A DNA stretch of 64,000 nt from an uncultured Streptococcus sp. GTDB lineage: Bacteria; Bacillota; Bacilli; Lactobacillales; Streptococcaceae. Location of the stretch: assembly GCA_963518035.1 (NCBI GenBank), contig CAUQIK010000004.1:3499-67498 (forward strand), read 5' to 3'. Below, one piece after another: positions 1 through 64,000 of this stretch. The notes beneath the pieces are model-generated. The model was given only the letters and a program-made list of their open reading frames with translations. It searched no databases and was not told the DNA's origin. The translations under genes were made by a program, and so were the position numbers. The stretch's first letter is position 1, and each line of letters begins with the position of its first letter.

Positions 1-1018
1 TAATGTCTATATTTTGCTCGCGAACTAAGGCCAACTCCTGCTTGTATTTTAAGGAATTAAGAGCAGCATTACGCAAGAGCCCAATCAACTGGATAAAGAA
101 TTGAGGACGAACCACATACATCTTTTCATACTCGTGGCTGACGTCAACAATCCCTGTGTTAAAGTAGTCATTATCTGCTTCTAACATGGTCACCAAAACG
201 GCATACTCACAGTTCTTCTCCAGACGGTCCTTGTCCAATTCCTTGTAAAAATCTGCATTCTTGTGCTTCTTCTCTGTTCCGTCAGCTTCATTTTTCATCT
301 CAAACATGATGGAAATGATTTCGACCCCATTTTCATCACATTCACGGAAGATAAAGTCCCCCTTAGACCCACGCGCAGAAACCTTGTTATCCTTCTCAAA
401 GTAGGCATTTGGAAAGGCAAAACTACGGACCTTGTTAAACTCACTCTCTGCGTACTGTTCTAGGCTTTCCCCGATAGCTTTTGTAGATTGTTGAGCCTTA
501 AAATTCTTATAAAACTCGACTTGTTCACTAGCTGCCTTGAGTTGAGCTTCGTAGTTTTGCTTAACTGAAGCAAGAGAGAGTTCGTTTTCTTTTTCTTGCA
601 AGAGAAGCTGATTTTTAACCTGGTCTCGTTCTTTTTCTAGGTCAGAGAGGGTCTTCTGTAGTTGATTTTCATGTTCCAAACGCAAGGTGGCCAATTGGTT
701 TTCCAAGGCCTGTACTTCCTTGTCCTTAGCCAATAAGGCCTGATGGCTTGTCTGTTCAACCTCTTTCTTGGCCAATTCTTTTTCTGTATCAAAGTTTTGG
801 ATTTGACTCTGTAATTGAGCAATTTCTTGGTCTTTTTGAGCTAGTTTAGACTGTTGTTCATTCATGGCCTTTTGCTCAGCCAAGGCCAGTTCCTGCTTCA
901 TCCGATCGTGCAATTCCTTATCAAACTCTGCTGTTCTCACTTGGGATAAAAGTTCAGCATACTGACTTTCATTTACTGTAAAGACTTCCTCACAGTTGGG
1001 GCATTTGATTTCGTTCAT
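1..1018 (-). CDS. DUF2130 domain-containing coiled-coil protein (3' end runs off the window)
   Basis: Not in the ORF track. ATG at 1018 with an AGAGGA RBS; reads MNEIKCPNCEEVFTVNESQYAELLSQVRTAEFDKELHDR (N-terminal CxxC), then coiled coil, then KGDFIFRE..IMFEMKNE..KELDKDR..EYAVLVTMLE; open to the window edge. Confidence 0.85.
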   Translation of the reverse strand, partial: MNEIKCPNCEEVFTVNESQYAELLSQVRTAEFDKELHDRMKQELALAEQKAMNEQQSKLAQKDQEIAQLQSQIQNFDTEKELAKKEVEQTSHQALLAKDKEVQALENQLATLRLEHENQLQKTLSDLEKERDQVKNQLLLQEKENELSLASVKQNYEAQLKAASEQVEFYKNFKAQQSTKAIGESLEQYAESEFNKVRSFAFPNAYFEKDNKVSARGSKGDFIFRECDENGVEIISIMFEMKNEADGTEKKHKNADFYKELDKDRLEKNCEYAVLVTMLEADNDYFNTGIVDVSHEYEKMYVVRPQFFIQLIGLLRNAALNSLKYKQELALVREQNIDI

Positions 1019-1113
1019 ATCATTCCTCTTTCTAGACTTCTTTATCCATTATATCATGCCTGAGGGAAAATCAAAAACAGCGAGTCGAAACCCACTGTTT
1101 ATCTTCTTTTTCT

Positions 1114-2394
1114 TTAAATTTTTTCCAAGGCCAAGCGCAAGTCTTCAATCAAATCATCTACATTTTCAAGTCCAATAGACAAGCGGATTTGGTTTGGTGT
1201 GACTCCTGCTGCTTCTAGATCTTTTTTTGACAATTGACCGTGAGTAGTTGTTGCTGGATGGACAACAAGCGATTTAGCATCTGCCACGTTTGCTAGATCA
1301 GAAAAGATTTCTAAATGATCAATTACCTTGCGTGCCTCTGCCTCCCCACCTTTGACATGGAAGGTAAAGATTGAGCCCACACCTTTAGGCAAGTATTTCT
1401 CAGCCAAGGCATGGTAAGGACTATCAGCCAATTTTGGATAGTTGACTTTTTCTACCTTAGGATGGTTGACAAGGAAATCAACAATTTTCTCTGCATTTTG
1501 CACATGACGTTCGACACGAAGAGAAAGTGTTTCCAGTCCTTGAAGCAAGAGGAAGGCATTAAATGGTGACAAGGCTGCACCTGTATCACGAAGCAATTGG
1601 ACACGGACAGCGATAATAAAGGCTGCTGCACCCACATCACGAGTATAGCTCAAGTTGTGATAGCTTGGATCCTCGTCAACAAATTGAGGGAATTTCCCTG
1701 AAGCCGCCCAGTCAAAACGACCGCTATCGACAATCACTCCACCAATAGTCGTACCATGGCCACCGATAAACTTAGTCGCAGAGTGAATAGCAATATCTAC
1801 ACCGTGAGAAAAGACGTTAATCAAATAAGGTGTAGCAAAAGTATTGTCAGAAACAAGTGGAATCTGATACTTATGAGCAATCTCTGCCAATTTTTCCAAA
1901 TCTGGAATATTAATCAAGGGGTTACCCAAGGTTTCAATCAGAACAAGCTTGGTATTGTCATTGATAGCTGCTTCCACTTCCTCCAAATTATCAATGTCGA
2001 CAAAGGTTGTTGTGATACCATAACGAGGAAGGGTTTCTTTCAAAAGATTGAAGGTTCCACCGTAAATAGTTGATGCCGCTACTACATGATCACCAGCATG
2101 GGCAAGCGCCAAAATCGTATAAGTCACTGCAGCCATACCTGATGCGGTTGCAAGAGCTCCAACACCACCTTCAAGGGCAGCAATTCTTTCTTCAAAGGCA
2201 GCTGTTGTGGGGTTGGTGATACGAGTATAAATGTTCCCTGGTTTTCTCAAGGCAAACAAATCGGCACCTTCCTGCGTGTCATCAAAAACAAAGGATGTTG
2301 TTTGATAAATCGGCACCGCACGAGACTTGGTAGCTGGATCCACAACTTGACCAGCATGTAGTTGCAAAGTTTCAAATTTAAAATCACGAGTCAT
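1114..2394 (-). CDS. metY: O-acetylhomoserine aminocarboxypropyltransferase / cysteine synthase (PLP)
   Basis: FETLQLHAG, PIYQTTSF, IYTRITNPT, PLP motif HSATKFIGGHG, ANVADAKSLVVHPATTTH. Confidence 0.9.
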   Translation of the reverse strand: MTRDFKFETLQLHAGQVVDPATKSRAVPIYQTTSFVFDDTQEGADLFALRKPGNIYTRITNPTTAAFEERIAALEGGVGALATASGMAAVTYTILALAHAGDHVVAASTIYGGTFNLLKETLPRYGITTTFVDIDNLEEVEAAINDNTKLVLIETLGNPLINIPDLEKLAEIAHKYQIPLVSDNTFATPYLINVFSHGVDIAIHSATKFIGGHGTTIGGVIVDSGRFDWAASGKFPQFVDEDPSYHNLSYTRDVGAAAFIIAVRVQLLRDTGAALSPFNAFLLLQGLETLSLRVERHVQNAEKIVDFLVNHPKVEKVNYPKLADSPYHALAEKYLPKGVGSIFTFHVKGGEAEARKVIDHLEIFSDLANVADAKSLVVHPATTTHGQLSKKDLEAAGVTPNQIRLSIGLENVDDLIEDLRLALEKI

Positions 2395-2442
2395 AAAACG
2401 ACCTCCAAATAGTTTGATTAAGGATATTGTAGCACCTTAAGG

Positions 2443-2459
2443 TATAGTTTACAAATATC
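2443..2459. promoter_or_regulatory. Possible LysR-type (MetR/CmbR-like) box upstream of metY
   Basis: TATAGTTTACAAATATC has 3 mismatches to the streptococcal Met-box TATAGTTTNAAACTATA and lies ~50 bp upstream of a sulfur amino-acid gene. Confidence 0.4.
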
Positions 2460-2541
2460 AGTTTTCTATATTTTGATATAAGAAATAGCTATTACTCTAT
2501 TTTAAAAACGAAAAAAGCACGACTCAATCGTGCTCATTTTC

Positions 2542-3339
2542 TTAATCTACATAAGTATCTTCATTTTTATTGAGGAAGGCATATGGAAGACCCATCAAGA
2601 GACCACCACCGATCAAGTTCCCAATGAAGGTTACCCCCCAGTGACGAAGCATATTTCCAACACCGAAGTTAGCAATTGAATCAGCAGCAACACTGAATTT
2701 TACAATCGCGAAAGAAGCAAAGTTAGCCGCAATGTGCTCGTTTGTTAAGAATACAAACATGTAAATCGCCGACAACACAAGCCAAAGTTTGGCACCACCA
2801 TCTTTGACCAAAACAAATGAAAGAATCGCAATATTTACGAAAATATTTGCCAAAATCGCCTCAAGCAAGATTAATTCATTTGAACGGCCTAACTTCATCT
2901 CAACAACCCCTGAGATGAAACTATCGTGAGTCAGATTTGCATAGGCTGCTGAATGCGCAAAGCCCCAACCTGCTATCAAGGCTCCGATAAGGTTGAACAA
3001 GGTACAGTAAAGTAAAATCTCAGCTGTTTTTCTCCAAGAGATTTTTTTCAAGAAACTACCAGCAGTCAAGAACATCATGTTTGATGTTACCAACTCGGCA
3101 TTCAAGAAAACAATGTAGGCCAAGCCCCAAGCAAAGACAAATGGGAAGAGGAATCGTCCACTACCTGGTGCGATTTTATTAATCAAGTCAGCTCCAACTG
3201 CACCAGCAGCAGTACTGAAGGTTAAAAATGCACCTGCAAACATAGAACGAATCGCATACTTAAATTTGCTTTGACTATAAAGACTTTCTTTCTTCTTGCA
3301 AGCAAATTCAATCTTTGAGATAAATTCTGAAGAAACCAT
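2542..3339 (-). CDS. Formate/nitrite transporter (FNT) family protein
   Basis: Hydrophobic 265 aa with AELVTSN, EHIAAN and GNLIGG motifs. Confidence 0.9.
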   Translation of the reverse strand: MVSSEFISKIEFACKKKESLYSQSKFKYAIRSMFAGAFLTFSTAAGAVGADLINKIAPGSGRFLFPFVFAWGLAYIVFLNAELVTSNMMFLTAGSFLKKISWRKTAEILLYCTLFNLIGALIAGWGFAHSAAYANLTHDSFISGVVEMKLGRSNELILLEAILANIFVNIAILSFVLVKDGGAKLWLVLSAIYMFVFLTNEHIAANFASFAIVKFSVAADSIANFGVGNMLRHWGVTFIGNLIGGGLLMGLPYAFLNKNEDTYVD

Positions 3340-3446
3340 AATAAACTCCTAAAAATTTTTTACCTGATAATTATATCACAAACTTTAGAATTAAGGAAAC
3401 GTTTTCTGTATTTCATAACAGTTTATTTTGAAACGCAATCTATAAA

Positions 3447-3478
3447 AAATCAGTAAAACCTAAGATTTTACTGATTTA
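3447..3478 (-). terminator. Intrinsic terminator after srtA
   Basis: Inverted repeat AAATCAGTAAAA...TTTTACTGATTT with a T-run on the minus strand. Confidence 0.7.
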
Positions 3479-3481
3479 TCT

Positions 3482-4225
3482 TTAATAACGTTGTTTATAT
3501 GGTTGATTGAAAGCTGTTAAAATTTCTTCAGGTGTTTGTGAATAATCTTTTGTATCTTTCAAGTCACCTTTTACGATAATACGTTCTGTCGCATCATAGT
3601 CAACACAAGTTACAAGTGTGATTTCATCAACTCCAGTACGGTCATCAATCTCATCAACGCGATCTGGAGTCACATGCTTCACTTCACGGATTTCATAGGT
3701 ATAAACTTTATCCTTATCAGTAAGATAAATTTTCATCCCATTTTTAGCGCGTGATAATGGAGAAAAGAGCATTTGGCTGGCGTTTTCCGCCGTGAAGATG
3801 TGATGGCTCGCAAGGGTATAGTTTCCTTTCCCCATCACTTGATCACGCTTCATTGTACCAGCTCCATAGAAAAGATTGACATTATCAAGACCTTTAAAAA
3901 TAGGCAAGTTAATTTCTACCTCAGGAACAGCAATTCCACCGATAACTGGCAATTTTTGCGAATCCCATTGTGAGGACAAGACAGCTTCTGACGAGATGGC
4001 TTTTACGGAATCAAAGTCAAAATTCCCTTCTGTATCTTGATTTTCTTCCAATTTTTCTTTTGATACCTGGCTGACTTGGTATTTATTGGTATTCCAAACC
4101 ATGAACATATCACGAATTTTTGAATTGAAAATCAAAGCTATTGACAAGATGATTAAGAATCCTGCCAAGATATTGATTAGTAAATTTTTACGGTTTGTTT
4201 TCTTTTTATTCTTTTTATGAGACAT
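3482..4225 (-). CDS. srtA: Class A (housekeeping) sortase
   Basis: N-terminal TM anchor, NYTLASHH, catalytic TLVTC, RIIV; directly downstream of gyrA. Confidence 0.95.
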   Translation of the reverse strand: MSHKKNKKKTNRKNLLINILAGFLIILSIALIFNSKIRDMFMVWNTNKYQVSQVSKEKLEENQDTEGNFDFDSVKAISSEAVLSSQWDSQKLPVIGGIAVPEVEINLPIFKGLDNVNLFYGAGTMKRDQVMGKGNYTLASHHIFTAENASQMLFSPLSRAKNGMKIYLTDKDKVYTYEIREVKHVTPDRVDEIDDRTGVDEITLVTCVDYDATERIIVKGDLKDTKDYSQTPEEILTAFNQPYKQRY

Positions 4226-6693
4226 TATGCTTCACCTTCTGTTTCGTTTTCTGTCCCAACTTCTTCTTTTTCTTCAGCTGCAACCGTAGTAAAGGTTACA
4301 ATTTTAGCATCTTGATCTAGGCGCATCACTTTAACTCCCATAGTTGAGCGACCTGTTTGTGAAATATTGGCAACATTGGTTCGAATCATGACACCAGTAT
4401 CAGTGATAATCATCAAATCTTCATCGCCTTTAACGGTCATAAGACCAGCAAGAGAACCGTTCTTTTCTGTAATCTTAGCGGTTTGCATCCCTTTACCACC
4501 ACGACCTTTAGTTGGATATTCGGTCGCAACTGTGCGCTTACCATAGCCCTTTTCTGTGATGATAAGAACCTCGTTCTGGTCTGTAATCACACTAGCACCA
4601 ACAACTGTGTCTCCGTCACGAAGGTTAACACCTTTCACACCAGTGGCGATACGACTCATACCACGAACGGCTGATTGATTAAAGCGAACTGAATAACCAA
4701 ACTTTGTACCAATGATAATATCCGTGTCCTCTTCTGTCAGCAAGACATTAATCAACTCATCTTCATCCTTGAGGTTCAAAGCCTTGAGTCCATTCTGACG
4801 AATATTAGCAAATTCCTTAACGCTGGTTCTCTTCACAATACCATGACGGGTTGTGAAGAAGAGATAAGCATCATCACTACGTTCAGACTCAACATTGATG
4901 ATGGTCTGGATACTTTCACCTTCATCTAATTTCAAAAGATTGACGATTGGCAAGCCCTTAGCTGTACGACCATACTCAGGAATTTCATAGCCTTTCAGGC
5001 GATAGACACGTCCTTTATTTGTAAAGAAGAGTAGGTGATCATGGGTGCTGGTTGACACTAACTCACGAACAAAATCGTCATCCTTAACGCCTGTCCCTTG
5101 GACACCACGACCACCACGTTTTTGAGCAGTGAATTCTCCTTGATCCAAACGTTTGATGTAGCCTTTGTTAGAAAGTGTAATTAAGACATCCGATTCTTCA
5201 ATCAAATCTTCATCTTCAAGAGTCAAGACTTCTCCCACCATCAACTCTGTACGACGATTATCTCCAAACTTACGCTTAACTTCATCCAATTCATCTTTAA
5301 TGATTTGAGAAACACGTTCAGGCTTAGCTAGAATATCTGCTAAATCTGCAATCAGAGCCAAGAGGTCATCATACTCAGACTGAATCTTATCGCGTTCCAA
5401 ACCTGTCAAACGACGAAGACGCATATCAAGAATGGCTTGACTTTGACGTTCAGAAAGCTTAAACTTGCTCATCAACTCAGCTTGTGCTTCCGCATCCGTT
5501 TCACTAGCACGGATGATACGAATCACTTCATCGATATGGTCTAGCGCAATCAAGAGACCTTCTAAGATATGAGCACGCGCTTCTGCTTTTTCCTTATCAA
5601 AACGAGTCCGACGAACAACCACTTCTTTTTGGTGCTCGATATAAGCATCCAAAATCTGACGAAGGGACAAAATCTTGGGTACACCATTTTGGATAGCAAG
5701 CATATTGAAACCAAAGTTGGTTTGCATCTGGGTCATCTTGAAGAGATTATTGAGGATAACATTGGCTGAGGCATCACGCTTGACTTCAATAACAAATCGA
5801 ACCCCTTCACGGTTGGACTCATCACGAACCGCTGTAATGCCCTCAATGCGTTTTTCCTGAACCAAACGAACAATATGCTCATGCACCTTTGTTTTATTGA
5901 CCATATAAGGAAATTCTGTTACAACAATACGCTCACGGCCAGTCTTAGTTTCTTCGATTTCAGTACGAGAACGAAGGACAATAGAACCTTTACCTGTTTC
6001 ATAAGCCTTATGGATACCTGATTTCCCCATAACAAGAGCACCAGTTGGAAAATCTGGCCCAGGCAAGACTTCCATCAAGTCCTTAGTGGTCACTTCAGGA
6101 TTGTCCATGACCAACTTCACTGCATCAATGGTTTCACCAAGGTTATGAGGTGGAATATTGGTTGCCATCCCAACCGCAATACCAGTTGCTCCATTAACCA
6201 AAAGGTTAGGAAAGCGTGCTGGCAAGACCAAGGGTTCACGTTCATTGGCATCATAGTTATCAACGAAGTCAACTGTATTTTTGTTAATATCACGAAGCAT
6301 TTCCAGAGCAATCTTGCTCATACGTGCCTCAGTATAACGCTGGGCGGCAGCACCATCACCATCCATGGAACCAAAGTTCCCATGACCATCTACAAGCATG
6401 TAACGATAGCTCCACCATTGAGCCATACGAACCATGGCTTCATAGATAGAGGAATCCCCGTGTGGGTGATATTTACCCATGACATCCCCTGTAATACGAG
6501 CAGATTTTTTATGGGGTTTGTCTGGAGTAACACCCAATTCATTCATTCCATAGAGAATCCGACGGTGAACCGGTTTCAAGCCATCTCGAACATCAGGAAG
6601 AGCCCGCGCTACGATAACACTCATGGCGTAGTCGATAAAGCTCGTCTTCATCTCCTTTGTCAGATTGACATTCACTAAATTTCTATCCTGCAT
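4225..6693 (-). CDS. gyrA: DNA gyrase subunit A
   Basis: [27 protein letters not shown] (QRDR Ser intact), AAQRYTE, GyrA-box QKRGGRG; start taken at MQDRNL. Confidence 0.98.
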
Positions 6694-6845
6694 TAATAAA
6701 TGCCTCATTTCACTATTAGTAATTAACTATATTATACCATAATGTCCGCTATATTTCAGGTATCTAAAATCACTAAAACGTTTACATCAAGAACTGAAAT
6801 GCATATCCGTGACAAAGCTTTTTAAAAGTGATAGAATTAAAATAA

Positions 6846-7874
<1,029 letters not shown>

Positions 7875-7884
7875 TTTAGATAGT

Positions 7885-7918
7885 AATAACTCCTTGAGTC
7901 ATCAGGGAGTTATTTTTT
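7885..7918 (+). terminator. ldh intrinsic terminator
   Basis: AATAACTCCTTGA...TCAGGGAGTTATT followed by a T-run. Confidence 0.8.
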
Positions 7919-7962
7919 ATCTGTATTTGAACTAAACATTTTATGAAGTTTACGTAAAAAAC

Positions 7963-8102
7963 AACATAACTTTAAAAGCTATCATGTCACAGTTTGGGCA
8001 TAAATCCGAAAAACTAATAATTAGATCTATACTCACGTTACAAAAGGTCTGGAGCAAGTAGTATTTGACGCACTTGATACCGTCCCATTAAATCGAAAGT
8101 AA
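7963..8102 (+). pseudogene. Remnant of a tyrosine recombinase/integrase 3' end
   Basis: Two adjacent frames read NITLKAIMSQFGHKSEKL / IYTHVTKGLEQVVFDALDTVPLNRK*, matching the integrase box II pattern (LKxIxxxxGH...IYTHV) with a frameshift near 8020. Confidence 0.65.
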
Positions 8103-8193
8103 AAAGTTTTGCCCCCTTTTTGCCACCTAGACAAAAAAAGAGCCCATCATACAGGCTAGAAAGCTTGATATGATAGGCTTTTTTTCATTTTGA

Positions 8194-9699
8194 TTAGCGT
8201 ACTGTACGGATACGCATTGTGTTTGTACGAACAGCTTCTCCAACTGGTACACCAGCTACGATAACGATATCGTCACCAGATTGTACAAGTCCTGCTTCAA
8301 CTGCTTTACGTTCAGCGATTTCGAACATATCGTCAGTTGATGATGGAGCATCTGTCAACATTGGGATAACACCCCAGTTCAACATCAATCCACGTTCTGT
8401 CAATTCATCGAATGTCAATGCCAAGATGTCAGCATTTGGACGGTATTTAGAGATCAAACGTGCAGTGTGACCTGTCTTAGTAAGTGTTACAACCAATTTG
8501 ATATCCATTGAGTTAGTAGCATCTTTAACAGCTGAAGCCATTACTTCTGTCTTAGAGTTACGTTCAAATGAATCTGAGTTCAAACGTCCGTATTCGTTAA
8601 GAAGAGTTTGAGCGTTCTTGTCGATTGTAGCCATTGTAGTTACTGACTCAAGTGGGTATTTACCATTTGCAGACTCACCTGAAAGCATTGTTGCGTCAGT
8701 TCCATCGATAACAGCGTTAAATACGTCTGATACTTCTGAACGAGTTGCACGTGGTTTTTCAGTCATTGTTTCAAGCATGTTTGTTGCAGTGATAACAACT
8801 TTACCTGCAGCATTGACTTTAGTGATAATCATTTTTTGGTAAACTGGAACCATTTCGAATGGTACTTCGATACCCATGTCACCACGAGCGATCATGATAC
8901 CATCAGCAGCTTCGATGATTTCATCCAAGTTATCGATACCTTGTTGGTTTTCGATTTTAGCGAACAATTGAACATGTCCATTTCCAGTTTCTTCACAGAT
9001 TGCACGAACTTCGTTAACGTCTTTAGCAGTACGTACGAATGAAATCGCGATGAAGTTGATACCTTGTTCAAGACCGAAGCGGATATCATCGTTATCACGA
9101 TCAGCAAGAGCTGGGAAAGGAATTTTAGTGTTAGGGATGTTAACACCTTTTTGTTTAGCAATTACGCCATCGTTTTCAACTTCAACTTCAAATTCACGAG
9201 TTGCATCATCTTTAGCAACCACACGAAGACCAAGTTTACCATCGTCAACCAAAACTTGACGACCAACTTCAACATCATCATAGATATCAAGAGCACCAGC
9301 AACGTTCAATGCAATCACTTCACGAGTTGATTTGATTCCTTGTTTAGTTGCAACACGGATTTTTTCACCAGTTTTGTATGAATACTCTTTAGCTTCACCT
9401 TCGAACAATTCTGTACGGATTTCTGGTCCTTTTGTATCAAGAAGGAAACCAACTTTTTTACCTGCAAGTTTTTCTGCAAGTTTAACAGTTGCCATACGCT
9501 CACCTTGTTCTTGGTGGTCACCGTGTGAGAAGTTGAAACGGAATGTGTTAGCACCAGCTTCAATCAATTTGGCAATGTTTTTAGCTGAAGCTTCAACATC
9601 AAGTTTTTCACCCCAGTATCCGTCATCACCAAATTTTTTACCACCACGGATTTCTACCGCAGGTCCCAAAGTTGCAACGATTTTTACACGTTTATTCAT
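8194..9699 (-). CDS. pyk: Pyruvate kinase
   Basis: KIVATLGPA, RFNFSHG, LDTKGPEIR, IMIARGDMGIE, MLSGESA. Confidence 0.98.
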   Translation of the reverse strand: MNKRVKIVATLGPAVEIRGGKKFGDDGYWGEKLDVEASAKNIAKLIEAGANTFRFNFSHGDHQEQGERMATVKLAEKLAGKKVGFLLDTKGPEIRTELFEGEAKEYSYKTGEKIRVATKQGIKSTREVIALNVAGALDIYDDVEVGRQVLVDDGKLGLRVVAKDDATREFEVEVENDGVIAKQKGVNIPNTKIPFPALADRDNDDIRFGLEQGINFIAISFVRTAKDVNEVRAICEETGNGHVQLFAKIENQQGIDNLDEIIEAADGIMIARGDMGIEVPFEMVPVYQKMIITKVNAAGKVVITATNMLETMTEKPRATRSEVSDVFNAVIDGTDATMLSGESANGKYPLESVTTMATIDKNAQTLLNEYGRLNSDSFERNSKTEVMASAVKDATNSMDIKLVVTLTKTGHTARLISKYRPNADILALTFDELTERGLMLNWGVIPMLTDAPSSTDDMFEIAERKAVEAGLVQSGDDIVIVAGVPVGEAVRTNTMRIRTVR

Positions 9700-9755
9700 G
9701 ATTTTTGTGACTCCTTTATATATGACCTTTTTGGTCTTATTAACTAAATTATAAA

Positions 9756-10844
<1,089 letters not shown>

Positions 10845-10865
<21 letters not shown>

Positions 10866-13800
10866 AACTATTCCATTCAATTTCGCCTCTAATTCATCAG
10901 ATTTGGCTACAAAATGGTTGGGAGAAACAATTGTTCTCTGTTCCTCTTCATACCTGATAATGACTGGGATTGGGCCTTTATACTGGTCTAAAATTCTCGA
11001 AATTTCTTGATCCGAATCATGATTCTTCACCTGAATCCAAAAGCGCTCAGCCACTGCTTCTCTTATTTCTTGTGCAATCATTTGCAGACGACCGTCACGT
11101 GATTGGATTTTTCCTTTTATATAGTAGAAGGCTCCTTCTCTTACTTCCTGTCCAACCTGTCGATATAAATCTGAAAAAAGGGTAACATCCAATTTTTTCT
11201 TACTGTCATCCACCTGTAAGAAAGCCATATTTTCACCCTTTTTGGTACGAATCACTTTTATTTTCTGAATTTCAACCAATATAATAGAGTGACTGTTTTC
11301 TGACAAATTTCCGATTGGTGTAATCGGGTAAATAGCCTTACTTGCAATAGCTTGTAGTGGATGTTTGCTGACGCCTACTCCTAGAAGCTCTTGTTCCATG
11401 TAGAATTTTTCTTGCTCCGACCAGTCCTCCGAATCTTGCCAACTATAGATGGTCTCTCCAAATAAGCTTCCTAATACTTTCACAAATTCAAATAGATTAG
11501 CTAAATTATTGAATACTTTTTTACGATTTTTTTCAAATGAATCGAAAAGACCAACTTTTACCAAAGGTTCCAGCAAGGGAAGTTTCAAATAATTCTCAGG
11601 TAGTTTAGCTAAAAAATCTTCAATATTAGAATAAGGTCTATGTTCAATAATCCAAATAGCCAAATCCTTGCTGAGCCCCTTAATCGATTTCAAACCTAGA
11701 TAGATAGACTTGTTCGCAATTTTATCGTGATAGGGAATAGTATTAATGGACAATGGGGCTACTTCAAAACCTGCTTCCAAGGCATCTGTTACATAATCAC
11801 TGTTGGCAGAATTCAACATAATCTGATAAAAGATAGCTGGATAATGTGTTTTAAAATAAGCCAACTGGAAGGCCAAGGCTGAGTAGGCATAGGCGTGAGA
11901 TCTATTAAATCCATAACCTGCAAACTTCTCCATAACATCAAAAACCTGCTCTGCTTTTTCCGCAGTATGACCAGCTTCTATGGAGCCTTGAATAAAGGAA
12001 GCCCTCATCTCATGCATGGCAGTGGCATCCTTTTTACCCATAGCTCGACGCAAAATATCGGCCTTCCCAAGACTAAATCCAGCAAAGCGCTGAGCAACCT
12101 GCATAACCTGCTCCTGATAGAGCATAATTCCATAAGTTGGAGCCAAAATATCCTCCAGAGCTGGATCTAGAACAGTCACTTCTTCCTGCCCATGTTTTCT
12201 AGCTACAAAATTATTGATATAATCACTAGCACCTGGTCGATTTAGGGAAGTAGTTGCTACAACATCTTCAAAACAGACTGGCTGCACACGCTTAAGTAGC
12301 CGAATGGCACCAGGTTGCTCAAATTGAAAGATACCTTTTGTATTGCCAGAAGCAAAAAGAGCTAGCGTTTCTTTATCTTCCAAATCGATTTCTTCAATTT
12401 TCAAGTGAATATCTTCTGTTTCAGCAAGCAATTCTTGCATCTTCTGGACAAAGGTCAAATTTCGTAGCCCCAGAAAATCCATTTTCAAAAGTCCACTTGC
12501 TTCAACTCCATGAGCATCATACTGAGTCAGTGGAATTTCGTCACCATGCTTTAGAGGGATGTAGTTGGTCAAATCTTGGTCACTGATCACAACACCAGCC
12601 GCATGGACAGAGGTTTGTCTTGGATATCCCTCAATCTTGCAGGCAATTTCAAAAGCTTTTTGGTATTCTAACTTACTATTGATTTGCTGACGAAACTGGA
12701 GGTTACCCTCATAGGCCGACTTGAGATTATCACGAAAACTGATTTTCTTGGTAATTGCAGATAATTCATACTCTGGAACACCAAAGCGCTTCAAGACATC
12801 TCGCAAAGCTTGTTTAGCACCAAAGGTTGAAAAAGTAACGATTTGAGCCGCATGTTTACTGCCGTATTTATTACCAACATATCTGATAAAATCTGGACGA
12901 TAAATATCTGGGATATCAATATCAATATCAGGCATAGTATAGCGTTCACGATTGAGGAAACGTTCAAAAATCAGATTTTTCTCTACTGGGTCAATCCCTG
13001 TAATGTCTAAAGCATAGGAAACCAAGCTACCAACTGCGGAACCCCGTCCCATTCCCATATAATAACCATTCGAACGTCCAAAACGCAACAAATCCCAGAC
13101 AACCAAGAAATAATCATCAAAGCCCATATCATGAATAACAGCCAATTCTTGGTCTAGACGGTCTTGATATTCTTTACTAGTCAACCCCTTCTGAGCAAGC
13201 CCCAATTCAGCACGTTCTCTCAACTCTTCTACTGCTGGTCTAGCTGGGTTAAAACGTGGCAGTTTCAGACTAGTATCCAAGTCATAAGAAATACCTGAAA
13301 TAAGCTTTTCTAAATTGTCCAAGGCTTGCGGAAAACGTTCTTGAAATAATTTCTCTAAAGAACTTGCAGATATAAAGACATCTTGTCGCGAGCGCAAAGG
13401 AACTTCTCTAAGCGGTAGATTTTCTTTAATCGCTGTTAAGACTTGCAGAACTTCTCTATCCCTGCTTTCAAAGGCATTGACCCGATAAAGGGGCAAGATT
13501 GGATGATGAAATTGGCTTGCTAGTGTTTCTGGATAAACCCCAATATAATAATAACGGCCTAGTTCTAATAACTCCAATCCATCAAAATAAGGCACAATTA
13601 CCGCAATATCCTCTAAGTACTGAGATAAAACAGACCAATCTTTCTCCCCCTGCATCTTGGCTGTTGAAAGCTTCATCAACTGCTGATAGCCTACACTAGA
13701 TAGAGCTAAAAAGCGTAAATTCACTTCCTGATTATCTACAAACACAGTCATCTCAAGACCTAGCAAAGGATGAATGCCATATTTTTTTGTAATCTCTAGA

Positions 13801-13946
13801 AAGTCAAAAGCACCGTAAAGATTATCAATATCCATCATAGCCAGATGAGTGTAGCCGAATTCTTTAGCTGCTCTCACATACTTGTCGATCGAAATGACGC
13901 TCTCCATAAAACTATAGACTGTTTTTGTATCTAGTTGTGCGATCAA
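10845..13946 (-). CDS. dnaE: DNA polymerase III alpha subunit
   Basis: PHP domain, GRGSAVGS, MPDIDID, HAAGVV, KMDFLGL, FNRSHAYAY; TTG start inferred at 13946 after a GAGGAG RBS. Confidence 0.97.
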
Positions 13947-14003
13947 TTTACACTTCTCCTCTATCATTCTCTCTATATTATACCATTTTCAAAAAGAGAA
14001 AGA

Positions 14004-14038
14004 AAAGAACCTGAGATAGTAAATCTCAAGTTCTTTCT
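14004..14038 (-). terminator. Terminator after the giant adhesin gene
   Basis: AAAGAACCTGAGAT...ATCTCAAGTTCTTT hairpin with T-rich tail. Confidence 0.7.
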
Positions 14039-14079
14039 GTATTTGATTGCAAGTTAGAATTTAATATGGAGCAAAATGA

Positions 14080-17000
14080 TTATTCTTCATCTTCTCTTTT
14101 CTTGCGAGCAATCAATCCAAATCCACTTAGGACTCCTAGAAGTCCAAGTGCAGCAAGGCTAGCATGATCTTCTGTACCTGTATTTGGAAGTTCACGTTGA
14201 CCATCCATGTATTGAGGTGTAGAAGGCTCTGCTGGTTGAGCTGGAGTTGTTGGAGTTCCATTATTATTTCCATTGTTATCTCCATTATCTGCAGGTGTTA
14301 CAGGTTGTGGAGTTTCTGGTTCTGGTTTTGGCTCAGGTTTTGGTTCCGGCTTAGGCTCTGGTTTAGGAGTTGGAGCTGGAGTTGGACCTGGGTATGGAGT
14401 TGGATTTGGTGTAGGATCCTTAGGAATGTAGTTGATTGGTGTATCTTGCGTTGGATCACCAGGTACGTCTGGTACTTCGTATCCTTTCGTTGGATCATTT
14501 GGATCAACTGGTTTCAATGGTTGACCTTCTGGGTCTACAGGGATAAATCCTGGTACATAAGGCACTTTAGGTTTATCTGTTCCTGGTTTAGTTGGATCTT
14601 TAGGATCGTTTGGATATGTGATTGGATTTGTTGGTGTTCCTGGGATATTTGGAATCCATGAACCTAACTTATCGTAAATCACTGTTTCATTGATATCCTT
14701 GATTGTATCAGGAGTTACTTGTACATCTTTAGTTGATGATTCTAGATCACCAGCTTTAGCGATGTATCCTTTCACAACTGGTACTTGGTAACCGTTGAAG
14801 ATATCATCGTTACGATCTGTTGTCCATTCACCATATGTGATTTCACCAGTTACTAAGTTAACTTTCGCTTCACGAGTGAACTTGATTGTTTCAACACGAG
14901 TTTCAGAAACTTCTTTTCCGTTACGATCTACATACTTGATCGTACGTGTAGCAGCTTTCTCAGTTACAAGATCTTTCACAGTATTTGGCCATACTGGGCT
15001 GTTTGGATCGTTAGGGAATACTGGTTTACCTGGTTCTGGTGTAGATGGTGTTACAGGTGTTCCATCTGGATTCTTCGGTAAGTTTGGATCAGTTGGATCT
15101 ACTGGTTTACCTGGTGTAACTGGAATAATTCTTTCAGCTACTGTTACAGTGAAGATTTGATCTACAGATTTATCTTTATCAAATACTCTGTCTGTATCTT
15201 TAGATGGGAACTCATTCTTAACGACTCTGTAACCAGCTTTTTCAAGTTTTTCAATAGTCTTAGTTACTTCATCAACTTTAGACTTAGTGAAGTTCGCTCC
15301 TGAATCACCTTCATCAATTACTGGAGTTGATACTACTTTACCTTTTTCATCTACGAAGTTTGTGATAGCTTTTTGTTTATCAGTTACGTAAGTGATTGGC
15401 GTATCAGTTCCTGGATCTGTTGGTACTGGTGGTACTTCATATCCTTTAGTTGGATCGTTTGGATCTACTGGTGTTAATGGAACTAGTGGGTTATCCGGAC
15501 TAATTGGTTTAGTTGGATCTTTTGGCACCACCGGTGTAGTTCCTGGGATATAAGGCACTTTAGGTTTATCAGTTCCAGGTTTAGTTGGATCTTTTGGATC
15601 GTTTGGATACGTAACCGGAGGAACTGGTGTAGAACCTTCTGGTACTTTTGGAATCCATGAACCAAGTTTAGTGTAGACAACTTCGATATTTTCATCTTTA
15701 GAGTCTGCAGTTAATCCTGTTGTAGCTGCTACTTCTTTTTGTTTAGCATCTTTCAGGATGTAGCCTTTAACTACTGGTGATTCAACTTTATCGAATGTTG
15801 TATCTCCATCTTTAGCTGTCCAGTTACCGTAAGTGATTTCACCTGTTACTGAATTGATCTTAGCTTCACGATTGAATGTAACTTTATCAGTTACTTTCTT
15901 AGCTACTTCCTCACCTTTTTCGTTAACATACTTAATTGTACGGTTCACGTGGCGAGTTGTATCAATCTTCTTGATTAGATCTTCAGTCCATTTTGGTCCA
16001 TCAGGGTTCTTAGGATCGATTGGATCACCCGGTTTTGGTTTATTTGGATCATTTGGATTTTCTGGATCTACTGGTTTGATTGGCTCAACGTGTGGTGTAA
16101 CTGTAACTACAAAGCTTTGATCAACTTTTGTATCTTTATCGTAGTTCTTATCTGTAGCTGTTGTGAATCCGTCACTTACTAGGTCATATCCTAGAGCTTT
16201 CAATTCAGCAAGTTTAGCTACTGTACTGTACTCGATTGGTTCTCCAGATTTACCTTCTAGGTTATCTGTGTGAAGTACTGTTCCAGTTCCTTCTACCACA
16301 TAAGTTACTTTTGCTTTCTGAGTATCTTTCTCATAAGTGATTTCAGTATCTTCTGTTGGGGTTTCAGGTGTTGGTGGAACATATCCTTTACTTGGATCGT
16401 TTGGATCTACTGGTTTCAGTGGGTTTCCATTTGGATCTTTTGGTGTAGTTCCTGGTACGTAAGGAACGATTGGTCTATCGTTTCCTGGTTTAGTTGGATC
16501 GTTCGGATCATTTGGATATGGAAGTGGATCAATTGGTGTTTCACCTTCTGGTACTTTCGGTACCCATGAACCAAGTTTAGTGTAAACTACTTCGATGTTT
16601 TCATCTTTAGAGTCTGCAGTTAATCCTGTTGTAGCTGCTACTTCTTTTTGTTTAGCATCTTTCAGGATGTAGCCTTTAACTACTGGTGATTCAACTTTAT
16701 CGAATGTTGTATCTCCATCTTTAGCTGTCCAGTTACCGTAAGTGATTTCACCTGTTACTGAATTGATCTTAGCTTCACGATTGAATGTAACTTTATCAGT
16801 TACTTTCTTAGCTACTTCCTCACCTTTTTCGTTAACATACTTAATTGTACGGTTCACGTGGCGAGTTGTATCAATCTTCTTGATTAGATCTTCAGTCCAT
16901 TTTGGTCCATCAGGGTTCTTAGGATCGATTGGATCACCCGGTTTTGGTTTATTTGGATCATTTGGATTTTCTGGATCTACTGGTTTGATTGGCTCAACGT

Positions 17001-20000
17001 GTGGTGTAACTGTAACTACAAAGCTTTGATCAACTTTTGTATCTTTATCGTAGTTCTTATCTGTAGCTGTTGTGAATCCGTCACTTACTAGGTCATATCC
17101 TAGAGCTTTCAATTCAGCAAGTTTAGCTACTGTACTGTACTCGATTGGTTCTCCAGATTTACCTTCTAGGTTATCTGTGTGAAGTACTGTTCCAGTTCCT
17201 TCTACCACATAAGTTACTTTTGCTTTCTGAGTATCTTTCTCATAAGTGATTTCAGTATCTTCTGTTGGGGTTTCAGGTGTTGGTGGAACATATCCTTTAC
17301 TTGGATCGTTTGGATCTACTGGTTTCAGTGGATTTCCATTTGGATCTTTTGGAGTTGTTCCTGGAACGTGAGGAATCACTGTTGTTGGTGTTCCTGGTTT
17401 AGTTGGATCTGTTGGATCGTTTGGATATTGAGGTTTCTCAACTTTTGGAACTTCGAATCCTTCTGGTACTTTTGGTACATATTTACCTAGTGGTGTGTAA
17501 ACAACATTTACTACAGAATCAGCTGCATCGTGAGCTACGTTCTCTACTTTTTCAGCTGCTTTAATATCCGCAACGTATCCGTCGATAACTGGTGATGTTA
17601 CTTCAGCTAATGTTTGAGGTTCAGTCCAATCAGAAGTATAAGTGATTTCACCTGTTACTTTGTTTAAATCACCTTTACGAGAGTAACGAAGTTTTTGTTC
17701 TACAGTAGCTGCAGCTTCTTGACCACGTTTAGCTTCTTCTACTTTATCAGTATTAGCGTATCTGTAGTTGATTGTACGATTTACTTCATCTAGTAATCCT
17801 AGTTGTTCGTATGTACGTTGTTTTGGATCTCCAGGTACTTTGTCTCCTGGTTTTGGAGTTGTGTTTGGATTGTTTGGATCTAGCGGTTTATCTGGATCGA
17901 TTGGAGTGATTCCCTCTTTAACGATTACATAGTAAACTTGACTAATTCCATCATTACCTTTGTCATCCTTGTCATCAAATGTACGGTTAGCTTCTGCGTA
18001 GAATGCTACACGTTCTGCTGTATAAGCTGCATCAGTTGGAGCAACAACTTCATAACCTTTAGCTTCTAATTCAGCTTTAACGTTATCAATGTTTGTTGTC
18101 TTGATTGCTTTACCTGTATCTCCTGCTTCCGCAACTGATACGTGAACTGCAGTACCATCCTCTTTAATGAAGTGAACTAGAGCTACTTGAGAACCATCTT
18201 TAACATACGTAATTGTAGTGTTTTGAGTTGGATCTTCTGGCTGTTTCGGTACTTCATATCCTTTCGTTGGATCGTTAGGATCTTTCGGAGTTAATGGTTT
18301 ACCGTTTGGACCTACTGGTGTTGTTCCAGGGATGTATGGTACTACTGGAGTTTCAGTAGGTGTTCCTGGTTTTGTAGGATCTTCACTGGTTGGATCTTCA
18401 TATGGTTTTGGTGTTAAGTCAGCATCCGCTGGAGGTGTTACTCCTTCTGGAATTACTGGCACATATGAACCAAGTTTGCGGTAGATGATTGTTTCTTCGC
18501 TATCTTTATCAGTAGCTTTAACCTCTGTACGCTCTGTAGATTTAGCTGCTGAAGCTACATATCCTGGTTTGTTTGGAGTTGTTACAGCGTCGATTGTTGT
18601 ATCATTGTCTTTAGCTGTCCATGTACCAAAGTTAGAGATTGCTCCTGTTACTGGATCTAAGTCAGCTGTACGAGTAAATGTTAATGTTTGTACATTGTCA
18701 GGGATACCTGCATCTGATCCGTCAGCTAGTTTGTAGTGAACTGTGTGTGTTACTTCTTCGATTAATCCTAATTCTTTGTAAGTACGTCCTTTTGGATCGT
18801 TTGGTACTTTGTCTTCAGGTTTAGGAGTAACATTTGGAGTATTTGGATCTACTGGCTTACTTGGATCGATATTTGCTGGTTTGGTAGTATAGATTACTGT
18901 TTCAGTAATATCCTCAGCAGTTGCTGTTACTTCTGTCGCTGGTACAGTCTCTTTATCTGGAGTGAAGTTTGTAACTTTTGGTGAAGTTACAGCTTCAAAT
19001 GTTTGAGCTGGTGACCATTCTCCGAATGTAACCTTACCAGTTACTGGATTGATAGTTGCTGAACGTTTGAACTCTTTAGTTTCTTGTACTGAATCAGCAG
19101 CCTTTGAACCATCTGCGTAAACATACTTGATTGTACGTTTCACTTCCTCTTTACGTCCGTCTTCTAACTCTTTGATTAACTCTGGAGTCCATTTTGGTCC
19201 TGTTGGATTATTTGGATCGATTGGTTGATCTTTCGTTGGAGTTGGATCGTTTGGATTTACAGTAATTGGCTTAGCAGTTACTAAAACTTTGTATACTTGG
19301 TTAGTCTTAGAATCTGCATCGAATGTACCATCTGTTGGGTAGTTGTTTTCAACAACTGTGTATCCTTTAGCTTTAAGTGCTTCAATTGTTGATGTTACAT
19401 CAGCAGCTTTAGTGAATGCTTTACCTGTATCACCAGTATCTACTACTGATTCTGCAACTGCACCTTTTTCAGTCTTATCCGTTTCACTGTTTACTTCGAT
19501 GAAGTGAACAACCGCTACTTGTGATCCATCTTTAACATAGGTAATTGTAGTGTTCTCTGTTGGATCTGTTGGTAAGCCTGGTACTTCATATCCTTTGCTT
19601 GGATCGTTAGGATCTTTCGGTGTCAATGGTTTTCCATTTGGTCCTACTGGTGTTGTTCCAGGGATGTATGGTACTACTGGTGTTTCAGTAGGTGTTCCTG
19701 GTTTTGTAGGATCTGCTGGAGTTGCATTTGGATATGGTTTTGGATTTAGGTCAGCATCTGCCGGAGGTGTGATGCCTTCTGGTACTACTGGTACATATGA
19801 ACCAAGTTTACGGTAGATAATTGTTTCTTCACTATCTTTATCCGTAGCTGATACATTTGTACGTTCTGTAGATGTTTTCGCTGAAGCTACATATCCATCT
19901 TTATTTGGTGTTGTTACAGCATCAATTGTTGTATCTCCACCTCTAGCTTTCCATGTACCGTAGTTAGAGATTGCTCCTGTTACTGGATCTACCTCTGCAG

Positions 20001-23000
20001 TACGTGTAAATGTTAATGTTTGTACATTATCAGCGATACCTGCATCTGAACCGTCTTCAAGTTTGTAGTGAACTGTGTGTGTTACTTCTTCAACTAAACC
20101 TAGTTCTCTGTACGTACGTCCTTTTGGATCATTAGGTACTACATCATCAGGTTGTGGAGTAACATTTGGATTTGTTGGATCTGTTGGTTTGTTAGGGTCT
20201 ACAGTTGTTGGTTTTGTAGAGTAGATTACTGTCTCTTCAAAGTCTTTATCTGTAGCCGCTACAGTTTTCGCTGGTACGTCTGCAACTGCTGGTGTTACAC
20301 CTGCAAGTGCCGCAGTGTATTTCTCAAGTGTTGGAGAAGTTACTGCCTCGAATGTTTGATCAGCTGACCAATCTCCGTATGTGATTTCTCCTGTTGCTAC
20401 ATTAATCTTACCAGAACGTGTGAATTTAAGTGTTTTAACTTTCTTATCAGCTACACTTGTTAAATCAGACTCTGCTACTGGAGTACCATCTTCGTATACA
20501 TACTTAATAGTACGTGTTACTTCTTCTTGTACTTTTACAGCGTTGATTAAGGCTTCAGTCCATTTTGGTCCATCTGGATTATTTGGATCGATTGGTGTTA
20601 CACCTGGAGTTGGTTTTGGATTGTCATCACTTGATGGTTTTGTTGGATCAAATGATGGAACATCAACTACTTTAGCTTTGAATTTCACAACATATTCTTG
20701 ATCAACTGCTGCATCTTTATCGAATTTATCTGTTGATACAAATCCGTTATTTACTAGTTCGTAACCTTTCTTAACTAGCTCAGCAATCTTATCTGTTACT
20801 GAAGTTGCTGTTGTAGCTGGGTAAGCTGCTTCAGATTTACCTGTTACTGCGATTGGATCTGCAAGACCTGGAGTAATGACTTTATCTGTATTAGTAGGAT
20901 CTACTTCTACGAATTTAACTACAGCTTTTTGTTCCACTGGAGTATAAAGAACTGTAATCTTGTAGTCATCTGCTTCTGCATCGATTGCTGCAGTCGCTTC
21001 TACGGTAGCGTTATCTGGAACATAACCAGTTACTTCTGGAGAGTTAACAAGGTTGAATTTATCATCTTTAGCTTTTTCTGCATCAGATAAGGTAATTGCA
21101 TCGTTAGATGTTCCACCTACTGGAGTCCATGGTCCAAATGTAACGATTGATTTTTGAGCAGCTGTTGCATCTGCTGCAATTGCTTTGTTTGTGATGTGAT
21201 CGTAGTAAACTGTACGAGCTTTGTATTCTTCTGGAGAATCATATCCACTCTTATCCAATACAGCCTTATAAGTAGCGTATTCTGTTGGATATTCTTTTGC
21301 AGCTAATGTGTAATCGATTGTACGGTCACGTTCATAGTGAAGTGTTTCAGTCACTGTTGGTGCTGCTGTTGTTCCACGTTTATCTGCTGGTACATCATCT
21401 GTACTTGCATATTTGTACTCGATTGTACGTGTCACTTCTTGGGTATCTTTAATTTTACGAGTAACTTTCTTGTGACGTAGGTAGACATTGAATGCTTGAT
21501 CTACTTCTTTATCATCATCGAACTTACGTCCACCTTCAACTGGATTCCCTTGAGTATTATTTGTAAAGTCATCCGTTACTAATTCATATCCAAGGTCTTC
21601 ATATTTCTTGATTGTTTCAGCTGTTTTATAAGGAATCGCTGTATGAGATTTACCTTTAAGTGTTGTAACACCATAAGTTGTTTTCGCATCTGCACCTGTT
21701 GCAGGAGCTGGATTAGCGTTTTGAACTTCAAGAATACGAGCATCACCTGTAGCATCTAAATCGATGTATGTTACTTTAGCTTTTTGAGTATCAGCTTTGT
21801 AAACAACATACATGTCAAAGTCATCTTTGTCGTCTGAACGAACTTCTGATACTAATGGTTCATATGCTCCAACATCTTTTGTATTATCTGCTACTGGAGT
21901 ATATAATCCTACAGGTTGTTTTCCATTATGGATGTGTCCCATCTTACCATCAGCATTTGGTGTGAAGTTAGCTGTTACTACTTCAGCAGTATACCCTTTA
22001 ACTGTTGGTGAGATAATTTCTTTAAATTTAGAGTTTGCATCACTTGAAGCAGTCCATTTACCGATGATAATTGAACCTTGGTTAAACTTAGTTCCTGCAG
22101 GGATAGTATCTCCAACATTGTAAACATGACCAGATGCATCTGTAACTTGGTTAGTAGTTGTGATTGCAGAGTCAGTAGTTCCTGCTTCAGAGAAGATCTT
22201 GTAATCACGAGTATAATCAATCGTTTGTGTACGAGTAACTGGTGTGTTATCGATAGCTACGATTGGATCATTATCTTTATAAGAATCTTGACTTGCTGGA
22301 TTATCATTATCATTTTCGTATACATAGTGAATTGTACGAGTAATCGATGCTTTTGATTGTGGTTTAACTATTGGAATATATTTCGCTTTACCATAGTCAG
22401 TTCCATATTTACTTGTTACAGAATCCCCTGCTACTTTATCGTTATAGTCGATATCAGGTTGTTGTTTTACTACACCTGTACCTGTACCTACGAACTTAGG
22501 ATGTGGAGTAAATTTAATTTCACCACTATCTTGATTTAATGTGTACGTACCTTCATTTTCGATTACGATTTCTGTATCTGTTACTTTAGTATAGCTACGA
22601 GGTACTGTTGTAACTTCTCCAGTTTCAGGATCAATATGAACTGCATCTGGAAGTTTAGAACCCATTAAGTTCTCATACGTTGTTGCTTCGCGAGATCCTT
22701 TTGGAACAATATCATTGTTAGCGTTGTATGTTGTTCCGTTTAATGTGACACTCTCACCTTTCGGAACAAGCTGATCCGCTGGAGTCTCTTTCCCTAAAAC
22801 AGAGAATTTATCAGCCGTAACTTGTGGAATAGTCTCACCATTTTGATATGTTTTCTTCCATGTAGTTATTTGAGCTCCTCCAGTTATCTTAAGTGGAGTA
22901 ACAAGTTGATCACCTTTTTGAACTTTACTTCCTACTGGAATAACAACATTTGCTCCATTTCTTAAAACTGTTGTCGGCTCTGTAACTGTAGGTTCTGCAC

Positions 23001-26000
23001 CTTCTAAAATTGCTCCTGCAGGTACTGAACCAGTACCATATCGAACATTACTTACAAGTACATCTCCTGTTCCATTAACTGTCACAGCTTCAGTTTCAGC
23101 GATTCTTGTATTTGCAGGAATCTTATCAGCCGGTTTGAATGTTGCTGTGTTTCCACTAGGTAATGTTACTTCTGTTTCTTTATCAACTTTTGTATCTTCA
23201 GTATATACTTTTCCAGGAATTTCTTTTTTAGTTGCTAAAGTTGGTTTTTTAGTTTTATCTAAAATTGCAAAATTCGCTGTATACTTCGTATCTTCAATCT
23301 TATCATTTGTTACTGTTTCAACAGTTGCATAAGCAGGAATGGTTGGATTAGATTTTTGCTCGGCACCTTGTACATCTTCTGTAATTGTGTCTTCACCTAC
23401 TGGACGTACGTCAATAACAGTTGGAATATAGCTAGTATCCATTGATTTGTAGCCGTTATTTCCATTATTTACATTTTCAAGAACCTTGTCTTTTTCTGCT
23501 AGTGTAGTAGATGTTTTAGAAGCTTCGATAGTATCATTTGTTGCTTCCCAACCAGTTGAACTATTGTTATCATCCCATGCACGAACTGCAATACCTTTTG
23601 CTGTACCTACATATGCGTCTACCGGTTTAAAGGTTAAAGTAGTTTCATATAGACCATTACCAATAGAAACATTCTTACCGTTACTTGCTGGGTTTACTTT
23701 ATATGTACCTACTTCATTTCCTGCAGTATCATATTCAGTATATGTGTCAAGTAAGTATTCTGTTTTGTTATTCAATGGATTTGTAATTTTTAGACCTTTA
23801 CCGAGAACTTTATTGTTCTTATCTTTAACGGTTACATACTCTCCAGTGAATACTGTTGCACCATTACGTTCAACGAAAACTTTACCATTATCACCTTTAC
23901 GATAGTTTGATGGTAATTCGCTATCTGTTGGTGTGTACGCTTCTTCTGACGCCACTTGTTTATCTGTTAAAACAATTTTCGGTGGTAAGCTTTCATTTTC
24001 AATCTGAGCCCATTGTTTATATTTGGAATCTTTGTTTTTACCACTAGCTGTAAACATCGCATTTGTTGGTAACTTAACAGTTTGTTCACGACCTTGGAAG
24101 TCACTGGTTTCATGTTTAGTACCGCGTGGCATGTGAATCACATGTGTTTCAAAGTCTTCTACTTCCCCTGATGATGCTACACCTGTTGGTTCTAGAATTT
24201 CATCTTTAGTTAACGAAATACGTAAACGCACACCTAAGCTATCTGCTGAAGTATCTAATAATTGAGGTGTATTTTTAAATTTAATATTGTAAGTTCCGTT
24301 TTTGTTAACTTCTACAATTTCTGAAGATTCATTAAGATCGAATTTACCATTATTATTAAAATCTACCCAACCACGAACATAGGCTTTGTCATTATTGACA
24401 CCAAGATTAGCACGAACTCCTTCAAGAACATATTCATTTCCTTGTGCTTGGCGGAGTTTATACTCAGTTGCCACCGCTGGATCAAGTAATTGACTTTCTC
24501 CTTCATCGCCAAGAGTACCTTCACCTAAAGCACCAGTTGTATGGTTATAAACCCCACGGATTGGAAGCTTCGTTTGAGGATTTGCCATCTCAATAACATC
24601 ACCTTGATTCAAAAGCACACGAGTGTTATCAGCTTTTTCAATAACAGCATTTCCATTTGGTAATAATAAGTATTTACCTGTCACACCCTTATCTGTTGTT
24701 ACAATTGTTTTTCCTGATTCTAATGGTGTTTCTTTATATTTCTCAGATGTGATTAAGTCATCTAGTACCCAGCCACCTGAAGGGTCAGTTTTAGTTGAAC
24801 GGAAATCTGGATCTCCTTTAACATTACCTAAGTATGGCTGAGTAGCTGTTACCTGAGTTTTCACACCATCTTTAATAACTTCTTTGTTAAAGTCCCCGAT
24901 AATATGTTGTGCAGAGCCGTAAGATTGTGGAGCGTCTCCACCGTCATAAATCATGAAACCAATTGTTCCTGCTTGCGCACCTGCGGAGTTTAAATACATT
25001 GATAATGTTTTAACGTTTTGAGATAGAGCAATTGGTAATGAGTTTTTAGAACCCATAGATGTGTAGTTAGCTCCGAATGTATTTGTTCCATAAGCAGAAG
25101 GGTTCCCATTTTCATCTACGTTAACCCAATCTTTTGGATTATACCCTGCTTCTGCAAGACGTCCATCAGCATTAACATCACTTTGTCTACTTGGATAAAC
25201 TCCTTGAGCAGTTTTTTCATCAATGTCTTTTTGAAGGTTTAACGCCATGAATTGTTCCCATTTCGTTCCATCTGTCTCGAATTGAACAATTTCAGTACGT
25301 CCAGCTTCTTCTGCATCCGCAGCAATTACGTTAACATCTACGATACGCCCGTTATAAGTAGCAGAAAGTGCAAATGTTACCCCAACGTTTGATTCATCGC
25401 GAGACGATGTAAATGAAGTAAGCATTTCACTTCCATCTGGATTTGTTGTTGGAAGCCCAGCTTTTCTTAAGTATGACCATTGAGTATCTTGAGCTGTTAT
25501 AAGTACATCCGCTTTTCTTTCGTTACCAATTTTTTTATAAAGATTAGCTGATCCTGATGGTACAGCCTTACCATTCACATTAATATAAGTGAACCCAGTT
25601 TCTGACAATTTTGTTGCAGATAACTTTTGAGTTTCAATAGCGTCATTATAAGCTTTTACCGCTGCATGGTAAGCAGCTGCTTTTGAATAGTAGGCATCTG
25701 TATTGGCAAATGTTTCTGTTGGGTATTCTGGTAGTGTTAATGCTACACCATTTACGGAAACTGTTGGATTATTAGCCAACGTTGTTTTGTTCTTAGTAGC
25801 ATTTGCTTTGAATCTTTTGTCTTCAGCCTGTGCTTTTGCTAATTGTTTTTCCGAACCCCAATCACCATAATCACGTACAGCATTCACTGGTCCTGCTGGT
25901 GTTTTATTTGGATCAGAGTCTACTGCTTTGGAACCTAGTTTAATAACAGTTGCTGTTAAAGCATATCCTTCAACTTTCGTTTTAACATTAAACTTCATAC

Positions 26001-27357
26001 CTTCTTGCAGGGCTTCGTAAAGTTCATGATCGTTTTGAGCTCCACCTGTGTAGTAAAGGTGTTCTACATATTTCGAAGTTCCTGAATTTAAGAATTTATC
26101 ATCAGTAGTTAATCCTTTTGATCCATCTGGGTATGTTACATCACGAACCATTGTGATTTTACCAGTTACCTTATCTCCATTTGGATAAGTTATAGTTTTT
26201 GTTATCGGTTGCGCTAGCTTTCTTGCAGGCCCTACTACTGTACCATTAGAGTAGGTAATAGATGCTGCTGCAAAGTCGAACCAGTTAATATTATTTTTAA
26301 GTTGCTCTAAGTTTTTTGTACCCGCAGTACCAACAACAGTATTTCCAGAAGGAATATTAGTTTTAACACCATTTAAAGTAACAGTTGCTTCACCTGCAGT
26401 CGCGTTTCCTTTTTTTACTACCTCAATCATAGAAGGATCCGTAATACTTGGATTGGCATTCATGATTTCACGTTTAACCGCAGCTACTTCTTCATCTGTT
26501 AATTCATTAATATTTTTTACCGGAGTCTTAGTTGTAGGAGCTACGATTGCTGTATTGGTAGTAGTTTCACCTGCCAACACTGCTTCAACCTTACCTACGT
26601 GTCCTGCACGTTTCATCTCAGCATAGACAGCTTCGATAGCAGATGAAATACGTTGAAGTTGGGCATCCAATTCTTCCTTAGTGATTTCTCCGGCAGCAAG
26701 AGCTTTCTTAGAAGCTTCGATTTGAACTTTTGCTGAAGCTACTGCGGTTGCGATTGCTTCTTTTCCAGCTTTATCTTCTGCCTTTTTATCCGCAAAGTTT
26801 GAGGCAGTTGTGTTCAATACTTCTGCTTCAGATGTCAGCTGCTCAAGAACAGTTTTAGTAGCAGTAATTGGGTTTTCTGCTTTCTTTTCGTCCTTTTTAT
26901 CAGCTTTTTCATCAACTGCTTTATCAGCTTTTTTGTCAGTTAAAGGAGCAGTCAGTGTTGCTTTTTCTTTGTCAGCTACTTCTGTTTTTTCAGTTGTAGC
27001 TGTTTCAGATGCTTTATCATCTTTCTTAGATACTTCAGCAGCTAATTTTGCAACTTCCTCATCACTCAAGGCCGGCTTTTCTACTACAGCCGCTTCTGTC
27101 GTAGCAGAAAGAGCTGGTGTCGTCACATTTGCGACATTCTCACTTACCTTATCATCTTTTGGAGCAGATGCCACAGCTTCTGTTTTATTTTCAGTAGCTG
27201 TTTCTTCTGCTTTGGCAGTCGTTTGGGCAGCACCCAAAATCAAGGCTGTCCCCAACAGCACACTCGCAGCACCAAAATGATACTTACGAATAGAGAAACG
27301 TTGGCTCAAACCATACCAATCAAAAGATTTATTTTTTTGTCTTTTTGATTTATACAT
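14080..27357 (-). CDS. Giant (~4425 aa) YSIRK-signal, LPXTG-anchored adhesin with CshA-like/GEVED region and many MucBP/Mub-type Pro-rich repeats
   Basis: QRFSIRKYHFGAASVLLG signal; INWFDF; SSGEVEDF; CshA-repeat-like EGTYTL..GEIKFTP..FVGT; repeated VTRTIKYV..FTR...VTGEITYG.W units; PKPEP run; LPNTG + hydrophobic segment + RKKR tail; start taken at MYKSK. Confidence 0.9.
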   Translation of the reverse strand: MYKSKRQKNKSFDWYGLSQRFSIRKYHFGAASVLLGTALILGAAQTTAKAEETATENKTEAVASAPKDDKVSENVANVTTPALSATTEAAVVEKPALSDEEVAKLAAEVSKKDDKASETATTEKTEVADKEKATLTAPLTDKKADKAVDEKADKKDEKKAENPITATKTVLEQLTSEAEVLNTTASNFADKKAEDKAGKEAIATAVASAKVQIEASKKALAAGEITKEELDAQLQRISSAIEAVYAEMKRAGHVGKVEAVLAGETTTNTAIVAPTTKTPVKNINELTDEEVAAVKREIMNANPSITDPSMIEVVKKGNATAGEATVTLNGVKTNIPSGNTVVGTAGTKNLEQLKNNINWFDFAAASITYSNGTVVGPARKLAQPITKTITYPNGDKVTGKITMVRDVTYPDGSKGLTTDDKFLNSGTSKYVEHLYYTGGAQNDHELYEALQEGMKFNVKTKVEGYALTATVIKLGSKAVDSDPNKTPAGPVNAVRDYGDWGSEKQLAKAQAEDKRFKANATKNKTTLANNPTVSVNGVALTLPEYPTETFANTDAYYSKAAAYHAAVKAYNDAIETQKLSATKLSETGFTYINVNGKAVPSGSANLYKKIGNERKADVLITAQDTQWSYLRKAGLPTTNPDGSEMLTSFTSSRDESNVGVTFALSATYNGRIVDVNVIAADAEEAGRTEIVQFETDGTKWEQFMALNLQKDIDEKTAQGVYPSRQSDVNADGRLAEAGYNPKDWVNVDENGNPSAYGTNTFGANYTSMGSKNSLPIALSQNVKTLSMYLNSAGAQAGTIGFMIYDGGDAPQSYGSAQHIIGDFNKEVIKDGVKTQVTATQPYLGNVKGDPDFRSTKTDPSGGWVLDDLITSEKYKETPLESGKTIVTTDKGVTGKYLLLPNGNAVIEKADNTRVLLNQGDVIEMANPQTKLPIRGVYNHTTGALGEGTLGDEGESQLLDPAVATEYKLRQAQGNEYVLEGVRANLGVNNDKAYVRGWVDFNNNGKFDLNESSEIVEVNKNGTYNIKFKNTPQLLDTSADSLGVRLRISLTKDEILEPTGVASSGEVEDFETHVIHMPRGTKHETSDFQGREQTVKLPTNAMFTASGKNKDSKYKQWAQIENESLPPKIVLTDKQVASEEAYTPTDSELPSNYRKGDNGKVFVERNGATVFTGEYVTVKDKNNKVLGKGLKITNPLNNKTEYLLDTYTEYDTAGNEVGTYKVNPASNGKNVSIGNGLYETTLTFKPVDAYVGTAKGIAVRAWDDNNSSTGWEATNDTIEASKTSTTLAEKDKVLENVNNGNNGYKSMDTSYIPTVIDVRPVGEDTITEDVQGAEQKSNPTIPAYATVETVTNDKIEDTKYTANFAILDKTKKPTLATKKEIPGKVYTEDTKVDKETEVTLPSGNTATFKPADKIPANTRIAETEAVTVNGTGDVLVSNVRYGTGSVPAGAILEGAEPTVTEPTTVLRNGANVVIPVGSKVQKGDQLVTPLKITGGAQITTWKKTYQNGETIPQVTADKFSVLGKETPADQLVPKGESVTLNGTTYNANNDIVPKGSREATTYENLMGSKLPDAVHIDPETGEVTTVPRSYTKVTDTEIVIENEGTYTLNQDSGEIKFTPHPKFVGTGTGVVKQQPDIDYNDKVAGDSVTSKYGTDYGKAKYIPIVKPQSKASITRTIHYVYENDNDNPASQDSYKDNDPIVAIDNTPVTRTQTIDYTRDYKIFSEAGTTDSAITTTNQVTDASGHVYNVGDTIPAGTKFNQGSIIIGKWTASSDANSKFKEIISPTVKGYTAEVVTANFTPNADGKMGHIHNGKQPVGLYTPVADNTKDVGAYEPLVSEVRSDDKDDFDMYVVYKADTQKAKVTYIDLDATGDARILEVQNANPAPATGADAKTTYGVTTLKGKSHTAIPYKTAETIKKYEDLGYELVTDDFTNNTQGNPVEGGRKFDDDKEVDQAFNVYLRHKKVTRKIKDTQEVTRTIEYKYASTDDVPADKRGTTAAPTVTETLHYERDRTIDYTLAAKEYPTEYATYKAVLDKSGYDSPEEYKARTVYYDHITNKAIAADATAAQKSIVTFGPWTPVGGTSNDAITLSDAEKAKDDKFNLVNSPEVTGYVPDNATVEATAAIDAEADDYKITVLYTPVEQKAVVKFVEVDPTNTDKVITPGLADPIAVTGKSEAAYPATTATSVTDKIAELVKKGYELVNNGFVSTDKFDKDAAVDQEYVVKFKAKVVDVPSFDPTKPSSDDNPKPTPGVTPIDPNNPDGPKWTEALINAVKVQEEVTRTIKYVYEDGTPVAESDLTSVADKKVKTLKFTRSGKINVATGEITYGDWSADQTFEAVTSPTLEKYTAALAGVTPAVADVPAKTVAATDKDFEETVIYSTKPTTVDPNKPTDPTNPNVTPQPDDVVPNDPKGRTYRELGLVEEVTHTVHYKLEDGSDAGIADNVQTLTFTRTAEVDPVTGAISNYGTWKARGGDTTIDAVTTPNKDGYVASAKTSTERTNVSATDKDSEETIIYRKLGSYVPVVPEGITPPADADLNPKPYPNATPADPTKPGTPTETPVVPYIPGTTPVGPNGKPLTPKDPNDPSKGYEVPGLPTDPTENTTITYVKDGSQVAVVHFIEVNSETDKTEKGAVAESVVDTGDTGKAFTKAADVTSTIEALKAKGYTVVENNYPTDGTFDADSKTNQVYKVLVTAKPITVNPNDPTPTKDQPIDPNNPTGPKWTPELIKELEDGRKEEVKRTIKYVYADGSKAADSVQETKEFKRSATINPVTGKVTFGEWSPAQTFEAVTSPKVTNFTPDKETVPATEVTATAEDITETVIYTTKPANIDPSKPVDPNTPNVTPKPEDKVPNDPKGRTYKELGLIEEVTHTVHYKLADGSDAGIPDNVQTLTFTRTADLDPVTGAISNFGTWTAKDNDTTIDAVTTPNKPGYVASAAKSTERTEVKATDKDSEETIIYRKLGSYVPVIPEGVTPPADADLTPKPYEDPTSEDPTKPGTPTETPVVPYIPGTTPVGPNGKPLTPKDPNDPTKGYEVPKQPEDPTQNTTITYVKDGSQVALVHFIKEDGTAVHVSVAEAGDTGKAIKTTNIDNVKAELEAKGYEVVAPTDAAYTAERVAFYAEANRTFDDKDDKGNDGISQVYYVIVKEGITPIDPDKPLDPNNPNTTPKPGDKVPGDPKQRTYEQLGLLDEVNRTINYRYANTDKVEEAKRGQEAAATVEQKLRYSRKGDLNKVTGEITYTSDWTEPQTLAEVTSPVIDGYVADIKAAEKVENVAHDAADSVVNVVYTPLGKYVPKVPEGFEVPKVEKPQYPNDPTDPTKPGTPTTVIPHVPGTTPKDPNGNPLKPVDPNDPSKGYVPPTPETPTEDTEITYEKDTQKAKVTYVVEGTGTVLHTDNLEGKSGEPIEYSTVAKLAELKALGYDLVSDGFTTATDKNYDKDTKVDQSFVVTVTPHVEPIKPVDPENPNDPNKPKPGDPIDPKNPDGPKWTEDLIKKIDTTRHVNRTIKYVNEKGEEVAKKVTDKVTFNREAKINSVTGEITYGNWTAKDGDTTFDKVESPVVKGYILKDAKQKEVAATTGLTADSKDENIEVVYTKLGSWVPKVPEGETPIDPLPYPNDPNDPTKPGNDRPIVPYVPGTTPKDPNGNPLKPVDPNDPSKGYVPPTPETPTEDTEITYEKDTQKAKVTYVVEGTGTVLHTDNLEGKSGEPIEYSTVAKLAELKALGYDLVSDGFTTATDKNYDKDTKVDQSFVVTVTPHVEPIKPVDPENPNDPNKPKPGDPIDPKNPDGPKWTEDLIKKIDTTRHVNRTIKYVNEKGEEVAKKVTDKVTFNREAKINSVTGEITYGNWTAKDGDTTFDKVESPVVKGYILKDAKQKEVAATTGLTADSKDENIEVVYTKLGSWIPKVPEGSTPVPPVTYPNDPKDPTKPGTDKPKVPYIPGTTPVVPKDPTKPISPDNPLVPLTPVDPNDPTKGYEVPPVPTDPGTDTPITYVTDKQKAITNFVDEKGKVVSTPVIDEGDSGANFTKSKVDEVTKTIEKLEKAGYRVVKNEFPSKDTDRVFDKDKSVDQIFTVTVAERIIPVTPGKPVDPTDPNLPKNPDGTPVTPSTPEPGKPVFPNDPNSPVWPNTVKDLVTEKAATRTIKYVDRNGKEVSETRVETIKFTREAKVNLVTGEITYGEWTTDRNDDIFNGYQVPVVKGYIAKAGDLESSTKDVQVTPDTIKDINETVIYDKLGSWIPNIPGTPTNPITYPNDPKDPTKPGTDKPKVPYVPGFIPVDPEGQPLKPVDPNDPTKGYEVPDVPGDPTQDTPINYIPKDPTPNPTPYPGPTPAPTPKPEPKPEPKPEPKPEPETPQPVTPADNGDNNGNNNGTPTTPAQPAEPSTPQYMDGQRELPNTGTEDHASLAALGLLGVLSGFGLIARKKREDEE
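15655..17370. repeat. Near-identical tandem duplication (period 909 bp, 303 aa) inside the adhesin
   Basis: 15655-~16460 recurs at 16564-~17370; antisense ORFs 15833-16120 and 16742-17029 translate identically. Confidence 0.95.
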
Positions 27358-27445
27358 AATGTTCACTTTCCACATTTTTTTATGCAATTTCAAATTACAA
27401 TTACATATCATAAATTATACCACGTAAACGCCATCAAAACAACTA

Positions 27446-27469
27446 TAATCAACAGTTTAATCAACAGTT
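27446..27469. promoter_or_regulatory. Perfect 12-bp tandem direct repeat upstream of the adhesin promoter
   Basis: TAATCAACAGTT x2; extended -10 TGGTATAAT on the minus strand at 27414-27422. Confidence 0.5.
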
Positions 27470-27626
27470 TTTTTCTGTGTTATAAAAGTATTTTTTTCTT
27501 GTTATTTTAAAAATTAATATGTTAAAATATATGTACTTGTGCATATTATTCTGCGAAGAGATTAATCTTGGTTTTTAGCCATTTTTTTGATATAATAATC
27601 TTAAGTATAATTTTATTGGAGGTTCT

Positions 27627-29909
27627 ATGCGTTTTAATCAATTCAGCTATTTAGCGCTACCTAGAGATACAATTATCTTTGAATTAAAAAAGTACGGGTT
27701 TGATTTACCAGTCAACATTACAAATAAAAAGATGCTTGAAGCGTTTCTTATTCGTTTCTTTTTTAATTACAAAGATAGCACCTATCCCCTATCCAGTTTA
27801 GCAGCTGATAAAGAAACTGACTTACTGACATTTTTTCAGTCAGATAAAGAGTTGACTGCAGATATTTTCTATACTGTAGTCTTTCAACTTTTAGGTTTTT
27901 CTTATTTGGTTGATTTTGAAGACAGTGATGTTTTTCGTAAAGAAACTGGTTTTCCCATTATATATGGTGACTTGATTGAAAATCTCTATCAGTTGCTTAA
28001 TACTCGAACCAAAAAAGGAAACCTCCTGATTGATCAACTGGTAAGTGATGGTCTCATCCCTGAAGATAATACCTACCACTACTTTAACGGCAAGAGTTTA
28101 GCAACTTTTTCTAGCCATGATGTGATTCGAGAAGTCGTTTACGTTGAGTCTCGTGTCGATACTGATCAAAAGGGCCTACCAGACTTAGTCAAGGTCAGCA
28201 TTATTCGACCTCGTTTTGATGGGCAAATCCCTGCTATCATGACAGCCAGCCCCTACCATCAGGGAACAAATGACAAGGCTAGCGACAAGGCTCTCTACAA
28301 GATGGAGGGCAATCTCGATGTTAAGCCTGCTCACAAGATTGAGCTAGAGGAACCTCAACTCAATCTCGTCCAAGCTCATGGTCAAGCTGAGCTTGTGTCA
28401 GAAGCTGAGGAAAAGCTAACGCACATCAACGCTAGCTATACACTCAACGACTACTTCCTTCCACGAGGCTTTGCTAATCTCTATGTCTCAGGTCTTGGTA
28501 CCAAAGACTCTACTGGTTTCATGACTAATGGGGACTACCAGCAAATCGAGGCTTATAAAAATGTTATTGATTGGCTCAACGGTCGTTGCCGTGCCTTTAC
28601 TGACCACACGCGCCAGCGTCAAGTCAAGGCTGACTGGTCAAACGGAAAAGTAGCTACAACAGGACTTTCCTATCTAGGTACCATGTCAAACGGCCTTGCC
28701 ACTACTGGTGTAGATGGCTTAGAAGTTATCATTGCCGAGGCTGGTATTTCCTCATGGTACAACTACTATCGTGAAAATGGTTTAGTGACTAGCCCAGGTG
28801 GTTATCCAGGTGAGGACTTTGATTCTCTTGCTGAGTTAACCTACTCTCGTAATCTCTTGGCTGGCGACTTTATTCGTGGTAATGAAGCTCACCAAGCTGA
28901 TTTGGAAAAGGTAAAAGAACAACTGGATCGCAAGACTGGCGACTACAATCAGTTTTGGCATGACCGCAATTATCTGCTCAATGCTGATAAAGTGAAGGCA
29001 GAGGTTGTCTTTACCCATGGTTCTCAGGATTGGAATGTCAAACCACTTCATGTTTACCAGATGTTTCACGCCCTTCCTGATCATATAAACAAGCACCTCT
29101 TTTTCCATAATGGCGCACATGTTTACATGAACAACTGGCAGTCCATTGACTTCCGTGAGTCCATGAATGCTTTGTTGACAAAGAAATTACTGGGACAAGA
29201 AACAGATTTTCAACTTCCTACTGTTATCTGGCAGGACAATACAACTCCTCAGACTTGGTTATCTCTTGATAACTTTGGTGAGCAAGAAAACTTCTTGACC
29301 TTCTCACTCGGTCAAGAAGAACAGGTCATTCAAAACCAGTACTCAGATAAGGATTTTGAGCGTTATGGTAAGACATACCAGACCTTCAATACGGAACTCT
29401 ATCAAGGGAAAGCCAATCAGATTACTATTGACCTGTCTGTGACCAAAGATCTCCACCTGAACGGTCGCGCTCAGCTCAATCTTCGTATCAAATCTAGTAC
29501 AAACAAGGGACTCTTATCAGCCCAACTGCTAGAATTTGGTCAAAAGAAATACCTACAGCCTTATCCAGCTATTTTAAGTGCTAGAACCATTGACAACGGT
29601 CGCTATCACATGCTGGAAAATCTCTGTGAATTGCCATTTAGTGCAACTACACAACGAGTCATTACAAAAGGCTATCTCAATTTACAAAATAGAAATGATT
29701 TACTGTTAGTAGAGGATATTAAGGCAGATGAATGGATGGATGTCCAGTTTGAACTGCAACCAACTATTTACAAGCTAAAAGAAGGAGACACTCTCCGTTT
29801 AGTCCTCTATACTACTGACTTTGAAATCACCATACGTGACAACACCGCTTACCACCTGACTGTTGATCTTGAACAGTCTACTCTTACCCTACCTTGTCAA
29901 AAGGTATAA
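27627..29909 (+). CDS. pepX: Xaa-Pro dipeptidyl-peptidase
   Basis: MRFNQFSY start, catalytic [16 protein letters not shown]. Confidence 0.95.
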
Positions 29910-30404
29910 TATCAGACTTTCAGTGTTGAAATTTTCCAAGGAAAGCTTAATTACGTGACCATTTGCCTTCCTATAACCAATAAACTCCACTTGAACAGTC
30001 GAAAGAAACTACAACTTGGTATCAAATCCAGTCCAAATAAAGGCTATTAGAAGCCCTACTACTGGAGCTTGAACAAAAGATACCACCCCATAACCAACAT
30101 GTGTAACCCTCTATCATACACGCTACCACACCACATGTTGGACAAGCTATGTGAATTGCTGTTTAGCGTAGATTCACAAGAGGCCGTGACAAAATGCTAC
30201 CAAAATTGAATGATTTACTATTAGTAGAGAACAACCATGCAGATGAAGGGATACCCAACTAGTGACAAGTTAAAAGAGGGAGATGCTCTCCATCTAGTTC
30301 TTTATACTATTGACTTTGAAATCATCATACGTGACAATACCGCTTACCACCCGACTGACGATTTCGATCAGTCCACGCTTTCTGTACTTTGTACAAGGAG
30401 TAAA
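29910..30404 (+). pseudogene. Degenerate tandem copy of the pepX 3' end
   Basis: Colinear similarity to 29376-29909, e.g. TGACTTTGAAATCAtCATACGTGACAAtACCGCTTACCACC (30311-) versus TGACTTTGAAATCAcCATACGTGACAAcACCGCTTACCACC (29816-); contains stops and indels. Confidence 0.8.
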
Positions 30405-30408
30405 TTTT

Positions 30409-30879
30409 ATGAATAAATCTGAACACCGCCACCAACTCATACGGGCACTTGTAACCAAAAACAAGATTCATACTCAAGCTGAGTTACAAGCTCTTCTTGC
30501 TGATAACGACATTCAAGTTACTCAGGCAACTCTTTCCCGTGATATCAAAACAATGAATCTTTCAAAAATACGTGAAGAAGATAATTCTTACTACGTGCTC
30601 AATACTGGTTCAATTTCAAAATGGGAAAAACGCCTAGAAACTTATATGGAAGATGCTCTTGTACTGATGCGTCCAGTTCAACATCAAGTACTTTTGAAAA
30701 CTCTTCCTGGTCTGGCTCAATCATTCGGTTCTATTATTGATGCCTTGAACTTCCCTGACGCTATCGCTACCCTCTGTGGTGATGATGTCTGTCTTGTCAT
30801 CTGTGAAGATGCAGAGGCTGCACAAAATTGCTTTGAAGAATTGAAAAAATTTACACCACCCTTCTTCTTTGGTGAATAA
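30409..30879 (+). CDS. argR: Arginine repressor family regulator
   Basis: [38 protein letters not shown] before MNKSEHR. Confidence 0.93.
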
Positions 30880-30881
30880 CA

Positions 30882-30915
30882 AAATTCCGTGTCTGATGAG
30901 GCACGGAATTTTTTA
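30882..30915. terminator. Bidirectional terminator between argR and the obgE operon
   Basis: AAAATTCCGTG...CACGGAATTTTTT. Confidence 0.8.
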
Positions 30916-30921
30916 TCTTCT

Positions 30922-31080
30922 CTACTGAGATGGATTTTCATTTTTGGTTCGTGCCAATCTCAGGGCACGATTTGGATTGAGACGATTAAATAGTTCTTCC
31001 AATTTCTTTTCATTCCAAACATCTGCGGCGGAAACGAAATTGCCATCCGCATCTCGGAAAGATATCGGTTTATCTCCCAT
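30922..31080 (-). CDS. Small hypothetical protein (52 aa) downstream of obgE
   Basis: Not in the ORF track. GGAG RBS next to the obgE stop; MGDKPISFRDADGNFVSAADVWNEKKLEELFNRLNPNRALRLARTKNENPSQ. Confidence 0.7.
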   Translation of the reverse strand: MGDKPISFRDADGNFVSAADVWNEKKLEELFNRLNPNRALRLARTKNENPSQ

Positions 31081-31089
31081 ACCAGTCTC

Positions 31090-32400
31090 CTAGTCTACAA
31101 ATTCAAACTCAAATTTACCAATGCGGACCAAGTCCCCATCCTTAGCACCACGCGCACGAAGGGCTTCATCAACCCCCATACCACGAAGCTGGCGAGCAAA
31201 TTTCATGACTGATTCGTCACGATCAAAGTTGGTCATGTTAAAGAGTTTCATGAGTTTTTCACCAGAAAGTAGCCATGTTGCATCATCATCACGACTAATT
31301 TCAAAGGCTTTTTCTTCCTCATCAAATCCATAGTAAGCTTCTTCTTCCATATCTGACTCGTCGTAGAGCAAGAATTCTGGTGTCTTGTCTAACAATTCAG
31401 CTGTAGCATCCAAAAGTGTAGCCAGACCTTGCTTGGTCAAACCAGATATTGGGAAAATAGCTGGTAACTCTTCAAATTCATCGTAGTTTTCAGCTAGTTT
31501 CTGCTTGAATTCTACAAGATTTTCCTGACTCTCAGGCATATCCATCTTATTAGCTACGATGATCTGCGGACGCTCCATGAGGCGAAGATTGTACGACTCC
31601 AACTCCTTATTGATAGCTAGGTAGTCCTCATAAGGATCACGGCCTTCGCTAGCTGACATATCAATAATATGAAGGATGACACGTGTACGCTCGATGTGAC
31701 GGAGGAACTGAGTTCCCAGACCAACTCCTTGACTAGCTCCTTCAATCAAACCTGGTAAATCTGCTACTGCAAAAGATTCTCCTGATTGGGTACGAACCAT
31801 TCCTAGATTTGGCACAATAGTCGTAAAGTGGTAGGCACCAATTTTAGGTTTAGCCGAGGTAATAACACTTAAAAGTGTTGATTTCCCTACAGATGGGAAA
31901 CCTACTAAACCGACATCTGCTAAGATTTTTAGTTCCAATTGTAACTCACGTTCCTGACCTGGTTCTCCATTTTCAGAGATTTCCGGTGCAGGATTTTTCG
32001 GTGTCGCAAAGCGGATATTTCCACGACCACCACGACCACCGTGGGCTACAATAAATTCTTGACCGTGTTCAATCAAATCTGTCAAGACCTTGCCTGTCTC
32101 AGCATCACGAACAGTCGTACCTTGCGGTACACGAACTCTTAGGTCTTCAGCACCACGACCATGCATCCCTTTGGTCATTCCTTTTTCACCAGAATCAGCC
32201 TTGAAATGGCGATTGTAGCGGAAATCCATCAAGGTACGCAAACCTTCGTCTACAACGAAGACGACATTACCTCCACGACCACCATCACCACCCCAAGGAC
32301 CGCCATTAGGGACATATTTTTCACGGCGAAAGGCAACCATACCATCGCCACCATTACCAGCCTTGACCTTAATCTTGGCTGTATCTAAAAACATACTCAT
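31090..32400 (-). CDS. obgE: GTPase ObgE/CgtA
   Basis: Gly-rich Obg fold [24 protein letters not shown]. Confidence 0.97.
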
Positions 32401-32463
32401 TTTTTCTTCTCACTTTAAAAAAGGGCTGGGAAATCCCAGTCACAAAATTTTCTTGAATCTATT

Positions 32464-32598
32464 TTATAGATTACTGAGGGCACCAATTGCAGTTGCAAAA
32501 ATTCCCAATAAACTTGCTACTAGCATGATAATCACGATAAGCAAGGTTATTTTCTCAAACAAGGTTTTTTTACGATTTCCATTATCTCCAAATGCCAT
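32464..32598 (-). CDS. Small membrane protein (44 aa), DUF4044-like
   Basis: Not in the ORF track. AAGGAG RBS; MAFGDNGNRKKTLFEKITLLIVIIMLVASLLGIFATAIGALSNL; typical position upstream of obgE. Confidence 0.75.
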   Translation of the reverse strand: MAFGDNGNRKKTLFEKITLLIVIIMLVASLLGIFATAIGALSNL

Positions 32599-32656
32599 TT
32601 TTATCTCCTTCGTTACATTCTATTTTCTATTATCTTAGCATGAATTTAGCTAGTTT

Positions 32657-32848
32657 TCAATAGTCAGTTGCTACAGGTGCAATAATCCATAAAATGATAT
32701 AAGCTACAATTCCTGCCCCATAACAAAATGCAAGAACACCCCATATTACACGAACAATAGTCGGATCAATATCAAAATAATTTGCGACCCCAGCACATAC
32801 TCCAGCAATTTTTTGATCACTACCACTTCTCATCAATTGTTTTTTCAT
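32657..32848 (-). CDS. Phage-shock PspC domain-containing small membrane protein
   Basis: LMRS..DQKIAGVCAGVANYFDIDPTIVRV...YIILWIIAP. Confidence 0.88.
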   Translation of the reverse strand: MKKQLMRSGSDQKIAGVCAGVANYFDIDPTIVRVIWGVLAFCYGAGIVAYIILWIIAPVATDY

Positions 32849-32862
32849 AGCTATTCCTCTTT

Positions 32863-34188
32863 CTATTCTTCATGGTCTTTCCAATAATCTCTGATACTGA
32901 TTAACTGTGTTTTTGAAGCCCTCAGCATTCGTCTAGAGCCTTTTACGGGCACAGCAACCACCTGTTGCGGTAAATACAAAACTGTCTTAAAGATACGCTG
33001 GCTGACCGTATCATCTTTGGCTAAATCTTTCTGGAAGTTATTTGAAATAATGGCATCCAGATAAAACTCATGCACTCGTTTTCCAAAGTTCTCAGCTGAA
33101 ATCTCGTACAATTTCTCTGATAAGGTATGCTCATCCATGTCCGGCGTAGCAATCAGGGCTTCCAGAATAGCACCAGCCAAATCATGTTCTCCGTAGTACA
33201 AGGTTCCAAACATTTTATCACTGATCAGATTGTCCAGATAAGGATTTCCATGAGCAATGAGAGGTGTCCCACTGGCTAAGCTTTCCAAGTATGTCAAACC
33301 TTGCGTTTCACTTGTCGATGCCGAGATGAAGAAATCCGCCGCCTTATAGTAAAGAGCGGTCTCACTAGGAGCAATCATACCTGTAAAGAAAACGGAGTCT
33401 TGAATCTCTAGTTTCTGGGCTTGGTCTTTGAGGTCATCCAGATAAGGACCGTCCCCAGCTACCACCAGTTTAACCTTGTCTTCTTCTTTCAGAACATCTG
33501 CAAAGGCTGCAAGTACTGCTTGAATATTTTTTTCATAGGAAATTCTGGAAAGACTCAGCAACATCTTTTCATCATCTTGAATCCCCAGTTTACTACGCAG
33601 TTCTTTCAGATTTTCTTGCTTGATTTCTGGACGTTCAAACTTGGCTAATTCAATCCCAGTAGGAATAACACGTTTTTCCACCTTGACCTTATAGTCAGAT
33701 AACAAGTCACGGACAATCTCACTCGGGCAAATAACCCCATCCACATCGTGCAGGAAACCTCTGACCAGATACTTGACCATACTAGGACGAATCAACATCC
33801 CCTTAGCAATATAATGCACGTAGTCTTCGTATTGGGTGTGATAGGTATGGATGACTGGAATCTTCAATTCACGCGCAATCCAAATCCCCAACAGGCCAAG
33901 AGAAAATTCTGTCTGAGTGTGGATAATATCAAGTTGATATTGTTTAGCAATTTCAAGCGCCTTGCTGAAGCCTCGATAGGCAAAGCGACGATCCTTAAAA
34001 GCAAAGAAAGGAACACTTGGAATGCGGATAATTTGCCAATCTTCATAACGATTGACATCCTTATCTGTCGTCGTAAAGATAAAAACAGCGTGCCCCTGCT
34101 TTTCAAGTTCTGTTTTCAAGGTCCGAATACTGGTCGCAACACCTGAAACCTGAGGAAAATAGGTATCTGTAAATAAACCAATTCGCAT
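32863..34188 (-). CDS. GT4 glycosyltransferase, 1,2-diacylglycerol 3-glucosyltransferase-like
   Basis: MRIGLFTDTYFPQVSGVATSI, SETQGLTYLESLASG. Confidence 0.9.
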   Translation of the reverse strand: MRIGLFTDTYFPQVSGVATSIRTLKTELEKQGHAVFIFTTTDKDVNRYEDWQIIRIPSVPFFAFKDRRFAYRGFSKALEIAKQYQLDIIHTQTEFSLGLLGIWIARELKIPVIHTYHTQYEDYVHYIAKGMLIRPSMVKYLVRGFLHDVDGVICPSEIVRDLLSDYKVKVEKRVIPTGIELAKFERPEIKQENLKELRSKLGIQDDEKMLLSLSRISYEKNIQAVLAAFADVLKEEDKVKLVVAGDGPYLDDLKDQAQKLEIQDSVFFTGMIAPSETALYYKAADFFISASTSETQGLTYLESLASGTPLIAHGNPYLDNLISDKMFGTLYYGEHDLAGAILEALIATPDMDEHTLSEKLYEISAENFGKRVHEFYLDAIISNNFQKDLAKDDTVSQRIFKTVLYLPQQVVAVPVKGSRRMLRASKTQLISIRDYWKDHEE

Positions 34189-34203
34189 AGATTACCTCAC
34201 TTT

Positions 34204-35247
34204 TTACTTTCTCCCTAAAGCGGCTTGTTTCTCATAAAAGTCCAACCAGATTTGTAACAGATGCTCTTCAGAATACTCTCTAGAAATATTCTTAGCTTTT
34301 TCTTTCAAATCTTTTAAAGCAGCAGGATTCGCTTGATATTCCAGAATAGCTTCTTTCATCTCTTCTCTATCTGCTGTAGCCCGATAATCTCCCTCCAAAA
34401 TTACCTTATAAAGATCTAAATCACGCAACATAATAGGAGCTTCACAACTAGCAGCCTCTAAAATCGTCATAGGAAAGAGTTCATTATAACTAGGCAACAA
34501 GAAAAGGTCCGCTAGGGCATACAATTCGCGCATCCGCTCTGGTGATACAATACCTGGAAAAATCAAATTTTTAGGAGGATTTTCCATAATTTTCTTGTAG
34601 CGTTCATAACCATCTGTCATGCCACCAAAAGAGAAACCACCTGCCCAGATAAAGGTAATCTGAGGCAATTCCTCAGCCAGACGGATAAAATCATCAATCC
34701 CTTTGCGTTTCTGAACTTGACCAGCACCTACTACGATAAACTGATTGTCACTAAGACCTAGCTCTGTACGCAGTCTCGCTACCTCTTCCTGTGGAAGGGG
34801 ATGCCATTTTTCCTTGTTGACAAAGTTAGGAATATAGGTAACTTTTTCACGTGGAATACCAGCTGCCACCAAATCCTCGATAAACATAGGATTGACCACC
34901 ACCAAATGCTCCATCCGGTTGTAAAAAGAAAATACATAGCGTTTCACAATTCCCTTTAAGAAAAATGGAATTTTTAAACTCCCCTCAAGTGTATCAGGCA
35001 AGAAATGCACATAGCCAATTTTCCTCCCTGAGCGTTTCTTTTGGAAGGTTGATAAATAATAGGGGAAATCAATTGTATGAAAGTGAGTCACATCTGCCTC
35101 TATTGGAAGATTTTCTGTAACAATCAATTGGTCCTTGGCATCACGGTGAAGAAGACGAACTAATTCACGGTAAGCACCTGAAACTCCTTGTCCTGCTACT
35201 TTCTCACTTGAACTCAACATATTGATGCGTAATTTCTTTTTTTCCAT
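34204..35247 (-). CDS. cpoA: GT4 glycolipid glycosyltransferase CpoA
   Basis: SSSEKVAGQGV, QVQKRKG, PSYNELFPMTILEA; located after rpoD and the DUF59 gene. Confidence 0.85.
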   Translation of the reverse strand: MEKKKLRINMLSSSEKVAGQGVSGAYRELVRLLHRDAKDQLIVTENLPIEADVTHFHTIDFPYYLSTFQKKRSGRKIGYVHFLPDTLEGSLKIPFFLKGIVKRYVFSFYNRMEHLVVVNPMFIEDLVAAGIPREKVTYIPNFVNKEKWHPLPQEEVARLRTELGLSDNQFIVVGAGQVQKRKGIDDFIRLAEELPQITFIWAGGFSFGGMTDGYERYKKIMENPPKNLIFPGIVSPERMRELYALADLFLLPSYNELFPMTILEAASCEAPIMLRDLDLYKVILEGDYRATADREEMKEAILEYQANPAALKDLKEKAKNISREYSEEHLLQIWLDFYEKQAALGRK

Positions 35248-35362
35248 AACTACTATTATATCATTTTCTTTGAATAAAATCAGCAAAAGAAAGGAGAGAC
35301 TAGAGGAAAAGAGGGGGAAATTTCCTCGCTTTTCCAATAATCTCTCACATGCTATTATATGT

Positions 35363-35692
35363 TTACTTAATGCCTAGGGCAATGCGTGCATAGCGACTCA
35401 TTTTTTCAACAGTCCAGGCTGGATACCAAACCAATTTGACCTCAGTATCCGTTACTTCTGGAACCTCTGTCATAGCATCATAAATCTGGTCTGTCAAAAG
35501 GTCTGCTAGGGGACAACCCATAGTTGTCAACGTCATATCAATCTCTGTTTGCCCTGTGTCGCCGTCAAAACGAATCTCATAAATCAAACCAAGATTGACA
35601 ATATCGATTCCCAACTCAGGGTCAATAACTTCTTCCAAGGCTGATAAAATTCGTGTTTTGATGTTTTCAATTTGCTCTTCTGTATAAGCCAT
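35363..35692 (-). CDS. Metal-sulfur cluster assembly factor (DUF59/SufT-like)
   Basis: VIDPELGIDIVNLGLIY, MTLTTMGCP. Confidence 0.9.
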   Translation of the reverse strand: MAYTEEQIENIKTRILSALEEVIDPELGIDIVNLGLIYEIRFDGDTGQTEIDMTLTTMGCPLADLLTDQIYDAMTEVPEVTDTEVKLVWYPAWTVEKMSRYARIALGIK

Positions 35693-35706
35693 ATTCATCC
35701 TCACTC

Positions 35707-36816
35707 TTAGTCTTCAATAAAATCACGAAGCGGTTTGCTGCGACTTGGTTGGCGTAGTTTTCTCAAAGCTTTAGCTTCAATCTGACGGATACGCTCGCGA
35801 GTCACGTTAAAGACTTTGCCCACATCTTCAAGGGTACGCATTTTCCCATCATCTAGCCCAAAACGTAGACGCAAAACATTTTCTTCACGGTCTGTAAGAG
35901 TATCCAAGACCTCATCCAACTGCTCACGCAAGACGATACGAGTTGTATAGTCCACTGGATTTTCAATCACTTCGTCTTCGATAAAGTCCCCAAGATGGCT
36001 ATCATCCTCTTCACCGATAGGAGTTTCAAGGGATACCGGTTCTTGGGCAATCTTCAAGATTTCACGAACCTTGTCAGGGGTCATATCCATACGTTCAGCG
36101 ATTTGTTCTGGTGTTGGATCTTGTCCCAATTCTTGAAGGAGATTACGCTGTTCACGAACCAATTTATTGATAGTTTCAACCATGTGGACTGGGATACGGA
36201 TGGTACGAGCTTGATCCGCAATAGCACGAGTGATAGCCTGACGAATCCACCAAGTTGCATAAGTTGAGAACTTGAACCCTTTAGAATAGTCAAACTTGTC
36301 AACCGCCTTCATCAAGCCCATATTTCCTTCTTGAATCAAGTCAAGGAACTGCATACCACGGCCGACATAGCGTTTAGCAATAGAAACAACCAAACGAAGG
36401 TTGGCTTCCGCAAGACGTTGTTTGGCTTCGATATCACCAGCTTCAACAGCTAGTGCCAATTCTTTTTCTTCTTCATTGGTCAAGAGAGGAACGACCCCGA
36501 TTTCTTTCAAGTACATACGGACAGGGTCATTGACCTTAGCCGAAGTTGAACCAATCAAGTCCTCATCGCTGAGTTCTGGCTCTTCTTCTGCACTAAGAAC
36601 ACGCGCACTTGGATTTCCTTCGTTATCTGTGATAGAAATTCCAGCATCCTGAATCCGTTGCAAGAGGTCTTCAATCCCATCAGCATCCAAGGTAAAAGGA
36701 ATAACTAGACTAGCATTGATTTCATCATCAGTTGCTGTCCCTTTTTGCTTATGATTACGGATAAATTCTGCTACTTGTACGTCAAATGTTGTTACTTCTT
36801 TTTGTTTTGTTGCCAT
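35707..36816 (-). CDS. rpoD: RNA polymerase primary sigma factor
   Basis: [47 protein letters not shown]. Confidence 0.99.
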
Positions 36817-36818
36817 TA

Positions 36819-38579
36819 TTACTCCATTCTTCTCTTTTGGGAAATTAAACGTTCCAACTCTTCTAGGGCTGTGTCTGTATCTCCTACATGGCTAGCTTCC
36901 TGCACCTTCTTTTTGATTCTCATATTATCCTGATTCAAGAGAGCCTTGTTTCGAGTCACTTCTACTTCACTAAGTTCCTGAGGTGACATCTCAGCAGGCA
37001 AATCCTGAGCTAAGACTTGGTACCAAGCTCTTTCAACTTCCTCTGTTTGTTCTGCTAGAACTTCTGGAGGAAGATTTCCATACTGACCAAGCAAGTCATA
37101 TAAGACCTGAAATTCAGGAGTGTCAAATGCAAAGTCTTCTCGCAAACGGTAATCGTTCAAAACAAGAGGAGATTCCATCATTCGATAAAGTAGATGAGCT
37201 TCTGCTCTCATAATAGCTGATAACTGCTTGGTGACAGGCATAGTGATTGACGTCGGTCTGGAAATACCTTCCATGCGATTCTGCCTTTGTGCCTGACGAC
37301 TCTCATTAACAATCTGCTCAATCTGGGCATAATCAAAGGACGCCAGACTGTCAGCTAAAATATGTATATAGCTGTTTTGAGCAGTAATAGATTTTTCTTG
37401 AACAATCAAGGGAGCTATTTTTTCAATAAACTCAATCTGAGCCTGCAAATTTTCACTATTTTCAGGTTTGTACTGGTGAATGTAAAACTCAATCGGACTA
37501 ATACGAGTTTTCGTTAATAGATAGGCCAAGTCTTCTGGACCATTTTTTTGTAGATACTCATCTGGATCCAAGTTATCAGGCATGCTGACAATTTGCACAG
37601 GTATATCACCAATTTCATCCAGTGCTTTCAATGTCGCAGCTTGCCCAGCCTTATCGCCATCGTATACCAGAACCAACTTCTTGGTTAACCTTTTCAGATG
37701 CTCAACATGCTCACGGCTCAAGGCTGTTCCCATGGACGCCACAGCGTTTTCGATTCCAGCCCGATAGGCTGCAATGACATCCATGAATCCTTCCATCAGG
37801 TAAATCTCACTGGTTTTGCCAGAAGATTTTTTTGCCCTATCCATATGATATAATTCGTAACTTTTGTTAAAAATTGCAGTCGATCGGCTATTTTTATACT
37901 TAGAAGTTTGTGAATCCGTTTTCTGCCAGATACGACCTGAGAAGGCAATGACCTTGCCCTGGTCATTTGTCAGGGGAAACATGATCCGATTGTGAAATGT
38001 ATCTACAAATTGATTAGCATCCGAGAGATAAAACAATCCTGAATCTAGAAAATCCTCTTCACGATACTGACCAGACAAACGTTGATAAAGATAGTTGCGT
38101 TCTGGAGGTGCTAAACCAATCCGAAAATGTTTGAGCACTTCATCTGTCAAACCACGCTGATAAAGGTAATTTCTGGCCTCTTCTCCCATAGTCGTTGTCA
38201 TGAGAATAGCATGGTAAAATTTGGCAGCATCTTCGTGCATATCATAAAGAGCTTGGTGAGGCGAAACTGGCTTATGTTCACTATAAAGCGGCTTTTCAAC
38301 CTCAATCCCAACACGCTGACCTAAGATTTGGACAGCCTCCATAAAGGGAACCCCTTGGTACTCCTCGATGAACTTAAAGACGTCACCTGATCGACCACAA
38401 CCAAAACAGTGGTAAAACTGCTTGTCCTCTACAACGTTGAAAGAAGGTGTCTTTTCACCATGAAAAGGACAGAGCCCTAGATAGTTCCGTCCTGCCTTTT
38501 GTAAAGAAATCACATCTCCTATGACTTCCACAATGTTGGCATTGTTTTTGATTTCTTCAATGACTTGTTTGTCAACCAT
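36819..38579 (-). CDS. dnaG: DNA primase
   Basis: [13 protein letters not shown] zinc finger, [13 protein letters not shown]. Confidence 0.97.
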
Positions 38580-38760
38580 ACACAATACCTCCATCTTATC
38601 ATAGTATCACGTAAACTAGTATAGCTTATTTCTGAAAAAAAGTAAACCATTTCATACGCTTTACATGATACTATTTCATAAGTTTCCAGCGATCATATAA
38701 AAGTGAATCTTTTGAGCAAATCGTTCCAATATTTGAAAGAAAAATAGAAAAAAATAAAGA

Positions 38761-39201
38761 CTATTTCACTTGATCTTCGAGGTTATTTTTCAATATCCTG
38801 CTAATATACTGACCATCTTTTCTACTGATGCAAGCTATTGCATAAGTCAATGGTGCTTTGTATACCTCTCCTCTATATGATGGATCATGATGGATCGGTC
38901 AATACAGGTATAGAATAATAGGCGTTCTTTTTATTTTAAGGTCAATAAACCATTTACCTCCTAGGTATTTACGGAAGGTTTCACCGATATAAACGGTCAA
39001 ATAATCCAACATCTTGCGGTCTGCTATCAAAGCATGGTGGACTTCGTAGTGAGCTAAAATCCAAGCCTCCAAATCATCCAAAGATTGCATGCTATAGTCT
39101 AAATTTAGCCCTTCTTTCTCCGCAAACTCCCTAGTAAAATAGTCCATCTTAAATCCAATTTGAAAAATCTATTCCTGAAAATCTTCTTGTGTGTAAGCCA
39201 T
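38761..39201 (-). pseudogene. Disrupted ~143-aa hypothetical protein gene
   Basis: AGGAG RBS then MAYTQEDFQE*IFQIGFKMDYF...; in-frame TAG at 39169-39171, 1-bp frameshift near 38935, 10-bp tandem duplication at 38877-38896; restored C-terminus YRGEVYKAPLTYAIACISRKDGQYISRILKNNLEDQVK*. Confidence 0.7.
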
Positions 39202-39339
39202 CTTCTTATCTCCTACTCCTATTAAATTTTTAGAATCATATATTGATTATACTATAAATTGTAGTAGGTAGAAATAAGAAGTATGATTTCGATTATATCT
39301 TTAATACAAAAAAACTTTCCACCTTAAGATCTACTGTTT

Positions 39340-40203
39340 TTATGCTCCTTCTGTATCATCCCATTTATCTACGATCTCTCTTTCGCAATCCTGAAAACTT
39401 GCTAGATCTGGGAAATCTTTTTCCGTCATATAATCTAGCAAGAATTCTGCTACACTACTAAAGACAAAGCTTCTCTCATTACACTTGAACGTACTCAATT
39501 GTTTTGCAAAAGTTTCTCTAGTAGAAACTTTTGCACGATACTCTTTAAAGTCAATAGTTGATAATTGATAAATCTCCCGACTAAGTAAGAGATGGTAGAG
39601 TTTAATCCATTCAATATCCTGCTCACTAAAGGCTTGTCCAAAAATAAAATGATCTTTGTGATTTTCACAAACAGCCTTAAAAGTTTTACCAGACTTCGTC
39701 TTTTTTTCATCTAATTTAAAATGATAAAAAGCTACTTTATCAGAAGTCTTTTTCTGATAGAGCTTGAGAGCCTCTACCATTGGATAGCTGATGTACAATT
39801 TCCCTGCACCTGTTTCATTTGAAAATTCATTTATCATCTCCGAAACTTCTCTCATATTCTGATCAAAGTCTAATTCAGATCTAGAACTGTGATGATGGCC
39901 ATCCAAATCAAAAAACAAATAAATTTCCGAAACTTCTCTACGAGATAAGTTGACAATGTCATTTTGTTCATCTTTTTCTTTTTCATTTTCTAACTCAAGA
40001 ATGTAAGAAAATAGGTCAACATCATCTGCTTCACTTGCAAATGATTTTTTATACTCTGTGTAATGACGATAGAGAGAATAGATATTTGTTTCATAAGGAT
40101 AGATCTGTGATGCTTCAATCCCGATTGATTTAGCTATTTCTGATAAAAGTTTTGGTTCAGCTATCTTTCCTTCAACTACAAATACAATCCTGTTCTTACT
40201 CAT
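39340..40203 (-). CDS. Uncharacterised TOPRIM-like (RloB/AbiLii-like) protein, partner of the upstream ATPase
   Basis: IVFVVEGKIAE (TOPRIM Glu), IYLFFDLD (DxD), KLYISYPMVEA; start overlaps the ATPase stop. Confidence 0.6.
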   Translation of the reverse strand: MSKNRIVFVVEGKIAEPKLLSEIAKSIGIEASQIYPYETNIYSLYRHYTEYKKSFASEADDVDLFSYILELENEKEKDEQNDIVNLSRREVSEIYLFFDLDGHHHSSRSELDFDQNMREVSEMINEFSNETGAGKLYISYPMVEALKLYQKKTSDKVAFYHFKLDEKKTKSGKTFKAVCENHKDHFIFGQAFSEQDIEWIKLYHLLLSREIYQLSTIDFKEYRAKVSTRETFAKQLSTFKCNERSFVFSSVAEFLLDYMTEKDFPDLASFQDCEREIVDKWDDTEGA

Positions 40204-41305
40204 CAAAAGCACCTGCATTATACATCTTTTCCAAATTATGAGCCATCCGTAATTCTTTTACGGTTAGAGAAGACAGTTCCTTAATCTGGTTGTTCTGTAC
40301 GATAAAATAACAATCCGGTCGCAACAAATCATTCGACATGATGGTTGTATTGTGGGTTGTAAATACGGATTGAACTTCCCCATTTCTGATCTTTTTCAAA
40401 ATGGTTTCCGAAACTTCATTATGGTAATAGGCATCAAATTCATCGACGACCAAAAAGGTGATATCACTAAGTTGAATCATCCAATAGAAGAAAACCATGA
40501 TCACTTTGGTCCCATGTGATGCCACACTATAGATATTAACTGTACGGTTTTTGAAACGAACCATAATAACAGAATTCCCCTCAGAATCTTCCCCTCGTTC
40601 CAATGAATAGTTGATGTCAAATTCATGCAAAAAATGTTCTAATTCTTCTAATTTACCTGCATCCACAATCGCTGATGCGATATAACCTTGACTCGATTTA
40701 AATCCCTGGTAAAAATTTCCCTCTGATGTTCCCGAACCAAAAAATAACATCCCTTCAACAAATTCTTTAAACTTCAAAAAAATACAGTTTGTTTCATCTG
40801 ATAGTTCTAAATTTGTGTTATTAAATATGTATTTCACAAAAGATAAGGAGAGATCTCTCGTTTTTGTATTTAAATTTTCTGCGCCAACCAATTGGACTTC
40901 ACGCCTACCTGCCTGAAAATCTTCAAATATAACGCAGTTGTCATTGATATAGACTGCCTCATCAAATACCTCTGTCATATTTTTCTTTTTATAGTGATAA
41001 ACGACTCGGTCTTGATCAAACTTAAATTCATAAGAAAATACAGCAAAATCATCCGTACTTTCAAAATTTATATATTGATTGTAGTGATTTTCTTGTTTTG
41101 TAAAATCGGTTAAATGAGTAGTAATGTCCATCACCGCATAGGTCAAATTAGATTTTCCTGATCCATTTTTCCCATAAAGAACAGAATTTTTCACAATTCC
41201 ATTTTTGATACTTTCAGAATTAAAATTATATTTACCGGCAGATAAATCCCAAACAAAATCATTTTTAAAATTTTTGAAATTTTTCACCGAAAAACGTTGT
41301 AACAT
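40196..41305 (-). CDS. ABC-type/AAA_21-like ATPase (RloA/AbiLi-like)
   Basis: FSVKNFKNF N-terminus, Walker A GKNGSGKS, SHGT signature, Walker B LVVDEFDAYYH, H-loop FTTHN; AGGAG RBS; no permease gene linked to it. Confidence 0.8.
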   Translation of the reverse strand: MLQRFSVKNFKNFKNDFVWDLSAGKYNFNSESIKNGIVKNSVLYGKNGSGKSNLTYAVMDITTHLTDFTKQENHYNQYINFESTDDFAVFSYEFKFDQDRVVYHYKKKNMTEVFDEAVYINDNCVIFEDFQAGRREVQLVGAENLNTKTRDLSLSFVKYIFNNTNLELSDETNCIFLKFKEFVEGMLFFGSGTSEGNFYQGFKSSQGYIASAIVDAGKLEELEHFLHEFDINYSLERGEDSEGNSVIMVRFKNRTVNIYSVASHGTKVIMVFFYWMIQLSDITFLVVDEFDAYYHNEVSETILKKIRNGEVQSVFTTHNTTIMSNDLLRPDCYFIVQNNQIKELSSLTVKELRMAHNLEKMYNAGAFDE

Positions 41306-41448
41306 GACAAATCTCCTTAATCGTATTTTTTTTACGGTTGATTTATTATAGCATCTTTCCACCTGTTTTCCAAGTCAAAAGAAAGAAATTATGAAGATAT
41401 TCACGCTCTTTACAAAAGATCTTAATGGTATAATCTTCTCTTATATGA

Positions 41449-41744
41449 CTAACCAAACAGAACCTCCTGTATCCTAGAAAAGGAAAAACTACTAAGAAAC
41501 AGGCTTGCACCAACTTTAAACCTGCTGGACAATCCATCAAACAGCGTCCTAAAGCTATCAATCTTCCCTTAGAGAATGAGCATTATGAGATTGATACGGT
41601 TCTATTTAAAGGAACTAAGAAAACAACTCCTAAAAAAGTCGCATTAATCGAAAATTGGATTAACAACTATCCTAAAAAATGCTTGAACTACAAGTCACCC
41701 AGAGAATTTCTTATTGATAGCTAGTTTAAACTTGAAATTTGGCA
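41449..41744 (+). mobile_element. IS30-family (IS1239-like) transposase remnant with probable right end
   Basis: Open frame LTKQNLLYPRKGK...PAGQSIKQRPKAINLPLENEHYEIDTV|LFKGTKKTTPKKVALIENWINNYPKKCLNYKSPRE..*; 5' part and central DDE core missing; followed by AAACTTGAAATTTGGCA. Confidence 0.75.
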
Positions 41745-41864
41745 CACACTTTCCATAATTCTTTTTGCATCATTTTTTAGATTGTAAGATAAGATAAAAA
41801 ACTCAGAAACAATTCCATGCCTCTAAGTTTTGCTTCATAATTTTTGATAAAATAAGGCTCTCTT

Positions 41865-42623
41865 CTATTCAAATAATTGATAGTAGTCTGAAATCTTCAT
41901 CTTTGCTTTTTCTTCTTGATTCAAATCTTGGATAATTCGTCCTTCTTTCATGACAATTAAACGATTGCCATATTTGAGAGCATCTTCCATATGGTGGGTA
42001 ATCATAAGCGCTGTCAGCTGGTCTTTCTTGACAAATTCATCTGTCAATTCCATCAAAGCAACACTAGTCTTTGGATCAAGGGCTGCAGTATGCTCGTCTA
42101 ACAAGAGTAATTCAGGACGCTTCAAGGTTGCCATCAAGAGACTCAAAGCCTGTCTTTGTCCACCTGATAAGAACTCAATCGGTGTATTCAAATGTTTCTC
42201 AAGACCGTTTCCCACTTTTTCAATAGTTGCCTGAAACTCATCCTTATAGCTAGCCAGACGTCTCGGAAACAGTCCACGCTTTTCACCACGAAACTTGGCA
42301 ATCAGGAGATTTTCAGCGACTGTCATACGAGGAGCTGTCCCCATCTTGGGATCTTGGAAGACTCGAGACAAATACTTAGCCCGCTTTTCTGGCGAAAACT
42401 TGGTAACATCTTCACCCAAAATACGGATGGTTCCACTGGTTAGTGATAAAGTTCCTGCAATAGTGTTAAAGAGAGTTGATTTACCAGCACCATTTCCACC
42501 TAAAATCGTGATAAAATCCTGTTCAAAAATTTCTAATGACACATCATTTAAAATAATCTTTTCTTCATCAAAGCCATTTTTAACGACTTTGGTTGCATTT
42601 TTTAATTCTACAATTGCTGTCAT
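41865..42623 (-). CDS. ABC transporter ATP-binding protein (Trp importer)
   Basis: GGNGAGKS, LSGGQRQ, LLLDEHTAALD. Confidence 0.92.
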   Translation of the reverse strand: MTAIVELKNATKVVKNGFDEEKIILNDVSLEIFEQDFITILGGNGAGKSTLFNTIAGTLSLTSGTIRILGEDVTKFSPEKRAKYLSRVFQDPKMGTAPRMTVAENLLIAKFRGEKRGLFPRRLASYKDEFQATIEKVGNGLEKHLNTPIEFLSGGQRQALSLLMATLKRPELLLLDEHTAALDPKTSVALMELTDEFVKKDQLTALMITHHMEDALKYGNRLIVMKEGRIIQDLNQEEKAKMKISDYYQLFE

Positions 42624-43486
42624 TTGCTTAACTTGGCTCCTTTCAAGATTGTTTGCTTAAATGTTGGAATCATGAGGCAGACTGCTAAAATCACGGCACT
42701 GTACAAACGAAGGTAACTTGTATTAAAGCCAAGAGCGATAACTGCCCACACTAAGAATTGATAAGCGATAGAACCTACAACGATGGTAACCAGACGTTCT
42801 GCCAAGCTCAAACTCTTGAAGATAACTTCTCCAATAATCAAACTTGCAAGCCCCACAACGATGACACCAATTCCTCGAGATACATCGGCATACCCTTCTT
42901 GCTGGGCAATAAGAGCTCCTGCAAGTGCAATCACACCATTTGATAAAACCAAGCCCATGAGCTCCATGCGTCCAGTATGAATCCCGAAACTTCTAGCCAT
43001 ATCAGGATTGTCACCTGTAGCAATATAGGCTTGTCCGAGTTTGGTATCCAAGAAAAAGAGCATGAGAGCAATAACAAGACTGACAAAGATAAGACCTGTC
43101 AAGAGTTGGTTCAAATCTGAATCAAAAGGCAAAACATCCTGGATTTGCTTGGTTCCAAGCAATCCTAAATTTGCACGTCCCATAATCAAGAGCATGATAG
43201 AGTGACAGGAAGTCATCACCAAAATCCCTGAGAGCAAGGTTGGGATCTTCCCTTTTGTATAAAGAAGTCCTGCTGCCATTCCAGCCAAACAACCTGCTCC
43301 TACAGCAACAAGAGTCGCTAAAAATGGGTTCACTCCTTTGGTTATCAAAGTGACAGCAACAGCTCCCCCAAGAGGGAAGGAACCTTCTGTCGTCATATCT
43401 GGAAAGTTCAAAATCCTAAATGTCATAAAGATCCCCAGACCTAAAATAGCCCAGACAAATCCTTGAGAAATAATAGATAATATCAT
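42620..43486 (-). CDS. ABC transporter permease (Trp importer)
   Basis: Multi-TM; FPDMTTEGSF, ATGDN; start taken at MILSII. Confidence 0.9.
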   Translation of the reverse strand: MILSIISQGFVWAILGLGIFMTFRILNFPDMTTEGSFPLGGAVAVTLITKGVNPFLATLVAVGAGCLAGMAAGLLYTKGKIPTLLSGILVMTSCHSIMLLIMGRANLGLLGTKQIQDVLPFDSDLNQLLTGLIFVSLVIALMLFFLDTKLGQAYIATGDNPDMARSFGIHTGRMELMGLVLSNGVIALAGALIAQQEGYADVSRGIGVIVVGLASLIIGEVIFKSLSLAERLVTIVVGSIAYQFLVWAVIALGFNTSYLRLYSAVILAVCLMIPTFKQTILKGAKLSK

Positions 43487-43561
43487 CTGTTTCTTAACCT
43501 TTTCTATATGATTTCTATTGTAAAAAATTGGAGGAGATGTCCCCAACTCCTCCATTACAGA

Positions 43562-44557
43562 TTATTCAATCACTTGTCCTGCTTCTTTAAGAACAGATTC
43601 AGGAATCGTAATACCTAGCTCTTGTGCCAATTTTTTGTTAATTACTGACTTACCAGTTGAAAACACATTGACTGGAGTATCAGCTGGTTTAGCACCTTTC
43701 AAAACTTGCGCAATCATTTTACCTGTTGCCACACCAAGGTCATGTTGGTCAACTACAACGGATGCCAAACCACCAGCTTCTACCATGGCAGTCGCGCTTG
43801 GATAGATTGGCTTTTTAGCTGATTGATTGCTTGATACAACTGTTGAAAATGCAGATGCAATGGTGTTGTCGATTGGAACCCAGATAGCATCGACCTTACT
43901 AGTCATAACGTTAACTGTTGAAGCAATTTCATTTGTTGAAGGAACTGCAAATGTTTCCACTGTCAAACCTGCTTTTTCAGCATAAGCCTTAAATTCTTCT
44001 ACCTGTGTTTTTGAATTATCTTCGCTACTTGAGTAAAGGGCTCCGATTGTTTTTACATTTGGTGTAAGAGCCTTAATGAGTTCAACTTGTTGTTGAGCTG
44101 GATTGTGGTCAGATACCCCTGTAATGTTTCCACCTGGTTTTTTCAAATCTTTAACCAGGTTAGCACCGATTGGGTCTGTAATAGCAGCCATGATAACCGG
44201 TAGGTCTTTTGTGGCACTAGCCAAACCTTGAGCAGCTGGTGTCGCAATACCAACCACAAGGTCATTCCCATTTGCAACCAATTGTTTACTCATTGTCGCA
44301 ACCTTACTTTGGTCACCTTCTGAGTTCATAAAATCGATTTTAACTTGATCATCTTTATATCCTTCTTCTGCAAGTCCATCTTGGATTCCTTTATAAATCA
44401 AGTCAAGAGATGGATGACTCACAAACTGAAGGACACCAACTTTGGCAACTTTCTTCTCATTCTTAGCTTCTGATTTATTCATTGAAGAGTAAATCAAGCT
44501 TCCTGCTACTAAGACTGCTAAGGCAGCGATAATTCCAATTAAACGTTTATTTTTCAT
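43562..44557 (-). CDS. trpX: Tryptophan ABC transporter substrate-binding protein
   Basis: QFVSHPSLD, ITDP..GNITGVSD; upstream T-box with a Trp specifier. Confidence 0.85.
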   Translation of the reverse strand: MKNKRLIGIIAALAVLVAGSLIYSSMNKSEAKNEKKVAKVGVLQFVSHPSLDLIYKGIQDGLAEEGYKDDQVKIDFMNSEGDQSKVATMSKQLVANGNDLVVGIATPAAQGLASATKDLPVIMAAITDPIGANLVKDLKKPGGNITGVSDHNPAQQQVELIKALTPNVKTIGALYSSSEDNSKTQVEEFKAYAEKAGLTVETFAVPSTNEIASTVNVMTSKVDAIWVPIDNTIASAFSTVVSSNQSAKKPIYPSATAMVEAGGLASVVVDQHDLGVATGKMIAQVLKGAKPADTPVNVFSTGKSVINKKLAQELGITIPESVLKEAGQVIE

Positions 44558-44593
44558 TCTATTTCTCCTTTTTATTCCTTTAAAGTACTTCAC

Positions 44594-44629
44594 TTATCTA
44601 AACAAGCGACGCCATCGTTTTCTTTCCAT
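44594..44629 (-). CDS. Putative 11-aa small ORF MERKRWRRLFR
   Basis: GGAGG RBS with 6-nt spacing to ATG, between the T-box terminator and trpX. Confidence 0.4.
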   Translation of the reverse strand: MERKRWRRLFR

Positions 44630-44642
44630 ACTAACCTCCATC

Positions 44643-44880
44643 AAAAAAGTCCTCACACAAAAAACTTGTGTGAGGACGTCGATGCGCGGTACCACCTCAA
44701 TTATAGGGAATTTCCCTATCGCTCTGTCTCGCAATAACGAGATGCACTGTAAGGTGTGCTCACCGAATTTTTATGATTTCAAATTCTAAATAACATTCAG
44801 CCCAATTTTCATCATCATCACTTATCTGTTTTCAGCTACCACAGACTCTCTAAAAAGTTTAAATGATTACTTTTCTGAAT
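44643..44880 (-). promoter_or_regulatory. T-box riboswitch (Trp)
   Basis: T-box GGTGGTACCGCG at 44685-44696; terminator GTCCTCACACAA/TTGTGTGAGGAC plus T-run; AGAGA and GCTGAA stem-I motifs; candidate specifier TGG at 44802-44804. Confidence 0.9.
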
Positions 44881-44982
44881 GGTTAAATTATATCATTTTT
44901 CAACTACTTGTCAAGACTCTTTTAGCATTTTTTTAAACTATTCAAAAACTTCCCCTATAGAAAAGAGGAAGTTTGATAGGTA

Positions 44983-47679
44983 TCAGCCTGAATTACGCAA
45001 TCCTGTCGCAATTCCGTTGATGGTTGTATGGATTAATTTTTCTTGGTCGCTAGATAATTCTCCTCGGCGTTGACGTTTAATCAACTCCAACTGGATATAG
45101 TTAAGGATATTAAAGTAAGGCATACGGTAATCCAAACTTGCTTTTAGATATGGATTTTCAGCCAAGAGTTCGTCATAACCTTCGATAGCCAAGATAACTT
45201 CCTTGGTAACTTGCCATTCATTTAGAATAGTCTCATAGATTGCTTTGACTTCTTCATCCTCACACAGTTTGGCATATTCAAAAGCAATATTCATATTTGA
45301 TTTTGACAAGACCATATCAACATTTGAAAGAAGCGATTGGAAGAAAGGCCAGTTTTGGTACATATCTCGTAAGATAGCGATATTCTCTGGATTTTTATCG
45401 ATAAATTCCTTGAAGCTTGAACCAACCCCATACCATCCAGGGAACATGACGCGACTTTGCGACCATGAGAATACCCAAGGGATAGCTCGCAAACCACCGA
45501 TTTCAGTAATCGTCTTACGAGCGGCTGGACGAGAACCAATGTTAAAGCTTGAAATAGCCTTGATTGGACTTGACTCGAAGAAATAATCATAGAAATGATC
45601 ATTACCAAAGACCAAATCACGGTAGATATCGTAACTACGGTCCACTACTTGATCCATAATGGCTTCATAACGATTTGAGGTATTGGTATCACTCTTCTTC
45701 TGAGTAATCATACGGTTAATGGCTGCAGATACTAGCATTTCAAGGTTATAGTAGGCAGCGTCCTTGTTACCGTATTTATTTCCAATTACTTCACCCTGCT
45801 CCGTCAAGCGGATACGATCCTTGATAGACTTGAGCGGTTGAGATGTGATGGCTTCATAGGTTGGTCCACCACCACGACCGACAGTACCACCGCGACCATG
45901 GAAGAAGGTAACCTTAACGCCAAATTCATCTCCGATAGCAGTCAATTGTTGTTGAGCCTTGTAGAGAGTCCAACATGATGATAGGTAACCACCATCTTTA
46001 TTACTATCAGAGTAACCAAGCATGATTTCTTGGTAGTTATTACGTGAAGCAATCCATTTCTTGGCAAGGGGAAGAGAAAGGTATTCTCTCATGGTTTCTT
46101 CTGAGTGGTCCAAGTCCTCGATTGTTTCAAAGAGAGGTACAATTTGAACACGGGCTCTTTCTTTATCAACTAGACCTACTTCTTTTAGTAAGATAGCCAA
46201 TTCCAACATGTCTGATACGCTGGTTGCATGTGAAATGATAGTCTGACGAATGACATCATCCCCCAACTTATCTTTCAACTTACGAGCAGCCTTAAAGATT
46301 GCTAATTCTTTTTCAAGTAACTCTGATTTTTCAACATGAGTGGCAGAAAGAATACGTGGATCTTCCTCTAATTCTTTCAAGAGAAGCTGGCATTTTTCTT
46401 CTTCACTTAGTTCGCTATAACGAGAATGAATTCCTGCTGATTTCAAGAGTTCGGCCACACAAGCTTCATGAACACTAGAATCTTGACGCATGTCGATGGA
46501 TGCCAAATAGAAACCAAAAATTTCAACTGCCTGAATCAGCTCAACAAAATCACCAGAAATCAGTGCTTCACCCTTGTTTTCCAAGAGGGAATCACGAATG
46601 GTAATTAAATCTTTATAAAAATCATTAGCTGTTTCATAGCGAGCCCCAACTTCCTTATCCTCAATCAGATAGGTTTTTGTTGCTTTTATTTTTGATTGAA
46701 TATCAAACAAGGCACGACGGTAAAGCTCTTTTTCACGGTAGATAGAGTTATCCTTAGATTGACGAGCCATTTCTCTGACTTGCTTGCTCACATTGACAAT
46801 ACTGGTTGAGAGGGAGAATTCACGATAAAGTTGGTAAATCTTTTCATCATAGTAGTTCATGATGACTTCACACTGAGTCATAGCAGATTGTTTCAAGGTA
46901 TCTGCTGTAACAAAAGGATTCCCATCACGGTCTCCACCAATCCACATTCCCATGGTAATTGGTTTAGGATGTTTCAACTCCAGTCCATGTTTTTTAGCCA
47001 GACGCTTGTACTCAGCAGTCAAATGAGGAACTGCCTTCAGGAATGAACTATTGTAGTATTCCATAACATTCGTGATTTCATTGGTAACTTTCAATTTCTT
47101 TTCACGAATCATGTCTGTCTGCATGATAATCTCAATGTAACGACGGAGATCATTATGCCATTTTTCCTTATTAATCAAGCCTAATTTCACATCACGATAC
47201 TTACGCAAAAGGGTATGGATATGATTGGTCAAATCCAACATACTCTTACGTTGTACTTGTGTTGGATGGGCTGTCAAAACAGGGACAACATTCAAGTGTT
47301 CTAGAATTTCAACCGCATTGTCTTTTTCTGCAACCATTTTGATTGTTGCTGATAATTTCCCAAGATAATCTTGATCAATATTATTTTGGTGGTTGATTTC
47401 ATAGGCCAAATCCACATCTTCTGAAATATTAATCAAGAGGGGCAAGATAGAGAAATAGCGTGAAATATAAGCCATTTCATCATTTGACAGACTAGTAACC
47501 AGTTGGTTCAAGCCTTGATAATCTTCTTGAGTTGATAATTCTTTCAACTCCATGATTTTTGCAAAAGTCTCTGGGGCAAGCATATTTTTAGTGATATCTT
47601 CTAACAATTCTGTTAAAATCAATACTTCTTCTTGCACGACAGCTTTATTACTATAGTTTTCTAATTTTTGAAGAGACAT
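44983..47679 (-). CDS. ppc: Phosphoenolpyruvate carboxylase
   Basis: [42 protein letters not shown]-terminal GLRNSG. Confidence 0.98.
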
Positions 47680-47703
47680 AGGTCATCCTTTCCACTATCA
47701 ACT

Positions 47704-48927
47704 CTACATATAGTTTGATGAGTGAGTTTCTAACTCCTCATATAATTGAGCACGTTTTTCACTTGCATCAATATTTAAGACAAAGGCGATGGCTACAGAC
47801 AAGACTAGGAGACTGTTCCCTCCTTGTGATAGGAAGGGGAAGGTTACTCCTGTCGAAGGAATAATGCCAGAAATTCCACCGATATTGACAAATACCTGTA
47901 CCAGCATCATCCCCCCAACCCCAATCGCCATCATGGAATTAAAGGGATTCTTAGCACGAATACCGACTAGGATAATTCGTAAAATCAGGAAAAAGACAAG
48001 TGCTAAAATCAAGCTGGCTCCTACAAATCCAAACTCTTCAATAACAATTGAAAATACAAAGTCTGTATGGGCCTCTGGTAAATAACCACGTTTTTCGATT
48101 GAATTTCCTAAACCTAGACCAAACCAGCCACCATTTACCATGGCAAAGTAGGAATTTGCAAGTTGGTGGCCTGCTCCTGCCAAATCAGCAAAGGGATTAA
48201 AGTAGGCACTGAAACGCTTGGCAACGTAACCAAATACTGGAACTTTTGAAAACTTATCAACCCCGATCATAGAAATAGCTGATAGAGATAGGGCTGAAAC
48301 TCCAAACAATATACCAATAAATGCTATAAACCAACGATGAGCAATCCCACTGACTGTATACATAATCAAGGCAACCAGAGCTAGGATAGTCGCATTACCC
48401 AAATCTGGGAAAATAGCCAAACTTCCTATCATGACTAATAGGACAAAGCGCCAATCATTAAAAGCTCGAGGAATCCATTGATTTTGAGTTAAAACTTGAA
48501 AATCATAAATACCAATTTCATCCTGTTGTTTTGAAAAACGTTGGGCCAAGTACCAGACGATGATAATCTTCAAATACTCCGCTGGCTGAATGGTCAAAGG
48601 TCCTACTGAAATCCAACCATAGGCTCCATTGACTGGCGTACCAATTAACCGAGCCAGAGCTAAGAGAATCAGCTCAACAAACATAACAATAAATAAGAGT
48701 CGTTCTTTTCTTAAAAAATTCAGTTTCAGCTTATATATCAAGGCAATCAATATTAAACTAAATATCCAAAACATTCCCTGACTTCGAACCAATTGGAGGG
48801 CACTTTTACCTTCTTCGATAAGAATGGCACTGGTTGTAGAATAGACTACAATCAAGCCCAAAATAGATAAAAGTAAGTAAGGAACTAGAATAGAATAGTT
48901 TAATAGGTGCCTCTTACTAATCTTCAT
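47704..48927 (-). CDS. ftsW: SEDS family peptidoglycan polymerase FtsW
   Basis: IQPAEYLK, GYLPEAHTDFVF, TGVTFPFLSQGG; upstream of ppc. Confidence 0.9.
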   Translation of the reverse strand: MKISKRHLLNYSILVPYLLLSILGLIVVYSTTSAILIEEGKSALQLVRSQGMFWIFSLILIALIYKLKLNFLRKERLLFIVMFVELILLALARLIGTPVNGAYGWISVGPLTIQPAEYLKIIIVWYLAQRFSKQQDEIGIYDFQVLTQNQWIPRAFNDWRFVLLVMIGSLAIFPDLGNATILALVALIMYTVSGIAHRWFIAFIGILFGVSALSLSAISMIGVDKFSKVPVFGYVAKRFSAYFNPFADLAGAGHQLANSYFAMVNGGWFGLGLGNSIEKRGYLPEAHTDFVFSIVIEEFGFVGASLILALVFFLILRIILVGIRAKNPFNSMMAIGVGGMMLVQVFVNIGGISGIIPSTGVTFPFLSQGGNSLLVLSVAIAFVLNIDASEKRAQLYEELETHSSNYM

Positions 48928-49087
48928 AGTATCACCAATCTAATGAGAACAAAAGAAATTATTCCCAAATTCCGTTTATTTTCTAGTTTTGATTGCTATT
49001 ATACCATTTTTTCCGAAAGAAAAAAACTCTTACCCTTAAGATAGAAGATTTTCTCATAAGAAAAAGAGCGCTTGGCTCTTTTCTGTT

Positions 49088-50026
49088 TTATTCTTTTGAG
49101 GAACTGCTTGAGCTTGAATCTCCACCACCGATATATTGGGTAAAGATATTTTGGAAGGCCTGGTCTTTAACCTTGATATTGGCTGCTTGCAATTCTTTTC
49201 CGATAATACTTTGAACAAATGATGCGTCGTTTTGTTTTTGAGTTAAGATAACAGTTTTTAATTTTTCTTTGTAATCGTCAATATTAGATGATTTTTCTGT
49301 TTTCTTAATCAGTTTAACAATGTAATATTGACTGCTGTAGGCTTGTGTTCCAGTAACGCTAATCACATCAGAAATACCGTTTACATCTAACGCAAAAGCA
49401 GCTTTTTTAACTTGTTCTGGTACTTCTGTTGAAGCAGAGTCAAAAGTGATTTCTCCACCATTCGCTTTAGTTTTCTCATCTGTTGAATTATCTTTGGCTA
49501 ATTGAGCAAAGTCTGCATCACTAGCTTTGGCTTTTTCAAGAATTTCTTTAGCTTTGTCTTCATTGTCCAAACGGATAATTTGAGCAGTCACGTCTGGAGT
49601 GTACTCGTCAAAGGCCTTCTTATAAGCATCATCTGTCAATTCAGCTTCTGCTGCTTTCTTAACTGCCAACTCAACCAATTTACTTGTACGAATTTGAGCT
49701 TTACGTGTTTCAAGAGTCATTCCTGCTTGTGACAAGACACGTTGATAGTTTTCACCATATTGTTTTTCTTCTTCGGCAATAGTGTCGTTGACTTCTTTGT
49801 CATCTACTTCTGAACCGTATTGTTTCTCAAATACTTTTTGGATAGTCAAGTTCAACAACACTTGTTGGGCTGAAGGATTGCTTTTCACTTGCTCATAAAA
49901 TTGATGTTCTGTGATGACATCCCCTTTCATGCTGATAAGATCCGCTCCTTCTGAACCTTTCGAACAAGCTGCTAAAGTTGCTACTGATAATAGTGTAATG
50001 GCACCTGCCAATAGTTTTTTCTTCAT
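49088..50026 (-). CDS. prsA: Foldase lipoprotein PrsA (PpmA)
   Basis: Lipobox LAAC; parvulin-like DFAQLAKDNSTD..GGEI. Confidence 0.93.
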   Translation of the reverse strand: MKKKLLAGAITLLSVATLAACSKGSEGADLISMKGDVITEHQFYEQVKSNPSAQQVLLNLTIQKVFEKQYGSEVDDKEVNDTIAEEEKQYGENYQRVLSQAGMTLETRKAQIRTSKLVELAVKKAAEAELTDDAYKKAFDEYTPDVTAQIIRLDNEDKAKEILEKAKASDADFAQLAKDNSTDEKTKANGGEITFDSASTEVPEQVKKAAFALDVNGISDVISVTGTQAYSSQYYIVKLIKKTEKSSNIDDYKEKLKTVILTQKQNDASFVQSIIGKELQAANIKVKDQAFQNIFTQYIGGGDSSSSSSSKE

Positions 50027-50092
50027 GTCTACTCCTTTGAGATAAGTGTTACTCTATCTATTTTACTATATTTTCTTAAATTTTTCTGAAAA

Positions 50093-50806
50093 TCATTCGC
50101 TGTCAGGCAATTGAACATCTGCTACATTTTTACGAAGCATGAGAATGCCGTCCCCCAGAGGTACTAATGTTGCGGTGAGTCCTGGATTGTCTAAGGTTGC
50201 ATCAAATAGTCTTTGAAGGCCTCTGTAAATAGTTCGCTGGCCACGACGGACTTCCATAATGTCCTTGGCAACATCACCACCTTGGAAAATATCATCCAAG
50301 ACAACCACACCTCCAACGTCCAAATGTTTGAGGATTTCTGGCAGAAAGACGATGTATTTAGACTTGGCTGAATCCATAAAGACAAAATCATAGGACTCTG
50401 TCAAGGTAGATAAGACATCTACCGCATCTCCTTCTAGGAGCGTAATTTGCTTGCGACTGTCAAACTGGGCGAAATTTTCCTTGGCAAATCCAATCATTTC
50501 TGGATTGCGGTCAATGGTTGTAATCTTAGAATTTGGCGCATGTTCAGCCATCAAGAGGGCTGAAAAACCGATAGCCGTCCCAATTTCCAGAATATTTTTA
50601 GGTTGCATGGTTTCCATGAGAAAACGGAAATAAGCAACCGTTTCATGGGGAATAATGGGAATATTTTCCTTGCGAGCAAAGTCTTCCAACTCTTTCAAAG
50701 AACCTGTAACTTGCTTTTGGCGCTGACGCATCAAGTCCACAATTTCTTCCTTGACAACAGGGCGACGCATGTTATGGTTGGCATTCTTACTATACGATTC
50801 AACCAT
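50093..50806 (-). CDS. SAM-dependent O-methyltransferase (TrmR-like)
   Basis: ILEIGTAIGFS, YDFVFMDSAK. Confidence 0.88.
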   Translation of the reverse strand: MVESYSKNANHNMRRPVVKEEIVDLMRQRQKQVTGSLKELEDFARKENIPIIPHETVAYFRFLMETMQPKNILEIGTAIGFSALLMAEHAPNSKITTIDRNPEMIGFAKENFAQFDSRKQITLLEGDAVDVLSTLTESYDFVFMDSAKSKYIVFLPEILKHLDVGGVVVLDDIFQGGDVAKDIMEVRRGQRTIYRGLQRLFDATLDNPGLTATLVPLGDGILMLRKNVADVQLPDSE

Positions 50807-50807
50807 C

Positions 50808-52610
50808 TTATGCCAATCCTAATTTTTCAACAAGGGCTTCAAACTCATTTAAACGGCGTTCAAAGACTGCAAAGGCATCGTTGAGGTAGTCTTCCTTCTC
50901 CATATCAACACCAGCTTTTCTCATGACATTGAGTGGGTAGTCAGATTTACCAGCCTTGAGGTAGTCGATATAGCGGTCACGGTCTTCTTGACTACCATGG
51001 ACAATCTTTTCAGCCAAGGCTGAGGCTGCTGCAAAACCTGTTGAATATTGGTATACATAGTAGTTATAGTAGAAGTGTGGAATGCGTGCCCACTCGTATT
51101 GGATTTCAGGATTGTCTTCCTTACTCAAACCATAATACTCTTGGTTCAAGTCTGCGTACAGTTTATTTAAGAAATCGCTTGTCAAGACTTCACCATTTTG
51201 ATCCGCTTGGTGAATCGCGTGTTCAAACTCAGCAAATTGAGTTTGGCGGAAAACTGTTCCACGGAAACCGTCTAGGAAGTTATTGAGAATAGCAAAGCGC
51301 GTTGCGTCGTCTTCCACTTCTTCCAATAATTTCTCCGTTAAGATATTCTCATTGGTTGTTGAAGCAATCTCAGCCAAGAAGATAGAATAATCTCCGTAAA
51401 CATAAGGCTGCGTTTCACGAGTATAGCTGGAATGCATACTATGACCTGTTTCATGAACAAGAGTAAAGAGATTGTCTAAATTGTCCTGCCAGTTAAGAAG
51501 CATAAAGGCATTTGTATCGTAAGAACCACCAGAGTAGGCACCTGAACGCTTGCCTTGATTTTCATAAACATCAATCCAACGCTCACTGAAGGCACATTTA
51601 ACACGGCTCAAGTAATCCTCACCCAAGACTGACAAAGCATCTTCTGCCTTTTTCAAGGCTTCTTGGTAGGTAAAACTGTATTCAACAGAAGAAAGTGGTG
51701 TGTAGACATCGTACATCTTGAGGTCTGAAATTCCCAAGATTTTTGAACGAAGTTCAAGGTAACGATGCAAGAGTGGCAAATGCTTGCGAACTGCTGCTAC
51801 CAAATTGTCATAAACACTCTCTGGAACAAAATTCGCTGCGAGAGCTGCATGACGAGCACTCTTATAGTTGCGAACTTTGGCACGGTAGTTTTGCACCTTA
51901 ACATTGGTTTGCAAGGTTTTGGCATAGGTATGTTGGAATTGTTCATAAGTCGCATAAAGAGCTTGATAGGCACCACGACGCACCTCACGATTTTTAGACT
52001 CCATCAAACGTGTATAAGTCCCATGAGATAGCTGAACTTCCTTACCATCATCGTCAAGAACATAAGGGAACACAATATCCGCATTGTCCAAGATAGCGAA
52101 GGTTTCACTTGCTGAACCAAAGATTTCCCCAGCTCCAGCCAATAATTCTTCTTCACGTTGTGAAAGAACGTGTTCCTTACCTTGCAAAAGCTTGTCAAAA
52201 TAGTGTTGATAAACCTGCAATTTTGGCTGAGCTTCTAAAAAGTCAGCATACTGCTTTTCACTAATTTCCATAAATTCAGGTTCATAGAATGAAAAAGCTT
52301 GATCTAGCTGACTGTAGAGAGTCATTGCTTTGGCATAGTACTCTTGGTACTTGGCTTCACGTGTGTCTTGGTCATTCTTCATATGAGCATAAACGTAAAG
52401 CTTCTCCATTTGGCGTTCCATTTCAAGAGAAAATTCAGTAATTTCGAGTAGGCTATCCGCACTATCCAAGAGATGATCTTCATACTGGGCTACTGTCTCC
52501 AGTTGTTTTGTTAAATCTTTTAAAGCTTCTTCCCAAGCCTGGTCAGTTGGGTAAATCGTTGATAGATCCCATGTATCTTTTTCATTTATTTCATGTCTTT
52601 GTAATACCAT
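50808..52610 (-). CDS. pepF: Oligoendopeptidase F (M3B)
   Basis: [13 protein letters not shown] zinc motif, [14 protein letters not shown]. Confidence 0.95.
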
Positions 52611-52628
52611 TAGATTCCTCCATCCTTT

Positions 52629-53582
52629 CTATTCTACCATATTTTTCAAGAAATATTGCTGATAAAAGGCTGGTGGATAAAGCTTTTGCCAATCATTTTG
52701 AGGATTTTCTTGGTAATAGGTTTGAAAATACTGATAATAGCGAGTCAAATCTTTCTCAATTTGGCAAAACTCACCTACTAGCGGTCGAATTTGTGGATAC
52801 CATTCTTTTAGCCCATAAGTCAGGAGATTTTCTCCCTTTTGATAGACTTCTGCTTGTTCTTTCATCCAAAAGGGATTTTGATAATACAGTTGTTGCTGGA
52901 TATAGCGACAGATGTCCTTGTCTTGGAAAACTGTAAAATGAGATATTTTTTGTTTCTTATAAGGAAGGCGTAATATCTCCAGTAGACTATCTTGTCCATA
53001 GGGAAATTCCTTGATTTGATAATAGAGTCTGCCTCGGAGATCTTGGTGAATCAGGTATTTGAGTCTTAAAAGCTGTTTTTCCTTGTCCAATTCCCAAACA
53101 TAAAATCCCATGTTTTGACTAAAATAGAGAAAACCTTGTTGCAGACGAGTCAAACGCTCCTTGAGCCAAAGTTTTTCTCCCAGTAACCACAGTACTTGGT
53201 AACCCTGACTACGATAGCCCTCACTACGCTCTTTAAGAAGTTTCTGTGGCAAGGGACTACACTGAACTTCTAGAGCAAGATGGCCATTTACAAATACATC
53301 CGCAATCTGTTTAAGCTCTGGAAGAGGGTATTCTAATTGCACTTCTGCATCTTTTTTCAACCAGTGATAAAGTGATTCTTTATTTGTCAAGTGTTCTAGA
53401 CTTTCATTTTCAGAGGAATAATCACAGTCTTTTAGGGATTTGTGTGCAAAATGGGTTCGGACACTTGTTCCTTTCCGCAAACGGAGCTGACCTCCACAAG
53501 CTGGGCAGGTGTATTCTTCCTTCTCAAGCTTATCCTCTAACACATTTACCAATTCTCCACTAGCATTTCTCGCAACAAACAT
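52629..53582 (-). CDS. coiA: Competence protein CoiA
   Basis: CPAC..HFAH, IADVFV..ALEVQCS; upstream combox. Confidence 0.92.
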   Translation of the reverse strand: MFVARNASGELVNVLEDKLEKEEYTCPACGGQLRLRKGTSVRTHFAHKSLKDCDYSSENESLEHLTNKESLYHWLKKDAEVQLEYPLPELKQIADVFVNGHLALEVQCSPLPQKLLKERSEGYRSQGYQVLWLLGEKLWLKERLTRLQQGFLYFSQNMGFYVWELDKEKQLLRLKYLIHQDLRGRLYYQIKEFPYGQDSLLEILRLPYKKQKISHFTVFQDKDICRYIQQQLYYQNPFWMKEQAEVYQKGENLLTYGLKEWYPQIRPLVGEFCQIEKDLTRYYQYFQTYYQENPQNDWQKLYPPAFYQQYFLKNMVE

Positions 53583-53603
53583 GATTTCCCTCCTTTTCTA
53601 TAT

Positions 53604-53648
53604 TATTCGTAAAAAAGAAAAAAGATCAGGAAATTTCCTAATCTTCAT
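53604..53648 (-). promoter_or_regulatory. ComX (SigX) box of coiA preceded by a terminator hairpin/T-tract (repeat copy 1)
   Basis: TACGAATA at 53604-53611 on the minus strand, with an upstream T-rich tract. Confidence 0.85.
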
Positions 53649-53660
53649 CACTCTATAATT

Positions 53661-54038
53661 TTAGAGTTGCAAGCGACTTTCAAGAGCTTGTGTCAAGACT
53701 TCAGAATAGTTCACTTTCTCACGATCTGCTAGTCTGACTAGCCACTCTGGAACCGTAACATTTTTTCGAATCGCTTTATTATTCTTTACGAAAGGCAAGG
53801 GATTGACCTGAATCAAAGTCACAAATCCATCAGGAGCTTTCAACTCAGCAATGTCACTAGGAGTAGGCAAAGCCAGGCCTTCATCAATATAAGAAGCTAA
53901 AACACTCTCAAGCATTTCCCTAGCATTTTTCATTGCAAGTTCAATCGTTGCTCCTTCAGTCCCGCCTCCAAATTCAGGAAATTCAACCCAGTATCCAGTT
54001 ACTTCTCTATGAAAAATAGCAGGATAAGATTTTAGCAT
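53661..54038 (-). CDS. hicB: HicB family antitoxin
   Basis: YPAIFH..YWVEFPEF...TEGATIELAMKNAREML, LPTPS, C-terminal KNVTVPEWL..VNYSEVL; GGAGG RBS. Confidence 0.9.
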   Translation of the reverse strand: MLKSYPAIFHREVTGYWVEFPEFGGGTEGATIELAMKNAREMLESVLASYIDEGLALPTPSDIAELKAPDGFVTLIQVNPLPFVKNNKAIRKNVTVPEWLVRLADREKVNYSEVLTQALESRLQL

Positions 54039-54065
54039 AATACACCTCCACAATTTCCAAATCAA

Positions 54066-54254
54066 CTATAATCCCAAATCTTTTAATATTTTTCTCTCTA
54101 AACCTTTTCCTAGATCCTCATTAACGTGAACTGGAATAGTGACAAGATAGGGAACCCCTTCTTTCTTGAAATGATGATGACTTCCTCTCTTACGAACTTC
54201 AATCCATCCATTTGCAAGAGCTAATTTTACCATTTCCTTACCTGTTATTGGCAT
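54066..54254 (-). CDS. hicA: HicA family mRNA interferase toxin
   Basis: 62 aa, basic, GW.EVRKRGSHHHFKK, VTIPVH..DLGKG..KILK. Confidence 0.9.
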   Translation of the reverse strand: MPITGKEMVKLALANGWIEVRKRGSHHHFKKEGVPYLVTIPVHVNEDLGKGLERKILKDLGL

Positions 54255-54277
54255 TCATGGTCACCTTTCTAGCTAAA

Positions 54278-54306
54278 ATTATACTTATAATGCGTATTTT
54301 TGTCAA
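54278..54306 (-). promoter_or_regulatory. Consensus SigA promoter of hicAB
   Basis: TTGACA (54301-54306) - 17 bp - TATAAT (54278-54283). Confidence 0.85.
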
Positions 54307-54321
54307 TTCTTCTATCTTATC

Positions 54322-54367
54322 TATTCGTAAAAAAAGAAAAAAGATCAGGAAAATTCCTAATCTTCAT
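54322..54367 (-). repeat. Second copy of terminator + ComX box (repeat copy 2), upstream of hicA
   Basis: TATTCGTAAAAAAAGAAAAAAGATCAGGAAAATTCCTAATCTTCAT is nearly identical to 53604-53648; TACGAATA at 54322-54329. Confidence 0.9.
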
Positions 54368-54373
54368 GTGTGT

Positions 54374-55240
54374 TTACTTGATTTTCTTAGCTAGCATGGT
54401 CGCGAAACGTAGTTGAATGCGATTACCATTCTCATCGCGACGGTGCAAATGGCCTGGATTTTCATTGTACTTATTCAATTCCCAGTCCTTGTAGTAGTCT
54501 GCCAGTTCCCCTTCTTTAAAAGTGAATGGGAAGTTAACCGAGCAAGGATAATCCTCCGTATCCATGGCACAGACGATAAGATTGTAACCACCGACCGTGG
54601 TGTGCTCCTGCATGTTTCGGACAATAGCTGGAATACGATCTGCTTGTAGAAACATGAGAACAACTGTTGAAACGATAAAATCATACTCTTGCCCAATGCT
54701 GGCTGAATTGATATCGTAAAGGCCAACAGGCATATCCAAATCTTCCTGCTCCACAATGCTTTGCAGGATTTCAAGGGCCAATTCATTTTGATCCACAGCC
54801 GTTACATCAAAACCTTGCTGGGCTAAAAATAGGGAATTACGACCCTGCCCACAGCCCAAATCCAAGACTTTACCCGGTTTCACCGTTTGCATAGCCTCTA
54901 GAACTTCTGAATGAACAGGATTAGTATTGTATTTCTTAGGAAAATAATCCTCAGGTTTACAATAAAAATCCAAATACCATTCTACATCGTCTGTGGCAGC
55001 CTCCACTCGGTGCCATGCTTGCGGCTGCGCCATTGGGTTGTCATCCCCTGCTTTAAAGAGGTGTTCAGCTAGAACTTCTCCTTCTTCTGTCAATTCAATA
55101 AACTTGAGAGTTCCTTTTATAACAGTAATCTTGCCCCAAGTTCCAACCTTGGTATTGTGTTTCTGCTGAACAGCCTCTGGCATGGTCTCTTTAGTCCACA
55201 TTGGCATGCGTTTATAGGCAACTAGTTTTTCCATTTTCAT
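54374..55240 (-). CDS. tehB: Tellurite resistance methyltransferase TehB
   Basis: N-terminal HNTKVGTW cupin-like domain; LDLGCGQGRNSLFL; start may be 55234. Confidence 0.92.
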   Translation of the reverse strand: MKMEKLVAYKRMPMWTKETMPEAVQQKHNTKVGTWGKITVIKGTLKFIELTEEGEVLAEHLFKAGDDNPMAQPQAWHRVEAATDDVEWYLDFYCKPEDYFPKKYNTNPVHSEVLEAMQTVKPGKVLDLGCGQGRNSLFLAQQGFDVTAVDQNELALEILQSIVEQEDLDMPVGLYDINSASIGQEYDFIVSTVVLMFLQADRIPAIVRNMQEHTTVGGYNLIVCAMDTEDYPCSVNFPFTFKEGELADYYKDWELNKYNENPGHLHRRDENGNRIQLRFATMLAKKIK

Positions 55241-55248
55241 TCCTCTTT

Positions 55249-55716
55249 TTATCGCTGGTTGACAGCTTTCATGACACGCGCGATGTCGCGGTTTTGCTCA
55301 CGTCGTTTAATAGACTCTCGTTTGTCATAGTCATGCTTCCCTTTAGCTAGACCTAAAAGGAGCTTGGCATAGCCATCTTTGATATAGACCTTAAGGGGAA
55401 CCAGGGTCATTCCTGTCCCTTTGGTCTCCTGTTCTAACTTCTGGATTTGCTTCTTATGGAGAAGGAGTTTGCGACGGCGTTCTGGTTCCTGGTTCCAGAT
55501 ATTACCCTCTTCATAAGGCGCGATATGAACATTGCTCAACCAGACCTCCCCATTTTTTACTTGGGCAAAGCCATCCTTGAGATTGATTCGAGCAGCTCGT
55601 ACACTCTTGATTTCAGTTCCAGTCAGGACCATTCCTGCCTCTAGCGTATCTACGATTGTATAGTCGTGGCGCGCCTTTTTATTTTGTGCGACGACCTTTC
55701 CCTCGCCCTTTGCCAT
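55249..55716 (-). CDS. smpB: SsrA-binding protein
   Basis: [29 protein letters not shown]. Confidence 0.97.
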
Positions 55717-58033
55717 GCTTGGCTCCTTTCTTAGCTACTTCCTTGTAAAAAGGTTTCTTTCCTTTTTTCTTCTTGTCTTTTTGTGAATGCTTGCGCTTAT
55801 CATTTGAGCGTCCTGATTTTCTCTTGTCTTCCTTCTTATCTGAACGACGACTTGAACCACGCCCTCTATCATTACGATTAGACTGTTTCAAGCCTTTTTC
55901 AATCACATCAAACTCACTTGGAATATAAGAGAAGTCGATTTCACCAGTCATCTTATCCGCTCTTTCAACTCGAATGCGAATCTGCTGACCTACACGGAAA
56001 GTTGTTCCTGATTTCTCTCCACGAAGAGTCAAATCACGCTCATTGAAATGATAAAATTCAGGTAGATTAGTAATGTGAATCAAACCTTCAACTGTGTTCG
56101 GCAATTCGACAAAGAGACCAAACTTGACAATGCTGGATACAACTGCATCGTACTCTTCACCCACGTATTCTTCCATATACTCAGCCTTTTTCATGGCTTC
56201 GACTTCACGCTCAGCCTCGATAGCACGACGCTCACGGTTGGAAGACTGGGTCGCAATCTCTGGAATTACTTGTTCAAAATGCTCTGCTATTTCCTTAGAA
56301 CGGCCGTAATCACGAATCATACGGTGAACAAGAAGGTCTGGATAACGACGAATAGGACTAGTAAAGTGAGTATAATAGTCAGCAGCTAGTCCATAGTGGC
56401 CGTGATTGTGCTCCGAATAGCGAGCCTGCTGCATGGAGCGAAGAAGCATCATGGACAATACATCTGCATAAGGTTCTCCCTCAACAGTACGCATGATGTC
56501 TTGGAGGGCCTCCTGGCTAATCTCACTGGCAGTCCCATAAATGCGCAAGCCAAAACTCGAAGCATAATCTATAAACTTCTGAATTTTTTCAGCCTTAGGC
56601 TCCTCGTGAATTCGATAGATGAAAGGTAGATCCAGCTTGCTAAAATGCTCGGCAACTGTTTCATTGGCCATCAGCATAAAGGATTCAATCATGCGCTCGG
56701 CAACACCACGCTGACGAAGAACGATATCAACAGGCTTACCTTGCTTATCCACTAAAATCTTAGCTTCATTGGTATCGAAATTGAGGGCACCACGTTTCAC
56801 ACGCATGTTTTCTAAAATTTCATGAAGCTTGGCCATGAGTTCGATACTAGGGACAATTTTCTGATATTCTTGTCTCTTTTCCACGTCGCCAGCTAGAATA
56901 TCATTAACATCGTTATAGGTCATACGGAAGCTTGTCTTGATTACCGTTTGTGTAATGGTGTAATTGACCACACGACCATGTTTATCAATCTCCATAATGG
57001 CAGACTGGGTCAGGCGATCAACTTGAGGATTGAGGGAGCAGATACCATTTGACAGTCGTTCTGGAAGCATTGGGACCACACGGTCTGTCACATAGACAGA
57101 AGTTGCACGATTAAGGGCTTCCTTATCAAGGGCAGACCCCTCAGTCACATAGTAGGAAACATCTGCGATGTGAACACCGAGCTCCAAATTCCCATTTTTT
57201 AAAGCCTTGATATGCACCGCATCGTCCAAGTCTTTGGCGTCAGCACCGTCAATGGTAAAGGTAATCTCATCTCTTAGATCCAGACGGCCTTCCATATCCT
57301 TTTGAGACGGAACATCAGGCACACTTTCTGCTTCCTTGACAACAGCCTCTGGAAATTCTGAGACAATGTCCATAGACTCCAAAACCTCAAGAACATCAAT
57401 GCCGACATCCGTTGAATGCCCCACCACATCGAGGACACTAGCGACAAAGAAATCATGTTTCTTGCTTGGGTATTTATCGATAGAGACCTTGAGAACTTCT
57501 GTTCCCTCCAGTTTAAGGGCTGGTTTTTTTACATAAATCGGTTGGCTGATTTTCTGATTTTTCGAACGGATGTAGCCAGCATACTTAGGTTTTTCCTGAT
57601 CTAGAACGATTTGACCGACAACAGTTGTCAAACTGTGTTCTAGGATATCGATAATTTTGGCTTCCGCCGCTGTTCCCTTGTTACGATCAGCGACTTTCTT
57701 GATGACAACCTCAACAGTATCGCCATCAATAGCATAGTTGACATCGTTTTTACCTACAAAAAGGTCGTCCTCCTCGCCTTCTAGACTGACAAAACCAAAG
57801 CCATTTTTATGGGCATGAAAAATCCCCTTGAGAGTAATCTCATGTTTTTTCTTAACTTCTAAGGTCAGAGTACCATCTTCTTCAAAGCGAATCTGGTGCT
57901 TTCTTTCCATTAAGGATAAGGTTTTAATCAACTCACGAAAATCCTTGGAACCGTCTTTTCCCAAAGCCTGAGCCAAGTCATTGACAGTTACCTTTCCCTT
58001 ATATTGCAAATATTCTTTTATTCTATCTTTCAT
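55679..58033 (-). CDS. rnr: Ribonuclease R
   Basis: [26 protein letters not shown]1 domain, basic tail. Confidence 0.97.
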
Positions 58034-58134
58034 ATTTTCTTTCTAGATTTTTTAATTTTCTTTTACTGTAAAACCTTTTCAAACATCCTTTAAAAATAAA
58101 AAGAGGCAAAGACCTAGTCCTGCCCATTATTTTC

Positions 58135-58368
58135 TTATCTACTTGATAATACCGTCAATGCTAAGGCAATGGCTAGCCAGAAAAAGACTAAAATACCTGT
58201 CAAACGTTGCATCACAGCTTCAAAACCACGTGCTTTACTACGTTCAAACAAATCACCTGAGCTGGCATCAAATACATTGCTGGATTGGTTCTTAGTTGGT
58301 TGCATGAAAATCGCAATCACAATCACAACAGATAATACTAATAAAATGGTTAATAATAGGTTATACAT
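58135..58368 (-). CDS. secG: Preprotein translocase subunit SecG
   Basis: Two TM segments, LFERSKARGFE; precedes rnr-smpB. Confidence 0.95.
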   Translation of the reverse strand: MYNLLLTILLVLSVVIVIAIFMQPTKNQSSNVFDASSGDLFERSKARGFEAVMQRLTGILVFFWLAIALALTVLSSR

Positions 58369-58407
58369 ATCAAACTCCTTAAAATCCCTATTATTTTACC
58401 ATAAAAT

Positions 58408-58557
58408 CTACTTAGATTCAAGATGTAGGGTTACTTTTCTTTCCTTGGGACAATACTTTAAAACCTCAATCTTGTCTGGATGGGTTTTTGAATTTTTACT
58501 GGTTAGGTAATTGATACTGCCACAAGAGGAGCATTTGAGATTAATTTTTACTCGCAC
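58408..58557 (-). CDS. rpmG: 50S ribosomal protein L33
   Basis: Not in the ORF track. GTG start; [49 protein letters not shown] (49 aa). Confidence 0.9.
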
Positions 58558-59756
58558 TAGATTTCCTTTACTTTTAATAATGTTCGAAATTGAAGAAGGT
58601 TAAAGATACAACTAAAGGCCACACAAAGACTTGTCGCATAAAAGACAGCATGATAGCCAAATTGACCTGCTACTGCAGAACCTGCCATAGGCCCAACGAC
58701 ACCTCCCAGATAAAAGAATACCTGATTGAAGGCAAAGACCCTCGAAATGCCGGCTTTGGGAGTCATTTTGCTGAGTAGGGCATTAACCCCGGGAATCAAG
58801 GCACCGGTTCCCAGTCCAAAGAGGAAACGATAAAGTCCTAGTTGAAGGGGGCTAGAGGCATTGGCACAGAGGAGATAGATGATAACTGAATAAAACTGGG
58901 CTACAATCAAGAGACGATGGTTGCCCACCTTGTCACCTAGCTTTCCCATGACTCCTGCACTCATCATACTGGAAAAGCCCATACTGGATACAATCAAACC
59001 AGATACAAAAAGAAGATTCTCTGTCTGCCCTAAGTCTCGTACATAAAGAGCCAAAATAGGGCCGATTGATTGGGCTGAAAATTGGATGACAAAACTGGTC
59101 AGAAAGAGGTTGACCAAAAGATAGGGATATTTAACTGATGTAAATAATTCCTTTGTTGGGATGGCCTTTTCCTTGGCTACTGGTTTAAAATCTTCCTTGA
59201 TAAAGCAAATAGTCAAAATAGCAGCTAAAAATAGAAAACTACCAACCAGTAAAAAAACTGTACGAATACCAAATAATTCTGCAATAAATCCCCCGATAAA
59301 GGGACCAGTTAGAGTACCTGCAACAACGCCTGTAGACAAAGTACCTAAGGCAGAGCCTGATTTCTCCTTGGGAACCTGACTGGCTATCAAGGCTGTTGCA
59401 TTGGGAACAAAACCCGCAAATATACCATTCAGTAAACGAAGAAAGATTAACCAATAAATATTTGGTACAAAAGCCAATCCTCCCATAGTGATAGTCATGG
59501 CCAGACCAGCACGAATCATCATGGGTTTTCGGCCGTATTTATCAGCAAGGATACCCCAGATAGGAGAAAAGAGCGCCGCCGAAATAGCAGAGACAGAAAT
59601 AGCTAAGCCTGCATAAAAAGCGACTTGCTCACTTCCTACACCTAGATTTTCCACAAAGATAGGCATAAAGGGCACAACCAAAGAAATACTGGCTCCAGTC
59701 AGAAAATTACCAAACCAGGCAATGCGCAGATTATCCTTCCAGTTAATCTCTGTCAT
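58557..59756 (-). CDS. pmrA: MFS multidrug efflux transporter
   Basis: [11 protein letters not shown] motif A, multi-TM; start taken at MTEINW. Confidence 0.85.
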
Positions 59757-60348
59757 CTTCGCTACCTCCCTCAAGTAGGGAGAACACCTGAGTAAGAAGC
59801 TGGTCCTGATTTCCATTGTTGTTTAAAACATGGCTGGCCAAATCTTTCTTTTTCTCTAAAGGCCACTGGGCTGCCAGACGAAACTCAGCGTCATCTTTGG
59901 ACAAGTGGTCCCTTTTCATTAGGCGTTCTACTTGAACATCCCGGTACACATAGACCAACCAAGTCTCATCAAACCAAGAGACGTAGTCCTGCTCAAAAAG
60001 TAGGGGAATATCCATGAAGAAAATCTCTTCTGTCTGAGCCAACTGGTCTCTCAACGTAGATAGTTCCTCACGGATAATCTTTCCTTGGATTTGCTTAGAC
60101 CATTCTCGTTCTTCAGGATTTGAAAAGATAAGACTAGCTAGGAGAGGGCGATTAAGTTCTCCGTTTTCAAGGATGATTTCTTGCCCAAAGTGCTGGACTA
60201 GAGCCTGAAACAGACGACCACCAGGTTTCTGTAGTTGGTGGACGACTGCGTCAGCATCCACTACTTGAAAGCCTTGCTTTCTTAGAAAATTTGTCACAGT
60301 TGACTTACCAGAGGCAATTCCCCCAGTGATTCCAATGATTTTTTCCAT
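59743..60348 (-). CDS. coaE: Dephospho-CoA kinase
   Basis: IGITGGIASGKST, DAD, DIPLLFE. Confidence 0.95.
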   Translation of the reverse strand: MEKIIGITGGIASGKSTVTNFLRKQGFQVVDADAVVHQLQKPGGRLFQALVQHFGQEIILENGELNRPLLASLIFSNPEEREWSKQIQGKIIREELSTLRDQLAQTEEIFFMDIPLLFEQDYVSWFDETWLVYVYRDVQVERLMKRDHLSKDDAEFRLAAQWPLEKKKDLASHVLNNNGNQDQLLTQVFSLLEGGSEDDRD

Positions 60349-61172
60349 CAGTCCCTCCTTTGGCACTGAGGACAAAAGTGAGTTCCTCGTCCACCTAGTT
60401 GGATTTTCTCAATGATGGTGCCACAGCGTACACATTCTTGACCAGCCTTGTCATAGACCTGATGAAAATCCTGCATGGTTCCATCTTCCCCAAAGGCATT
60501 GGTATAGGTCCGAATGGTGGAACCACCTTTTTCAACAGCCTGTCCCAAAACAGCAATGGTCTGGTCATGAATGGCAGTCGCTTCTTCTGCTGTCAAAGTC
60601 TGGGAAGGTCTAGCTGGATGAACCTGAGCTCGCCAGAGAACCTCATCCACATAGATATTGCCAAGTCCAGCTACCAAGGTCTGGTCTAAAAGATGGGATT
60701 TGATAGGTTTTTTGGACTTAGCTAGGGAAGTTTGAAAGACCTGCAAATCAAAGTCTTGTTCGCTTGGTTCAGGCCCTAGTTTTTTAGAAAGAAAGTAGAC
60801 TTCCAAAAGGTCAGGCGCCAAGAGTTCCATAGTACCAAACTTGCGTACATCCTCATAAACAAGCGTGCCACCATCTTCAAACTGAAAGAAAACATGGGCA
60901 TGCTTGCGTTCAGGAACCTGGTCTGGATAGTAAAAATACTTGCCTTCCATGCGCAAATGGGAAATCAAGACCTTGTCTGTCAGGTAGAAAAGTAAATATT
61001 TACCACGACGTCCCATTGACTCAACAATTTGACCAGGCACTTCCTTTCGAAACTCGTCCAAATCCGTCTTAATCATCTTGGGATAGCGAATTTCTATACT
61101 CGAAATCTTCTTTCCCAAAATCAATTTTTCCAAGCCACGTCGAACGGTTTCAACCTCAGGTAATTCAGGCAT
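60348..61172 (-). CDS. mutM: Formamidopyrimidine-DNA glycosylase
   Basis: [24 protein letters not shown]-terminal CxxC..CPQCQ. Confidence 0.97.
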
Positions 61173-61220
61173 AAGTCCTCCTTCTGTAAAAACAAGAAGC
61201 AGGCATGAGCCCACCTCTAC

Positions 61221-62120
61221 TTAGTATTCTTTTTCATTATAGCCAAAGTCAGCCAAATCTAGCTTTTTATCGCGCCAGTTTTTCTTGACCTTGACCCATG
61301 TTTCTAGGAAGACCTTGTCTCCTAGCATGAGTTCGATATCACGACGGGCCATGCTACCAATTTTTTTAAGCATAGCACCACCTTTACCGATGATAATCCC
61401 TTTTTGACTATCACGCTCGACCATAATTGTTGCACGGATGTGAACCTTGTCTGTCTCTTCGTCTCGTTTCATAGAATCAACAACCACAGCAACTGAATGC
61501 GGAATCTCTTCACGAGTTAGGTGCAAAACTTTCTCGCGAACCATTTCTGAAACCAAGAAACGCTCTGGATGGTCTGTGATTTGATCAGACGGGAAATATT
61601 GGAAACCTTCGTCTAGATTTTCACTCAAAATATCCACTAGACGAGAGACGTTATTCCCTTGAAGAGCTGAGATTGGAACGATTTCCTTAAAGTCCATCTG
61701 ATTACGAAAATCATCAATCTGAGACAAAAGCTGGTCTGGATGGACCTTATCAATCTTATTCACCACCAAAATCACAGGAACCTTGGCAGCCTTGAGACGC
61801 TCGATAATCATGTCATCCCCCTTACCACGTGCTTCATCAGCAGGCACCATAAAAAGAACAGTATCCACTTCGCGAAGGGTACTGTAGGCAGACTCAACCA
61901 TGAAATCTCCGAGAGCCGTTTTAGGCTTGTGAATCCCTGGTGTATCGATAAAGACGATTTGTTCCTTATCAGTCGTGTAAATTCCCATGATTTTGTTGCG
62001 CGTTGTTTGCGCCTTGTCACTCATGATGGCAATCTTTTGCCCCATAACGTGATTTAAAAAGGTTGACTTCCCAACATTGGGACGTCCTAAAATGGCTACA
62101 AAGCCTGATTTAAAAGTCAT
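61221..62120 (-). CDS. era: GTPase Era
   Basis: [23 protein letters not shown] domain GIIIGKGG. Confidence 0.98.
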
Positions 62121-62136
62121 AATTTCCTCTTACTGT

Positions 62137-62532
62137 TTAAAATAATAAATCCCAGATTCGTGGGAGAAAAATCAATGCGCCTGTTAAGGCTGCGAAAAGA
62201 GAGACCACTAATACCGCACCAGCCGCCATATCCTTGGCATTTTTAGCCAGCATGGAAAAGTGGTAGTGACTGGCCAAATCCACCACATTTTCAATAGCAG
62301 AGTTGATAATCTCAAACGCTACTACCAAGAAAATGCTCAATAGGAGAAAGAGCCATTCGATTCGTGACACCTGAAAAACAAAACCTGCAAGAATGACTAC
62401 AAGAGCCGTCACCGCATGTTTTCGCATATTGCGTTCTTCCTTTATGGCAGTAAAAATTCCTGTAAGAGCAAATTCTAAACTGGATATCAGGTCACGATTT
62501 TTCCATTTTCGTTTATTGTCTTGTGAGTCCAT
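62137..62532 (-). CDS. dgkA: Diacylglycerol/undecaprenol kinase
   Basis: [21 protein letters not shown]. Confidence 0.93.
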
Positions 62533-63010
62533 AGGCTGTCAAAATTTCTTCTTGTAAACCGAACATCTCCGCTTCTTCTTCCGGAGTGTAGTGATCATAG
62601 CCGTTGATATGTAAAAAGCCGTGTACTGCCAAGAAGCCCATCTCACGCTCAAAGCTGTGACCATATTCCTCGGCCTGCTCATGAGCCTTATCGATAGAGA
62701 TGAACAGTTCCCCAATATAGGCATCAAACTCAGACATCATCTCTGCCAATTCTGGATTTTCAAGTAAATCCTCTTCGTCAAAGGCAATTTCCAACTCTGG
62801 CTTATATTCAAGGCTGATGACATCTGTCGGACGGTCTGTGTCACGGTACTCCAGATTGAGTTCATGACTGCGCTCATTGGTCACAAAAGTGACTGCCATC
62901 TCCTTGTCTTCTTTGCCTAATTTTTGGGCTGCAAATTCCAAAATTTCTTGGGTTTGTTGCAACATTTCTTTTGAAACTTGACCAGTTTCATCTACCATTT
63001 CAATATACAT
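62513..63010 (-). CDS. ybeY: rRNA maturation endoribonuclease YbeY
   Basis: [17 protein letters not shown]. Confidence 0.96.
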
Positions 63011-63114
63011 GTGCTTCTCGTTTCTCTTTACTTGGCTTTATTATACCACATTTCCATGATTTTATTCTACCTTTTTGATATAATACTATGGAATACAATC
63101 ACAAGGAGAGAACG

Positions 63115-64000
63115 ATGTCATTTGACGGATTTTTTTTACACCACATGGTTGAGGAATTGCGAAGAGAATTAGTGAACGGTCGCATCCAGAAAATCAATCA
63201 GCCTTTTGAACAAGAATTGGTCTTGCAAATCCGCAGCAATCGCCAAAGTCATCGCCTGCTCCTCTCTGCCCATCCAGTTTTTGGACGCATTCAGCTGACC
63301 CAAACAACTTTTGAAAATCCAGCCCAACCTTCTACCTTTATCATGGTTTTGAGAAAGTATTTGCAGGGGGCCCTGATTGAATCTATTGAGCAAATTGAAA
63401 ATGACCGTATTGTGGAAATCACGGTTTCCAATAAAAACGAGATTGGAGACCATATTCAGGCTACCTTGATTATCGAAATCATGGGTAAACACAGTAATAT
63501 TCTACTGGTCGATAAAAGCAGTCATAAAATCCTCGAAGTCATCAAACACGTTGGATTTTCGCAAAATAGCTACCGCACTTTACTTCCGGGATCAACCTAT
63601 ATCGCTCCGCCAAGCACGGAATCGCTCAACCCTTTCACAGTCAAAGACGAAAAACTCTTTGAAATCCTGCAAACACAGGAAACGACAGCTAAAAATCTTC
63701 AAAACCTCTTTCAAGGTCTGGGACGCGATACGGCAAATGAATTGGAAAACATTATGATTAGTGATAAACTATCTACTTTCCGTAACTTTTTCAATCAAGA
63801 AACCAAGCCATGTTTGACTGAGACTTCCTTCAGTCCAGTTCCTTTTGCAAATCAAGTGGGAGAGCCTTTTGCCAGTCTTTCTGATTTGCTGGACACCTAC
63901 TATAAGGATAAGGCTGAACGCGACCGCGTCAAACAGCAAGCCAGTGAACTGATTCGTCGTGTTGAAAATGAACTTCAAAAAAATCGACATAAGCTGAAAA
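63115..64000 (+). CDS. pavA: RqcH/PavA (NFACT, fibronectin-binding) protein, 5' part
   Basis: Not in the ORF track (runs off the edge). AAGGAG RBS; MSFDGFFLHHMVEELRRELVNGRIQKINQP...LIIEIMGKHSNI. Confidence 0.93.
   Translation, partial: MSFDGFFLHHMVEELRRELVNGRIQKINQPFEQELVLQIRSNRQSHRLLLSAHPVFGRIQLTQTTFENPAQPSTFIMVLRKYLQGALIESIEQIENDRIVEITVSNKNEIGDHIQATLIIEIMGKHSNILLVDKSSHKILEVIKHVGFSQNSYRTLLPGSTYIAPPSTESLNPFTVKDEKLFEILQTQETTAKNLQNLFQGLGRDTANELENIMISDKLSTFRNFFNQETKPCLTETSFSPVPFANQVGEPFASLSDLLDTYYKDKAERDRVKQQASELIRRVENELQKNRHKLK

Follow-up and report, generated by a model that had tools for sequence, protein, structure and literature searches.

A streptococcal ABC ATPase and putative TOPRIM gene pair of the candidate defence system PDC-M12

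Described ATPase and TOPRIM pairs and the streptococcal locus

Among the described pairs of an ATPase and a TOPRIM-type protein, PARIS works through AriA, which sequesters and releases AriB (passages of PMC11464382), and in E. coli an AAA partner neutralises its RloB-like toxin (passages of PMC10440598). For AbiL, passages of PMC3985639 report that the L. lactis AbiLii is non-toxic in E. coli, and that the F. nucleatum AbiLii is toxic and not neutralised by AbiLi. HEC-01, which resembles these pairs, failed to protect when first tested but did protect in a later test. Whether all ATPase and TOPRIM pairs work like PARIS is treated as open in passages of a 2026 review (PMC13064643). PADLOC further lists a candidate system, PDC-M12, whose models derive from genes within loci of BREX, of DISARM and of type I RM (passages of Payne et al., 2024, bioRxiv 10.1101/2024.01.29.577857); the 145 PDCs of that preprint were predicted there without tests, as the same passages state. 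Full-text searches returned no paper naming PDC-M12, and its homologues may have been validated under other names, for example in the DefensePredictor tables. The family is absent from the passages available of PMC11381338, PMC11514479, PMC10568477, PMC12065111 and bioRxiv 10.1101/2025.07.10.664194, the literature searched on filamentous-prophage and small-plasmid contexts did not mention it, and D60 (WP_000010056.1), a validated TOPRIM toxin of S. agalactiae, is not among the listed PDC-M12B cluster members, which are part of each cluster.

We analysed a pair of this architecture in a 64,000-nucleotide stretch of an uncultured Streptococcus sp. (GCA_963518035.1, contig CAUQIK010000004.1, positions 3,499 to 67,498; the whole stretch is called the window here), where a sequence-only reading had proposed an anti-phage ATPase coupled to a divergent TOPRIM-like protein. 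The two genes are:

40196 to 41305, minus strand: gene 1, PDC-M12A, a 369-aa Rad50/SMC-type ABC ATPase (Pfam AAA_21) and putative sensor/antitoxin (from PADLOC, Pfam, the AF2 model and motifs)
39340 to 40203, minus strand: gene 2, PDC-M12B, a 287-aa divergent RloB-like TOPRIM protein and putative nuclease effector, with E11/E16, D99-x-D101, E144 and K176 intact (from PADLOC, HHalign and conservation)

Both open reading frames are intact, gene 1 from an ATG at 41305, with AAGGAG just 5' of it, to its end at 40196, and gene 2 from 40203 to 39340 on the minus strand; the stop of the first and the start of the second overlap by 8 nt (ATGAGTAA at 40203-40196), exactly as had been read. We assigned the pair by hmmscan of the PADLOC-DB v2.0.0 models together with gene adjacency. 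Gene 1 matched PDC-M12A over residues 1-369/369 (447 bits, E 1.5e-134), and gene 2 matched five PDC-M12B models (best E 4.9e-51, 172 bits, model span 6-246/251). With the same architecture, adjacent genes and near-full-length model matches, the pair is, on this sequence evidence, a member of PDC-M12, and these matches take away the novelty that had been considered for it. The suggestion of an uncharacterised subfamily survives insofar as the family is distinct, standing apart from AbiL and PARIS, but it had already been catalogued. We also observe that a full-length match of the kind that removes novelty here leads to a candidate, not a validated, system. The pair is of the known ATPase and TOPRIM kind, is probably defensive and is no new kind of system; the architecture itself was read correctly, with an AAA_21/ABC fold for gene 1 and, for gene 2, RloB-like remote homology and conserved acidic residues.

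The two proteins compared with AbiL, PARIS and OLD

Each ATPase motif named for gene 1 is present in its translation, namely GKNGSGKS (45-52), SHGT (263-266), VVDEFD (286-291) and TTHN (316-319), and the residues G45, K51, S263, D288, E289 and H318 are invariant (72/72 aligned sequences). The protein matched Pfam AAA_21 above the cut-off (E 5.4e-14), and its AF2 model (pLDDT 90.8) gave Foldseek matches to retron PtuA, Rad50 and SMC heads (best E 1.9e-11); all the marks of a Rad50/SMC-type ABC protein (Walker A, signature, Walker B, H-loop and ABC fold) are found in it. Because the model resembles retron PtuA, Rad50 and SMC heads, we take gene 1, on its predicted structure, to be a non-transporter ABC ATPase. 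By sequence profile the nearest solved ATPases to PDC-M12A are AriA and PtuA, AriA being the best (E 1.2e-7).

The motifs reported for gene 2 could likewise all be read in its translation: VVEG..E (E11, E16), FFDLD (D99, D101) and ISYPMVE (E144). Conservation among 138 cluster representatives is high (E11 in 136, E16 in 133, D99 in 138, D101 in 130, E144 in 138 and K176 in 138). The predicted structure (pLDDT 91.6) places E11 at the end of strand 5-10 and D99/D101 at that of strand 91-99. The TOPRIM superfamily is defined, in passages of PMC12065111, by a conserved Glu after beta1 and a DxD after a later strand, and model and conservation together place both features in gene 2. Weak RloB matches were found for 49/113 gene 2 homologues at E<=0.05 (best 8.5e-6), and HHalign of the gene 2 family against an alignment of 18 RloB proteins gave 81% (E 1.2e-5) over the half from E-G..E to D-x-D; a second, local run with another gene 2 alignment was weaker (57% over 21 columns), and the gene 2 profile against a single AbiLii gave 4.7%. 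A VIA structure ranking of 48,161 chains placed OLD at Z 5.9 (rmsd 5.0, 136 aligned), PH0156 at 5.1, BpOLD at 4.6 and GajA at 4.5, a Z range that the tool calls common, and AriB at 3.7, its differences from OLD and GajA lying within tool noise. Foldseek of the model against the PDB gave no match at E<=0.001, and protein and profile sequence searches of the PDB gave 0 matches. Gene 2 thus probably has a TOPRIM fold, as judged from its sequence relatives, and the structure search on the predicted model is only suggestive of one.

The gene 2 protein has no RloB (PF13707, at E<=0.1), DUF4435 or Toprim match in Pfam and belongs to no NCBIfam family, DUF4435 was matched by 0/113 homologues at E<=0.05, and a PF13707 profile search across the genome (G000) found none. 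The UniRef name of one relative (P0494) reads 'DUF4435 domain-containing', which the Pfam and PADLOC scans did not reproduce. That SYPMVE may be the counterpart of the RloB SNxxFE comes from motif order alone, the HHalign match covering the first ~100 residues. The streptococcal protein is a longer, divergent variant (287 aa vs. a family median of 250, in a homologue collection of 157-503 aa) with 27-37% identity to most homologues, and it is also longer than typical RloB (177-238 aa), as had been noted.

Both AbiL/RloAB and PDC-M12 consist of an ABC ATPase followed by a TOPRIM-type gene, and over the half with E-G..E and D-x-D the PDC-M12B family is remotely related to RloB. The differences are that PDC-M12B is longer than RloB, that the PDC-M12 ATPases are shorter (about 370 vs. 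about 415-450 aa), and that gene 2 matches no AbiLii model at E<=0.1 in PADLOC-DB (nor an AriB model), whereas a true AbiLii from another locus (L046) scores E 8.5e-30. In an ATPase tree, a quick IQ-TREE search with two long-branch outgroups, the PDC-M12 ATPases form one clade (36 rows, SH-aLRT 99) separate from 18 AbiLi/RloA-type ATPases. We therefore rejected membership of AbiL/RloAB on the missing PF13707 and AbiLii matches of gene 2, the separate ATPase clade, and the scores of gene 1 (AbiLi 136 vs. PDC-M12A 447 bits).

PARIS shares the two-domain logic, the ATPase profile has AriA as its best match among solved structures, and the acidic residues of gene 2 parallel AriB E26/D30/D88/E90/E122 (passages of PMC11464382), which is a pattern match and no alignment. 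Gene 1, however, falls short of AriA (464 aa) by about 95 aa, scores only 54 bits against the AriA model, and its best AriA-matched stretch comprises the C-terminal ABC motifs only. Membership of PARIS was rejected because gene 2 lacks an AriB or DUF4435 match in Pfam, PADLOC and PDB sequences. The pair is accordingly distinct from both AbiL and PARIS, as had been suspected: neither effector model is matched and the ATPases form their own clade.

OLD, GajA, HEC-01 and HEC-04 also combine an ABC ATPase with a TOPRIM, and OLD C-terminal domains are the top structural matches of gene 2, but PDC-M12 is split into two genes and has no UvrD helicase or retron partner; GajA and HEC-01A gave only weak matches to the pair, of at most 21 bits. 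OLD class 1/Gabija membership was rejected, as the reading frames are separate in the window and in 78/78 paired GTDB loci, and no helicase is conserved as a neighbour.

Distribution, insertion site and loss of the DxD motif

A PDC-M12B profile search returned 1,488 representatives (50% identity clusters) at E<=1e-10, from several phyla. The ATPase lies directly upstream of gene B in 78/80 GTDB loci (the best 80 of 555 confirmed) and in 40/43 viral loci; in the five loci without it (2 GTDB and 3 viral) B is at the edge of the fetched DNA (5/5). Stop and start overlap in 73/78 pairs. Searches with A and with B led to the same 19/401 Streptococcus genomes, in which the copies fall into about five divergent lineages, and a phylum-wide search found the ATPase in 1/400 other genomes, with B downstream. 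The expected co-occurrence of the homologues is therefore borne out by the GTDB, viral and Streptococcus sets alike. We found no fused A-B form among the loci (homologues 157-503 aa), and no third gene recurs, the largest neighbour cluster being present in 4/78 loci. In other Bacillota we observed a duplicated upstream ATPase without the catalytic Walker B glutamate.

The pair also resides on mobile elements, with plasmid matches in 14 records (one of them a 2.1-Mb chromosome-sized record) and 3 phage matches. The annotated cargo of a 4,011-bp E. coli plasmid consists, apart from rep and mobA, of this pair alone, and an E. coli plasmid copy lies at 897-2796 of NZ_CP023904.1; near-identical E. 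coli copies occur in 9/5,426 genomes, with 13/13 places on plasmids. In a Vibrio filamentous phage it sits between gene 1 of the phage and a regulator, and the same models confirmed both the E. coli plasmid and the Vibrio phage pairs as PDC-M12. Two plasmids bearing the pair also carry RelE/ParE systems.

By our reading of the PADLOC matches (469/470 neighbour cluster representatives scanned), clear defence genes lie within 6 kb in 20/78 loci, 16 of these with non-PDC types, a count that has no matched background and from which enrichment cannot be read. The neighbours include RM, Wadjet, Septu, Bunzi, IetAS, CRISPR, DISARM, AbiL, SoFic and PDCs. The count omits borderline matches to generic helicases, HTH proteins and partial models (for example at L010, L014, L020, L039, L045, L053 and L056), and PADLOC models are also matched by rpoD, dnaG and a transporter ATPase, which are housekeeping genes in the window. 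The other 58/78 loci have no clear defence neighbour.

In the window the pair forms an AT-rich cassette (GC 0.328 vs. 0.396 for the window) between dnaG, identified from its translation and weak DnaG-like matches, and the TrpX ABC operon, which matches NF041285 with 466 bits (above the cut-off) and is led by a T-box at 44669-44886, so that the described setting is right on both flanks. The remaining elements around it are:

41345 to 41373, minus strand: a predicted sigma-70 promoter with an extended -10 (10/12 consensus with TG)
41449 to 41721, plus strand: an IS30 transposase remnant with an internal deletion, outside the conserved system (NF033563 E 1.6e-7)
38761 to 39201, minus strand: a pseudogene (stop at codon 11 and a frameshift) whose intact form encodes a hypothetical protein of 143 aa, found in the slot independently of the pair

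The extended -10 ascribed to the cassette is exact in sequence (TGCTATAAT at 41353-41345), but such sites are no commoner than in shuffles (14 found vs. 15.3 expected, at chance), so that the consensus alone is no evidence for a promoter; its place behind the trp operon terminator (41831-41798) makes the predicted promoter plausible. It lies inside a block common to other copies, which starts at 41400. The IS30 remnant and the pseudogene were both correctly named as neighbours. The former is deleted internally relative to the longer remnant kept at L108, and L003 and L004 carry other DNA at its position. The 143-aa protein has no Pfam or NCBIfam match, its sole lead being YwmA/DUF3806 (Atlas), and its gene is intact behind the pair at L086.

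We compared the trpX-dnaG slot in 60 relatives, the top 61 matches minus one (G021) whose match lies near a contig end. The slot is an occasional insertion site, since it is empty in 55 of them, whereas the intact 143-aa gene alone occupies it in 4 and the pair in 1. A defence hotspot at this site was rejected, with 55/60 empty and no other defence gene there. The cassette is 98% identical to same-slot copies in genomes whose flanks are 81-84% identical, which indicates, at the level of sequence identity, a recent transfer; a named S. oralis record likewise shares 81-84% identity with the flanks, from which the host is presumably a Streptococcus of the mitis group. We infer that the transfer ran by recombination through shared flanks, and in the junction comparisons the pair showed no evident target-site duplication and no mobility gene belonging to it. 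Thus, of the horizontally acquired island that had been proposed, the accessory and recently transferred cassette stands, but the site itself is no defence island.

Gene 2 further contains a repeat that bears on its DxD motif:

39839 to 39939, minus strand: a 14-bp direct repeat with one copy at 39939-39926 and the other, 87 bp away, at 39852-39839, on either side of the gene 2 DxD, the longest repeat in the gene

In one genome (G120) a matching in-frame deletion of 29 codons removes the DxD and the ATPase is intact. Of 31 close homologues that extend across the site, 6 carry the same 87-bp deletion, which thus occurs on three marker backgrounds and each time near a full-length allele; the 31 are a listed subset, and 6/31 is no frequency. 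The simplest reading is that independent deletions explain the DxD loss, and recombination between alleles could be a source of the pattern. Two further DNA assemblies with the pair (X4 and X7) lack the deletion, and both keep the pair intact with all conserved motifs.

Function, mechanism and competing explanations

We consider an anti-phage defence function of the pair likely, and lean, with no great firmness and by analogy, towards a PARIS-like mechanism of sequestration and release. A and B would be made together, and an ATPase dimer or oligomer would bind and silence the nuclease B. A phage protein or an infection-induced change would then act on the ATPase and free B, which would cut host nucleic acid with metals held by E11/E16/D99/D101/E144, so that the infected cell would stop (abortive infection). 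The first guess for the target is tRNA, as for AriB, with DNA as the alternative.

This reading is supported because both genes match models drawn from loci of BREX, of DISARM and of type I RM, and because of the A-B linkage, the overlap, the carriage on plasmids and phages and the defence neighbours in 20/78 loci. By analogy, the AriB-like pattern of acidic residues, the profile closeness of the ATPase to AriA and PtuA, the release of AriB by AriA and the neutralised RloB-like toxin speak for it as well. That the DxD is lost and the ATPase is intact in G120 is what would be expected if B were the costly partner. Against a PARIS-like mechanism stand the toxin-antitoxin logic of AbiL, unconfirmed in the passages of PMC3985639, the failure of HEC-01 in its first test, and one viral locus (L241) in which a split ATPase lies beside an intact B, together with G244, where both genes are broken; the weak structural case for the TOPRIM fold and the 58/78 loci without a clear defence neighbour weigh against the defence reading as well. 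With its 1,488 clusters in several phyla, PDC-M12 offers a large branch for asking whether ATPase and TOPRIM pairs act in a PARIS-like manner, and convenient test material is at hand in 4-kb plasmids with a native E. coli copy and in streptococcal alleles that naturally lack the DxD.

Alternatively, the pair might be an anti-phage or anti-plasmid system in which A and B stay joined, as in OLD or Gabija, and form a DNA nuclease regulated by ATP; this would nick or degrade DNA that is invading or replicating, and no toxin would be released. OLD and GajA TOPRIM domains (Z 5.9, 4.6 and 4.5) do outrank AriB as structural neighbours of B, OLD/Gabija TOPRIMs cut DNA (passages of PMC10568477), and AbiLii was not neutralised by AbiLi in one test (passages of PMC3985639); however, the Z differences are within tool noise, and the family has neither a UvrD partner nor a recurring third gene nor a fused form among its loci, and we regard this nuclease as unlikely. 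It is similarly doubtful that the pair represents a third, mechanistically distinct split ABC-ATPase/TOPRIM branch beside PARIS and AbiL, in which a compact ATPase would have its own trigger and the nuclease an active site particular to the family (with SYPMxE and K176 invariant), the repeat-guided DxD deletion would serve as an off-switch in oral streptococci, and the duplicated ATPase lacking the Walker B Glu would be a second sensor or regulator in other Bacillota.

An addiction module, which would stabilise mobile elements by post-segregational killing without phage sensing, would suit a pair that makes up all the annotated cargo on a 4-kb plasmid and is confined to plasmids in the nine E. 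coli genomes, and recurrent DxD loss would then remove its cost from chromosomal copies; in passages of PMC10440598, moreover, an AAA-neutralised TA pair in NetFlax gave no BASEL defence. We nevertheless hold it quite unlikely, as a 369-aa ATPase with invariant catalytic residues exceeds the needs of an antitoxin, RelE/ParE systems are already present on two of the plasmids that bear the pair, and the Streptococcus pair is chromosomal, without mobility genes of its own. Very improbable, finally, is a role in housekeeping or repair, or that of a passenger in decay and functionless in this host. The Rad50/SMC likeness of gene 1 and the pseudogenes on both sides would fit it, and the contigs of two RNA-labelled runs extend over parts of the pair only and say nothing of its transcription either way. 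But the pair occurs in just 19/401 congeneric genomes, its reading frames and motifs are intact here and in the two further assemblies, and between hosts with 81-84% identity in the flanks the cassette itself is 98% identical.

Variation within the pair

In several close relatives the DxD of gene 2 (D99/D101, the putative catalytic residues) is gone: 29 codons have been deleted in frame between 14-bp direct repeats; the deletion is spread over three marker backgrounds among these relatives, and the second copy of the repeat is altered in many full-length gene 2 alleles.

Window 39939-39839; locus L108 7374-8165; protein homologues P0005, P0193, P0195, P0196, P0198, P0200: 14-bp direct repeats/29-codon deletion, gene 2

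One genome (G120) carries two PDC-M12 loci of different lineages (L102 and L094), the DxD-deleted locus at the trpX-dnaG slot and the other, intact, elsewhere.

Three loci have a second PDC-M12A-type ATPase immediately upstream of the pair.

L045 3683-4768: second PDC-M12A-type ATPase
L062 3641-4753: second PDC-M12A-type ATPase
L026 3746-4828: second PDC-M12A-type ATPase

All three second ATPases have D, Q or N in place of the Walker B glutamate, a residue that does not otherwise vary. Those of L045 and L062 are each sister, in our quick tree, to their own neighbouring ATPase, which suggests that they arose by separate duplications.

Four other loci (L097-L100) represent a streptococcal PDC-M12 lineage with longer proteins (395 aa for A and 333 aa for B), in which the B motifs read NYPMVES and FDYE and the pair adjoins a gene that we take, judging by its translation, to resemble purH.

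The trpX-dnaG slot

A hypothetical 143-aa gene, broken in the window, is the sole occupant of this slot in some relatives, and at two loci (L003 and L004) the PDC-M12 pair adjoins its truncated 3' part.

Window 38761-39201: 143-aa hypothetical gene (broken)
L143 (locus) 1028-1459: 143-aa hypothetical gene

It had no family match, and its only Atlas lead was to YwmA/DUF3806 clusters. Within the window, Rfam gave a single match at gathering score, a T-box leader that precedes the TrpX ABC operon.

Window 44669-44886 (-): T-box leader

AbiL-type neighbours, plasmids and phage

A true AbiL pair lies just upstream of PDC-M12 at L046; at L041 an AbiLi-type ATPase is followed by a 233-aa gene that matched no PADLOC model and did not align with the RloB motifs.

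L046 1604-3533: AbiL pair
L041 612-2570: AbiLi-type ATPase and 233-aa gene

The PDC-M12 pair was also found on a mobilisable E. coli plasmid of 4,011 bp, as its only annotated cargo (33% GC, against 50% for the backbone), and on a Vibrio filamentous phage.

L187 (NZ_CP023904.1) 897-2796: pair, E. coli plasmid
L188 (PQ189311.1) 7075-8941: pair, Vibrio filamentous phage

Related plasmids of 4.0-4.4 kb are present in other Escherichia and in Raoultella, and the phage's depositors annotated the ATPase as 'Paris_II AAA_21' and its partner gene as hypothetical.
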